This document shows, piece after piece, positions 1-64,000 of a stretch of 64,000 nt of DNA. Each line of letters starts with the position of its first letter. Positions within the stretch are counted from its first letter, which is position 1. The stretch covers positions 132,122,001-132,186,000 of the forward strand of contig CM069131.1 of assembly GCA_035221665.1 (NCBI GenBank). Reading direction: 5' to 3'. The notes beneath the pieces are model-generated. The model did not search any database. It worked only from the letters and a program-made list of their open reading frames with translations, and was not told the origin of the DNA. Source of the stretch: Okamejei kenojei. Lineage: Eukaryota. The position numbers and the translations under genes are program-made.

Positions 1-895
1 CAAGCTTCCCAAATTTGCGGACGACACAACCCTGATTGGACTGATCCAGGATGGGAGGAATCTGCCTAGAGACAGGAAGTGACACAGCTGGCATCCTGGT
101 GCCTTCGTAACAACCTGGAGCTCAATGCTAATAAGACAGTGGAATTTATTGTAGACTATAGGAAAGCTCCTCCTCCTCTCACCCCCACTCACCATCAACA
201 ACACCACAGTCACATCTGTGGAGTCTTTTAAGTTCCTGGGGACCATCATCTCCAAGGACCTTAAGTGGGGGGGCTACCATCGACTCCACAGTCGAAAAGG
301 CACAACAGAGGATGTACTTCCTGCGGCAGCTGAGGAAGCACAATCTGCCACAGGCAATGATGGTCCAATTCTACACGGCCATCGTAGAGTCTGCCCCCAC
401 CTTCTCCATCATGGTCTGGTTTGGCTCAGCCACCAAGCACGACATCTGGAGGCTGAGGCCAATAGTCCGATCAGCTGAGAAGGTTATTGCTGAAACCTTC
501 CCTCCATTGACGAACTGTACACTGCAAGGGCCAGGAAGCGAGCAGGTAAGATCATCTCTGACTCTTCTCACCCTGGCCACAAACTCTATGAATCATTTCC
601 CTCTGGAAGGCGACTCCGGACTGTCAAGGCTGCCACAGCCAGACATAAAAACAGCTTTTTTTCCACGAATAGTAGCTCTACTCAATAACCAAAAATCTTT
701 AACCTCCTTTTGCTCTGGTATTTTATTTAATGCACATGTTTAATCAATATTGCTTTATTATTAATGATTAATGTTTTATGTATCATTCCTAACAGTCACT
801 GTATGTCATGTTGTCACTTGCGGGCGAAGCACCAAGGCAAATTCCTTGTATGTGAATACTTGGCCAACAAACTTATATATTCATTCATTCATTCA
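1..895 (+). mobile_element. Rex1/Babar-type non-LTR retrotransposon, 3' part (RT C-terminus), frameshifted
   Basis: KFADDTTLIGLI at the window start, then ESFKFLGTIISKDLKW / MYFLRQLRKHNLPQAMMVQFY (ORFs 218..478, 312..743); ends in a (TTCA)n tail at ~880-895; a close copy lies at 44121-44750. Confidence 0.8.
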
Positions 896-3345
896 GCTGG
901 GTGACCTCAGGGCCATCCGGGAAAACGAGAGTTTCCTGGACAGAACCTAGAGTGAGGTTGTCACACCAAGGAAGAGCGAAGGTGGGTGACTATGAGAAAG
1001 AGGAGTAAACATGGTGCAAGAGACTGCGGTGGCTGTACCTCCTGAAAACGGGTACACCCTATTGGGAACGGATGACACAACAGGATTGAGTGGTAGCCAG
1101 GGCTGTGATTCCAACCCTGGTGCCGAGGCTCAATAGGGAAGAGTGACGTCAGGCAGAGCCATAGTGGTTGGAGACTCCATCATCAGAGGTGCGGACGGGA
1201 GATTCTGCAGCAACAGGCGAGACTCCAGGATGGTGTGTTTGCCTCCCTGGTGCCATGGTCCAGGACATCTCGGAGCAGCTGCACGGCATCCTCAAGAGTG
1301 AAGGGGAGAAGCCGGAGGTTGTTTTGCATGATTGCACAAATGATATAGGTGGGAAGGGGAAGGAGGTTCTGCAACAAAAAATTACGGAATAGGGCAGAAG
1401 ACTGAAAAGCAGGACCTGCAAGGTAGTGATCTCAAGATTGTTTTCCAGTACCTCGTGCTAGTGAAGGTAAGATTAGGAAGATAGGGGAAATGATTGTTTC
1501 GCTGAGGAGTTGGTGTAGGGCAGTGATTCAGATTTCTGGATCATTGGGAGCTCTTCCGGGGCAAGGGATGACCTGTATATAAAGGGACGGATTGCACTTA
1601 AACTGGTACCAACATCCTAGTGGTAAGGTTTGCTAATGCTACACGGGAGGGTTTAAACTAGATTGGCAGGGGGTGGGATCTCATACAGGACAGAGGCACG
1701 TGAGAGGCTAGAAGTTGGTATGGAGGGTAGTGTGGGAAAGGTTAGTGGACAGATAGGCAGGTGAAAGGGGGAGAGCAAGGAAGGAGGGTTGGTTTAAACC
1801 AATATTAATGCAAGGGGCCTGAAGGGTAAGGCAAATGAGCTTGGGCATGGGCATGGATAGATATGGGCGACTGTGACGTTGTAGCCATGACTGAAACCTG
1901 ATTAATGGAGGGGCAGGACTGGCAGCTCAATGTTCCGAGGTACCGGAGCTTCAGGAGAGACGGGATGAGGGAAAAAGAGGAGGGGGGGGGGGGGGGGGTT
2001 GCATTGTTGGTTAAGGAGGATGTCACGGCTGTGTTCAGAGATGACATATGGACGGTTCGTCTAGTGAGGCTATATGGGTGGAGCTGAGGAACAAGAAAGG
2101 ATGATCACCTTGTTGGGGTGTACTGCAGACCCCTGAATAGTCAATGGGAACTAGAAGAACGTATGTGCTGGGAGATTACAGACAGCTGCAGGTCGAATAT
2201 GGTTGTTGTAGTAGGGGATTTTAACTTTCCCAATATAGACTGGGAAAATCATAGCATGAAGGGTTTAGATGGGGTGCAATTCCTCAAAAGTGTTCAGGAG
2301 AGTTTTCTTAAGCAGTATGTGGAGGCCCCCATATGTGAGTGGGCAACGCTGGATCTAGTATTGGGAAATTGGGAAGGGCAAAAGTTAATGAAGTGTGTGT
2401 GGAGGAGCCTTTTGGAACCAGTGACCACACAGATTATGGTTTAAGATAGTTATTGATAGGAAAGAGAGGACCCATTTGAGTGTTAAAATGCTCAACTGGG
2501 TTAAGGCCAACTTTGAGGTTATGAGAGGTCTCGCTCAAGTTGACTGGAGCAGGTTATTAGAGGGGAAAAGAACATTAGCCAAGTGGGATGTTTTTAAAAG
2601 TGAACTGAAAAAAGCTCAGGATGTGTACGTCCCAGTTAGAGTGAAGGGCAAAGCAGGCAAACATAAGGAAGCTTGGCTGACAAGGGAAATTGAAACATTA
2701 GTCAAAAATAAGAAGGATGCATGGGACAGGTATAGGCAGCTGGGATCAAGTGCATCTCCGGAGGAGTTTTGGGAACGAAGGAGTAAACTAAATATTTACT
2801 GAGGAAAAATACAGTAGGACGGAGGAAATTTGAGCAGTCACTGGAAGTGTCTTGAGAGCAGTCAGGGTTACCGTCGAAGTACTGAAGGTGCTGTCATGTT
2901 TGATGGTAGACAAATCTCCAATGCCTGATCAGATATATCCGAGGACATTGAAGGAAACTAGAGTGGAAATTACAGGAGCCCTGGTTGAAATTTACGAGTC
3001 ATAATTACAGGAGAGGTGCCGGAAGGCTGGAGGATGGCAAATGTTGTACCTCTTTTCAAGAAGGGCTGCAGGGAAAATGCTGCGAACTATAGGCTGGTGA
3101 GCTTAACATCTATTGTTGGTAAGTTGGTAAGCTGTACTGGAGCGTATTTTCAGGGATAGGTTATACAGGCATTTGGATGGGCAAGGGCTGATTAGGGATA
3201 GTCAGCATGGTTTTGAATATGAAAGGTCATGTCTCACAAATTTGATTGATTTTTTTGAAGACGTGACCAAAAAGGTTGATGAGGGCAGAGCTATAGATGT
3301 TGTGTACATGGACTTTAGTGAGGCATTCGACAAGGTAGGCTGCTG
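896..3345 (+). mobile_element. CR1-clade LINE: ORF1 SGNH/GDSL esterase remnant, APE endonuclease and start of RT, degraded
   Basis: RAIVVGDSIIRG (~1155-1190), CLPGA, VVLH-x-TNDIG (ORF 1168..1392); VVVGDFNFPNIDW and LDLVL (ORF 2118..2444); QHGF..RSCLTNLIDFFE and DVVYMDFSEAFDKV (ORF 3173..3424). Confidence 0.85.
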
Positions 3346-4508
3346 TGGAAGGGGAATTACAGACCAGTTACAGACCAGTAGGCTTGACTTCGGTGGTGGG
3401 AAAGATGCTGGAGTCAATTATTAAAGAGGTAATAATGGGGCATTTGGATAGCAGTAAAAGGATTAGTCCAAGTCCGCATGGATTTATAAAAGGAAAATCA
3501 TGCTTGACTAATCTTCTGGAATTTTTTGAGGATGTGACAAGTAAAATGCATGAAGTGGAGCCAGTGGATTGTTGTGTATCTAGACTTTCAGAAAGCCTTT
3601 GATAAGGTCCCGCACGGGAGACTGGTGACTAAAATTAGAGCACATTGTATTGGGGTAGGGTGTTTACATGGATAGAAAATTAGTAGGCAGACAGGAAGCA
3701 AAGAGTAGGAGTGAACGGGTCCTTTTCAGAATGGCAAGCAGAGGCGACTGGAGTGCCGCAAGGCTCGGTGTTGGGGCCGCAACTGTTTACCATATATATT
3801 AAGTATTTGGAAGAGGGAATTCGGAGCAACACTAGCAGGTTTGCGGATGACAAAAAGCTGGGTGGCAGAGTGAACTGTGAAGAGGATGTAAGGAGGTTGC
3901 AGGGTGACCTGGACAGGTTGAGTGAGTGGGCAGATGCAGTATAATATAGATAAATGTGAGGTTATCTACGTTGGTGGCAAAAACAAGGGAGCAGATTATT
4001 ATCTCAATGGGCTTAGGTTAGGTAAGGGGGAGGTACATCGAGACCTGGGTGTTCTTGTACACCGGTCACTGAAAGTCGGCATGCAGGTACAGCAGGCAGT
4101 GAAGAAAGCTAATGGAATGTTGGCCATCATAACAAGAGGATTTCAGTATAGGAGTAGAGAGGTTCTTACCAGGGGCCCTTTGCAGTTGTAAAGGGCCCCT
4201 GGTAAGATCACATCTGGAGTATTGTGTACAGTTTTGGTCTCCTATTTTGTGGAAGAGCATCCTTATGATTGAGGCAGTGCAGCATAGTTCATGAGATTGA
4301 TCCCTGGGATGGCGGGACTGTCATATGAGGAAAGAATGAAAAGACTAGGCTTGTATTCACTGGAGTTTGGAAGATGAGGGAAATCTTATAGAAACATATA
4401 AAATTATAAAAGGGCTGGACAAGCTAGATGCAGGAAAAATGTTCCCAATGTTGGGCGAGTCCAGATCCAGGGGCCACAGTCTTAGAATAAAGGGGAGGTC
4501 ATTTAAGA
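3346..4508 (+). mobile_element. CR1-clade LINE, RT/3' part, second subfamily
   Basis: [34 protein letters not shown] (ORFs 3345..3602, 3711..3944). Confidence 0.85.
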
Positions 4509-5336
4509 TGGGATAGACCCAGCCTCAACTACCTGCTCTCGCAGCATATTCCGTACACCACCACCCTTTGTGTGAAAAAGTTACCCCTCGGATTCCCATT
4601 AAATCTTTTCCCCCCCCTTCACCTTGAACCTACGTCCTCGATTACCCTACACTGGCAAAAGACTGTGTATCTACCCCATCAGTTAAGTAACAGCTAGACA
4701 GGTACATGGATAGACGGGTTTGGAGGAATATGGGACCAAGTGCAGGCAAGTTGGACTAGTGTAGCTGGGAGATTGTTTGGCGGTGTGGGCGAGTTGGGCC
4801 GAAGGGCTGTTTCCACATTATCACTCTAATGACTCTATTCAATAATTAAACTCCAGAAAATGTTCTCACTGAAATATTTGTCTAATCAATCACTAACAAA
4901 CATATGCCTTTGAGTAAATATGTTGAAGCTAAACTCTGATCTTCCTACTAGGAATAGCACATGGTATTAGATGCCATGGCCATAGATTAAACTTGGCATT
5001 ATTGTCCAAAGATTGATATGGTGATTTGCTTACCTGCTCCCTTGTGACATGGGTGAACAATGCAACAAACTCTACACTTACCAGTTCTTTGAATTACATG
5101 AGTCATAGTGAAGAGGTGAATTTGTAAATTGTTCATGAAATTGAAAGCAAGTTGGTTCTTACAGTTTCAAAACCACCAATGCAATGGATTTCAGTTTCAC
5201 AGCCTTAATGTTTGTGATATATATAAATGACTTGGACATAAATGTAGATGGGTAACTTAGTAAGTATGCAAGTGATACCAAGGTTGATGGAGGCGTAGAC
5301 CGTGAGGAAGGTTGTCAATGTATACAGGGGGATATG

Positions 5337-7370
5337 GAGTCATAGAATGATACAGTGTGGAAACGGGCCCTTTGGCCCAACTTGCACACACCGGCCGACA
5401 TGTTCCATCTTGACTAGTCCCAACTACATGTTTGGTCCATATCTCTCCAAACGTGAACTATCCATGTACCTGTCAAACTGTTTCTTGAATGTTGGGATAG
5501 TCCCTGCCTCAACTATCTACTCTAGCAGCTTGTTCTATACACCCACTATCCTGTGTGTGAAAAAGTTACCCTTTAGATTCCTATTAAATCTTTTTCCCTC
5601 CACCCTGAACCTATGTCTGGTCCTCAATCCTCATTCCGCGCAAGAGATTCTGTGCATCTACCTGATTTATTCCTCTCATAATTTTATACATCTCATTAAG
5701 ATCACCCCTCCTGCCCTCCAAGGAATAGAGACCCAGCCTACTCAACCTCTCCCTGTAGCTCAGACACTCTAGTCCTGGCAACATACTTCTAAATCTTCTA
5801 CCAACATACTTCTAAATCAACATACTTCTAACTGTGCTGGGTCCTACTGCTCCCCCCCCCCTCCCCCCCCCTAACATAGGGAACCTCGGTGGTTGTTCCA
5901 CTGGGTTTTGACCCTTCCCCCTCAAATCATGTGACCCCATCTCTTTCCCCACTCTCACTACAGTCCTCATACCCCCCTCCTCCCTCACCACCCACCACCT
6001 CCCCGACCATACATCGCCTTGGCTTCCGTCCACTCATCTGCCTTCCTCCGGCCCCAACCCCCACCCTTGCCATGTGTTCACCCATCCCCCCCCAACCCCC
6101 ACCCTTGACCTCCCCCTCTCGGATACCGAACAGTCTGTCCTCAGCAGAGGCCTCAGCTTTGTTCCCCAACTCAATGTGTTCCGTGTCCTCCCTCCACCCC
6201 ACGTACCACCCTCCATTCACTCTGCAGCAACCCAGACTGGGTGATCAAACCTGCTGACAAGGGAGGTGCCGTGGTAGTCTGGCGCGTTGATCTCTACAAG
6301 GCTGAGGCCACGCGCCAACTCTCAGACACCTCCTCCTACTTATCCTTGGACCATGATCCCACAGAGGAGCACCAGGCCACTATCTCTAACACTATCACTG
6401 ATTTGATCACTTCCTGCTCCCTGCCCTCCCAAGCCTCCTACCTCATAATTCCCCAGCCCCGCTCGGCCTGATTTTTACCTTCTCCCCTAACTCAAACAAA
6501 CCTGACTGTCCTGGCAGACCCATTGTTTTCTGCCTGTTCGTGCCCCACTGGACTTATTTCCACATACCTCAACTCCATCCTATCCCCCCTGGTTAAATCT
6601 CTCCCTACCTGTGTTCAAGACACCTCACACACTCTTTGTCTCCTCCATGACTTCCGCGTTCTAGGCCCCCATTCCTTATCTTCACCATAGATGTCCAGAT
6701 ACACTGCACCTCCATCCCCACCAGAGGCTCTTAAAGCCCTCCATTTCTTCCTTGACCGCAGAACCAAACTATCCCTGTCTACTGATACTTTCCTCCGCTA
6801 GCGGAGCTGTCCTTACCCTTAACAACTTTTTGTTTGACTCCTCCCATTTCCTCCTTCCTCCAAATCCGTAGCTATGGGCACTCGCTAGGGCCCCAGCTAT
6901 GCCTGCCTCTTTGTAGGTACGTCGAACAATCCTTGTCTGAGGCAAACCGTGGCCCTATCCCCGAACTCTACTGAACTGAACACAATACTCTAAATGTGGT
7001 CTCAGCAACGTCTTATACAACTGCAATATGACCTCCCAACTTCTATACTCAATACTCTGACTGATGAAAGCCAATGTGCCAAAAGCCTTTTTGAGCACCT
7101 TATCTACCTGCGACTCGACCTTCAAGAACCATGCACCTGTACTCCTAGATCCCTCTGCTCTACAACACTCCCCAGAGGCCTGCCATTCACTGTGTAGGTT
7201 CTGCCCTTGTTAGATGTCCCAAAATGCAACACCTCACATTTCTCTGTATTAAATTGCATTAACCAGTCCTCAGTCTACCTGGCCAATCGATCATCCTGCT
7301 GCAAATTTTCACAACCATCTTCACTATCTGCAAAAGCACCCACGTGTATCATCAGCAACCTTGCTAATCT
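5337..7370 (-). mobile_element. CR1-clade LINE 3' end, split by a Penelope insertion
   Basis: Antisense CR1 3' UTR at 5337-5810; antisense CR1 ORF2 sequence (cacaatactctaaatgtggtctc) resumes at ~6971. Confidence 0.7.
5850..6970 (+). mobile_element. Penelope-like retroelement RT fragment
   Basis: IKPADKGGAVVVW...YKAEATRQLSDTSSY (ORF 6241..6471), then PDCPGRPIV and AMGT-like motifs; C-rich coding strand. Confidence 0.8.
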
Positions 7371-7624
7371 TAATAGATCAACTACAGAAATGGATGGAGA
7401 AATGGGAGATCTAAGTTTAATCTAAGCAAGTGTGAGGTGTTGTACTTTGGGAGGTTAACAGTGAGAGTAGGTATATCGTTGAGAACAAGACCCTTCACAC
7501 CGTTGGTGTTATGAGGGATCTTGGGGCACACATCCAATGCTCCCTGAAAATGGCAATAAAAGTAGTTAGAGTTGTAAAGAATATGCTTGATGTGCTCCCC
7601 TTCATTGGTTGGGACATCATATCA

Positions 7625-8043
7625 TATCTATATAATTAAAACTCTGATCTTGACCATTTCCTGTTTGCACTGCATATTGATTTTAGAAAAAAACGCTACC
7701 ACTTACGGCTGTGATTTTTGGCCATCTTACTTGGAGTCCTCCCCGCTGCGCAGGACAAGAGGATTTTTTCCCATCGATGAAAAATAAAAGACTTATTAAT
7801 GTTTAAAAAATGTTGAGATTCTCTCTCCTGTCAATCGCGCCATGAAGGCCACGTCCCTTATGGTGGGAGGGGGAGAGACTATGAAACCCAGAAGTGTGGA
7901 TGTGCCTCAGTTCTCTGCAAGATGGGGAGGGAGAGGTCACAGCTTTCTGTCTGAGCTGTGAATAATGCTGACACATGTCTACTAAACTGTGAGTGATTTT
8001 ATTGACCTGCCAGTGCCATTAATGTGGTTTGAAATGTAGTTTG
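7625..8043 (+). repeat. Unclassified interspersed repeat with a Helitron-like 5' end, running into a ~26-bp minisatellite
   Basis: Starts a|tctatataattaaaactc; 7720-7830 resembles the reverse complement of 63900-64000; runs into ggtttgaaaatgcaaaa units. Confidence 0.35.
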
Positions 8044-8248
8044 TTTAGAGAAGGTGCACAGACACCTTAAAGTCGGTCAGTACTTTATTAAGTATACATT
8101 ATACATAGCCCTGGCTGTACGTGGTCTGTCACGAACACTAGAGAGAGAGCTAGGGGTATGTGGGTTTACAATTATACTAACTGGTGGGGGAGTGGTTAGC
8201 ATGGACATCGTTACTATCAATTAAAGGTGTACACACATATCATCTACA
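8044..8248 (-). repeat. 3' LTR of the Gypsy element
   Basis: Differs from 9079-9280 by about 2 substitutions and 3 single-base indels; begins TGTAG on the minus strand right after the PPT. Confidence 0.9.
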
Positions 8249-9034
8249 TCCTTCCTCTACCAAAACAAACAGTGAGTGACAGGGCGAACCACGTCTCATG
8301 CGCCAGGGTGAGTGCAAACAGTAAAGCACAGGGATACAGGATCACACGTAATCGCCGTAACGGACCGGCGGCCCTGACCAGGGGTCGACCAGACCGGGTC
8401 CGCACCTCGCCATCACCTCCTTCCCCGACGGGAACAAGCGGGGACGCTGGGGCATGGTGGGGGCTACGGACAGGAGAACGCCTTGGCGACGAAGGCATGC
8501 AGCCGAGAAGTGGTTGGGCCTGTTGCAGAAATTACAGGTTTTCCCCAACGCCGGGCACACATTAAAACGGTGTGAGACAAAGTTACAATTTTGGACATCG
8601 TTGAGGCGGTCTGAAGCCCTGCAGTGGTCTTACCCTCAGTCGCCGGGGAGCATTGTACTGGGACCAGCGAGACTGGCTGTGTGGACCACAGGGTCAAGGT
8701 ACAGTGGAGGAGACAGCCTCAGCTAAACGAGAGGCATGCAGCGCCTCATCGAATGTCAGATCAGGCTTACGCAGCAGCTCAGAGCGCAGCTTATCATCCC
8801 GCAGACCAAAGACTAAAATGTCACGGGTCAAAGTATCAGGGGTCAGAACAACATGCAGGTCACATCGGCGAGCCACTGGCGCAGCGCAGCCACGAAATTG
8901 TCAATAGATTCCCCAGGTTCTGGCGTCTGGAGAACAGTTTTGAAACGCTCTAAGATGTGGTTAGTGGGAAGGTCACACAGCGCCGTAAATTTAGCAAGCA
9001 GGCAATCGGGGTCCTGGATACTCTGGTCGGGTCT

Positions 9035-9078
9035 GTCTCCGACTGGAGGCGTGGGTTCGTATCCCACTTCTGACACCA
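9035..9078 (-). promoter_or_regulatory. Primer-binding site for tRNA-Leu(CAA), extended
   Basis: Plus strand gtctccgactggaggcgtgggttcgtatcccacttctgacacca resembles the 3' half of vertebrate tRNA-Leu(CAA), including CCA; directly abuts the 5' LTR. Confidence 0.85.
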
Positions 9079-9280
9079 TTTAGAGAAGGTGCACAGACAC
9101 CTTAAAGTCGTCAGTACTTTATTAAGTATACATTATACATAGCCCTGGCTGTACGTGGTCTGTCACGAACACTAGAGAGAGAGCTAGGGGCGTGTGGGTT
9201 ACAATTATACTAACTGGTGGGGGAGTGGTTAGCATGGACATCGTTACTATCATTAAAGGTGTACACACATATCATCTACA
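9079..9280 (-). repeat. 5' LTR of the Gypsy element
   Basis: Direct repeat of 8044-8248, followed on the minus strand by TGG of the PBS. Confidence 0.9.
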
Positions 9281-9387
9281 GTTTTTTTGAAAATGCAAAA
9301 GTGTTTTTTGGTTTGAAAACGCAAAAGTGTTTTTTGTTTGAAATCACAAAAGTGTTTTTTTGGTTTCAAAACGCAAAGTGTTTTTAG
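9281..9387. repeat. ~26-bp minisatellite (ttttggtttgaaaaYgcaaaagYg), left part
   Basis: About 4 tandem units; the same unit resumes at 14943. Confidence 0.85.
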
Positions 9388-12300
9388 AAAATAGACAATA
9401 GGTGCAGGAGTAGGCCATTTGGCCCTTCGAGCCAGCACCGCCATTCAATGTGATCATGGCTGATCATCCCCAATCAGTACCCCGTTCCTGCTTTCTCCCC
9501 ATATCCCCTGACTGCTATCTTTAAGAGCCCTATCTAGCTCTCTCTTGAAAGCATCCAGAGTACCTGCCTCCACCGCCCTCTGAGGCAGAGAATTCCACAG
9601 ACTAACCACACTCTGTGAGAAAAAGTGTTTCCTCGTCTCCGTTTTAAATGGCTTACTCCTTATTCTTAAACTGTGGCCCCTGGTTCTGGACTCCCCCCAA
9701 CATCGGGAACATGTTTCCTGCCTCTAGCTTGTCCACGCCCTTAACAATCTTATATGTTTCAATGAGATACCCTCTCATCCTTCTAAACTCCAGAGTGTAC
9801 AAGCCCAGCTGCTCCATTCTCTCAGCATATGACAGTCCACATTCCCGGGAATTAACCTTGTAAACCTACACTACACTCCCTCGATAGCAAGAATGTCCTT
9901 CCTCAAATTAGGGGACCTAAACAGCACACAATACTCCAGTGTGGTCTCAATAGGGCTCTGTACAACTGCAGAAGGACTCTTTGCTCCTATAATTCAATTC
10001 CTCTTGTTATAAAGGCCAACATGCCATTCGCTTTCTTCACTGCCTGCTGTACCTGCATGCTTACTTTCATAGACTGATGTACAAGGACCCCCAGGTCCTG
10101 TTGAACATCCCCTTTTCCCAACTGTGACGCCATTTAGATAGTAATCTGCCTTCCTGATTTTGCTGCCAAAGTGGATAACCTCACATTTATCCGCATTAAA
10201 CTTAATCTGGCATGCATCTGCCCGCTTCCTCAACCTGTCCAAGTCACCCTGCATTCTCATAGCATCCTCCTCACAGTTCACACTGCCACCCAGCTTTGTG
10301 CTATCTGCAAATTTGCTAATATTACTTTGAATCCAAATCATTGATGTATATTGTAAATAGCTGCGGTCCCAGCACCACGCCTTGCGGTACCCCAATAGTC
10401 CACTGCCTCCATTTCAGAAAGGGAACCCGTTTAATCCCTGCTCTTTGTTTCCTGTCTGCCAACCACTTCTCTATCCATGTCAGCACTCTACCCCCAATGC
10501 CATGTGCCCTAATTTTGCCCACTAATCTCCTACGTGGGACCTTATCAAATGCTTTCTGAAAGTCCAGGTACACTACATCCATTGGCTCTCCCTTGTCCAT
10601 TTTCCTAGTTACATCTTCAAAAAATTCCAGAAGATTAGTCAAGCATGATTTCCCTTCGTAAATCCATGCTGACTCGGACTGATCCAGTTACTGCTATCCA
10701 AATGTTCGGCTATCTCATCTTTTATAATTGACTCCAGCATCTTCCCCACCACCGATGTCAGACTAACTGGTCTATAATTCCCTGCTTTCTCTCATCCCCG
10801 CCTTTCTTACAAAGTAGATAACATTAGCTACCCTGCATGGATGAAACTACAACAATTGTTCATTCCAGTATGGCAAAAGACTAAATCAGGGAAGGTGGCG
10901 CATCCGTGGATAACGAGGGAAATCAGGGATAGTATCAAAGAAAAAGATGAAGCGTACAAATTAGCCAGAAAAAGCAGCCTACCAGGGGACTGGGAGAAAT
11001 TTAGAGACCAACAGAGGAGGACAAAGGGCTTAATTAGGAAAGGGATAATGGAGTATGATAGAAAACTGGCAGGAAACATAAAAACTGACTGCAAAAGTTT
11101 TTATCGATATGTGAAGCGCAAAAGATTAGTTAAAACAAATGTAGGTCCCCTTGCAGTCAGAAACGGGTGAATTGATCATGGGGAACAAGGGCATGGCAGA
11201 CCAATTGAATAACTACTTTGGTTCTGTCTTCAATAAGGAAGACATAAATCATTTGCCGAAATAGCAGGGAATCGCGGGTCAAATGAAATGGAGGAAATGA
11301 TGAAATCCAGGTTAAACCGGAAAATGGTGTTAGGTAAATTGAATGGATTAAAGGCCGATAAATCCCCAGGGCCAGATAGGCTGCATCCCAGGGTACTTAA
11401 GGAAGTATCCCCAGAAATAGCAGATGCCTTAGTGATAATTTGCCACCCGCATTCAAAACTCTTTAGATTTCTGGAGTAGTTCCTGAGGATTGGAGGGTAG
11501 CTAATGTAACCCCACTTTTTAAAAAGGGAGGGAGATAGAAAACGAGGAATTACAGACCAGTTTAGTCTAACATCGGGGAGTGGGGAAACTGCTAGAGTCA
11601 ATTATTAAAGAGGGGATAGCAGCGCATTTGGAAAGTGGTGAAATAATTGGACAAAGTCAGCATGGATTTACGAAGGGTAAATCATGTCTGACGAATCTTA
11701 TTGAATTTTTTGAGGATGTAACTAGTAGAGTGGATAAGGGAGAAGTAGTGGATGTGTTATATCTGGACTTTCAGAAGGCTTTCGACAAGGTCCCACACAA
11801 GAGATTGGTATACAAAGCACACGGTATTGGTGGTTCAGTATTGATGTGGATAGAGAACTGGCTGCAGAGAGGAAGCAAAGAGTAGCGTGAATGGGTCCTT
11901 TTCAGGATGGCAGGCAGTGACTAGTGGGATGCCGCAAGGCTCAGTGCTGGGACCCCAGCTATTTACAATATAATAATGATTTGGACGAGGGAATTAAATG
12001 CAACATCTCCAAGTTTGCGGATGACACGAAGCTGGGGGGCAGTGTTAGCTGTGAGAGGATGCTAGGAGGCTGCAGGATGACTTGGATAGACTGGGTGAGT
12101 GGGCAAATGCATGGCGAGATGCAGTATAATGTGGATAAATGTGAGGTTATCCACTTTGGTGGCAAAAACAGGAAGGTAGACTATTATTTGAATGGTTGAC
12201 CCGATTAGGAAAAGGGGTGATGCAGCGAAGACCTGGGTGTCATGGTACACCAGTCATTGAACGTAGGCATGCAGGTGCAGCAGGCTGTGAAGAAAGCGAA

Positions 12301-14390
12301 TGGTATGTTGGCATTCATAGCAAAAGGAATTTGAGTACAAGAGCAGGGAGGTTCTACTGCAGTTGTACAGGGTCTTGGTGAGGCCACACCTGGAGTATTG
12401 CGTACAGTTTTGGTCTCCTAATCTGAGAAAGACATTCTTGCCATAGATGGAGTACAGAGAAGGTTCACCAGACTGATTCCTGCACGACTTCCATATGAAG
12501 AAAGACTGGATAGACTTGCTTGTACTCGCTGGAATTTAGATGATTGAGGAGGGATCTCATAGAGACTTACAAAATTCTTAAGGGGTTGGACAGGCTAGAT
12601 GCAGGAAGATTGTTCCCAATGTTGGGGGAAGTCCAGGACAAGGGGTCACAGTTTAAGATAAGGGGGAAGTCTTTTTTCACTCTCTGTGTGAAATTGTTTT
12701 TTCACACAGAGAGTGGTGAATCTGTGGAATTCTCTGCCACAGAAGGTAGTTGAGGCCAGTTTGTTGGCATATTTAAGAGGGAGTTGGATGTGCCCTTGTG
12801 GCTGAAGGGATCTGGTAGTATGGAGAGAAGCAGGTACAGGATACTGAGTTGGATGATCAGCCATGATCATATTGAATGGCGGTGCAGGCTCAAACGGCCG
12901 AATGGCCTGCTCCTGCACCTAATTTTATGTTTCTATGTTTCTATGTCTCTTGCCCAGAGTAGGTGAATCGAGGATCAGAGGACATAGGTTTAAGGTGAAC
13001 GGGAAAAGAAACAGTTGTACAGGGTCTTGGTGAGGCCACACCTGGAGTATTGCATACAGTTTTGGTCTCCTAATCTGAGGAAAGACATTCTTGCCATAGA
13101 GGGAGTACAGAGAAGGTTCACCAGACTGATTCCGGGGATGGCACGACTTCCATATGAAGAAAGACTGGATAGACTCGGCTTGTACTCGCTGGAAGTTAGA
13201 AGATTGAGGGGTGATCTCATAGAGACTTACAAAATTCTTAAGGGGTTGGACAGGCTAGATGCAGGAAGATTGTTCCCGAGTTGGGGAAGTCCAGGACAAG
13301 GGTCACAGTTTAAGGATAAGGAGAAGTCTTTTAGGACCGAGATGAGAAAATCGTTTTTTCACACAGAGTAGTGAATCTGTGGAATTCTCTGCCACAGAAG
13401 GTAGTTGAGGCCAGTTCGTTGGTCATGTTTAAGAGGGAGTTGGATGTGGCCCTTGTGGCTGAAGGGATCAGGGGGTATGGAGAGAAGGCAGGTACAGGAT
13501 ACTGAGTTGGATGATCAGCCATGATCACATTGAATGGCAAGTGCAGGCTCGAAGGGCCGAATGGCCTGCTCCTGCACCTAATTTCTATGTTTTTCTTCTA
13601 TGTTTACCCTCCAATCCACAGGAACTGATCCTGAGTCTATGGAACATTGGAAAATTATACCAATGCATCCTTGATTTCTAGAGCCGCTTCCTTAAGTACC
13701 CTAGGATGCAGACCATCAGGCCCTGGGGATTTATCAGCCTTCAGTCCCATCATTCTATGCAACACCATTTCCTGCCTAACTGTGGATTTCCTTCAGTTCC
13801 TCCGTCGCCCCAGATCCTCTGGCCACTCCTATATCAGGAAGATTGTTTGTGTCCTCCTTACTGAAGACAGATCCAAATTACCTGTTCAACTCATCTGCTA
13901 TTTCCTTGTTCCCCATAATAAATTCACCTTTTTCGGTCTTCAGGGTCCAACTTTGGTCTTAACTAAGATTTTCCTTTTCACATACCTAAAGAAGCTTTTA
14001 CTATCCTGCTTTATATTCTTGACTAGCTTACCTTCGCATCTCATCTTTTCTTCCTGAAATTGTCTTTTTGGTTATCTTCTGTTGTTCAGTTAAACATTAC
14101 CCAATCCTTTTGCTTCCCGCTCATCTTTGCTACGTTGTACTTCTTCGCTTTAATTTTTATACTGTCCCTGACGTCCCTTGTCAGCCATGGTCATCCATTT
14201 TTCCCCTTAGAATCTTTCTTCCTCCTGGCAATGGATCGTGCACCTTCTGTATTATTCCTAGAAATACCTGCCATTTTTGTTCCACTGTCATCCCTGCTAG
14301 TGTATCTTTCCAGTCAACTTTGGCCAGCTCCTCCCTCATGGCCCCATAGTCCCTCTTTATTCAACTGCAACACTGGCAACCTCCGATTTT
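9388..14390 (-). mobile_element. CR1 LINE (9388-10834 and 13605-14390) interrupted by a plus-strand CR1 insertion
   Basis: Antisense RT ORFs 9994..10395 and 10322..10642; the element resumes at 13605 after a duplicated taccct. Confidence 0.8.
10835..13604 (+). mobile_element. CR1 LINE, 5'-truncated, with a duplicated 3' end
   Basis: ORFs 10841..11170, 11580..11885, 13015..13371; two (TTCTATGT)-type tails at ~12925-12945 and ~13580-13604. Confidence 0.85.
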
Positions 14391-14942
14391 TTTGGTGAAT
14401 CTCTGGAATGCTCTGCCACAGAAGGTGGTTGAGGCCATTGTTCAAACTATTCCCTTCCGGCAGACGTTACAAGGCCTTCTACGCCCGCACCTCCAGACTC
14501 GGGAACAGCTTCATTCCCAGAGCTATAGCGGCTCTGAACCGGCCCTGCTGAGTACCCCCCCCACCCCATGGACTGTCTCCCCCGGCCTCGCACTTTAGGC
14601 AGTGTTGATTTTACTGGTCTAATGTTCGATTTTACAACCTTGTTCTCAGGGTATCTAAACCTAAATTTTATTTATGACATCGGATGGAAGTTGCAAACCA
14701 AATCTCGTTGCACTTATGTGTAATGACAATAAATATATTATTATTGTTGTTATTATTATTATTCATTGGCTATATTTAAGAGGGAGTTAGATGTGGCCCT
14801 TGTGGCTAAAGGGATCAGGGGGTATGGAGAGAAGGCAGGTACAGGATACTGAGTTGGATTATCAGCCATGATCATATTGAATGGTGGTGCAGGCTGGAAG
14901 GGCCAAATGGCCTACTCCTGCACCTATTTTCTATGTTTCTAT

Positions 14943-15245
14943 GTTTGAAAACGCAAAAGTGTTTTTTGGTTTGAAAACGCAAAAACTGTTTTTGGTTTGA
15001 AAATGCAAAAGCTCTTTTGGTTTGAAAATGCAAAAGCCTGTGTTTTTGGTTTGAAAATGCAAACGTTTTTGGTTTGAAAATGCGAAAGCTGTTTTTGGTT
15101 TGAAAATGCAAAAGCTCTTTTTGGTTTGAAAATGCAAAAGCTGTGTTTGGTTTGAAAATGCAAAAGCTGCTTTTGGTTAGAAAATGCAAAAGCTGTTTTT
15201 TGGTTTAAAATGCAAAAGCGGGTGTTTCCTTATTGCAAAAGCGGG
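14943..15245. repeat. ~26-bp minisatellite, right part
   Basis: About 11 units of ttttggtttgaaaatgcaaaagc; the overlapping periodic ORFs here are artefacts. Confidence 0.9.
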
Positions 15246-16130
15246 TAATGCAACTTTGTAGATGACACTGAAATGGATGGTATCATAGACTGTGAAGATA
15301 GTTATCAAGAATTACAGTGGGATCTTGTTCAGCTGGGCAAGGGGCCGAGGAATGGCTCACGATGCAGATGAAGATGTGTGAAGAATTGCATTTTGGGAAG
15401 TCAAATCAGGGAAAGACCTTCACAGTTACCCTTAAGGCCTTTCAGTGTGTTGAACAGCAGAGGGGTCTAGGAGTGCAGGTACATAGTTCCCTGTTGCAAT
15501 CCAGGTGGATAGGGTGGTGATGAAAGCTTTTGGCATGCTGGCCTTCATCAGCCAGGGCATTTAGTGTAGAAGTTGGGAAGTTATATTGCAGTTGTACAAG
15601 ATGTTGGTGAGCATTGTGTTCAGTTTGGGTCACGCTGATGTTAGAAGGATGTCATTAAGCTGGAAAGAGTTCAGAGAAGATTTACGAGGATGTTGCCAGA
15701 GTTAGAGAGCCCGAGCTATCAGGAGAGGTTAGGCACACTAGTGCTTTATTCCGGAGCGCAGGATGCTGAGGGTGATCTTGTTGAGATATACAAAATCATG
15801 AGGGAGTTGATGGGATGAATGCGCGGAGTCTTTTTCCGAGGAAAGGCATTCAAGAACTAGAGGGCATAGGTTTAAGATCAAATGTAAATAGGATCCCAAG
15901 GAGCAATAAATAGGGTGTGGGTATACGGAATATGCTGCCACATGAAGGGTTGAGGCAGGTATAATAACAAAAAATTAAAATTACATTTGGACAGGTAAAT
16001 GGACAGGAAAGATTTAGAGGTTTAGAACGATACGGGCCAAATAGGCTAGCGTAGATGGGGCATCTTGGTCAGGATGAACAAATTGGGCCAAGGACCTGTT
16101 TCCATGTAGTATTGATCTATGACTCAATGA
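15246..16130 (+). mobile_element. Old CR1 LINE 3' end
   Basis: Degenerate FVDDT, ELHFGKSNQG, and CR1-type 3' UTR. Confidence 0.7.
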
Positions 16131-17850
16131 TTCTAACATATGAAATATTATCAGCAGAATAGTCTCAATGTTCTAAGAATCCCAGATTAGGAAAATGACA
16201 AATAAGTACTAGTGTGAGGATTGGGCTGAAAATAAAATATGCTTAAATAGTTTATCTCAATGGGAACTTAAAAGGTAAAAAGTTGATTAAGCCAAAAATA
16301 TAAATTTTATAGCCAATTTTTGGAACCCGCGGAATATAAGCACATAGTAGGCGGGCAGAACATGCTCAGCCGCTGGTCTTCTTGTTCGCAGGATGCATGA
16401 GGTATTCAGAGGGCCCTGCTGGTCCCGAAGTGTCACTGCAACATTTGCTCTCTCTCAGGGATCCCAGTTTGGAAGATTGATCAGATCCTACACTGAACTG
16501 GCTGATCAGTAGAAACCAACAGCTGGATCCCTGAAATTGTTCCAGCACTCAGTACTCACAGGCAATCTATGCTTCCCAGGGTGTGTAATCCCTACTCCCT
16601 CATTTTCACCTCTGAATTGCAGTTGCGTTCCGATTTCATCATTGTACACAAATTTGCAAGCAAATCAATTTTCCTGGAACACCCCCCACTCCATCACCAA
16701 AGCTCTGGTGTTAGTGCAGCAGAACCCTAATTTTGAATTAAATGTGGGGTTTTTTTGTGTTTTTTTTTTTTTTTGCAACAGTTGTGTGGGTGCAGTTCAT
16801 GCCATAATGTAATGAAGGTCTGTCTGACCAAGGTATTAAACCATAATTTAATTCAGGTTAGAGCCTGAATGATCTGGGTAAAAATGGAGGTACGCGGGGT
16901 TAGACCCAAAAGGACAGCATTCCTCCTGTTTCCACCTGGAGAAGTAACTTGTTCTCTCAAAGTTATTTCTCCCAGAATTTCAGTGAGTTAATAAATGGAG
17001 CCACAGCAAAGAATAGTATTCTGAAGATGTTATTTTGCATTTGCCATAAACAATGTCACAAGGATACAGTTTCTCTGGAGATTACAATCAAATGTTTCAT
17101 CATCAGCACTGGCAATATTTCCATGAAAAGGGTTTAGCAAGGGTTATTACAGATATTTTAAGAATCCAAATAGATAAATAAAATTATACATCGGCTTTCA
17201 GCGTTTTTTGCTAGCTCCCACATTGTGCGTAACTTAAATTTGCACAAACATATATCATTGCTTTTAATTGTCAAAAATTAAAAAAGCCAGGCAAAATGAA
17301 TTAATAGAAAATAACTTTGCAGTAAAAAATACAGTAGCAGAAACATGATTCCCTTCTAATTCCATTATGTGACAGTTTCTTGTTTTGTCAGCATTTTCCG
17401 GGCGTTTTTCTCCTTTTCTGCCCATGAGGGTCTCAACCCAGATCAGATACAATCAGGTAAACAAGATTTTATGACAGTTTGTGCTGAGTCCTGTTCAACA
17501 CATTTCCCAGGCTCTCTGGCAGCATTTGAAGTAGTCATACAGTTAACACCATGTCCACGAGAACATCAGCAGAGAAAATGGAATCAATAATGTCCATAGA
17601 ATTGTCTACAAGTGGGAACAAATAAAATTAATGTCAATGTAACATAGAGATAATGGTCGTATAGGAGAGGAATGATTGTTAACAGTATGACCTGTTAAAA
17701 AATGAACATAGTAGGTGTATGTGGCCAGAACGTTCAGAAGCACAAACTAACACTGTGTCATCAATAATAAGTCTTTTTACATATGGAAAAAAAACCCAAT
17801 TATTTTGAGTTTCTTTAACATTCAAGTGACCTTGAAGTTTTTGAAACATT

Positions 17851-17856
17851 TTTAAT
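17851..17856 (-). promoter_or_regulatory. Candidate polyadenylation signal (ATTAAA) of the granzyme-like gene
   Basis: About 75 nt after the TAA stop; a GU/U-rich tract follows at ~17785-17800 on the minus strand. Confidence 0.4.
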
Positions 17857-17929
17857 ATATCAATTTCCTTCTAATTCATTTCACTGATAAACAAGTTACT
17901 TTATAAAAAGTGACAAACACATCTTCCTG

Positions 17930-18130
17930 TTAAATTTGTTCTGCTGGCTTACTAAAATTCACAACTCCAATTTTTTCCTTGATCCAGGAGAGATATTTGT
18001 CTGTTAACCGGATATATATGCCGGGTTTTTTTGAATTTCCACATTCCTTTCTGGCTGTAGAAACACCGACAACCTCCTTCTTCCAGCTCAATGTCTTTTT
18101 CTTGCACATTAATGGATCTCCCGCATCAAC
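17930..18130 (-). CDS. Granzyme-like exon 5 (VDAGDPLMC...KPGIYIRLTDKYLSWI, stop)
   Basis: Acceptor ctcttttttag at 18131-18141; TAA at 17932-17930. Confidence 0.9.
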   Translation of the reverse strand, partial: VDAGDPLMCKKKTLSWKKEVVGVSTARKECGNSKKPGIYIRLTDKYLSWIKEKIGVVNFSKPAEQI

Positions 18131-21100
18131 CTAAAAAAGAGTTTTAGAAATTATGCTTGAGTGAGCGGGTGTGTGGGGGGAGTGAGCGGGTGTGTGGGGA
18201 GAGTGAGCGGGTGTGTGGGGAGAGTGAGCGGGTGTGTGGGGAGAGTGAGCGGGCGTGGGGAGAGTGAGCAGGCGTGGGGAGCGCTTCTGCCAGCTCTGTC
18301 CCCGATTCTTGCAGCTCGCAGTGGGGAAGAAGGGCTGGGGAGAGAACCCGGCACAAATTGCCCACAGCCCTACAGCAGTCAGCAAATCCATCCCTATGTA
18401 TCATTACCATTTCTTTGAATTATATAATATTTATGATATCCATGTCAGACATTTGTATAAGGGTAGCATATATTTTCCTGTTATTTTGGCCATGTAATTT
18501 AATGTGTTTAACTTACCAAGCAGGAATCTTTCTTCCCCTTTTTATCAGTGGCGCATATCATATTGTCTGTTATAACTGGACTCCTGTTATAATACTTATT
18601 ACTATTACAGGTTTTCCGATCCAACACTGTTACTTCTGCTTCTTTCAAAACTTCAGAACGTGATTTATCCTTTGAATTGGTTTGTCCCCATCCGATGAGA
18701 CTGCACTTTAGTCCAGATTTGGGGTCCTTTGCTGAAGTTGGAAGTTGGAGGATTTCCTTACTTTTAATATTTGCAGCTTGTCCTAACTGCAATAAATAAG
18801 AAAAATATATCAGTTTCCATTTTCATGTCATGCTATGCTTGCAAGATTATAACATAGATGCACGTAGAAAAATATACAAATGTTAAAGTATATTTCTTGT
18901 TGCGATTACTTTATTAAAGTACAATGTTTAAAAGGTAGAAAGACCACCCAAATTAACAATGCCTTTAAATTTAGGGCCAAGGTGAGCCCAGGCCGTAAGT
19001 AAGTAGAGTATCAATTGCTAATCTCATCATAATTATATGAGGTGAACATAAATATGTTGGTTAATTAATGCATTTATCCATAATCTAAATTTCTCATCCG
19101 GCTGCCAGTGAGAATACCACAGGTTTGTAGTGTACAGGTTATTGAACAATAATCACCTCCAAAAGCATAATGTCATTGTCCAGTGCATTCTTAAATTCAG
19201 GATGTGGGAAAAAGTTTTTAATAGAAATTTTCTGTTCTGTCTTATCCTTCTTCTGTTGTGACTGAGGTCCAAGAATGACGATGGATCTCTTTTTTTTGAC
19301 CAGCCTGTAATTTTTGTAAAGTGATAAATTACTTGAAATAGCAATATTGGAAATAAAAACAACACAATACATGTAATGCTTTTACGAAAAGTTGACAGCA
19401 TTTTTCAAGGATGGATGGACCAGCTGAGATGCGGCATCTTGGTCAGCAGGAACGAGTTGGGACGAAGTGCCGGCTTTCATGCTGTATGACTCTATGAATC
19501 AGTCCAATTACCTTAATAGTCACGCAGCAGAGTGGGGATTTAATCTCAGAGCTAGTGGCCAGGAACTGTAAGCTGTAACACAAGCAAACTAAAAAAAATG
19601 TGACAAGAGCAACATAAAAAAGAAAGTGACTAAAATATATATATTAAAAAATTATTGCTTCAAATATTCAATCAACTTGTTCTATCATGGAATTAAATTT
19701 TTGTTCATCTGTATTTCAGACCATTCAATTACTTTGGTTCACTGCCAATATAAATGCTTAACAAAAATCTCAGTTCTGAAATTTTTGACTGACCAATATT
19801 TATCAGCTTTTAGGGTGGTTCATGAGATTTCCCTTATCCTTTATGTGATAATAACCCCCGCTGAATGATGTTGCTCATGTTAGGCTCACTCTATAATAGT
19901 CTAACTTGAGAAGAATACAAGCATCATTTAATCATGGCTCAATATTTAATAACTTCAGCCCAGGTTCATTCAGATGCATTGACAAATGCACACATTCCCA
20001 GGTCAGCATAACTTTCCTGTTGTGCAGCAGAGTATTAAATGTTCTGAAGAAGGGTGTCGATCTGAAATGCCACCTATCCATGTTCTCCAGAGATGCTGCC
20101 TGACCTGTTGAGTTACTCCAATACTTTATGTTGCCTCAAGTGATGTCTGTTGTTTTTAATCATTCAAGGGACATGCCAGTGCTGATGAGGCCTAAACTTA
20201 GCCCTCTTATTTTAAAGGCTAACTTCTCAGTAGCCAACTTTATTTTGATTTTTTATTTATTCACTATCTGTGGATATTGCTGAAAAGACCAGAATTCAAT
20301 GCCCATCCCTTAGAGATGAGAAGAAGGATGTAGTATTAGCCTCAATTAAAGGTAGCAATGAGCCACTTTCTCACACCATTGCAGTTTGTGGTTAAGATCC
20401 TCTTACAGTGCTGCTCCAGAGACAGTTCCAGGTTTTTATGCAAGAGGTGATGAAGGAATTACAATGCATTTCTAAGTAGGAATGCTATGTAGTTGGAGGG
20501 CAATGTGAGCAAGGTGGTGATCTTATTTTCACCAATCTTGGCCTGAGCAACACAATGTGGGGAAGCAGTTGGTGTTACTGCCTCGACTCGGGTTTAATCA
20601 TCATCTCTCGTGCTATCTGAGCGAAGTTTCAATGTAATAACTGTGACTGTAGGTTTCCCCCACGTGACTTGGTTTTCTCTCGCATCGAAAAAGAATCAAG
20701 AGGGTTTGATGGACATTGGTGAGAATTGCAGAGGTGCAGGGAAATGAGGACAAGGGAAATGGGAGCCAGCATGGAGCCAACAGCCAAACAATATCCACTG
20801 ATGGCGTCTGCAGCCTTCTTAAGGCAGCAATTGAGACTACAGTTAATTGTGGATTTCAGTAAGGCCATCCTTACTGAAAAACAAATTGCCTCACATTTTT
20901 CCTCACTGAGGTACAAGTGGTCAAATTATGACCTGATTAGGGTAGCATGATGTTTTCTACTAATAGCCTTTCTTCCCTTTCACCTGTTCTCTGCACTAGC
21001 AAACTATCCTGCTCCCAGCAATTCTAGTGTGTTCCTGTGGCTGAGCAGCTGGTTTGTGCAGAAGCTGTGAAATTAGTAAAATGGCCTTCAGCATTCACCA

Positions 21101-22371
21101 TCCTGCTGCCTGTGGACTTCTGCAACTTGAAACCACTCCAGCAAGCATCTAAATTTGTGAAATCGGACAGAAGCATTCTTTTTTGTGGCCGAGCGTGTGT
21201 TGCGCTGTACCAACTGCACCCAGTTAAGTGGGAGCTTTGACTGAGCAGAAAGCGGTAAAATCACAGTGGTGACATCAATTCAGGTCTGCACGCTGACTTA
21301 CTTTAGGATCTGCCTGCTGTGCATAGTGCTGATGGTCTTTGTACTGTTCAAAATGCTCTCGTCAATCTGACCCTCTGCCACATGTACTGTCCATCCTATT
21401 TTGAAATTCATACACATTTGAAGGGCTAAAAATTGAGCTAATTCTCCCATTTCCTTATTATGTATACATAACACTAAAAATGTTCAGCTTGTAGCCAGGT
21501 CAGTGCAGGACATTACTTTTATACTTTAAACTTAATTTTGTCTGTTAATTTATTTCAATTATTTCTCGTCATATTTGCTTTCAGAACTCACAGTTGAACA
21601 ACAATCCTATTGTTCAAATACCTTTCCACATACATTTAGCTGATCGTATTCATGTTGATCATCATGTTGGTCATTATGCCTGCTGCATTTTATCATTTTT
21701 TTGTGATAAATTGATACATTTTTCTCTGAACCTGAGAAAAATCAGCATTACCTTAAACTTTTTTTTGCCAGAGCTGTTTCTCATTTGATGTCTTTATCAA
21801 CATAATAATCAACATAATTGATGATTGTAGCAAGCAATTGTCCAGCATAACCTCACCGTACATATTGGTTAACTCTTATCCACCAAATACCCGTGTAATC
21901 ACGCATTACCATCTTTATTTTGGTAATGAAGTCATTTTAAAATGCAAGTTGAAAAGATGACCCCAGCTGCATATTTTGTATCATTATAACATGGTTTACT
22001 GAAACAAATTGGAAGCATCCCTCATTGAAGTGTAATAATGAAGGGTAAACTAGAAATGAATAAAATATCTTACTGTAGACAACTTGCTGCAGTCAGAACC
22101 CATTTTACATGGATCAAACTTCCTCCACATACATGCTTGTTATTAGCTTGGATGGACACCATGAAAGGTTTTGAATAAGGTTTAGCGTCATGACCCCCAA
22201 TGATTTCCATACAGTCATCTACAGAGGAAAAAATACACAACTATCATTAAGAGCACTTAGTTCAACAAACTTAGAAACCCACCTCCTTAAATACTTACAG
22301 CCTTGGCCAGCCAAGACAGTGGCCACTAAAGCAACAAGTGCTGCCTGAAGCATGCTGATCATTTTGTCCAT
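17930..22371 (-). CDS. Granzyme K/A-like serine protease homolog, catalytically inactive (His57Ser, Ser195Ala); 5 coding exons, 278 aa
   Basis: join(22371-22299,22218-22074,19304-19157,18786-18517,18130-17930) = 837 nt, no stops or frameshifts, all introns GT-AG, phases 1/2/0/0. Protein: MDKMISMLQAALVALVATVLAGQGYDCME-IIGGHDAKPYSKPFMVSIQANNKHVCGGSLIHVKWVLTAASCLQLVKKKRSIVILGPQSQQKKDKTEQKISIKNFFPHPEFKNALDNDIMLLELGQAANIKSKEILQLPTSAKDPKSGLKCSLIGWGQTNSKDKSRSEVLKEAEVTVLDRKTCNSNKYYNRSPVITDNMICATDKKGKKDSCLVDAGDPLMCKKKTLSWKKEVVGVSTARKECGNSKKPGIYIRLTDKYLSWIKEKIGVVNFSKPAEQI. Confidence 0.92.
18159..18281. repeat. G-rich minisatellite (gagtgagcgggtgtgtgggga) in intron 4
   Basis: Four 21-bp units and two ~19-bp units. 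Confidence 0.9.
18517..18786 (-). CDS. Granzyme-like exon 4 (LGQAA...CSLIGWG...MICAT...KDSCL)
   Basis: Within ORF 18508..18792; acceptor ttgcag, donor gtaagt; contains Asp189 (18526-18528). Confidence 0.92.
19157..19304 (-). CDS. Granzyme-like exon 3 (...FFPHPEF...DNDIMLLE)
   Basis: Within ORF 19139..19372; acceptor ttacag, donor gtgatt; catalytic Asp102 retained (19172-19174). Confidence 0.92.
22074..22218 (-). CDS. Granzyme-like exon 2 (DCME-IIGG...HVCGGSLI..KWVLTAASCL)
   Basis: Acceptor ttcctctgtag, donor gtaaga; codon 57 is AGT (Ser) at 22084-22082. Confidence 0.93.
22299..22371 (-). CDS. Granzyme-like exon 1 (signal peptide)
   Basis: Hydrophobic MDKMISMLQAALVALVATVLAGQG, phase-1 donor gtaagt, 80-nt intron 1; the actual start could be either downstream in-frame Met. 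Confidence 0.88.
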
Positions 22372-23969
22372 CTGCTGGTGTGAGAACAATGAGCTGCTCT
22401 TGTAGCATTTAGAGGAGGATGTGGTATTATGTACTTTTGGACTCATGTGACATCTTGTGTTCTTGTTTTGAAACACTTGTTACATTTTTCAGTGATAAAA
22501 TTTTAAGTCAGAAAAATGTGACTCTGAAAACAACATTGCACACAATCTTATTGGAAACTGGTAATAATTCAAAATTAGTAATGACTTACAAAGCTCTTGC
22601 TATCTAAGGTCCACACTATAAACGTAACAGCATAAATATTGTGTATGCCAAACTAGGTCGTGCCACAAATATATTTAGAATTTAATTCATCTGCTTCATT
22701 CTTAATTTCAAATATTGATTAAAGTTGGCTGAGATAAAAAATAATACTAATTAATGTTTTGCTGACCAGAAAATATAAGCAATTTTGTATTATATTACTG
22801 AGAAATATTCCAGCATCCATCAATGCCTTCATTCCTTAATGTATCCCACCTAGTATTTAGTGCTGATTTTGGTATTGTACTAGCACATGTAAACTAACAA
22901 AAGTGTTAAAAATAGCTATAAAAAGGAAAGAAAAAAAATATTGTTTTAAAATTGTAGCTTTTATCACAACCAGTTTTGTGAATGGATCTGTGCTTGAAAA
23001 ATTAACCATCTATTCTCTGTAGTGAGCATTTTTTTAACCGTTTTTCTTATTATTCTGACCAAAATTGATAATGTAGGAATTTTCCAAGCCAATAATTCTA
23101 AATTATTACTTGTTTCAATGCCTGGGGAAGGTAACCGTCCTTGTAGTAATGCAATAAATATTTAAAAATTGATGAGTCGCGAGGAGACGTAAGATAGCGG
23201 AGTCAGGGGATGTGGGGAGACGGCAGGAACGGGGTACTGATTGGGGATGATCAGCCATGATCACATTGAATGGCGATGCTGGCTCGAAGGGCCAAATGGC
23301 CTACTCCTGCACCTATTGTCTATTGTCTATAAAGTGAAATTGTAGGGATTGAATAGTGGTTTCCTGACTAGATTGCTTCCTTCTTAATACCATGGCAAAG
23401 GGAATGACTGAATGGCTGCAGATTATTTTATAGGAGGATGGTGGTGGGTTGGAAATGACAGTCCAAGTCAAAAATGAAATGGCACAAAGAAAATGTGTTA
23501 AGGATTTTCAGGCAGAGCATCAGGAGCATGGACGAAAAAGCAACTGATTTGTTCTTCTCTGAGAGACGCAAAGAACTGCAAATGTTGGAATCATGAGCAA
23601 AACACAAAGTGCTGGAGGAACTCAATGGGTCAGGCAGCATCTGTGGAGGGAATGGACAGATTACATTTCAGATCTCTATTTCAGACTGCAGGATAAATTG
23701 TAGGGATGGAATTATGGTTTCCTGACTGGAATGTTTCTATCCTGAAACTAGGGCAAAGGGTATGAATTCCATATACCAGGGCCGAGAGACCACTTCTTCC
23801 AATCTCTCTTCATTGGCAGTTCCTTTAGGTTGAAATAAAACCAGTTACGATGAAAGATCTTAGACTTTAAATATTAACTGGCCTCCCATTCGCTAAATGC
23901 TGCTTGACTGAAAGAGTTCTTCCTGCTTTTGTTTCAGATTCCAGTATCATTGTTTTTTTTTTCTTTTCT

Positions 23970-24205
23970 CTTTAAGTTGAAGATGACTTGCTTCTATTCC
24001 CGTTCTTTGAAGCCTGAGGGGGTTGATGTGGGTTTGGCAGACTCCCCTTGGTGGGGCAGGAGGTGCATGATGTGTAAATTGATGAAGCCCGCCTTCCACT
24101 TTCTCTGGGCTGCCACGCATTCCAGTGGAAGAGAGTTAAGGTCCACAGTGCCATCCTGGATGCTTCTTCTCAATTTTGAGTGGTCGCGGACCAGAGACTC
24201 CCAGT
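23970..24205 (-). mobile_element. RTE-like LINE 3' fragment
   Basis: WESLVRDHSKLRRSIQDG motif (ORF 23994..24242); a similar fragment lies at ~54790-55170. Confidence 0.5.
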
Positions 24206-25989
24206 GAAGATGAAGGTGTGGAATCACAAATAAGCAGCACAAATAAGCACCATCGTAAGGACCATGGACATCATTACATACACAGTACAGGGCAACTTAA
24301 TAAGATAGTTTAAAATCTTAGGTTTATAAACAACAGTAAATGACATGAAAACAAACATGATTGGAACGTTGGTTGGACTTTAACTGAAGGAATGCGACTA
24401 TATTTTAGGAGTTTTTCAAAGACTTCGAAATGTTTCGCTTCTTGAGGGGATTCATGAGGTTACTACCAGTAATGAGGTATTTTATGAGTGGCTGTCAATT
24501 TGTGAATTTATGGAATTCCCTGCCACAGAGGGCAGTGGAGGCCAAATCACTGGATGGATTTAAGAGAGAGTTAGATAGAGCTCTTAGGGGCTAGTGGAGT
24601 CAAGGGATATGGGGAGAAAGCAGGCACGGGTTATTGTTAGGGGACGATCAGCCATGATCACAATGAATGGCGGTGCTGGCTCGAAGGGCCGAATGGCCTC
24701 ATCCTGCACCTATTTTCTATGTTTCTATGTTTCAAAGTTAGGATGATTTTCTTAAGAAGAGAAAATGTTAAAAGGTGAATGACAATGATGTTTTCAAGGT
24801 GATGACAAAGAAAAAACATTGGTGTCACAGGTGGTCAATAATCAAGAATCATAAAGTCATCGACAAATGACCTCAAAGGGAGATAAAGATACTTTCCTTC
24901 ACTGGATCTGGAATATGCAAGCTAAAAAGTTTTTTTTTAAGTTTTGTTTATTACTGTCATGTTTACAGAGCTTGTTCTGTATACCACCCAGTCAAATCAT
25001 ACACTACATGAGAACAAAGATGAATTCCATAACTATTTACAAGTAGGAGATGGACAGGTGCTTGGGAAAGAACATAATTCAGAATTATAGTCAAAAAGGA
25101 GGGAAACGAGACTAAACATGACTGCTCTTCTAAGACCCAGGGTGGGGTGGGAGATTGCAACCTTCACGTGGGCCACCATGTTTCGACTAATGCAATCAAC
25201 CCGACATGCACAAACAAATAGATCAAATAGAATAAGTTGACCTACAACTTGAGGCTGTGCAAGCTATACGCAAGACGAAGAAAGACCCAGGGTAAGTTCA
25301 ATGGACATGAAGCATTTAGTGTTATTGACTGGCGATTAAGTATTGTTTGATTTTACTCCTGTACTGATTGATTCAGGTTGATATGTATTAAGTTGTTTCC
25401 AATGGATTAAAGGTAGATCACCACATAAGTAAAAGAAGGGAACTCTGATAAGTGAATGCAGATAAATGAACCAGGACTTGATGGGATCTTGGATATTGAA
25501 AATTGTATAGGATGAGAGCACAAGTATCTGGGAGAATGACTGGAAGGAATTTGGAGTAGCTGATGTCAAAGGGAATGAATGGATGGAGGAAGGTTTCATT
25601 TGTTGATTATCAGAAACAGAGTGGAGGTAAGAAGAGCAATTTGTTTTATAACGTATTTGAGTTCTTGTGGCGTATGTAACTTGTCTTTTATTTTCCATCC
25701 AGTTTCTTACTTTCAGCTGTAACCTGCAATTGTTTTGCACAATGAGCTGGTCAACCGACCTTCGCATATGTGTCAGAGTTTCCGTGCTACGGAACTGGTG
25801 AACATAAACCACAAAGTCACACGTTTGAAAGATGTTTTATTCAAATTTATGTGAATTTCAACTGATATTTTCCAGACCACACATGTTACTTGTCACCTAA
25901 GTGACAGGGCAGGACTGAACTTATTGATATTACAATTTTGAATTTTACTTGCGACAATGAAAGTAGCTAGGCACAAATTTGTCCTCAGT

Positions 25990-27360
25990 TAGAAACATAG
26001 AAAATAGGTGAAGGAGGAGGCCATTTGGCCCTTCGAGCCAGCACCACCATTCATTGTGATCATGGCTGATCGTCTCCTATCAATAACCTGTGCCTGCCTT
26101 CTCCCCATATTCCTTGAATCCACTAGCCCCTAGAGCTCTATCTAACTCTCTCTTAAATCCATCCAGTGACTTGGCCACCACTGCACTCTGTGGCAGGGAA
26201 TTCCATAAATTCACAACTCTCTGGGTGAAAAAGTTTTTTCTCACTTCAGTCTTAAATGACCTCCCCTTTATTCTAAGACTGTTGCCCCTGGTTCTGGACT
26301 TGCACCCAACATTGGGAACATTTTTCCTGCATCTAGCTTGTCCAGTAGTTTTATAATTTTATATGTTTCTACAAGATATCCCCTCATCCTTCTAAACTCC
26401 AGTGAGTACAAGCCTAGTCTTTTCAATCTTTCCTCATATGACAGTCCCGCCATCCCAGGGATCAATCTCGTGAACCTACGCTGCACTGCCTCAATCACAA
26501 GGATGTCCTTCCTCAAATTAGGAGACCAAAACTGTACACAATACTCCAGATGTGGTCTCACCAGAGCCCTATACAACTGCAGAAGAACCTCTTTACTCTT
26601 ATACTGAAATCGTCTTGTTATGAAGGCCATGGTTCACACTGCCACCCAGCTTTGTGTCATCCGCAAACTTGCTAGTGTTGCTCCTAATTCCCTCTTCCAA
26701 ATCATTAATATATATGGTAAACAGTTGTGGCCCCAACACCGAGCCTTGCGGCACTCCACTCACCACTGCCTGCCATTCTGAAAAGGACCCGTTCACTCCT
26801 ACTCTTTGCTTCCGGTCTGCCAAGCAATTTTCTATCCATGTCAACACCCTACCCCCAATATCATGTGCTCTAATGTTAGTCACCAGTCTCCCGTGCGGGA
26901 CCTTATCAAAGGCTTTCTGAAAGTCTAGATACACTACATCCACTGGCACCCCTTCATGCATTTTACTTGTTACATCCTCAAAAAATTCCAGAAGATTAGG
27001 CAAGCATGATTTTCCTTTCATAAATCCATGCTGACTTGGACTAATCCTTTTACTGCTATCCAAATGCCCCATTATTACCTTTTTAATAATTGACTCCAGC
27101 ATCTTTCCCACCACCGAACTCAGGCTAACTGGTCTGTAATTCCCCATTTTCTCTCGCTCCTTTCTTGAAAAGTAGGATAACATTAGCTATCCTCCAATCC
27201 ACAGGAACTGATCCTGAATCCATTGAACATTGGAAAATGATCACCAATGCGGCCACTATTTCTAGAGCCACCTCCCTGAAGACCCTGGGATGCAGACCAT
27301 CGGGCCCAGGGGATTTATCATCCTTCAGTCCCATTAGCCTACCCAATAATATTTCTCGCT
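25990..27360 (-). mobile_element. CR1 LINE RT and 3' end, with an internal deletion
   Basis: ORFs 26268..26630, 26599..27183 (QGSVLGP, KFADD); same subfamily as 3346-4508. Confidence 0.9.
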
Positions 27361-28727
27361 TTAGCTTTATTAAGTACACATATATAATAGTAACATTATA
27401 TTCCACTTTCAAAATCTGGCTCCATTGACCAGTAATGCAGATTTAGTGCTGGCGCAGAGAGTCATAGAGTCATACAGTGTGGAAACAGACCCTTTGGCCC
27501 AACTTGCCCAAGCTGATCATCATGTCCCATCTACACTAGTCCCACCTGCCTGTGTTTGATCTATGTTCCTCTATCCTTGTCCTATTCGTGTACCTGTCTA
27601 AATGTTTCTTAAATGTAGCAATATTACCTGCCTCCACGACCTCCTCCAGCAGCTCATTCCATGCACCCACCACCCTTTATGTAAAAAAGTTACCCCTCGA
27701 GTTCCTATTAAATATATTCCCCCTCACCTTAAACTTATGTCCGCTGGAAAAGGTTTCAATTCATGAGGATGGATTTCTGCCCAATTATTCTACACTATCA
27801 AAGATAATTAACAGTCAAGCATAAAACAAAATGATGGGGGAGTTTGGTGGAGCTGTTAATTGTTTGCTTGTGATTTCAGCATCTGAATTGATTGTGTCTC
27901 TTATCAAAAGACAATATTAACTAGAGGGGAAATATTACTCATTTAGCATTGCAAAGATTGTATATAGAACTCTTCTCTCCTACCAATAAGTTGATCAGTG
28001 TAGAGCACAGCCTGTTGAAGATGTCCATTTACAGTGTCACAAACTGTAGGAAGCAAGATTAATTCTGTGATGGAATTAACAAATTGGTGGGCTATTGAGA
28101 GGCCAGCGTTAGTGGACATAAGGACAAGAGAAAGAAAATTGGACCAGGCCATTCAGCCCCTAACATTTGCTCTGCCATTCAGTGAGCTTGTGGCTGACCC
28201 TCTAACTGAATGACACATGCTTGCACTAACCCTTTTCCTTTAATTCTCTGAGCATCGTAAAATCTGTTGGTCCCTGTCTTCAATGTACTCGGTGACTAAG
28301 CCTTCACAGCCTTCTTCAGTGGTGAATTACAAAGATTCACAGGCCCCAGATCCAATTACCACACTCTTTATTTTGAGAATGCCATCCTGTCAAGGCTCAT
28401 AAGAATTTTGCCTATTTAACCTCCAGTTCTTTCAGACTCAAGAGAGTGCAGCTACAATCTGTTTAACTTTGCCTTGTATGACAAACTGCCATCCCAAGGA
28501 CTAATCTGGTGAATATTCCCTGTGCTTCCAATATTGCTAATATATCTTTCTTTAGGTAGAAGGATTAGACCCGGACAAAAAAAAAGCAGATGCAGACTCA
28601 CCGGTGTCATGATATGGATATATGGTCCAACATGCATCCAAAGGAGGCTTTGGACAGAGTGCAAAAGAGATTTGTCAGAATGCTGTCTATATTAACAGGT
28701 ATTAGCAAAAAAGAGAGGTTACATAGA

Positions 28728-30905
28728 TACAAAGATAATAGGTGCAGGAGTAGGCCATTCGACCCTTTGAGCCAGCACCGCCATTCAATGTGATAATGGC
28801 TGATCATCCACAATCCGTACCCCATTTCTGCCTTCTCCCCATATCCCTTGATTCCGCTAGCCCTAAGAGCGATATCTAACTCTCTTTTGAATGTATCTAG
28901 TGAATCGGCCTCCACTGCTGAGGCAAATCATTCCACAAATTCACAACTCTGTGTTAAAAAGTTTTTCCTCATCTCAGTTCTAAATGGCCCAGCCTTATTC
29001 TTAAATTGTGGCCACTGGTTCTGGACTCCCCCAACATCGGAAACATGTTTCCTGCCTCTAGCATGCCCAATCCCTTAATAATCTTAAATGTTTCAATAAG
29101 ATCCCCTCTCATCCTTCTAAATTCCAGTGAATACAAGCCCACTCGCTCCATTCTTTCATCATATGACAGTTCCGCCATCCCGGGAATTAACCTCGTGAAC
29201 CTAAGCTGCACTCCCTTAGTAGTAAGAATGTCCATCCGCAAATTAGTAGACCAAAACTGCACATAGTACTCCAGGTGTGATCTCAACAGGCCTCTGTACA
29301 ACTGCAGAAGGACCTCTTTGCTTCTGTATTCAACACATGTCGTTATGAAGGCCAACATGCCATTAGCTTTCTTCACTGCCTGCTGTACCTGCATGCTTAC
29401 TTTCATTGACTGATGTACAAGGACACCCAGATCCCGTTGTACTTCCCATTTTCCGAACCTGACACCATTCAGATAATAATCTGCCTTCCTGTTCTTGCCA
29501 CCAAAGTGGATAGCCTCACATTTATCCACATTATACTGCATCTGCCCACTCCCAGTCACCCTGCATCCTCATACTGCCACCCAGCTCGTGAACTCGGGAC
29601 TCGTGAATTCCTACACTTAGTTTCCTGTCTGCCAACCAATTTTCTATCCATGTCAATACTCTACCCCCCCAATACCATGTGCTCTAATTTTGCCCACAAA
29701 TCTCCTGTGAGGGACCTTATCAAAGGCTTTCTGAAAGTCCAATTACATTACATCCACTGACTCTTCCTTGTCCATTTTGCTTGTTACATCCTCAAAAAGT
29801 TCCAGAAGATTAGTCAAGCATGATATCCCCTTCGTAAATCTATGCTGACTTGGGCCGACCCTGTTACTGTTAACCAAATGCGCCGTTATTACATCTTTAA
29901 TAATCAACTCCAGCATCTTCCCCACCACTGATGTCAGGCTACATAGAAACATAGGAAATTAGGATGCAAGTAGGCCATTCAAATTGCTTTCTTGTGATCT
30001 TCCTGCATTTTTGTAAGTTTCTGAAATTTATTAAAAAGTGAGATAACATTAGCAACCCTCCAATCCACAGGAACTGATCCAGAATCCATAGAACATTGGA
30101 GAATGATCACCAATCCGTCCACGACTTCTAGTGCCACCTCCTTGAGTACCCTGGGATGTAGACCATCAGGCCCTGGGGATTTATCAGCCTTCAGTCCCAT
30201 TGGTCTACCCAACATGGCTTCCCATTCATCTTTGCTATGTTATACGTCTTATCTTTTATTTTTATACTGCCCTTGACTTCAGTTATCAGCCACGGTCGCC
30301 TCTTACTCCCCTTAGAATTTTTCTTCCTCTTTGGAATGAAATAATCCTGCATCTTCTGGATTATTCCCAGAAACACGTGCCATTTCTGTTCCACCATCAT
30401 TCCTGCTAGGGTCCCTTTCCAGTCAACTTTGGCCAGCTCCTCCCTCATGCCTCCATAGTCCCCTTTGTTCAACTGCAATACTGACACTTCCGATTTTGCC
30501 TTCTCCCTTGCAAATTGCAGATCAAAACTTATCATATTATGGTCACTACCTCCTAATAGTTCCTTTACCTTGAGTTTCCTTATCAAATCTGGTTAATTAC
30601 ACAACACTATATTCAGAGTTGTCTTCTCCCTGGTAAGCTCCAGCACAAGCTGCTCTAAGAATCCATCTCGGAGGCACTCTACAAGCTCCCTTTCTTGGGG
30701 TCCAATACCAACCTGATTTTCCATGTCTACCTGCATGTTAAAATCTCCCACAACCACTAAAGGATTACCTTTGTTACATGCCAATTTTAACTCCTGATGC
30801 AACTTGCACCCTATCTCCAGACTACTGTTTGGGGGCCTGTAGATAACTGCCATTAGGATCTTTTTACCCATATAATTTCTAAGTTCCATCCACAATGCCT
30901 CTGCA
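28728..30905 (-). mobile_element. CR1 LINE with endonuclease and RT pieces, several internal deletions
   Basis: ORFs 28969..29559, 30191..30586 (SDHN), 30593..30916 (YRPPNS, VVGDFN). Confidence 0.85.
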
Positions 30906-32082
30906 TCTTTGGACAAACTTGGATCGTTTTCTCTGGAATGCAGAGGCTGAGGGAAGACCTGATATAACCAGATAGAATTATGAGAGGCATAGATAGGGTA
31001 AAACTTCAGAAGCTTTTCCAGGATGGAAATGTCAAAGATTACATGGGATACGTTTAAGGTGAAATGTTACTTAACATTTTAGGTGTTACACACGTCATAC
31101 ATAGTTTTAAGGAGATATGTGAGGCACGTTTTTTTTTATACAGAGAGTGATAGATGCCTGGAACTTGCTACTGGAGGTGGGGAAAAATACAAAGGTGGCA
31201 ATTAACAAGGATTTTGGACACACATATGGATATTCAGGCTATGAACAGTTATTCATCACGTCCAGGTAAAGGAAATTAGTGTTATTCAGCATCATGTTCA
31301 GCGGCAACATTGTGAGCTGAAAGCCTGTTCCTGTGCTATACTGACTTATGTTCTATGTTCTAAGATGAAATATAACACCAAGAGTGGAAATAGGTTAGAG
31401 CTTGCACAGTGGAAAATTTAAACAGATTTTGTGCAATTGCCCATTGAGCACCATATCACGACGAGTTCAGCATCATTACTGCCCAAACAGTGTGTTCTGT
31501 TGCGCTGAATTCTGTGGTTTCTAATGTTTCTGATTTGCACATTCTGATTAGATCACAGAGATAAAAAACAACAACACTCACTCCACAGATCAGGGAGTAC
31601 CTGTGGAAGGAGTTACAGAATTAACATTTTGATTTGATGATCTTTTATCACATGTGTATTTAGACCTTTTGTTTTGGTTTAATATCTATATTTAAAATGA
31701 ACATGTCTGCATAGCCCTTAAAGCTATTAAAATCAATTTAAAATGTCACCAAATCATATGATAACTTTCTAACTTTTTACTGTTTGTTTGCATTGCTGAT
31801 AAAAATATTTTAAATGGCTCGTGTTGATGAAATTATTGGGGGAATCTGCCACAGGAAGTGATTCTTTTTAAATTGGCTTTGCTTAAATGTAATTCTAGGT
31901 GGGCAGACTTCACTGAGATGGCTCAGTCATTTATGTTTTAAATCTAGTTTTCTTAGAATGGAGAGCGACCTTAAATAAAGTGCCAGATTTAGTAACACCA
32001 GAGAGCAGCTACTGGATGTCAGTGTCCTGGAACCTGAATTAAAACAAACCGAAATTGAAAGCAGCCACAGTGATAGCAAATT

Positions 32083-35000
32083 AGAAACATAGAAACATAG
32101 AAAATAGGTGCAGGAGGAGGCCCTTCATACCAGCACCGCCATTCATTGTGATCATGGTTAATTGTCCCCAATCAATAACCCGTGCCAGCCTTCTCCCCAT
32201 ATCCCTTGATTCCACTAGCCCCTAGAACTCTATCTCTCTCTTAAATCCATCCAGTGATTTAGCCTCCACTGCCCTCTGTGGCAGGGAATTTTACTTCGGA
32301 GTCACGTGAGTGATTCCGTGAAGAACCCCGTCCAGGCCGCATGCACGTCAGTAAATCAGCCGCATTGGCGCAAGCACCAGACTGGCAGGGCAGCGCTCCT
32401 GTCAGCGGTAAGTTAAACCTAGAAGGTAAGTTCGTTTTTACTAACCAGGGTTTTTTTCACACAGGCGCCTCTCTTCACAGAGGTTTTCCTGCCAGTTTCG
32501 CAGCCCGACGAGTAAACCAGTTATGGACTGGGAATACCCCGGTCCGACCGCGGAAGCGGATAACCGGCAAAAGGTTCGGGTGGTGAGATAAGGCAGTCAG
32601 TGGCTTCCAGCCTGCGGGGATGCCTTAGAATGGCAAGGAAATGACGCCAGAGTCGCTGACAGTGCGGTCAGCGGCTCACAAACATCGGTCCCCAAGCAGG
32701 GAATAAAATTGGTGAGAAAGGACTCGTTCAGCCCTATTTGGACTCTGGTGAGATGGGCTACAAGGGTTTTTCTTTTAATAATAAAGTTTAATGTATGTTA
32801 TAGTGTTTTTCTTAAAGTTAAAAGTTAAAGGCAGTTAAAAGTCATAAAAAAGTTATTGTCATATGTCCCTGACAATGACATTTTTCTTGTTTAGCACGTT
32901 GCTGTGAAGCGTTAAAAATTGCTTTAACCCTTCACAGGTAAAGCTGTACACTAAAAATTTTGATTTAGTGAGCCGACACTGTAATAGCGTGAGCCTATGG
33001 GACAGGCAGCGCTTGACAGTGCTGCTTCATGTATGAAAGTGCCGGCCTACGGGAGAGCTGAGCCAGCAGCGCCTGATACAGGGCTGTTTCATTTGTGACA
33101 TTGCCGGCCTACGGGAGAGCCGCGCCAGCAGCACCTGGTACAGGGCTGTTTCATGTCAAAAAGCGCCGGCCTCAACGAGAGGCGGCACCGGCAATGCCTG
33201 GAACAGGGTTGCTCAAATTCACCCAAGTCTGTTACACCCACAGAGTCGGGGGATGATTCCCCACCGGGGCTGGTTAGCAAGGCCCATGGAGTTGGGGGAT
33301 GATTCCTCATCGGGGCTGGATAGTGCATTTGAAACGACTATCCCAAATGCAGCAACTGTTGCATACAGTGCTACAGCAGGGCACATGCCAACAGGAGGAG
33401 TGTCAGCACCACCCTGAACAAAAAGGCGCCAGCAACATCTAGTAGAGAACTGTTTGATAGCAGCTTCATAGATGAGGAGGCGCGAGCCATGGGTTATTTT
33501 AGTTCTGACCCCGACTCTACAGAGCTGCTACAGGTCTCCCTCTTGGAGGCAGAGACCAAGACGGGTCAGTATCCTGCTGGCGCTGAGTCTCAGGGTATGG
33601 CCGTGGGGCATACCCAAAGGGATGAATGGCAAGTGTCAGAGGTACCCTTTCCTGACAACAAATTTGCCATCCCAGCAGAATGTTCTACTCGGGTATAGGT
33701 CCAATGGGTTCATATCAGTATAGGTATCCTGCGGCCTGCGGCAGCGCCTGTTCAGGGCTACCTACGAATCACCCTCTCTGAGGAGGGGGAGCAAAAGGTC
33801 AAGATATAACTGACTCCAAGCTCTAAAGAAGTCAATGGAACATAGTGACGCACATTTGTATTGTATTCAATTTATTGTCATTATCTCATTTTAGTGACAA
33901 TGAAATGGATTTTCCTTACAGTCAAGTAACATAAAAGCAAATAATAAATAAATAAACATTTTTAAAAAAGCACAAACACAGAAGTCCACACACAACATAA
34001 CCCCACAGCGGCACCAGAGTTAAGGAAGGTACCATAGTCCAGCCAGCTTCCCCGCCGATCTTCCCAGATGTTCACTCGTGGTCGGGGCCTCCCGAGCACC
34101 TGCAGTCGCTGCCACGGGCGGCCCGATGCTCAGGCCCTCTTGCCGGGAAGGATGGAACCCTGACGCCGAACCCCGACGGAGAACATGCTCAGCGGCCCGG
34201 ACCTACAAATCAGCCACCTCCCACCGGAGTCCACAGCTCCCGAAGACCACAGGCCGAGCCGGGCGACAGTGAACAGCGCCAACAGGGGGATGTGAGAGCC
34301 AGCTGCCGAATCTGTTATTCAAGTAGGCCTATTCAACAGGGGAAGAAAACCTGGTAGACTAATCAATTAAGGTCAATGGCGGGCAAAGGTCATCAATTCA
34401 GAACGCACCCCAGGTGCTCATCGGCAGTAGGCAGTTCACTGAAGCTGGGGGCGGCATGATAGCTCAAATTCCATGCACCTTACCAACCCTACTCAACAAA
34501 GTGGGTCTAGCACTTCCAAAACATTGACAAGTTCACCGTTCACAAGTTGTAAAATTTACAATTGTTATACAACACACAAAGGATAAAAACATCTGGTTGA
34601 GGGGAATAAGGCAGTAGTGGCATGTTTATTATGAGAAATGGAGAGTATCAGGCACATGAACTTTCCGAATATGAAAACTTATTTTCCTGACTAACAACAG
34701 ATTCATAAGAGTCTCAAAGATCCATGCTATGCAATTCCCATTGCAGAGGTTCTCAAAGACAATATAACTGTACTAATAACAGTAAAACATTGCGGAATGG
34801 GATAAACTGTTCGTTGGTCATTGGGATTTACCTTTAACTATTAATTAGCCTATGACTCTGCCCTGTGGCAAGAGATTGGAGTTAATAGCAACCTGTTATA
34901 AACTGACTTTTATTTCATCAAGAGTAATTGGCAATGTAGTAGCTGTGTTTCAACTGAGCAAATCAAGGAACTGGTATTGTGCAAAGTAGCGACCTCTCAA

Positions 35001-37840
35001 AGGACATGTAGACCATTGTTAACAACCTTATGCTATTATCAGCTGAAGCTACCTCAGTCACAATGATGAAAAAACAGTATTCAGCATTGCTGAACATGAC
35101 AATAAACTCACTTGAAATTGAACTGGAACTTGCTCCAGTAGTTTGGTCGGTCGAATTCAGTTTTAACAAACTGATGCTAAGGACTCTAGGGTGAGAAGTT
35201 CCGAATACCATCTCTAGTTGGAGGTATTGGAGATTTGCCTGAGTTACCAATTCTTCAATTGTTGGCATCAACTAAATATATACACTAGATGCACCCCATG
35301 GGTAAGGGGCTATTGAGCAAATATACTTATTCTGCATGCTCAACTTCAAGTTGCTACTCTACGATGGTGACATATGTTAGTCACATGGCAGTCAAGTAAA
35401 AGTATCCTGTAATAATTTACCTAATCACCTTTGCAACTGGTGTATCATCCAGTTCAGATCGATGACAACACAGAATAGGTATTGGATCTCAAAGTATTAT
35501 GAAAGTATGGTTCAATGCTACATCAAATGTTGGTTCGTTTATTCACTGATTGGAAAAATATGTGGCACAACAGTGCGGAGAAATACATTCTCGCTACAAA
35601 AGGAGAAATGTTCTTTTATGTCTTCCTCCATTTTTTGCCTCATTAGCTGGGTCTTAAAACAGTCAGCAAGACCTCGCTTGGGTTCATACTGTCGGACTGG
35701 CTATGCAGCCATGTTGCCTGCTTCATCAGGCATAATAATACAACGGTATACGGTTATTCCAAAAAACAAAAACTTGCACTTTCAAACTGTGGTTCAGGAG
35801 ACCGGCCTTTGCATAATAAAACAATTATTGACTTACACATTTTGAATGGATTGACTTATGGCTCAGGTTGTCACATCAAGCCATGAATGTGCTCACTGCA
35901 GAGTGCAGGGATAGCACCCAAAAAAGCTGTACATTCCTATTGAGGGGATCGGAAGTGATTTTGTTTAAATGTTAATGTTACATTTAATATGGTACAGATT
36001 ACTGACATCTTCCAGTTTATTCTTAAATGGTATTTGACAATAATTCAGTTATAGAGACACTACAGCTGCTACAAACGGGAACCACTCTGTCGGGCTCAAC
36101 CCGGATATCGAGTTGTTAAAGAGATCTTGACACAAGTTCTCCCACTACAAGAATATGTAGTTGGTTATTGAAAATGTGTTAACATTACTTCACCAAGGGG
36201 TTGCAGCTACATCCTTAATTATGACACTAATATATTATCACAACGACGGCAAACGTTGCAAACGCTGTGGCTAGATAGGATGGAATTGGCTGCAGGTGCC
36301 ATTACATTTTACATTCTGATCTACACAAGCAGAGCAGACCAGGGGTGGCAGGATTTAAGATCATTTTTGGATACCCCACGGTCTCACGTCTATGTGGGAG
36401 GGCAGGCTTGCTATATTGTATCAAGGCCACCAGAATCCTAAGAAGTGTGGAATCAGCATTGTTTATTAATCAACAAACAACTACACAAAGGAAAGTCGGT
36501 TCAGACTATTTCAAGGTGGCTACAGCAGGTTCTGGGTTATGCAGGTATTAACACTGACGATTGTATATCTCATTCCACCAGGTCAGCATCAATGTCAGCG
36601 GCCAGGGCATGCCCATCGACCATATCCTCATGACCGCAGGATGGTCAACTAAATTGATTTTAAAATTTTTACCATAGGCCGGTTACTGACGTGGGGTTTT
36701 GCCCATTCTGTTTTGCATCCACTTTAGCCTCCCCTGAGTTACAGGGGTTGCTATTGATTTCTTTATTAACGTAAACTATTAATACATTTGAATCAATATC
36801 ATGCTTAATGCATTTTTGATTATTCACTCGTCCTGAGTCAATCGATGCAGTGAGAACCCGAGATTTGGATCTGCGGCATGAACTCACAAAGCTTCGAACT
36901 CTTCACGGAATCACTCAAGTGACTCCAAATTAAAATAGTAAGATTAAACGAGAACTTACCAGTTTGAAGTTTGATCTTGATTTTAAGAGGAGCTATGTTG
37001 GTGATTACGTGCCCTCCACGACCAACCCTCTCTCATAAAGATCATCTGGTAGTTCTCGAGTCACGCATCTTACTATTTCACCGGTGATTGTTATTTGTGA
37101 TTTCACACCGCTGCTTTGAAGATTGACGCACTTGTGGCCTGGACGGGGTTCTTCACGTAATCACCAACGTAACTCTTCATAAAATCAAGATCAAACTTCA
37201 AACGGGTAAGTTCTCATTTAATCTTTACTATTCCACAAATAGGGTGAAAAAGTGAAAAATAGTGAAAAATCTGGGTGAAAAAGTTTTTTCTCACCTCAGT
37301 CCTAAGTGGCCTCTCCTTTATTCTAAGACTGTGGTCCCTGGTTCTGGACTCATCCAACATTGGGAACATTTTTCCTGCATCTAGGCTGTCCAGTCCTTTT
37401 ATAATTGTATATGTTTCTATAAGATCCCCCTTATCCTTCTAAACTCCAGTGGTTACAAGCCTAGTCTGTTCAATCTTTCCTCATATGACAGTCCCGCCAT
37501 CCCAGGGATCAATGTCGTGAACCTATGCTGCACTGCCTCAATCACAAGGATGTCCTTCTTCAAATTAGGAGTCCAAAACTGTACACAATACTCCAGATGT
37601 GGTCTTACCAGAGCCCTGTACAACTGCAGAAGAACCTCTCTACTCCAGTATAACCCTCTTGTTATGAAGGCTAACATTCCATTAGCTTTCTTCACTGCCT
37701 GCCATACCTGCACGCCAACGTCGGTGACCGATGTACAAGGACACCCAGGTCTCACTGTACCTCCCCCTTACCTAACCTACCCCATAGAGATAATAATCTG
37801 CCCCCTTGTTTTTGCCACCAAAGTGGATAACCTCCCAGAT
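32083..37840 (-). mobile_element. CR1 3' end hosting the DIRS insertion (32083-32288 and 37231-37840)
   Basis: ggcagggaatt | ccacaaat rejoins the CR1 sequence seen at ~26190-26210; ORF 37453..37755. Confidence 0.8.
32289..37230 (+). mobile_element. DIRS1-like tyrosine-recombinase retrotransposon, full-length, coding regions degraded
   Basis: Left ITR ~32289-32350 is inverted at ~37123-37164; ICR ~36900-37011 is complementary to both ends; YR catalytic motifs HSTRSAS...ILMTAGWS...FYHRP at ~36570-36685; methylase-like Y.FPP at ~35615. Confidence 0.9.
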
Positions 37841-37989
37841 AACTAAAATGACATCATGTTAATGGCTGCACTTCTGTTTTTAGTAATTCATTTGATTCTT
37901 CCAATATCCCTTTGCATATGCACACTGTCCCTCCTATAATTTGTTTGGAATCATTTGCTGCAATTAACAACATCACCGTTCCCCATCCT

Positions 37990-38290
37990 CTCGTGCAGCT
38001 GGTAGAGCTATCACACCAAAGTGCCAGAGATTCAATCCTGACCTTCGGCGCTCTCTGCATGGAGTTTGCACGTTCTTCCTGCGACTACCTAGGCTTCCTT
38101 TGGATGCTCCAATTTACTCTATCTCAAAGATGTGCAGATTGGCAGTTGTAAATTTGTAGATTGGTGCTGTAAATTTTCCCTGGTGTGTAGGTGTGGTAGA
38201 ATCTTGAGGGAAATTGATGGGAATGCAGGGAGAATTAAAAAAAGTTGTGTCAGTGTAGGAACAGTAAAAATGTGTAGTTGGTGTGGATTC
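37990..38290 (+). mobile_element. Degraded V-SINE (HE1-like)
   Basis: tRNA-like head gtgcagctggtagagct, then the V-domain tgcatggagtttgcacgttct. Confidence 0.6.
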
Positions 38291-38819
38291 AGTAGGCTTC
38301 TTCTTATCGAATCCACATCACAAGATTAGAAATTGTTCAGCCAGAGCTGAACACACTTCTCGACATCTTCATACAATGGCGTATTGCGCTTCTTGCGTTG
38401 CTTGTGCTTCATGTGCGTAATGGTGGACAGATTGGTGGAAACGGGGCCATGATGTGAATACTCTTTCCTTGACCCTTTCGGTAGGCTGAAGGATCTGTTT
38501 CCATGCTGAATGACACGATGATTCTGTGAAGCTCAGTGCCTCTCTAAGAGTCATTCTTTTTTGAAGAATCAGTGACAGTTTTCTCTGTATCTTTAACACT
38601 TCCTGTTAATGGATGAAAGATACAATCTTAATAAATATAATTTTAAGTGAGGGAATGAAAACATTTAAACTTTCCAGCATTTGTCTTTGGCTGTTGAAAC
38701 AAGCCATTAGGTTCCAAGTGTAAATAAACAACTTATACAACTTATTGTTCTGTTTTACCACAGTATGATGAGGACAGGTTAGTTGAAAGATCAAGTACCC
38801 AAGTGGTGTTGACTTCTTA

Positions 38820-39056
38820 AGGGCCTGCCCCACTTGGGCGTCATTTGCGCATCACACAGGTGGCGCGCGAAGATTTTGTGAATCCCAAAATCCTGGGGCA
38901 CCGCGCGCGAGCACACGTCACTGCCTATGTCACTGCCTACGTCACCACGCACTATGTGCATGTAATGCACGCCATGCGCGCATCACGTGCGCATCACGAC
39001 GTGTAAATTATAGCTCGTAAATGACGCACAAATTACTCCCAAGTGGGACAGGCCCT
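38820..39056. mobile_element. PIF/Harbinger-type MITE
   Basis: TIRs agggcctgYcccacttggg / cccaagtgggacaggccct with TTA target-site duplications at 38817-38819 and 39057-39059. Confidence 0.85.
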
Positions 39057-42000
39057 TTACTGTCACGCAGCTGCTCAGTTTATCACAGACTGCAGCCTGC
39101 ATTCAAAGTCTCAGCCTGTTTGATTCTCTCAAGGCATAATGGGAAGCTGCGCTTTATGGTCAATTTTTGGACTGAATGCAAAACTTGCTTCTACTGCCTA
39201 GTGCTTGCACAGCCTTCCAGCCCAGTTAATGTACAGGCAGCCACTCTTCCTGCTGAGGTGGCATGGCGGCACCGCGGTAGAGTTGCTTCCTTATGGTGCC
39301 AGAAAACTGGGTTTGATCCTGACTACCCGGTGGGCCGAAGGGCCTGTTTCCGCACTGAATCTCTAAACTAAACTATTACCACAAGTAGCAAGTGCTCTCA
39401 AAACCTCCATATTTAGCTTTGCTTACTTTGCAAAACACTTGTCTTTGCTCTTCAAACAAAAACACATAAAATATTTTTGTTCGTAGCTTGTAAGATCAAA
39501 ATAAGATCACAGCAAAGTAATAAGGACAATATTTTTGCAGTGAGACACATGAATAGTTTATCTAATAAGTAAATTTAGTGGACTGGTTTCTGAGTGTTAG
39601 AACTGCCAGATAATGAGAGTTAACGTCTGTAATAATTACAATGGGAAAAGGAACCAATAAGGTATCAAATTCCCCATAGAGCCCTTGCCTCAGCGCAGAG
39701 GGAGATCAAGGAGGGAAGAAGATAAAGACTTTAAGACTTTTGCCTTCCACCACATTGAGGAGGTGCCTGGTGAACTCACTGTGGTGGATGTTAAATATGT
39801 GTTTATTGTGTGTTTTTTTATTATATGTTATGACTGCAAGGTAACGAAGTTTTGTTCAGACCGAAAGGTCTGAATGACAATAAAGGATACTTTACTTTTA
39901 CTTTACTTCAGTACAGGTAGTTCTGCTATAATATGATAGTTGTGTCCGTGAGAAAGCTCATTGTATAAAATCACCCTATAGAAACAATTATGTCAAAGGG
40001 GAAATGGGGTTTTGTGGCTAAAGAGACTTGCAATAACAAAGTTATTTTTCCCGAAGAGTTGTAAAAAATAATGGTATTTTTAATAAGTTTAAGTTTATTT
40101 TTGTGACTGCAAGCAAAAGATACTAAAGGTTGTCTGTGTATTGTTACTGCAAACTAAAAATACTAAAGGCTGAATGTTACATTGTTTAATAGAGTATCAT
40201 TGCACAAGTGTCAAAGGAAGCGATTGCTTGTCAGTTTCAATAACCACCCACAGGGAAACTAGTTGTGTTCTCAAGAGACAATGGTTACTGCGAGGAAGTT
40301 GCATGGAAACACCCTGGACTTGTTTTTCCAAAACAGCTGTTTTTTCCTGTTTGTCAGTTTCCTAAGTGATTTTTGAGTAGTTTTCTAGCTTCTATCGGAA
40401 TCGCATTATAACTAATTCAACAATCCATCACGTGATTTAAATCCAATTTGGGTTGTAGAAACATGTGTTATAGCAATTAAATCATTTGTAACTCCTCATG
40501 AAAAGAAATTAAATCATTTGTGCAAGACTCTAGTTTTTGTGGCATTGGGTAAACTCAATGTCAAGATATACGATCTACACTCTGGGGAATTATACAATCA
40601 TACATCCACGTAATTGCATGCATAAGAAGTACAGCTATGTAATAGCACATAATGCACTATTGTTCTGCCTTCATACCTGTCTCTGCCCTGAATGACAGCC
40701 TGATACCCCACGCTTGCCATCCCCTTCCCCAACTGTCCATGCGGACTCACCTCTCTCATATCAGGCCCAACCCCACTATCTTACCCAGGTGCTAGTGTTC
40801 AGCAACTCTCCATATGATGTCAAATCCATTGCTTGTTTCCCATCCACTACCCCCCATGTCAGGGTCAGTGCTCGTCCCATCCGTCACCAACCTTCCTGGC
40901 AACCTCCACCACCCCGAACCAGGCAACATGCCATGCCTGCTGCATGTTAATTCCACCACTTTCACTTCATCGCAGTCAGTCTCAGATCTTTTCCATCCTT
41001 CCCATTATCACAATGGCAAAGGCTGTTTGCATTCACATGGCTAGCCCTGCTGAATTCCAGGATTTTTGCTTTGGTCTCTGAGTGTTGTTTTTATTCAAAG
41101 AAAGAAAGAGAGCCTGTAAGAATGGAAATGTTTGCAACAAAGTTGAGGCATGGTTAGGAAGGGATGGTGGGTGAAAGAGGGAGAGAGCGGGTCATTTGAA
41201 GGATAATTTATGATAAGAATGATGGGGGGAAGGGTAAGTGAGGGAGAGGGGATAGGCACAAAATGCTGGAGTAACTCAGTGGGACAGGCAGCATCTCTGG
41301 ATTGAAGGAATGGGAGATGGAACATCAGGAAGGAAGAAAGAGAAGGAGACAGGATAACACAGCATAACAAACAGAAGCATGAATTGACCATTTGTCCCCT
41401 CTTTCCGACCACCATTCAGTAAGAGTATAACTGAACTTGCACCTTAGTGCCAATGACTTTTGCCTTAATATCAAAATATGTATCCATACATGTCTTGAAT
41501 ATATTCAGTGGCTGAGCCCCCACAGTCCTCTTGGGAAACACACTGTAGAAATGGTTACTCCAGAGTAAGCTGGAAATGGGTCAAAACTACGCAGACAAAG
41601 GAAAGCAGACGGGTAACCCTGGAAGCCTCGTTGAGCATCTCACGCAACAACTGTTTTCCTATGGTGCTGAACGTTGTCGTGGGGAGTGCTGCCAATGGCA
41701 AGTTCACGGCACGGCTGTGGCTCAGCTACACGTGGACAGAGGAGCAAATGTCTGAAGTTAATACGTGAGTCAATACTGAGGAGCATAGACAGGAGCACCA
41801 GTGGCTGTTGATATGAATCCACAATAGTCTGAGGTCACCGTGGTGTAAGGGTTAGTCTCAGGACATTTTTTTAGATGTAACTAACAAGAGAAGTCAACAG
41901 TCAGAGGTCATGGTTCACTTTGGTACTAATGACATAGGTAATGTCATCCGGGATGAGGTCCTGCAACTTAGATTAAAGGAGCAAGGTAGCAGATTAAAAA

Positions 42001-42649
42001 GCAGGATGTGGAAGGTTGTTGGATTATTTTGAGTGTCACATGCTGGAGAGTATAGGAAGAGCAGGACAGGTCAGATAAATGGGTGGCCAAAGAAATGGTA
42101 CTGGAAGGATGGATTTGGGTTTTTTTGGAGCACTGGGAGTCATAGAGTCATGCAGCATAGAAGCAGACCATTTGGCCCACCTTGTCCATGCAATCCATGC
42201 TGCCCCATCTAAGATATTCCCATTTACCCACACTTGGCCCAAATCCCTTTCAACCTTTCCTATCCATTTCCTCATTAAGTATCTTTAAAATGTTATAATA
42301 CTTGCCTCAAATGCTTCACCTGGCAGCTCGTTCCATATACCCACCACCTTCTGTATGAAAAAGTTGCCCTTCGGGTTCCTATTAAATCTTTCCCCTCTCA
42401 CCTTAAACCTATGTCTCTGGTTCTTGATTCCCCTACTCTGGGTAAAAGTAAAACTCAGTGCATTCCCCAATCTATTCCCCTCTTGATTTGATACATCTCT
42501 ATAAGATCACCTCTCATCCTCCTGCACTCCAATGAATAAAGTCCTCGCCTGCACAATCTCTCCCTATAGCTCATGCCCTCAGGCCCAGACTACATCATTG
42601 CAAATCTTCTCTGCACCCTTTCCAGCCAAATGGCAACTTTCCTATACCA

Positions 42650-43417
42650 GAGGACCTCCTACAAATATGTTGAAGACCTCCTTCGACTATGTAGAAGACC
42701 TCTTTCGATCTCCATCGACTATGTTGAAGAGTAGCCTCGACTATCTACGATTTACTTGGCGATGCTCTCTGGAAAATTGGACCTCGAATAGTGGAGAGTG
42801 AAGGGGATGTCCCACTGCGGCGACCAAATTGGCGAGCTTAGAAGAGTTTAGGAGAGTTTGAAAAAGTGTCATGTTGAAGATCTCCTTCAACTATGTAGAA
42901 GACCTCCTTCGATCTCCTTTGACTATGTTGAAGACTAGCTTCGACAAGCTTCGGGAAAATTGGACACCGAATAGTGGAGAGTGAAGATGAGCTCCTTTGA
43001 TCTTCGACCTCCCTTCGACTATGTTGAAGACAATCTACGACTACCTTCGACTACCCTCGATTACCTACGAATAACATGCCGACCTACTACGACCTACTTC
43101 GACTAAACCTACGAGTTAAAAAAGTTATCGTTTTTTTTCCATGGCGACCTTTTTTTACTCGCGGACATTTTTCAGCATGTTGAAAAATACGCTGCGACTT
43201 AGCTGAGGCCTCGAGTACGCGCGGACTACTCTAGAGCATGAAAGAGAGTTACAAAGGCCTCCTAGGACCTCGTGTCAACCATGCTGCGGGTATGAGTCGA
43301 GGGCAAACTCTTCTCAACTCGCCAATTAGGTTGCCTTGAAGGACCTGTCCCACTGCGGGGACCTAATTCGAAGGTCGAAGACAGTCGCTGAAAAGTCGCG
43401 TTAGTGGGACAGGCCCT
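42650..43417. mobile_element. Harbinger-type non-autonomous element with internal cgact/ctacga repeats, inside a minus-strand CR1
   Basis: Right end agtgggacaggccct followed by TAA, like 38820-39056; internal tgtcccactgcgg copies at ~42808 and ~43346; left end unclear. Confidence 0.6.
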
Positions 43418-44120
43418 TAATTCTTGATAATCATCTTCACTCTCTACTATACCACCTATTTTACTGTCATCTGCAAACTTATTAATCATGCCTTAGACAT
43501 TCTCAATTTTCTGGGAAGTTGGGACAAGCTGAAGCTTAACTGGAACAGTACCCAACATTGTTGGAGGGGAGGTTTACATGAGCTTTTCTGGGGACGGGAG
43601 CCTTAAATTTATTTACCAGGGCAATGAGACACGGAATAGTACAATAGAGGACGATGAACATAGAAGGAAGTCTAAGTCTCGAGGCACACGGGACAATGCA
43701 TGATTGGATGCATATATTTTAACACAGTCAAACAAATAATGTTGTTGAACTTAGGGCAGTGATTAACACATATTATAGACAGCACAGGGGCACGATTGAA
43801 AGATAAGCATGGCTGGGAACTCAGTTTTACAGTGCAGAGAACCTACAGGCAGATTGAATGGAGCGGGGTGGAAATTTTTAAAGATGGAGCATTGCAACAT
43901 TAATCAAGTAGTCTGGTACTGCAGTAAAGATGAAGGACACTACAGGCCTCCAAATAATCAGTGGGAGAGATTGACGAGCAGATATAGGCAAATCACAGGG
44001 AAAATGTGATAGGATTACAAGAAAAGAAAATCTTAAATTCCCCTCATCTCAGAGAGAAAAAAATTCAAAAATTATAATGTGCTTCCCAGAGACTTTTTAA
44101 GTAACTACATAGGTAGTCCA

Positions 44121-44750
44121 ATAGGACTCTCCCCTCCCGTCTCTCTACACCAATGACTGCACCTCCTCTGACTCCTCTGTCAAGCTTCTCAAGTTTGCAG
44201 CCAACACAATCCTGATTGGACTGATCCAGGATGGGGAGGAATCTGCCTACAGACAGGAAGTGACACAGCTGGCGTCCTGGTGCCATCGCAACAACCTGGA
44301 GCTCAATGCTCTTAAGACATTTAGGAGAGCTCCCCCACCCCTCACCATCAACAACGCCACAGTCACATCTGTGGAGTCTTTTAAGTTCCTGGGAACCATC
44401 ATCTCCAAGGACCTTAAATGGGGGAGGCCACCATTGACTCCACAGTCAAAAAGGCACAAAAGAGGATGTACTTCCTACGGCAGCTGAGGAAGCACAATCT
44501 GCCACAGGCAATGATGGTCCAATTTTATATGGCAATCATAGAGTCTGTCCTCACCTTCTCCATCATGGTCTGGTTTGGCTCACCCACCAAGCATGACATC
44601 CGGAGGTTGCAGCGAATCGTCCGATCAGCTGAGAAGGTTGTTGGCCACAACCTTACCTCCATTGATGAACTGTACACTGCAAGGGCCAGGAAGCGAGGGG
44701 GTAAGATCATCTCTGACCCCTCTCACCCTGGCCACAAACTCTTTGAATAA
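44121..44750 (+). mobile_element. Rex1/Babar-type LINE fragment
   Basis: ORFs 44260..44487 and 44418..44750, closely similar to 1-700. Confidence 0.85.
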
Positions 44751-45900
44751 CTTTCATTTTTCTTGTTTTCAGTTTGACAATTCAGGACATGGAAAGTGGA
44801 CTGAGGCAGTTATTTGCAGATAACTCAAAAGGTAAGCAGTGGGAGGCATTCTAAATGAAATAGTGATAATTTAGTGCCAACATGTTCCCATAAAGGTGTA
44901 GGGTAAAGCCAACAAAGTCCAAGGAACCCTGGAAACCAATGATTATAGAAGGATGGATAAATTAAAAAGTTATAGTTTAAGGAGAACTAAAAACAGTTGA
45001 GAGATTACATGAACCTAGGACGTGCAAGAGGTTCTTAAACAAGTGTTTAGAATGTTGAAGAAGGGATATGAAATGGCACAGGTGGGCAAGATTAAGGAAC
45101 ATCCCAAAGAGCTTCATGCATATTAAGTATACCAAGGACACGAGGGTAACCAGGAAAACAGTAAGACCCAATAGAGACCAGTGGGGTATTCTGTGTATTG
45201 AGGTGCAGGACATGGGCAAGGTCTTAAACGAATACTTCTCATCTATATTCACTGAAGATATTGGATCTTAAAAAAAGGGATATTGCACTTCAAAATATAG
45301 GGGCCAGTGGAATGACAGAATAAATTACCATAAAAATAGTGGTATTAAATGAGATTTATAGGGGAATAAATCCTCAGGGCTTGAAGATGGGAAACCCAGG
45401 CTACATTGAGGGGCAAGGGAAGAGGTTGCTGGAGCTCTTAGATATATTCAACCCTTTTCTGACCACAGAAGAAGTACCAGGTGGCTGGAGGATAGAAAAT
45501 ATCGTACCTTTATTCATGAAAGATGGCACAGATAAGCCAGGTAATTGCAGATCAGTGAACTTACATTAGTGATGGGATAATTATTGGAAAATATTTGATG
45601 GGACAGTACTCATTTGCACTTGGAGAGACAGGGAATAGTCAGCAATAGACAGTTTGACTTTGTTAAGGGATGCTCCTGTCTATGTGAATGTTTTGATGGG
45701 GTGATTGCATCAATGAGGGTGATATGGTTGGTATAGTCTACCTGGTCTTCAGAAATGCCTTTGATAAGGTTCCAAATGGGAGACTGTTCTAAAAACTGAG
45801 ACCCCATTGGATCCATGATAATTTGATAAAGTAGTTGGTGATGGAAAGCAGGGAGCCGGGGTGAGAGTTATTTAAGTAATTGGAAGCTTGTGACCAGATT
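44751..45900 (+). mobile_element. Old CR1 ORF2 remnant
   Basis: KVLNEYFSSIFT, EVPGGWRIENIVPLFMK...PGNCR. Confidence 0.7.
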
Positions 45901-47029
45901 TCGAGAATTCCTTGGATACTTGACTAAAATTCACAGCAAATAATGTCATCATTTGTTTATGGATGGATGATAGTGGTGCATATTTTACCAAGATTGAATG
46001 CGTCAAAATGTATTTCAGCAAGTATCAGAGCATTTCATCAATAAATTGAGTCACACAAAGAGCATGGGAATAGGTCCCTCAGGCCATCGAGTCCTTGCTG
46101 ACCATCACCATCCTTTTACACTAATCCTACACAAGTTCCACATTTTATTTTCTCCACATTCTCATAAATTCATCCCTAGATTCTACCATACACTATGCAC
46201 TAGGGACTATTTACACGTACTAGTTTACCAACCTGCATACCTCAGAGATATGGGGAAAAAAATGCCGTATCCAGAGGAAACTCATGAGGTGAACATACAA
46301 ACTCCAAATGGACAGGCCCCGAGGTCAGGCTTGAACTGGGTATCTGACACTATGAGGTATGTTGGTGCCAAATTTCTGGATGTATAGATTTCAAAGTAGA
46401 GTTGGCAATGACCATACGAAGCTTCAAAATTACCAAACCATCTTGAGAAGGACGTAAACTATTAAAAAGAAAAGAAAATTATCCACAGATATGAATCTAA
46501 ATTTATTTGACCATAACAGTTCTTGGATGATATTGGCAAAAAAGGCAAAGATCTAGCAACAAAGAAAACATTAATTGATTCCAAAGATAGGAAGTTACAA
46601 TTTTTTCATTACTTTTCCAAGGACGGAGTTTAAAATAAAAATTCTCAGAAGAGAACAACAATTTCTTACAAAACAAGGGAATTTATATGGACAAGGTTGT
46701 TGCAAAGCTGCAAAATAACACTCCAGTAGGCACAACATTCTTTGACTTCCTTCTGCTACCATTCTGGATGAACCTGTGAGTTAATGGATACCTTCAATAA
46801 AAATAAATAGAATTTGAGTTTGCAAAACTGTGGTTGGTCATGAGGGTGCTGTAAGGGTAATTCTGATTGTTTAGGGGGGTGATTTTTATTTCCAAAGAGT
46901 GCGTGTCTTTTTATGAGGGACAGCATGCTCTGGCTGGGATTGTTGTCAGCAATTCACTCCTTAGCTGCAGAAATATTTTGTGCACTAGCACCCCTGAAAT
47001 TACCTCGTCCTCACCCCTGAAATAACCTC

Positions 47030-47765
47030 GTCCTCAACTCCCAGAAGACGAAGGAAATCATTGTCGACTTCAGGAAGAACAGAGGGGGCAGACACACCCC
47101 CATCCATATAAACGGGACTGAGGTGGAGCGGGTCTCCAACTACAAATTCCTCGGGGTACACATCTCGGAGGATCTGTCCTGGTCCCTCAACACCTCCAAG
47201 CTGATCAAAAAGGCGCAGCAGCACCTTTACTTCCTGAGGAGGCTCAAAAAAGCCCACCTGTCCCCCCAGATCCTGACCAACTTCTACCGATGTACCATCG
47301 AAAGCATCCTGACCACCTGCTTTACGGTATGGTACAGCAGTTGCACCATAGCAGACAGGAAGGCACTACAACGGGTGGTGAAAACCGCCCAGCACATCAT
47401 CGGTGCCCCGCTCCCTGCCATGGATGCCCTCCACCGAAAACGGTGTCTGAGACGGGTTGGGAAGATCATCAAGGACCCCTCCCATCCTAACCATGGACTG
47501 TTTGCCCTCCTACCATCGGGGAGGCGGTACAGGAGCCTCAGGTCCCGCACCAGCAGGATGAGGAGTAGCTTCTATAATAACACCATCGCACTGCTGAACT
47601 CGGAGTCCCGCCGATAGATTTCCACATCTGTATTTATTTATCTGTATTTACTTATACATTGCTATCACTTCGTACTGTCACTAAACCGCATTTCGTTGTA
47701 CCCATACTTGTATCTGTGCAATGACATTAAAGTTGAATTGAATTGAATTGAATTGAATTGAAATT
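47030..47765 (+). mobile_element. Rex1/Babar-type LINE 3' end, second subfamily
   Basis: ORF 47123..47617 (YKFLGVHISEDLSW...LYFLRRLKK...LLPSGRRYRS); (TTGAA)n tail at ~47733-47765. Confidence 0.85.
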
Positions 47766-48979
47766 ACAGCAACTATGTGCTGTGGAGTAAAGCTTGCAGG
47801 ATCCTGCTCATTTGAGTATTGGCTCTTCAGTCTAATCCATGACTCATCATCTCTTCTGGTGATGGGATTAGGAGGCAGAGATCAGCCATAGCGTAGTAAA
47901 CTCGATGGGCCGAATGGCCTAATTCTATGACATGAACTCATGTACACCTTCAGTTTTTTCTCTCCATCACTCTCTCTTTTTTTCAATGATTGTCCTTTCT
48001 TAACTGTTGTATGTGCATTTTATACCATTCATTATAAATGTGGAGGTAAGCTTTGGGTATATTTCAACTTACAGACATTGAAACCTAGCCAGCCAATTTT
48101 TCCCAATAACTCAAGGCCTCAAGTCCTGGTAACATCCTTGTAAATGTGACAGGCAACAGGGCATCCAGCATTACACCACTTATTTCAAGCCCCCAATCTG
48201 AAAATCAATTTCCAGCATTACCACTCTTCCACCAAGCCAATTATGTTTCCAATTGGCCACCTCATCCTGTGACCCATGTGATCTAACCTTCCAGATCATC
48301 CTACAATGTGGGGCATTGTCAAAAACATTACTGAAGTCCATATAGGACAAGTCTACTGCCCTCCCCTCATCAATCCTCTCAGACACCTTTTCAAAAAACT
48401 CCAACATATTTGTGAGAAATAATTTCCAATGTATAAAGCCACATCACTCATCAGTCTTTAATGGCTGAAGTACTGAAGAACTCTGTTCCAAAATATCTGT
48501 GCTTTGAGTTAAGGTGTTAAATGTGGTAAAATTGGCCAGATGTTTATGTTCACAAAAAAAAAACCCATATTCATATCCTGATAACTGTCACCCAATCACC
48601 CTCCTCTCAGAGCTCAGGAAGAAAATGAAAGCCTTTATTGAGGGTCCAATCTAGTGGCAATTACTCACCAATAATCTAGTCATTAATACACTGTCTGGAG
48701 TTCACCGAGACCACTCAGACTTCAACACATGAATCCTAAAGCTGACCTAGAAGAGAGGTAAGAGTAACTGCTCTTGATATCAAGGTTGTCGTTTGACACT
48801 TGTGAAAACAAGTCATCTGGTAAAACAATGGACATCAGAGTGAAAACACACTAATGAGTGCAGTCGTACCTTATATAAAGGAAATTGCTTTGGCTGTTGG
48901 AATACCTGCTGATTGTTTTAATTTTCATCAGCAAATAGGATGATCTAAATAGAGGTTCTGGAGATATTTAAACCCAGAA

Positions 48980-49795
48980 CTCTTGCAAGATATATCCAAG
49001 AACACTGTGGAAAGCTAGAGAGGAAATTGCAGGAGCCCTCACGCAGATTTATGATTAAATACAGGCGAGGTGCCGGAAGACTGGAGGGAGGCAAATGGTG
49101 TGCCTCTATTCTGGGGAATGTTGTAGAGAAGAGGGATCAAGGAGTACATGTACGTAGTTCATTGAAAGTGGCATTGGCACATTGGCCTTCATCAGTCAGA
49201 ACAGTGGGTACAGAAGTTGGGAGGTCATATTGCAGTTGTACAAGATGTTAGTGTGGTCGCATTTCGAGTATTGTGTTCAGTTTTGAACATCATGGTATAG
49301 GAAACATATTGTCAAGCTTGAAAGTGTGCAGAGAAGATTTATGAGGAAGTTGCTAGGATGAGGGCCTGAGCTATAGGGAGAGGTTGTGTTGGCTGGGACT
49401 ATTCCTTGGAGCACAGGAGGATGAGGAGTGATCTTATGGAGGTGTGAAAATCATGAGAGGAATAGATCAGGTAGGTGCATAGTCTCTTGCCCAGAGTAGG
49501 GTAATCAAGAAACAGACGACATAGGTTTAAGGTGAGGGGAGAAAGATTTAATAGGAACCTAAGGTGCAAGTTTTTTCATTCAAAAGGTAGTAGGTGTATG
49601 GCATGAGCTGCCGGTGGAGGTAGTTGAGGCAGGGACTATTGCAATGTTTAAGAAACATTTAGACAGGCCTATGGATAGGACAGGTTTAGAGGGATATGAG
49701 CTGAATGCAGGCATGTGGGACTAGTGTAGATGGGACATATTGGCCAGTTGGGCAGAAGGGCCTGTTTCCATGCTGTTGGACTCTATGACTGTATG
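48980..49795 (+). mobile_element. CR1 3' fragment
   Basis: Degenerate ORF2 C-terminus and a 3' UTR ending ctctatgact. Confidence 0.7.
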
Positions 49796-50627
49796 GCTGA
49801 AGCTGGTGAAGAGCAAAGGCAGTGATATGTGGAAGAGCAAAGTGGGAGGTGAGGGTTAGAAGAGAAGATTACTAGTAAACACAGTAATCGTCAGTGTTAG
49901 CAGGAGAAATGTTGTAGCGTTAAATTACTCTTCTGATTGCCAAATTGTTTCAGGAGGGAATATCTCGTACTTAACAACAAGACATGGGAAAGGAGCTCAA
50001 ATTGTAGGCGACCACTTCAAAGGCTTGAAGATGATTTCTTGGCTGACATGCTGCTTGTCGGATGTTGGTGTGTCCAAAATCAATTATGGATTTTCAATAA
50101 TTAAAGCCCTGACCACACTTCACATGTTGTAGTACATCCTGGGGCTACAAAAGGCACAATCTAAATTCTGGTTCATTCTTTCTGATTAATTTCAATGGTG
50201 GCTGTAGTTTTGGAACAATATGTGAGGGCTGCCCAAAACTGCATGATTTCCCAAGGATCAGAAAACAATATCTCAACAGTTAAAATCTGATTTTAATCTA
50301 TTCATCAAACATTATTATTTATAAATTTAAAATTATCATAATAAACCTCCTGTGCAGTGAAAAAATAAAACTAATGTAAATTAACACTTCTAAGTAAACA
50401 CATCCAAACATTTAACGGTGGATGGATACACTGAGAAGTCTTACAAGACGAATAGAAGCAGTGTGATAGTGTCTGAGGGTCAAAAGGTTGTATTATTGTA
50501 CATTGGAGGACTTCCAGTGTTTTAATTTGGATTAAATACTGTGAAAAGCATATTTATTTAGAAATCCAATATACTTTTAAAATAATTCCACACAATTGAA
50601 ATGTGAAAGTAAAGTTTAAACTTTAAA

Positions 50628-51080
50628 CTTTGCCAGGGTTCCAGCAACTATGTTACAGAGAAAGGTTGAACAAGTTAGGTCTTTATTCTTTGGAGCGCAG
50701 AAGGTTAAGGGGGGACTTGATTGAGGTCTTTAAAATGATGAAAGGGATAGACAGAGTTGACGTGGATAAGCTTTTCCCATTGAGGGTAGGGAAGATTCAA
50801 ACAAGAGGGCATGACATGAGAATTAAGGGACAGAAGTTTAGGGGTAACGTGAGGGGAACTTCTTTACTCAGAGGGTAGTGGCTGTGTGGAATGAGCTTCC
50901 AGCAGAGGTGGTGGAGGCAGGATCGATTTTAACATTTAAAAGTAAAGTGGATAGGTATATGGACGTGAAGGGAATGGAGGGGTATGGTCTGAGTGCAGGT
51001 AGATGGGACTAGGGGAAAACAAATGGTCGGCACGGACTGGAAGGGCCGAGAGGGGCTGTCTCTGTGCTGTAATTGTTATA
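50628..51080 (+). mobile_element. CR1 3' fragment
   Basis: YRERLNKLGLYSLERRRLRGDLIEVFK (ORF 50630..50878). Confidence 0.85.
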
Positions 51081-51194
51081 TAGTTTAAACTTTAATGTGT
51101 GTGGAAATCAGGGTTGACAAAGGCTGTGCTGAACACTAATGGAACAGCAACATCTACAGGTGTTCTTTGGCATTACAAGTTCCCAAGTTATCAT

Positions 51195-53200
51195 AGAATC
51201 GTAGAAAATAGGTGCAGGAGTAGGCCATTCGGCCCTTCGAACCTGCACCGCCATTCAATATGATCATGGCTGATCATCCAACTCAGTATCCTGTACCTGC
51301 CTTCTCTCCATACTCCCTGATCCCTTTAGCCACACGGGCCACAGTTCATTGGCTATACTCCCTCTTAAATATAGCCAATGAACTGGCCTCAACTACCTTC
51401 TGTGGCAGAGAATTCCACAGACTCACCACTCTCTGTGTGAAAAAAGATCTTCTCATCTCTGTCCTAAAAGACTTCCCCCTTATCCTTAAACTGTGACCCC
51501 TTGTTCTGGAGTTCCCCAACATCGGGAACAATCTTCCTGCATCTAGCCTGTCCAACCCCTTAAGAATTGTGTAAGTCTCTATAAGATCCCCCCTCAATCT
51601 CCTAAATTCCAGCGAGTACAAGCCGAGTCTATCCAGTCTTTCTTCATATGGAAGTCGTGCCATCCCAGGAATCAGTCTGGTGAACCTTCTCTGTACTCCC
51701 TCTATGGCAAGAATGTCTTTCCTCAGATTAGGAGACCAAAACTGTACGCAATACTCCAGGTGTGGCCTCACGAAGACCCTGTACAACTGCAGTAGAACCT
51801 CCCTGCTCTTGTACTCAAGTCCTTTTGCTATGAATGCCAACATACCATGTGCTTTCTTCACAGCCTGCTGCACTTGCATGCCTACTTTCAATGACTTGTG
51901 TACCATGACACCAGGTCTCGTTGCATCTCCCCTTTTCCTAATTGGCCACCATTCAGATAATAATCTACCCTCCTGTTTTTGCCACCAAAGTGGATAACCT
52001 CACATTTATCCACATTATACTGTATCTGCCATGCATTTGCCCACTCACCCAACCTACCCAAGTCACCTTGCAGCCTCCTAGCATCCTCCTCACAGCTAAC
52101 ACTGCCCTCCAGCTTCGTGTCATCCGCAAACTTGGAGATGTTGCATTCAATTCCCTCATCCAGATCATTAATATATATTGTAAATAGCTGGGGTCCCAGC
52201 ACTGAGCCTTGCGGTACCCCACTAGTCACTGCCTGCCATTCTGAAATGGACCCGTTTACTCCTACTCTTTGCTTCCTGTCTGTCAGCCAGTTCTGTATCC
52301 ACATCAATACTGAACCCCCAATACCGTGTGCTTGTATAGTCTGTACGCTAATCTCTTATGTGGGACCTTGTTGAAAGCCTGAAAGTCAAGATATATCCAC
52401 AGGTTCTCCCTTATCCACTACTAGTTACATCCTCAGAAAATTCTATAAGATTCGTCAGACATGATTTACCTTTCATAAATCCATGCTGAATTTGTCCAAT
52501 GGTTTCACCGCTTTCCAAATGTGCTGCTATCCCATCGTTAATAACTGACTCCCCATAATAATCCCCATCCTAATAATTTTCCCCACTACCGATGTTAGAC
52601 TAACTGGTCTGTAATTCCCCGTTTTCTCTCTCCCTCCCTTTTTAAAAAGTGGGGTTACATTAGCTACCCTCCAATCCTCAGGAACTACTCCAGAATCTAA
52701 AGTGTTTTTAAAAATTAGCACTAATGCATCCACTATTTCTGGGGCTACTTCCTTAAGTACTCTGGGATGCAGCCTATCTGGCCCTGGAGTATAGGAGTAA
52801 GGCCATTCGGCCCATCGAATCTACTCCACCATTCAATCATGGCTGATCTCTGCCTCCTAATTCTATTCTCCTGCCTTCTCCTCATAACCGTTGACACCTA
52901 ATCAAGAATATGTCTATCTCTGCCTTCTCCTCCTCTGCCCTCTGTGGCAATGAGTTCCACGGATTATCTACCCTTTGAATAAATAAGTTCCTCCTCGTCT
53001 CCTTTCTAAAAGAGCGCCCTTTAATTCTGAGGCTATGACCTCTAGTCCTAGTCTCTCCCACCAGTGGAAACTCTATCTATGCCTTTCATTATTCTGTTAG
53101 TTTCAATGAGGCCCCCCCTCAACCATCTAAACTCCAGCGAGTGCAGGCCCAGTGCTGTCTAATGTTCATGTGCTAACCCACTCATTCCTGGAATCAGTTA
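51195..53200 (-). mobile_element. CR1 RT and 3' end, plus an adjacent second CR1 3' fragment
   Basis: ORFs 51346..51906, 51888..52307, 52527..52733. Confidence 0.9.
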
Positions 53201-56200
53201 CAGTAAAAACAATTACAGTTAAAATAATGTCTAACCAAAGATTCAGATCTTCTATACCAAGTATGCAAAGAAATATGCAGCCCTGTGGTAGATTTAGTGT
53301 ATACCAGATACTGTAGCGCCTGTCCCTTTAGTCTTAATTCTAGCTTGTTGGTTTAGTTGTTTTTGGGGGAGAAGGCAGGAGAATGGGGTTAAGAGGGAGA
53401 GATAGATCAGCCATGATTGAATGGCGGAGTTGACGATGGGCCGAATGGCCTAATTCTACTCCTAGCTCTTATGATCTTATGATCTTAGTTAAAGTTTATA
53501 ATGTAGCCTGTTAACATGGTTATTCTCATGGCTTTGAAGGCAATGAGAGAATGAACAAATTCAAAAGTATGCCCAAAATAACTATGGAAAAATCCTTTAG
53601 GCTAAAAATGTATCGGTCTGCAGAGATTCCACTAAACATGGCATGACTGTTTTGGTCTCTTGCAGATTCAGTGGCACTCAAAGTTGGCAAAACAAAGTTC
53701 AGGGCAGTATGAAGCAGGCATGTGTAGAACAATAAAGACAAGGATTGGACAGAGCCAAGTGACTGGTGGAGAGAAAAGGCCAGAACTATCAAGGCCAGCA
53801 ACAGAAGACCTCGGGAAGGATAGTGCCCACATAGGCCCATTGTTGGCTGGGGAAGGTGTGCTAACAAGAGGGATACAAGGATGTGAACAGTGGAACTGAT
53901 TGGATGGCTGGGATGGGGGAGGAACGGGAGGGTGGGGGGGGGGGGGGAGGGGAGGGGCGATGTGGGAATGCAGTAGTTACTTGAAATTAGAGAAATCAGG
54001 TAGCACTCCAGGAATCAGCGATTTTCATACATGTGGTACTAACTAAGGCAATGACGTGTGGCTGAATTAGTAGACATTCATTATTTATTCATTATCTGTT
54101 TTTTACTATAGAAAGCTCATGATGAGTTCAAACTAATGAAGATATAAATGCCAGAAATGCTCCATGATAGGGGAATTTCTAATCAATTCGTCTTATTTTG
54201 CTGAGCTACTTCATCCCACTGAAATAGAACATTAGTTCAGAGTAATACTTTACAGTACACGACATGAGTTAGAAAAATATAAGTCTTGATACTCCCAGGG
54301 GACTGGTGCATTGATAGATCTATCCTCAGAAGAATTGCAATTGAAATTCATCCTACGCTTTAAGGGACATCATCTCATTGTTCACTACATCCTTTGCTGC
54401 CCCCTGGCTTTGACATTAGTTTGAACACGTTCAGATCATGGCCACAAGTTCAGAACAGTCAATACTGTTGAAGCAAGGTTGACATCCTGGATCTGCTGGG
54501 AAAATGCAAAGGTATGGGTCAATATTTACAAAGGTGGGGAGGAGGCAGATAGTCACTAACTCAAGAGTCTATTTAATTGTCCTTCTGCAATAATCCTGGG
54601 TTAAGGGGAAAAAATTCACTGCTGCTTCCTCTCTCACTGATATTCTCTTGGAAACACCTTGCATTTTTCTAATTGTAAAAATGCAGCAGAGCACATTTCT
54701 ATCACTTAGCTTTTTTGAAACTGTGTAAGTGTAAGAGAGCCACAGGTGGAATGAACAGACACAATAAGAGTTATTTTACTTCTAAGGAAGCCTTTCAGGA
54801 TTGAGATGACGCTTCTACTCTGGGTTTGTGAGTTCTGAGGTGGTTAATGAGGCCAATGTGAGAACTGTAGACTCTTCCATGGATGGGGCAGTTAGTGGCT
54901 GACAGGAGAATTAATTTGTGTGGCGGTTCTCCCACCTCTTATCACAGCTCTGTGCGTTCTCAATGCAATGCTCCAAGGTTGTCAATTCCATCATGTTTCT
55001 CTTAGAGTGACTGTGGGCCAGGAATTCCCATGGGTTAGTGGGCCTGCTGCATTTCTTCAAGTAGGCTTCCAGCACATCTTTGAACCCTTATCTCTGTCAA
55101 CCTGATAATCTTTTTCCATGGCAGAGCTTGGAATAGAGCATTTGTTTCAGGATTCTGGTGTCGGGAGTGTCAAGAAGGTTTATATTGTACACTGACAACG
55201 GAATAATTATTTTTTTACTTGCAGCAGATTAACAGGCCCAGCAACATAGTACACACAGATAAAATATAATGATCAAAAAAATATTCAATATTAATAACTG
55301 TAATGCTAGGAGGCCATAATAGTGCAAAAGCCATGTCCATAATGCAACCTAAAGACCTTCGAGGTTCATAATTCAATCCATCAAGGTTCATAGTTGTTGA
55401 CTTTTGTGCTGTGTAGTGTTCAAGAGCCTGATGGTTGCTTGATAAGCAGCTATTCTTGAAGCTGGTGGTCATGGTTTTCAGGCACACGGATGGTGTGGCC
55501 TGCCCAATGTTTGCCAGCTGAATGTAACTGAAGCATTAACACTGGTGATGTTGGCCTGGAAGAGGTCACTGGAGGGGCTGAAAGAAAGAGTCATACCACC
55601 AGGCATCACTATTTCTATACCAATCATTACTTTATCCGTACACAAATCCTCTTCTACTCTTCTCACATTCTGAAACATTCTCCACAAATTCTACCACTCA
55701 CCTATATTCTGCACTGTGGACAATTTATTGCAGCCAATTAACATACCAACCCCCATATCGTTGGGATGTGGGAGGATACCAGAGCACCAGGGAGAAATTC
55801 ACATGGTCATGGAGAACTCCCAACTCTGCATCAAAGTACAAGATTAGAGCTGGGTCACTAGAATTGGGAAACAGCTGCTCTACTAGGCCACCACTGTGCT
55901 GCCCATTAAGTCCCTTGTCCTTCCAATGAGCAGGAAGGATTTGTGGGGGAAGAATTGATGGTGTTTTTCCTGTGAACTTAGCTGCCTGCTCTACATAGTC
56001 GAGGTCTGAGGAGGATATAGGAGGTCAGGGATCACTGCTGCCTGGTAAGACCATGTGTTTTGTGCCAGGTCTGAGGCCTTGAATCTGCAAGGCTGGATGG
56101 CAAAATCTGAAAAGTGAGATCTTTCACGTTGCAGAGCCAAGAGGCTGAATGTCCTTGTGTAATGTCAATTTCTATGATTCTAAAGTAGTGCCCACTCCAT

Positions 56201-56505
56201 ATTGATCTCTACGAATCTCATTGAATAGAATTTACACAGCCAGAAATAAATTTCACTCATAAGTGAACTCGTTATCTAAATTTATTTCTTGGCCCAAATT
56301 TCAGACATTTGCATATGCACAGAAGTCACCCATGAAGCATTAGAATTGTTAACAATTGTTTTAAAAGTATTCCTTGATATATTTGGCAGTAATGGGGATT
56401 TCTGAAAATAAATGAAAATGATTATCACATGATCAATAAACATCTTTGCTAAAACAGTTTACCTCATGACATCCTTATAGGTCCCTGAAAATCACATAAT
56501 TATGT

Positions 56506-56728
56506 ATGGGTGGCGCAGTGGTAGAGTTGTGTCTTACAGCGAATGCAGCGCCGGACACCCAGGTTAGATCCCGACTACAGGTGCTGTCTGTATGGGGTTT
56601 GTACATTCTCCCCGTGACCTGCGTGGATTTTCTCCGAGTTCTTCGGTTTCCTCCCACACTCCAAAGACGTACAGGTTTGTAGGCTAACTGGCTTGGTACA
56701 TGTAAAAATTGTTCTTAGTGTGTGTAGG
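56506..56728 (+). mobile_element. V-SINE (HE1-like), truncated by the ERV insertion
   Basis: A-box ggtggcgcagtggtag, B-box-like ggttagatcc, V-domain gtttgtacattctccccgtgacctgcgtgg...ggtttcctcccacactccaaagac. Confidence 0.8.
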
Positions 56729-57364
56729 TGTTGTGTTCTATAAATCACTGGATTCAGATAACAGAGTTTGATTCACTCAGCCATTTATTACACTACTAAA
56801 TAAGGCACATACACTCGCGTATCCTCGAATACCTCCAATGCAGTCGCAAAACCCGAGTGCACAGCAGAGACCATGCGGCAGGATGTTTCTATGTACACTC
56901 GCGTAAACTCGTACTCACTCGCAAACTCATCAGAGCAGGCCACAGGATGATTCATTCTTGATCACCTGGCACCATTCGCAACACGGCCGAAGGCTGCGGT
57001 TCCCTCCCCGAAAGGGTGCCCAACACCAATCTTTATGGCATTTCTTATCAGAGCAGACTGCGCCAATGCCCCCTCCCTGAGCCAATCACAAGGCCCTCTT
57101 GTATGCAATGTTTCTGCGTTACTAGCAGGCAGGGTGCACGGGTGGTCTACTCAACTATTGCTGTTGTGTTTTGTTCGCCAACGCAGCCTTTCCCATGCTA
57201 ATCTATGGGAAAGACTGCACTCCCAGGCAATGATCACAGGTGAGAGGAGATAACGCAATCTGGAAACTTGTTTTCAAGAGGCTATGGAATGTAGGGCTGC
57301 TAACTTAGCTGATAACTCCATTTCATATTTTAGCTGAAATTGTCAGATGAACCTTTACACTACA
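56729..57364 (-). repeat. ERV 3' LTR
   Basis: TG...CA termini on the minus strand; preceded by PPT AAGGGTGGAG; direct repeat of 62629-63188. Confidence 0.8.
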
Positions 57365-58047
57365 CTCCACCCTTGGAATCATCAGTCATAGTGCCCATCT
57401 AACTACATGTTACTGAGTATACAAGCAATAATAATCAAAAGTACAATATAATCATTCTATCTCTATGAGTGTGAAGTGATTATGTGTCAAACTCACTATC
57501 CATGCTGAAATGGCATGAGATATGTGTTCTATCAGACACCGAGCTAGTCTTGGATGACTCTGTGAAGGCAAAGCTTATCTTAATGGCCTTGCAATCATTC
57601 CCATGATTTACTGCCCCTTTTAATCAGCTCAAGACTGCAAAGTGGTGTTTTGAACACAATTTCAACTCGCATTAACCCCATACACCCCAAATCCTGTTAC
57701 ATTCGGCCGACAGGCTCAATACCACCCCTCCACCCTTGGCATTCCTCAAACGGCAGTGGGGAAGCACACAATTGCAGAATATTATGCCAACTACAACTAA
57801 AACAAGCCCAGTCACCAGCCATTGCATAATAATATGCCCCAACCTCCGAAACCCCCAAGACCACCTATTCCACCATGTGCACTCCGAGGCCACATTGTGC
57901 AACTACCAACTTTATTCAAGGCTTCAACCTGTGGGCCACCAGGTTTGTAAAGTTTTCATTGGCATCCAGAATGTAAGTGCAGCATTCTCTCCCTGTGGCA
58001 CAAGTCCCCTCTTTCTCTGCTAGTAGGAAGTCCAGGACCATGCGATT

Positions 58048-58224
58048 TAAGAGAGAGTTAGAATGGATTTACGAGAGAGTTAGATAGAGCTCTAGGGGCT
58101 AGTGGAGTCAAGGAATATGGGGAGGAGGCAGCCACGGGTTATTGATAGGGAACGATCAGCCATGATCACAATGGTGGTGCTGGCTCGAAGGGCCGAATGA
58201 CCTCCTCCTGAACCTATTTTCTAT
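58048..58224 (+). mobile_element. Short CR1 3'-end insertion in the env ISD
   Basis: CR1 3' UTR flanked by gatt (58044-58047, 58225-58228). Confidence 0.8.
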
Positions 58225-58719
58225 GATTCTGCAAGGCGACAGTTTGTATTGCCACCATCTTGGCACAGGGCCTGCCTTCACTAGCCCCAGAGTGGTCCTA
58301 TTGTCTGTGATGTGGAGCATGTGCACAAACTCAGTTTACGTAGGTACATATGCAGGAGCGAGAGATAGGCGGTGCAGCAGCCAGCACTGCAGAAGTATCA
58401 GCCCACGCCATCGTCCGGTATACATAATGCGCCTCGTGGTTGTTCTGTAGAGAGAGGGCGGAGCAGGGTCCTTCTCACCTAGTTAAGTGCTGTAAAGGTA
58501 GACATATAGGTTTAGCCTCCCTGGTCACCATAAGCCACCGTGAATTGCCCTGCACTGCGGCAATAACTTCCACCTTGCGAGGGGGTTCCCTGCTGGGAAC
58601 TGAAACCCACACCTTCTGGGCGTCTTCCTGATGTTCTTTCGTTGTTGTGGCGTTATCTGGCTCAACTGCAACAGCCAGATATCGGCTCATGGGTGCCCCC
58701 CCCCGTGCCACAGGTCGTT

Positions 58720-59441
58720 GGTTCCGTATGCGGACAGGACGTCGAAGGACGAGAAGCCGATGCTAAGAAGCTGAAGCGAAGATGCCCGACATACATCATG
58801 GCGAAAAGCCAAAATACCGAACGGACACGACGCCGAAAGGACGCGCCGCTGAAGCGATACGAAGCCGAAGTGACATGACTCCAAAAAGCCATGATGTGGA
58901 AAACCCATGACGCCGAACGGACATCATGTCTCCGAAAACGGGATTGGTCCGACACCTTGTCAGTCATCAACAAAGGTCAGCGATTGGTCCAGACCCCTGC
59001 GTCCATCACATCACGACGGGAGGGTGGGGAGAGCTTGAGCTTGCGTTTGTAAAATGATGGCAGTGACTCCAAGCTGCTGCGATTGCAACAGAGGCTGTGA
59101 TGTGATGGACGCGGGGGTCTGGACCAATTGCTGACCTTTGTCTATGACTGACAAGGTGTCCGACCAATCCCGTCCCCGGAGACGTACAAGGTACAACAAT
59201 TTAAATATTTAAAAATGTAACAAGGTACAATTCTTGCAGCAAATATAGATTTTTTAAAGTGTTTCGTACCTATTTATCATTTCGACTTCATGTCCGTTCG
59301 GCGTCGTGTCCATTCGGCTTTGCGTCCTTTCAGCGTCGTGTCCGTTCGGCATCTCGGCTTTTCGACGTGATGTCCATTCGGTATTTTGGCTTAGACTTCT
59401 TGGATTTGGCTTCCCGTCCTTCGCTGTCCCATCCGGGTACC
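58720..59441. mobile_element. Foldback/MITE-like DNA element with long modular inverted repeats, inserted in the ERV integrase
   Basis: GGT-CC termini; inverted arms built of ~15-bp cggaca-cga-gccga units; inner inverted repeat ~58929-59013 / 59097-59183; 3-bp flanks gtt/att. Confidence 0.75.
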
Positions 59442-61480
59442 ATTGGTTCAAATTGTATACTGCTTTCTGTAACATAAGGGCCCTTTGAGTGTGTAGGACT
59501 TATTGTACGTATCTGCTCTTTTAGTAGACCATTCGCACGCTCCACCAGCCCTGCTGCTTGCGGGTAATACGAGATGTGGAGGGTCCACTGCACCTCATTA
59601 TCAGCTGCTCATTGATGTACTTTGTTACCGGTTTAGTGGGACCCATTTTCAGACAATCTCCCATGTGGTGCCATACAAAATACAATACAAATACAAATTG
59701 CCTTTATTGTCATTCAAACAAACAGGTCTGAACGAAATTTTGTTCCCTGCAGTCATAACAGTAAAATAAACATAACACATAATTAGCACAGTTTCACACA
59801 GACATCCATCACAGTGAATCTCCAAACACCTCCTCACTGTGATGGGAGGCAAAATTCTTATCTCTTCCCTGTTCTTTGTTCTTCTCCTGCATCGAGGCGA
59901 TCGAGGCTCTTGACGTTAAAGCCCCCGGCGGGCGTTGGTAAGTCCCGCGGCCGATTAAGCCGCACCGGGCGATGTAATGACCTCCTCATGCAGATGGCTA
60001 ATGCTGTCGGGGCCTCACTCAGCCTTACCAGAGATGTACCATATCCATTTTACAATAAAGAAGTGCTACGCATGTCCCACCTTATGGGAGATGTTGGCAG
60101 ACTGAACCCAGGTTATAAAAGGTAAGTGAGGGCGCATAACCACTATCTCACCTGCCGTAAGGTGTTCGGTAGCAAGGAGTGCCAGGTAGCAAGGAGTGCC
60201 AAGTAACATGCAAACAATTGTCGCTCAAAGGGTCAATATTGCTCGGCAGGATCAGGCAATGCCTTTGGCCAGAAGCCAAGACGCGCCCGTCATTCTGTTG
60301 CCACAGACTCCACTCCTCCTCACAGCAGTAGCCGACACCTGCAATTCAAAAGAGACATTTACCCACCATAAAGCAAGCGGGAGCGCCTGTTCCACCACCC
60401 TCTCAGCCATGTAGTAGGACACAGCAACCCCATCAGGGAGGCTAACAGGGGCATAAAGCCTAGGGTCACCCAGTCAAGCGAGGGCCACTGAGAAAACCCG
60501 CATGGGATCCTGGTCACAGTCTAGGGGGAACGGGCACGGTCCGGGTTTTCTTCATTCTGCTCATGATTCCCCTTTTCTCACAGTGTATTTTCCAAAGGAC
60601 ATAGAGGGTGCTTGTGGGAACGGCGTCTATCGGTTGCTTATCCACTCCAGCTCGGAGGACAGCCAGAAACACTTCCTTTCTGGATAGATGCCCCTTAGCC
60701 CCACTGTCTGGTCTGAGATTGGATGCATCAGTTCTCCTCACTTGTTGCCCCAAGCAGGCGTGGTCAGTCAAATGGTCCAACCCCTCGAGTGCATTGAGGG
60801 CTATCCCTATAGATTCCTTAACGCCCGGTCCCAGGACCGGGAGTACCACCCCCCTGATGCCAGACGCCGGTCTCAACTAAATAAGAAAGGAGGGAGGCAG
60901 TAAGTCACAGTCCTCAGGTCTCTCATAATTCTAGACATCATCATACAAGTACATAATCAGGGCCCATTGTCTCAGTGCAACTGCATCATCCTCGGCTGTG
61001 GACCATGAGGGGGGGGAGGGTCATAGGTCTGTCGGTGGGGGAAGGTAGGGACCCTGATCCACTGCCTGTTTCCCGCTGTGGTTATCATACCTGATATCCC
61101 CATCCCAGGTATTAACGTCCTCCCCCCTTATCATTAGTGAACGGACTTTAATCGGATCAACTTGCCAGTCCGCGTGCTTAGCCACCTCAGCTTGCTGGAA
61201 TCTGGCCAACTCACAATCTGTGTCCACTGCCCGGTTATCCATCTCCGCTGCCCAGTTTCTGGATGGCTCCACTGCCTCCGGGTCAGTGGGTTCTCCTTTA
61301 ATTTATCAATTTTGTCTTTTAGGTTTTTTACTTCTTGTTCTTTTTGTTTAAGATTCTCATGTTGAGATTTAACTATTGATAGTAACAGCCAGAATGCTCC
61401 TTTGTAGCTCCCTTTTTCCTCGAGAACCGGCTCTCTTTTAACTGTGCCAATATATTATGTCCGATTGTAACATTAGGATT

Positions 61481-62430
61481 GTTTTTTTTATTAAGGTTTA
61501 TTTAAATAGGGACAGATACAAAAACATAGATACACTTGAAACAGTCATCTGATGTATGCATCATAGTGTTTTTAGCCAAAGCTAATTCGCAACACTTGTC
61601 CCTAGTAGGGCTTTTGGTTAAAAATGATAATACAGATTAACATTATTAAAAATAGGAAAATGGAAATGGAAATGAGATAAGAAATGGAAAAGCGAAAAAG
61701 ACATACAGAGAGAGCACAGTGTAAAAACTAAATATGAGAACAAGATTGTTGTTGAATTAGCCACAATTTTGTGTTTCTTTTGAATCTGACATATGTAGGG
61801 ATACATTTCAAGTGGTCTGGCAGTGTGTTCCATAATTTTGTCCCTTTTACTGAAAAGGCAGTTTGAGCAAAAGATGTTCTGCAGAAGGGGATACTACAAT
61901 TGCCTTTTGACGCTGCTCGGGTGGTGGATCTAGTACCACTTTGCAGTCTTGTTATAGTTTTGCACAGCAGCTGGAGAGCAGCGCCATTTAGGCACCTGAA
62001 GACCAATTTAACTAAATGTAAGGAAATAAAGTTAGCAAAACTTAGGATCTTATATTTGCTTAGAATTTGACAGTGATGATACCTTATTCTTTTTTTGTCC
62101 AGGACTTTCAAGGCTCGGTTATGAGACACTCTATGGCCTTAATTGATGACTGGTGAGCCTGGGACCATGTGGTTAAGTCATAAGATATATGTGAGAGAAT
62201 CATAGAATTCATGAAAAGAAAAGCACAGTTAAAAGTCAAACAGTTTCTTATAATCATAAAACAGCCCAAGTTTGCCTTAATGGTTTTACACATTTTCTTA
62301 ATATGACTTTTAAAGTTCAACTGATTGTCTATAATTATTCCCAGATACTTTACTTCAGGTACTTGTTCAATGAGCTCATCATTGATTTTTATATTGAGGA
62401 AGTTTGTTAGGGGTAGTTTTTTGTTATTTA
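61481..62430 (-). mobile_element. L2/Crack-like LINE 3' end inserted in the ERV leader
   Basis: ORFs 62108..62320 and 61728..62129 (RTSFAQTAFSVKGTKLWNTLP...FKRNTKLWL); A-rich tail at ~61481. Confidence 0.7.
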
Positions 62431-62608
62431 TTGCATCAGCCCTGTCGATGGGCTGTCGATGTGCATCGGCTCTGTCGACTGAGCAATTAAGTTAGCTAAA
62501 CACGCAAACCCATCTGTATTATCCACCCATTCAAGGATCCGACAAGTTTCAGATTCCACTGCTTTCTTTGACATGCACATTATTTATTACTAAGTGTCTG
62601 TTATCTGA

Positions 62609-62626
62609 ATCCTGCCGACTACACCA
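62609..62626 (-). promoter_or_regulatory. ERV primer-binding site, tRNA-Ser
   Basis: Minus strand TGGTGTAGTCGGCAGGAT, 17/18 match to the vertebrate tRNA-Ser 3' end as recalled (ATCCTGCCGACTACGCCA); 2 nt from the LTR. Confidence 0.8.
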
Positions 62627-62628
62627 AA

Positions 62629-63188
62629 TATTGTGTTCGATAAATCCCTGGATTCAGATAACAGAGTTTGATTCACTCAGCAATTTATTACACTACTAAA
62701 TAAGGCACATATACTCACATATCTTCGAATATCCCCGAACGCACTCGCAAACCACGAGTACACAGCAGAGCATGCCGCAGAGTGTTTCTACATACTCACT
62801 CATCCCGGTACACACTCGCAAACTCATCAGAGCATGCCACAGGATGTTTCATTCTTGATTACCTGGCACCATTTGCGACATGGTCCAAGACTGAGGTTCT
62901 CGCACCGAAGGGGTGCCCAACACCAATCTTTATGGCATTTCTTATCAGAACAGACCACTCCACTGCCCCCACCTCAAGCCAATCATAAGCCCCTCTTGTC
63001 TGCAATGTTTCTGTGTTACTAGCGGCAGGGGACAAGGGTGGTCTACCCAACTATTGCTGTTGTTCACCAATGTGGCCTTTCCCATGCCATTCTATGGAAA
63101 AGACTGTGTTTCCTGGCAATGATCACAGGTGCGAGGAGATAACGCATCTAGAAACTTCTTTTCGAGAGGCTATGGAATGTAGGGCTGC
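62629..63188 (-). repeat. ERV 5' LTR, cut by a G-rich element
   Basis: Colinear with 56729-57300 until agggctgc, then switches to G-rich sequence. Confidence 0.8.
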
Positions 63189-64000
63189 CTGTGGGGGCAG
63201 GGGTGTTGTGGGGGCATGGGTGGGGTTGTGGGGGAGTTGTGGGATGTGGGGGGGGCAGGGGGAGGGTTGTGGGGGCAGGGGGTATATTGGGGCGGGGGGA
63301 ATGTGGGGGTTGGGGCATTGTTGTGTGGAGGGGGGTTAGTGGTGGAGGGGGAGTTGAGGGGGTTTGTGGGGGGGCGGGGGGGGAGTTTGTGGGGGGGGGG
63401 TGTTTGTGGGGGGTTGTGGGGGGACGGTTATGGGCGGGGCATGTATGAGGTGTGGGCAGGGGTGTGTGGGGGGAGAGTGGTGTGTAAGCGGGGAGGAGGG
63501 GTGTTAGCTCGGAGAAAAGATGGGGAAGAGCCATGGGGGAGAGGGGGGCATGACGGGGGAGGGGGTGGAGCCAGCGAGGGGGACCAGAGGGGTAGTGGCT
63601 GGAATTGGCGGTGCAATGGGGATTCACAGCAGGCGTTGGTTGTTTTCCTCCGCCAGGATCAGAGTCTCTGCTTTCCATTTGGCGACATCTCCGATTCCGG
63701 GCTGGGTCGGCTCTCCGACGCTGGGCTGAGCTGCGTTGGATCCCTCCGAAAATTGTGTCCGGTTGGAAGACTCCACCAGCCAACCTCAGCTCCAGTAAAG
63801 ACGCGATGGTGCAGGAAGGGGTGGCCCGAACCGCGGAGTGACAGGGGAAAAGAACAATCCGCGCAGCGCTGACTGGCAGAGGAGATCGATCTGCGCACGT
63901 GCGCGGTGTATAAGATTTTTAAACCTCGCTAACGTTTACGACATTCAACTGATCGGAACAAAATCTGGTATACTCGCAGCACAGGAGGACGTTGAGTGAA
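63189..64000 (-). repeat. Unclassified repeat with a G-rich low-complexity tract (63189-63600); runs off the window
   Basis: G-run/GT-rich tract; the reverse complement of 63900-64000 resembles 7720-7830. Confidence 0.45.

Follow-up and report, generated by a model that had tools for sequence, protein, structure and literature searches.

The window analysed here, a stretch of 64,000 nucleotides of Okamejei kenojei, contains at 17930..22371 on the minus strand a granzyme-like gene, hereafter Q, whose product is very probably a functional pseudo-enzyme: a granzyme copy in a stem cartilaginous fish would have lost both His57 and Ser195 and would then have been duplicated into Q and its sister gene B, located outside the window, both being kept. 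Given that sharks, rays and the elephant shark all carry the two dead copies, these have probably been retained over some 420 million years to serve immunity by means other than cutting. Purifying selection acts on Q, which is conserved as much as its active paralogs; judged from its locus, sequence, tree and exon structure, it belongs by descent to the granzyme A/K family and is not an azurocidin ortholog.

Gene Structure and Lost Catalytic Residues

The coding sequence of Q, read from the window, has 837 nt with the stop, encodes 278 amino acids without internal stops in five exons, and has four GT-AG introns out of four, with phases 1/2/0/0, so that the complete gene with canonical splicing proposed by the sequence-only reading is borne out. 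Exon 1 (22299..22371, this and the following all on the minus strand) provides the ATG and a hydrophobic leader, predicted by inspection to be a signal peptide, up to a phase-1 donor; exon 2 (22074..22218) encodes the ME dipeptide, the IIGG mature start and Cys42-Cys58; exon 3 (19157..19304) holds the lysine-rich 60s and 70-80 loops and the retained Asp102 (GAC, 19174-19172); and exon 4 (18517..18786) contains Cys136, 168, 182 and 191 and the retained Asp189 (GAT, 18528-18526). The coding part of exon 5 (17930..18130) contributes Val193, Asp194, Ala195, Asp197, Thr214, Arg216 and Gly226, and also a basic stretch inserted near residue 204, and a C-terminal tail carrying an N-glycosylation sequon, closed by the stop codon at 17932-17930.

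The active-tryptase triad His57-Asp102-Ser195 is replaced in Q by Ser-Asp-Ala. His57Ser is encoded by AGT at 22084-22082, turning TAAHC into TAASC, and the active-site loop reads VDAGDP through Gly193Val (18130-18128), Ser195Ala (18124-18122) and Gly197Asp (18118-18116). All of these codons, together with Asp102 and Asp189, stand as first described, and so does their interpretation as several separate substitutions: an indel or sequencing error is not the explanation because named skate proteins have the identical TAASC and VDAGDP motifs. TAAHC is the norm across the cluster, kept in 11 of 14 exon-2 matches, with three exceptions: Q itself, a damaged duplicate of it, and B. At the S1 pocket, Arg216 (AGA, 18052-18050) replaces the glycine of the tryptase triplet D189/G216/G226, and residue 214 is Thr; neither residue figured in the sequence-only reading, which also missed how old the loss is and that a dead sister gene exists.

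Spliced contigs from related animals, in runs X1-X3, cross all four introns of Q; none of these runs is recorded as RNA or has a tissue label, and their RNA status is guessed. At least six exonic differences separate Q from the contigs among those listed, four synonymous and two nonsynonymous, too few to weigh. Since one RNA-like contig spans 22299-22399, the 5' UTR extends to at least 22399, and a probable 3' UTR at 17300..17929 on the minus strand, its far end lying further out, is covered by contigs from X2 and X3 that look like RNA (17300-17773, 17317-17645 and 17851-18030). The contig over 17851-18030 is unspliced and passes both the Q stop and a cryptic donor at 17952; two database skate models use this donor for an alternative C-terminus, and the sole contig there is the unspliced one. 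Some 50 nt above the ATG (22411..22425, minus strand) is a proximal promoter element, a 15-base word common to the B promoter and occurring once in the 64-kb window, in which we read overlapping RUNX and ETS-like sites; it is a weak hint, the comparison being that of Q with B, as exon 1 calls are unreliable for most other cluster genes.

Locus and Family Placement

Q is the ESM1-side end gene of the skate granzyme A/K cluster, which spans 131.39-132.14 Mb, with a Cys-type GPX at 131.298 Mb and ESM1 at 132.187 Mb; the human gene order is ESM1-GZMK-GZMA-CDC20B-GPX8. This locus, and pro-granzyme K as the best solved-structure match (198 bits, with granzyme A at 173 bits), uphold the A/K lineage suggested earlier; the five exons are present, as are the ME-IIGG, Asp189, Cys191-Cys220 and intron phases on which that suggestion was based. 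The suggested source, a cartilaginous fish, is upheld too. In our trees (FastTree on 101 sequences, with further runs on 40 and 26 of these, azurocidin not among them), Q is nested among the chondrichthyan A/K granzymes, and one-to-one orthology to mammalian GZMK or GZMA is not resolved. The claimed origin independent of azurocidin also holds, both the locus and the clade of Q being those of granzyme A/K.

The assembly contains a second copy of the Q block, full of frameshifts. Its coding exons depart from those of Q in some 13 single-base indels and 2 substitutions, as long reads do when left unpolished. Because gaps exceed mismatches between the block copies, this points to a falsely duplicated, unpolished block; reciprocal pseudogene formation after a 70 kb duplication was rejected as unproven. 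Q and B are neighbours, about 50 kb apart in O. kenojei, and the fused models that databases give for nine other species place them together as well. A natural Q-B fusion, as in the database 'TMPRSS9-like' models, was likewise rejected, given that the junctions vary by species, active pairs are fused in the same way, and both the spacing and the contigs crossing the Q stop into the 3' UTR contradict it.

Orthologs, Age of the Loss and Selection

The search for orthologs in other chondrichthyans, also proposed earlier, yielded Q with an open reading frame and without His57 and Ser195 in 20 of the 20 named cartilaginous fishes in which it was found, the elephant shark included. Position 57 is Asn, Ser or Thr and position 195 is Ala, Gly or Pro. 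The azurocidin-like His57Ser stands for skates and rays but is not family-wide, since 11 sharks have Asn57. In B, both His57 and Asp102 are missing in all 22 species, and position 195 is Ser in two of them. The S1 triplet 189/216/226 of Q reads Asp/Arg/Gly in skates and rays, where Arg216 is found, Asp/Gly/Gly in sharks, and Asn/Gly/Glu in the elephant shark, whose Q has Asn189, Ser194, Pro195 and Glu226 and lacks IIGG. Sharks keep Asp189 and Gly193 in 11 of 11 cases and Gly216 and Gly226 in 9 of 9 of the tree set, an intactness that fits a still-used binding pocket and counts against the explanation preferred below. No further dead granzyme appeared among 13 new domains of at least 205 bits in a search of 50% representatives, all 13 keeping His57.

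The Q+B clade has support of 96.2/97 (WAG+G4, 40 sequences) and 91/93 (mixture model, 26 sequences), its monophyly not being starred under the mixture model, and the Q clade with the elephant shark has 100/99 under the mixture model and 80/63 under WAG+G4. Since the two genes form one group, a single loss of catalysis, predating the split of chimaeras and sharks (~420 Mya), is probable; after the duplication, Q would have kept Asp102 and B would have lost it as well. Branch dN/dS is 0.29 for Q, 0.33 for B and 0.33 for the background (custom codon model, fixed tree, 7 paralogs, 221 codons), with the Q value averaging one very long branch; neutrality is rejected for Q, since fixing dN/dS at 1 costs 2dlnL 12.2 (p ~0.0005). 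When species were compared in pairs, Q showed higher sequence identity than the active ortholog groups 24 times out of 31, with one tie and 6 lower.

Two elephant shark granzyme K-like proteins, XP_007890379 and XP_007890378, are by sequence the orthologs of Q and B, and their residues 189/216/226 are NGE and SGG. Both accessions are listed in the supplement of Akula et al. 2015 (PMC4646688), and the available part of that paper discusses two odd triplets, NGE and SGG, as altered-specificity enzymes, the SGG protein perhaps being a chymase, and does not mention in that text the missing triad. We infer that the NGE and SGG proteins of the paper are these two accessions; two of the five elephant shark granzymes are probably not enzymes, which corrects the record.

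Possible Function of Q

The role of granzymes A and K is disputed, and they have been seen as killers, pro-inflammatory proteases or non-catalytic binders (PMC4646688 and PMC5149580, in the portions available). Human GrK binds LPS, and both GrK and GrA raise LPS responses independently of catalysis (available text of PMC5149580), while the GzmA active site is not needed to restrict mycobacteria (accessible portion of PMC8368726). The reading that we tentatively prefer, at slightly less than even chances, is that Q could be a cationic granule protein with a catalysis-independent pro-inflammatory activity like that of human granzymes K and A. Q would carry a signal peptide, be kept in leukocyte granules as its neighbours are, and be co-released; its lysine-rich surface loops would bind polyanions, for example LPS, heparan sulphate and the proteoglycan of granules; and Q would prime phagocytes, so that the catalysis-independent activity of granzymes K and A would have been split into a dedicated gene. 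The net charge of Q is +22 (18 to 27, n=15); active granzymes of chondrichthyans, themselves cationic, stand at +14 (-1 to 24, n=34), one of them reaching +24. The excess is located in surface loops, and as the sequences compared are related, a p-value carries no meaning here. Because B, at +15, is no more basic than active granzymes, charge does not explain the Q-B pair.

It is unlikely that Q is a direct azurocidin analogue, that is, a granulocyte granule protein killing Gram-negative bacteria and attracting monocytes. Its net charge is the highest of the groups compared, and the granzyme A/K locus, reported as the sole one for hematopoietic proteases that cartilaginous fish were found to have (PMC4646688, PMC13337447), could therefore supply myeloid granule proteins, but granzyme-K-like transcripts mark a cluster of NK cells in the spleen of the nurse shark, the paralog not being resolved in the available part of PMC10529500. 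Moreover, Q is lysine-rich, with 39 Lys to 6 Arg, and its Cys42-Cys58 segment, which we take to correspond to the azurocidin bactericidal peptide, shows no excess of basic residues (+1.4 vs. +1.9 in active paralogs). The top 60 full-length PDB hits of Q do not include azurocidin, and a special exon-2 likeness was rejected, with heparin-binding protein, at 44.6 bits, outscored by proteinase 3 and by granzymes M and K.

We give a similarly low probability to Q, perhaps with B, regulating the active granzymes as a serpin or substrate decoy, or as a scaffold or cofactor like the non-catalytic serine protease homologs of insects. The Asp189/Gly216/Gly226 pocket and Gly193 of shark Q, the adjacency of Q and B here and in the fused models, and the acidic loop of B (-4.2), at a place where Q is neutral, would suit such a role. 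However, the pocket and the Ile16-Asp194 switch were separately blocked or lost in rays, skates and the elephant shark, so that neither is the conserved function of Q, and the fused models are no sign of partnership because active granzyme pairs also appear fused. Still less probable is a housekeeping or non-immune role, for example packing granule proteoglycan or serving as a secreted product of skin, gut or the reproductive tract: the strong positive charge and predicted signal peptide suit any polyanion-packing task, but Q remains in the granzyme cluster, and its RUNX/ETS-like element weakly hints at leukocyte expression. Finally, a decaying pseudogene, an assembly error or a protease of unusual chemistry is very improbable, despite the frameshifted second block and the Ser195 of B in two species, because Q is intact, spliced and constrained (open frame in 20 species, spliced contigs, dN/dS 0.29, which also answers the young-pseudogene objection raised at the outset), the broken copy resembles unpolished reads, and Ala, Gly or Pro at 195 is no nucleophile, with residue 57 varying as well.

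Comparison with Known Systems

Two natural dead paralogs, as tightly kept as active ones, argue for an old, selectable non-catalytic function, and Q and B are ready-made proteins for identifying it. We incline slightly toward the broader view that cartilaginous fishes would have had, over ~420 million years, two dedicated non-catalytic granzymes, possibly paired, in which a binding-only function of the A/K family, pro-inflammatory or antimicrobial, was naturally split from the protease function; among counterparts of azurocidin they would be the oldest and the sole ones derived from A/K. Dead shark granzymes were not described in the literature searched, subscription journals being mostly outside it, and the supplements of PMC10529500 and PMC3964593 contain no 'granzyme' text; in single-cell data from sharks, part of what is labelled 'granzyme K-like' may be Q or B.

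Q shares with granzymes K and A the ESM1/GPX-flanked locus, five exons, phases 1/2/0/0, ME-IIGG, eight cysteines and Asp189, and with granzyme K the lack of the extra dimer cysteine (Q has 8 Cys; rule from PMC4646688). In contrast to both, it is without His57 and Ser195, in skates also having Val193, Asp197 and Arg216, and it is more basic, with the insertion near 204 and the C-terminal tail. Arthropod clip-domain serine protease homologs, in the descriptions partly available, are likewise non-catalytic and of trypsin fold, with roles in immunity, whereas they have a clip domain, come from an unrelated lineage and act as cofactors in cascades. Azurocidin (AZU1, CAP37, heparin-binding protein) is also a single-domain, cationic, non-catalytic relative of granule proteases, presumably with the Ser57 of skate and ray Q, and Q, judged from its sequence, has likewise lost His57 and Ser195 while keeping its predicted fold intact. 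In contrast to azurocidin, which originated in the elastase/met-ase locus and is restricted to placental mammals (PMC4646688), Q arose within the locus of granzymes A/K, is of much greater age and is accompanied by a dead sister gene.

Structure, locus and probable transcription of the Q gene

The gene under study, Q, occupies the minus strand of the window in five exons (22371-22299, 22218-22074, 19304-19157, 18786-18517 and, for the coding part of exon 5, 18130-17930), with GT-AG at all introns, phases 1/2/0/0 and 278 codons plus stop, as the sequence-only reading had described it. Ser57, Asp102, Asp189, Val193, Asp194, Ala195 and Asp197 all sit where that reading implied, and it overlooked Thr214 and Arg216; in the trypsin fold, a bulky residue at 216 shuts the S1 pocket. 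The mature chain has 8 Cys; its basic residues are 39 Lys and 6 Arg, its acidic ones number 24, and the computed pI is 9.6. On the proposed check for spliced transcripts, contigs of three sequencing runs from related organisms, guessed to be RNA, are spliced at the predicted introns and join exons 1-2-3-4 (run X2), 3-4 (X3) and 4-5 (X1); further contigs cover the stop codon and reach 600 bases or more beyond it. Intron 4 carries a tandem repeat (18159-18276; 21-base unit, 5.7 copies) shortly upstream of the exon-5 acceptor, and intron 2 a fragment of a very high-copy repeat (20040-20130), with depth in the hundred thousands.

The window covers positions 132,122,001-132,186,000 of contig CM069131.1 (C1), and exon searches place the granzyme cluster at 131.39 to 132.14 Mb, with a Cys-type glutathione peroxidase at 131.298 Mb and ESM1 directly beyond the window end (first coding exon C1:132,186,700-132,187,000), head to head with Q, which is the cluster gene closest to ESM1, the position of GZMK in mammals. 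The TAAHC motif is kept in 11 of the 14 exon-2 matches of the cluster, and the remainder of the window holds only repeat-like open frames, as judged by inspection of their translations. On the plus strand at C1:131.51-132.01 Mb there are at least eight close granzyme copies, inverted, with His57 intact where seen and exon-4 frameshifts in some (131.826 and 131.866 Mb).

The next gene downstream of Q is its sister, B, with the motifs TSVNC, RNNLAL and GDAGGP and the residues Asn57, Asn102, Lys189 and Ala195. It carries an acidic loop around position 147 and lacks a PY motif behind IIGG. A 15-base word is common to the proximal promoters of Q (window 22411-22425) and B, and a RUNX/ETS-like site overlaps it in Q. 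A block of about 70 kb with both genes is present twice (C1:131,604,000-131,673,000 and 132,075,000-132,146,000; 92-98% identity, gaps outnumbering mismatches), and the copy in the window carries the intact Q, the other one the intact B (C1:131,612,104-131,621,267, minus strand). The doubling probably reflects a false duplication and unpolished reads.

Conservation and age of the catalytic loss

Orthologs of Q came to light in 20 named species, of which 11 are sharks, 8 are skates or rays and one is the elephant shark. The three protein searches and the two look-ups of sequence clusters behind this count found none outside cartilaginous fishes, nor in Narcine, Rhincodon and Pristiophorus, where loss is not implied. 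At exon 4 Q shares 99% identity with a protein of Amblyraja radiata, and it clusters with three skates (FastTree, 101 domains), which marks the animal as a skate. His57 is absent in all 20 (Asn in 11, Ser in 7, Thr in 2), as is Ser195 (Ala in 18, Gly and Pro in one each), and Asp102 is always kept. Arg216 and the altered 193 and 197 are confined to skates and rays, the mature start is ITGG in sawfish and stingrays, and the elephant-shark protein additionally has no IIGG, Asp189 or Asp194. B was found in 22 species; His57 and Asp102 are absent in every one, and 2 of them have Ser at 195. Databases name these proteins “granzyme K-like”, or, for fused Q+B models, “TMPRSS9-like” or “serine protease 53-like”.

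A purpose-written GY94-type codon model on a fixed tree of seven O. kenojei paralogs (221 codons) gave dN/dS of 0.29 on the Q branch, 0.33 on B and 0.33 elsewhere, as averages across the whole branch. Fixing the value at 1 worsened the fit by 2dlnL 12.2 for Q (p ~0.0005) and 10.2 for B. Of 31 cross-species pairs set against three groups of active orthologs, Q showed the higher conservation in 24, tied in 1 and showed the lower in 6; these pairs are not independent, and in two of them another representative of the genus or order stood in. B was mostly less conserved.

Q and B form a single clade among chondrichthyan A/K granzymes (support 0.93 with FastTree, 101 domains; 96.2/97 with 40 domains; 91/93 under a mixture model with 26), and elephant-shark genes fall inside both the B clade (99.7/100 with 40 domains; 100/99 with the mixture model, 26) and the Q clade (80/63 and 100/99, respectively). 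The simplest history would be a single loss of catalysis followed by duplication into Q and B, both before the chimaera-elasmobranch split, about 420 Mya (PMC6238376), while Q and B may each have lost catalysis separately. A separate granzyme of Heterodontus francisci, P0055, has His57 replaced by Ser, keeps Ser195 and is nested among active paralogs (FastTree, 101 domains); it may represent a third loss, of recent date, or an error in the sequence. Several triad-intact shark granzymes (P0028, P0031, P0035, P0037, P0047, P0059 and P0087) have no Cys191, no Cys220 or neither, a trait of granzyme B and chymases.

Charge and possible function

Q is very probably a functional pseudo-enzyme, and because the S1 pocket and activation switch were broken twice among its orthologs, its conserved function more likely lies on the protein surface. 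The core net charge of Q is +22 (18 to 27, n=15), vs. +14 (-1 to 24, n=34) in active chondrichthyan granzymes and +15 in both mammalian granzyme K (n=4) and B (n=13), with 8 sequences outside every class; the extra positive charge sits at four places, namely the 60s, 70-80 and 186 loops and an inserted stretch around 204. LPS binding is reported for human granzyme K, granzymes K and A raise LPS responses independently of catalysis (PMC5149580), and granzyme A does not need its active site to restrict intracellular mycobacteria (PMC8368726). The favored reading, held with less than even confidence, is that Q retains such a binding-only function. Two other readings seem unlikely, and about equally so: a direct azurocidin-like killer, and a protein that serves the active granzymes as decoy or as cofactor. 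The Cys42-Cys58 segment, azurocidin's bactericidal peptide, has no share in the charge excess.

Comparison with known granzymes

Akula et al. (2015) reported five A/K genes in the elephant shark, two with the odd triplets NGE and SGG, and proposed a chymase for the latter (PMC4646688). Their supplement includes XP_007890379 and XP_007890378, whose sequences have exactly these triplets and no catalytic triad, an absence that the accessible text of that paper does not mention. In the accessible portions of PMC13337447, PMC7914634, PMC6795676 and PMC10529500, inactive granzymes of sharks likewise go undescribed, and the last presents a nurse shark NK cluster with granzyme-K-like transcripts, the paralogs not being separated. 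In the mainly open-access literature covered, the pair has apparently gone unrecognized.

Q belongs by descent to the granzyme A/K family and is neither an active tryptase nor an azurocidin. Active A/K tryptases have the His57/Asp102/Ser195 triad, whereas Q has Ser57/Asp102/Ala195. We judge Q and B to be a real, ancient and constrained pair of dead granzymes in cartilaginous fishes, one that adds a variant, and no new category, to the pseudo-proteases already known as a kind.
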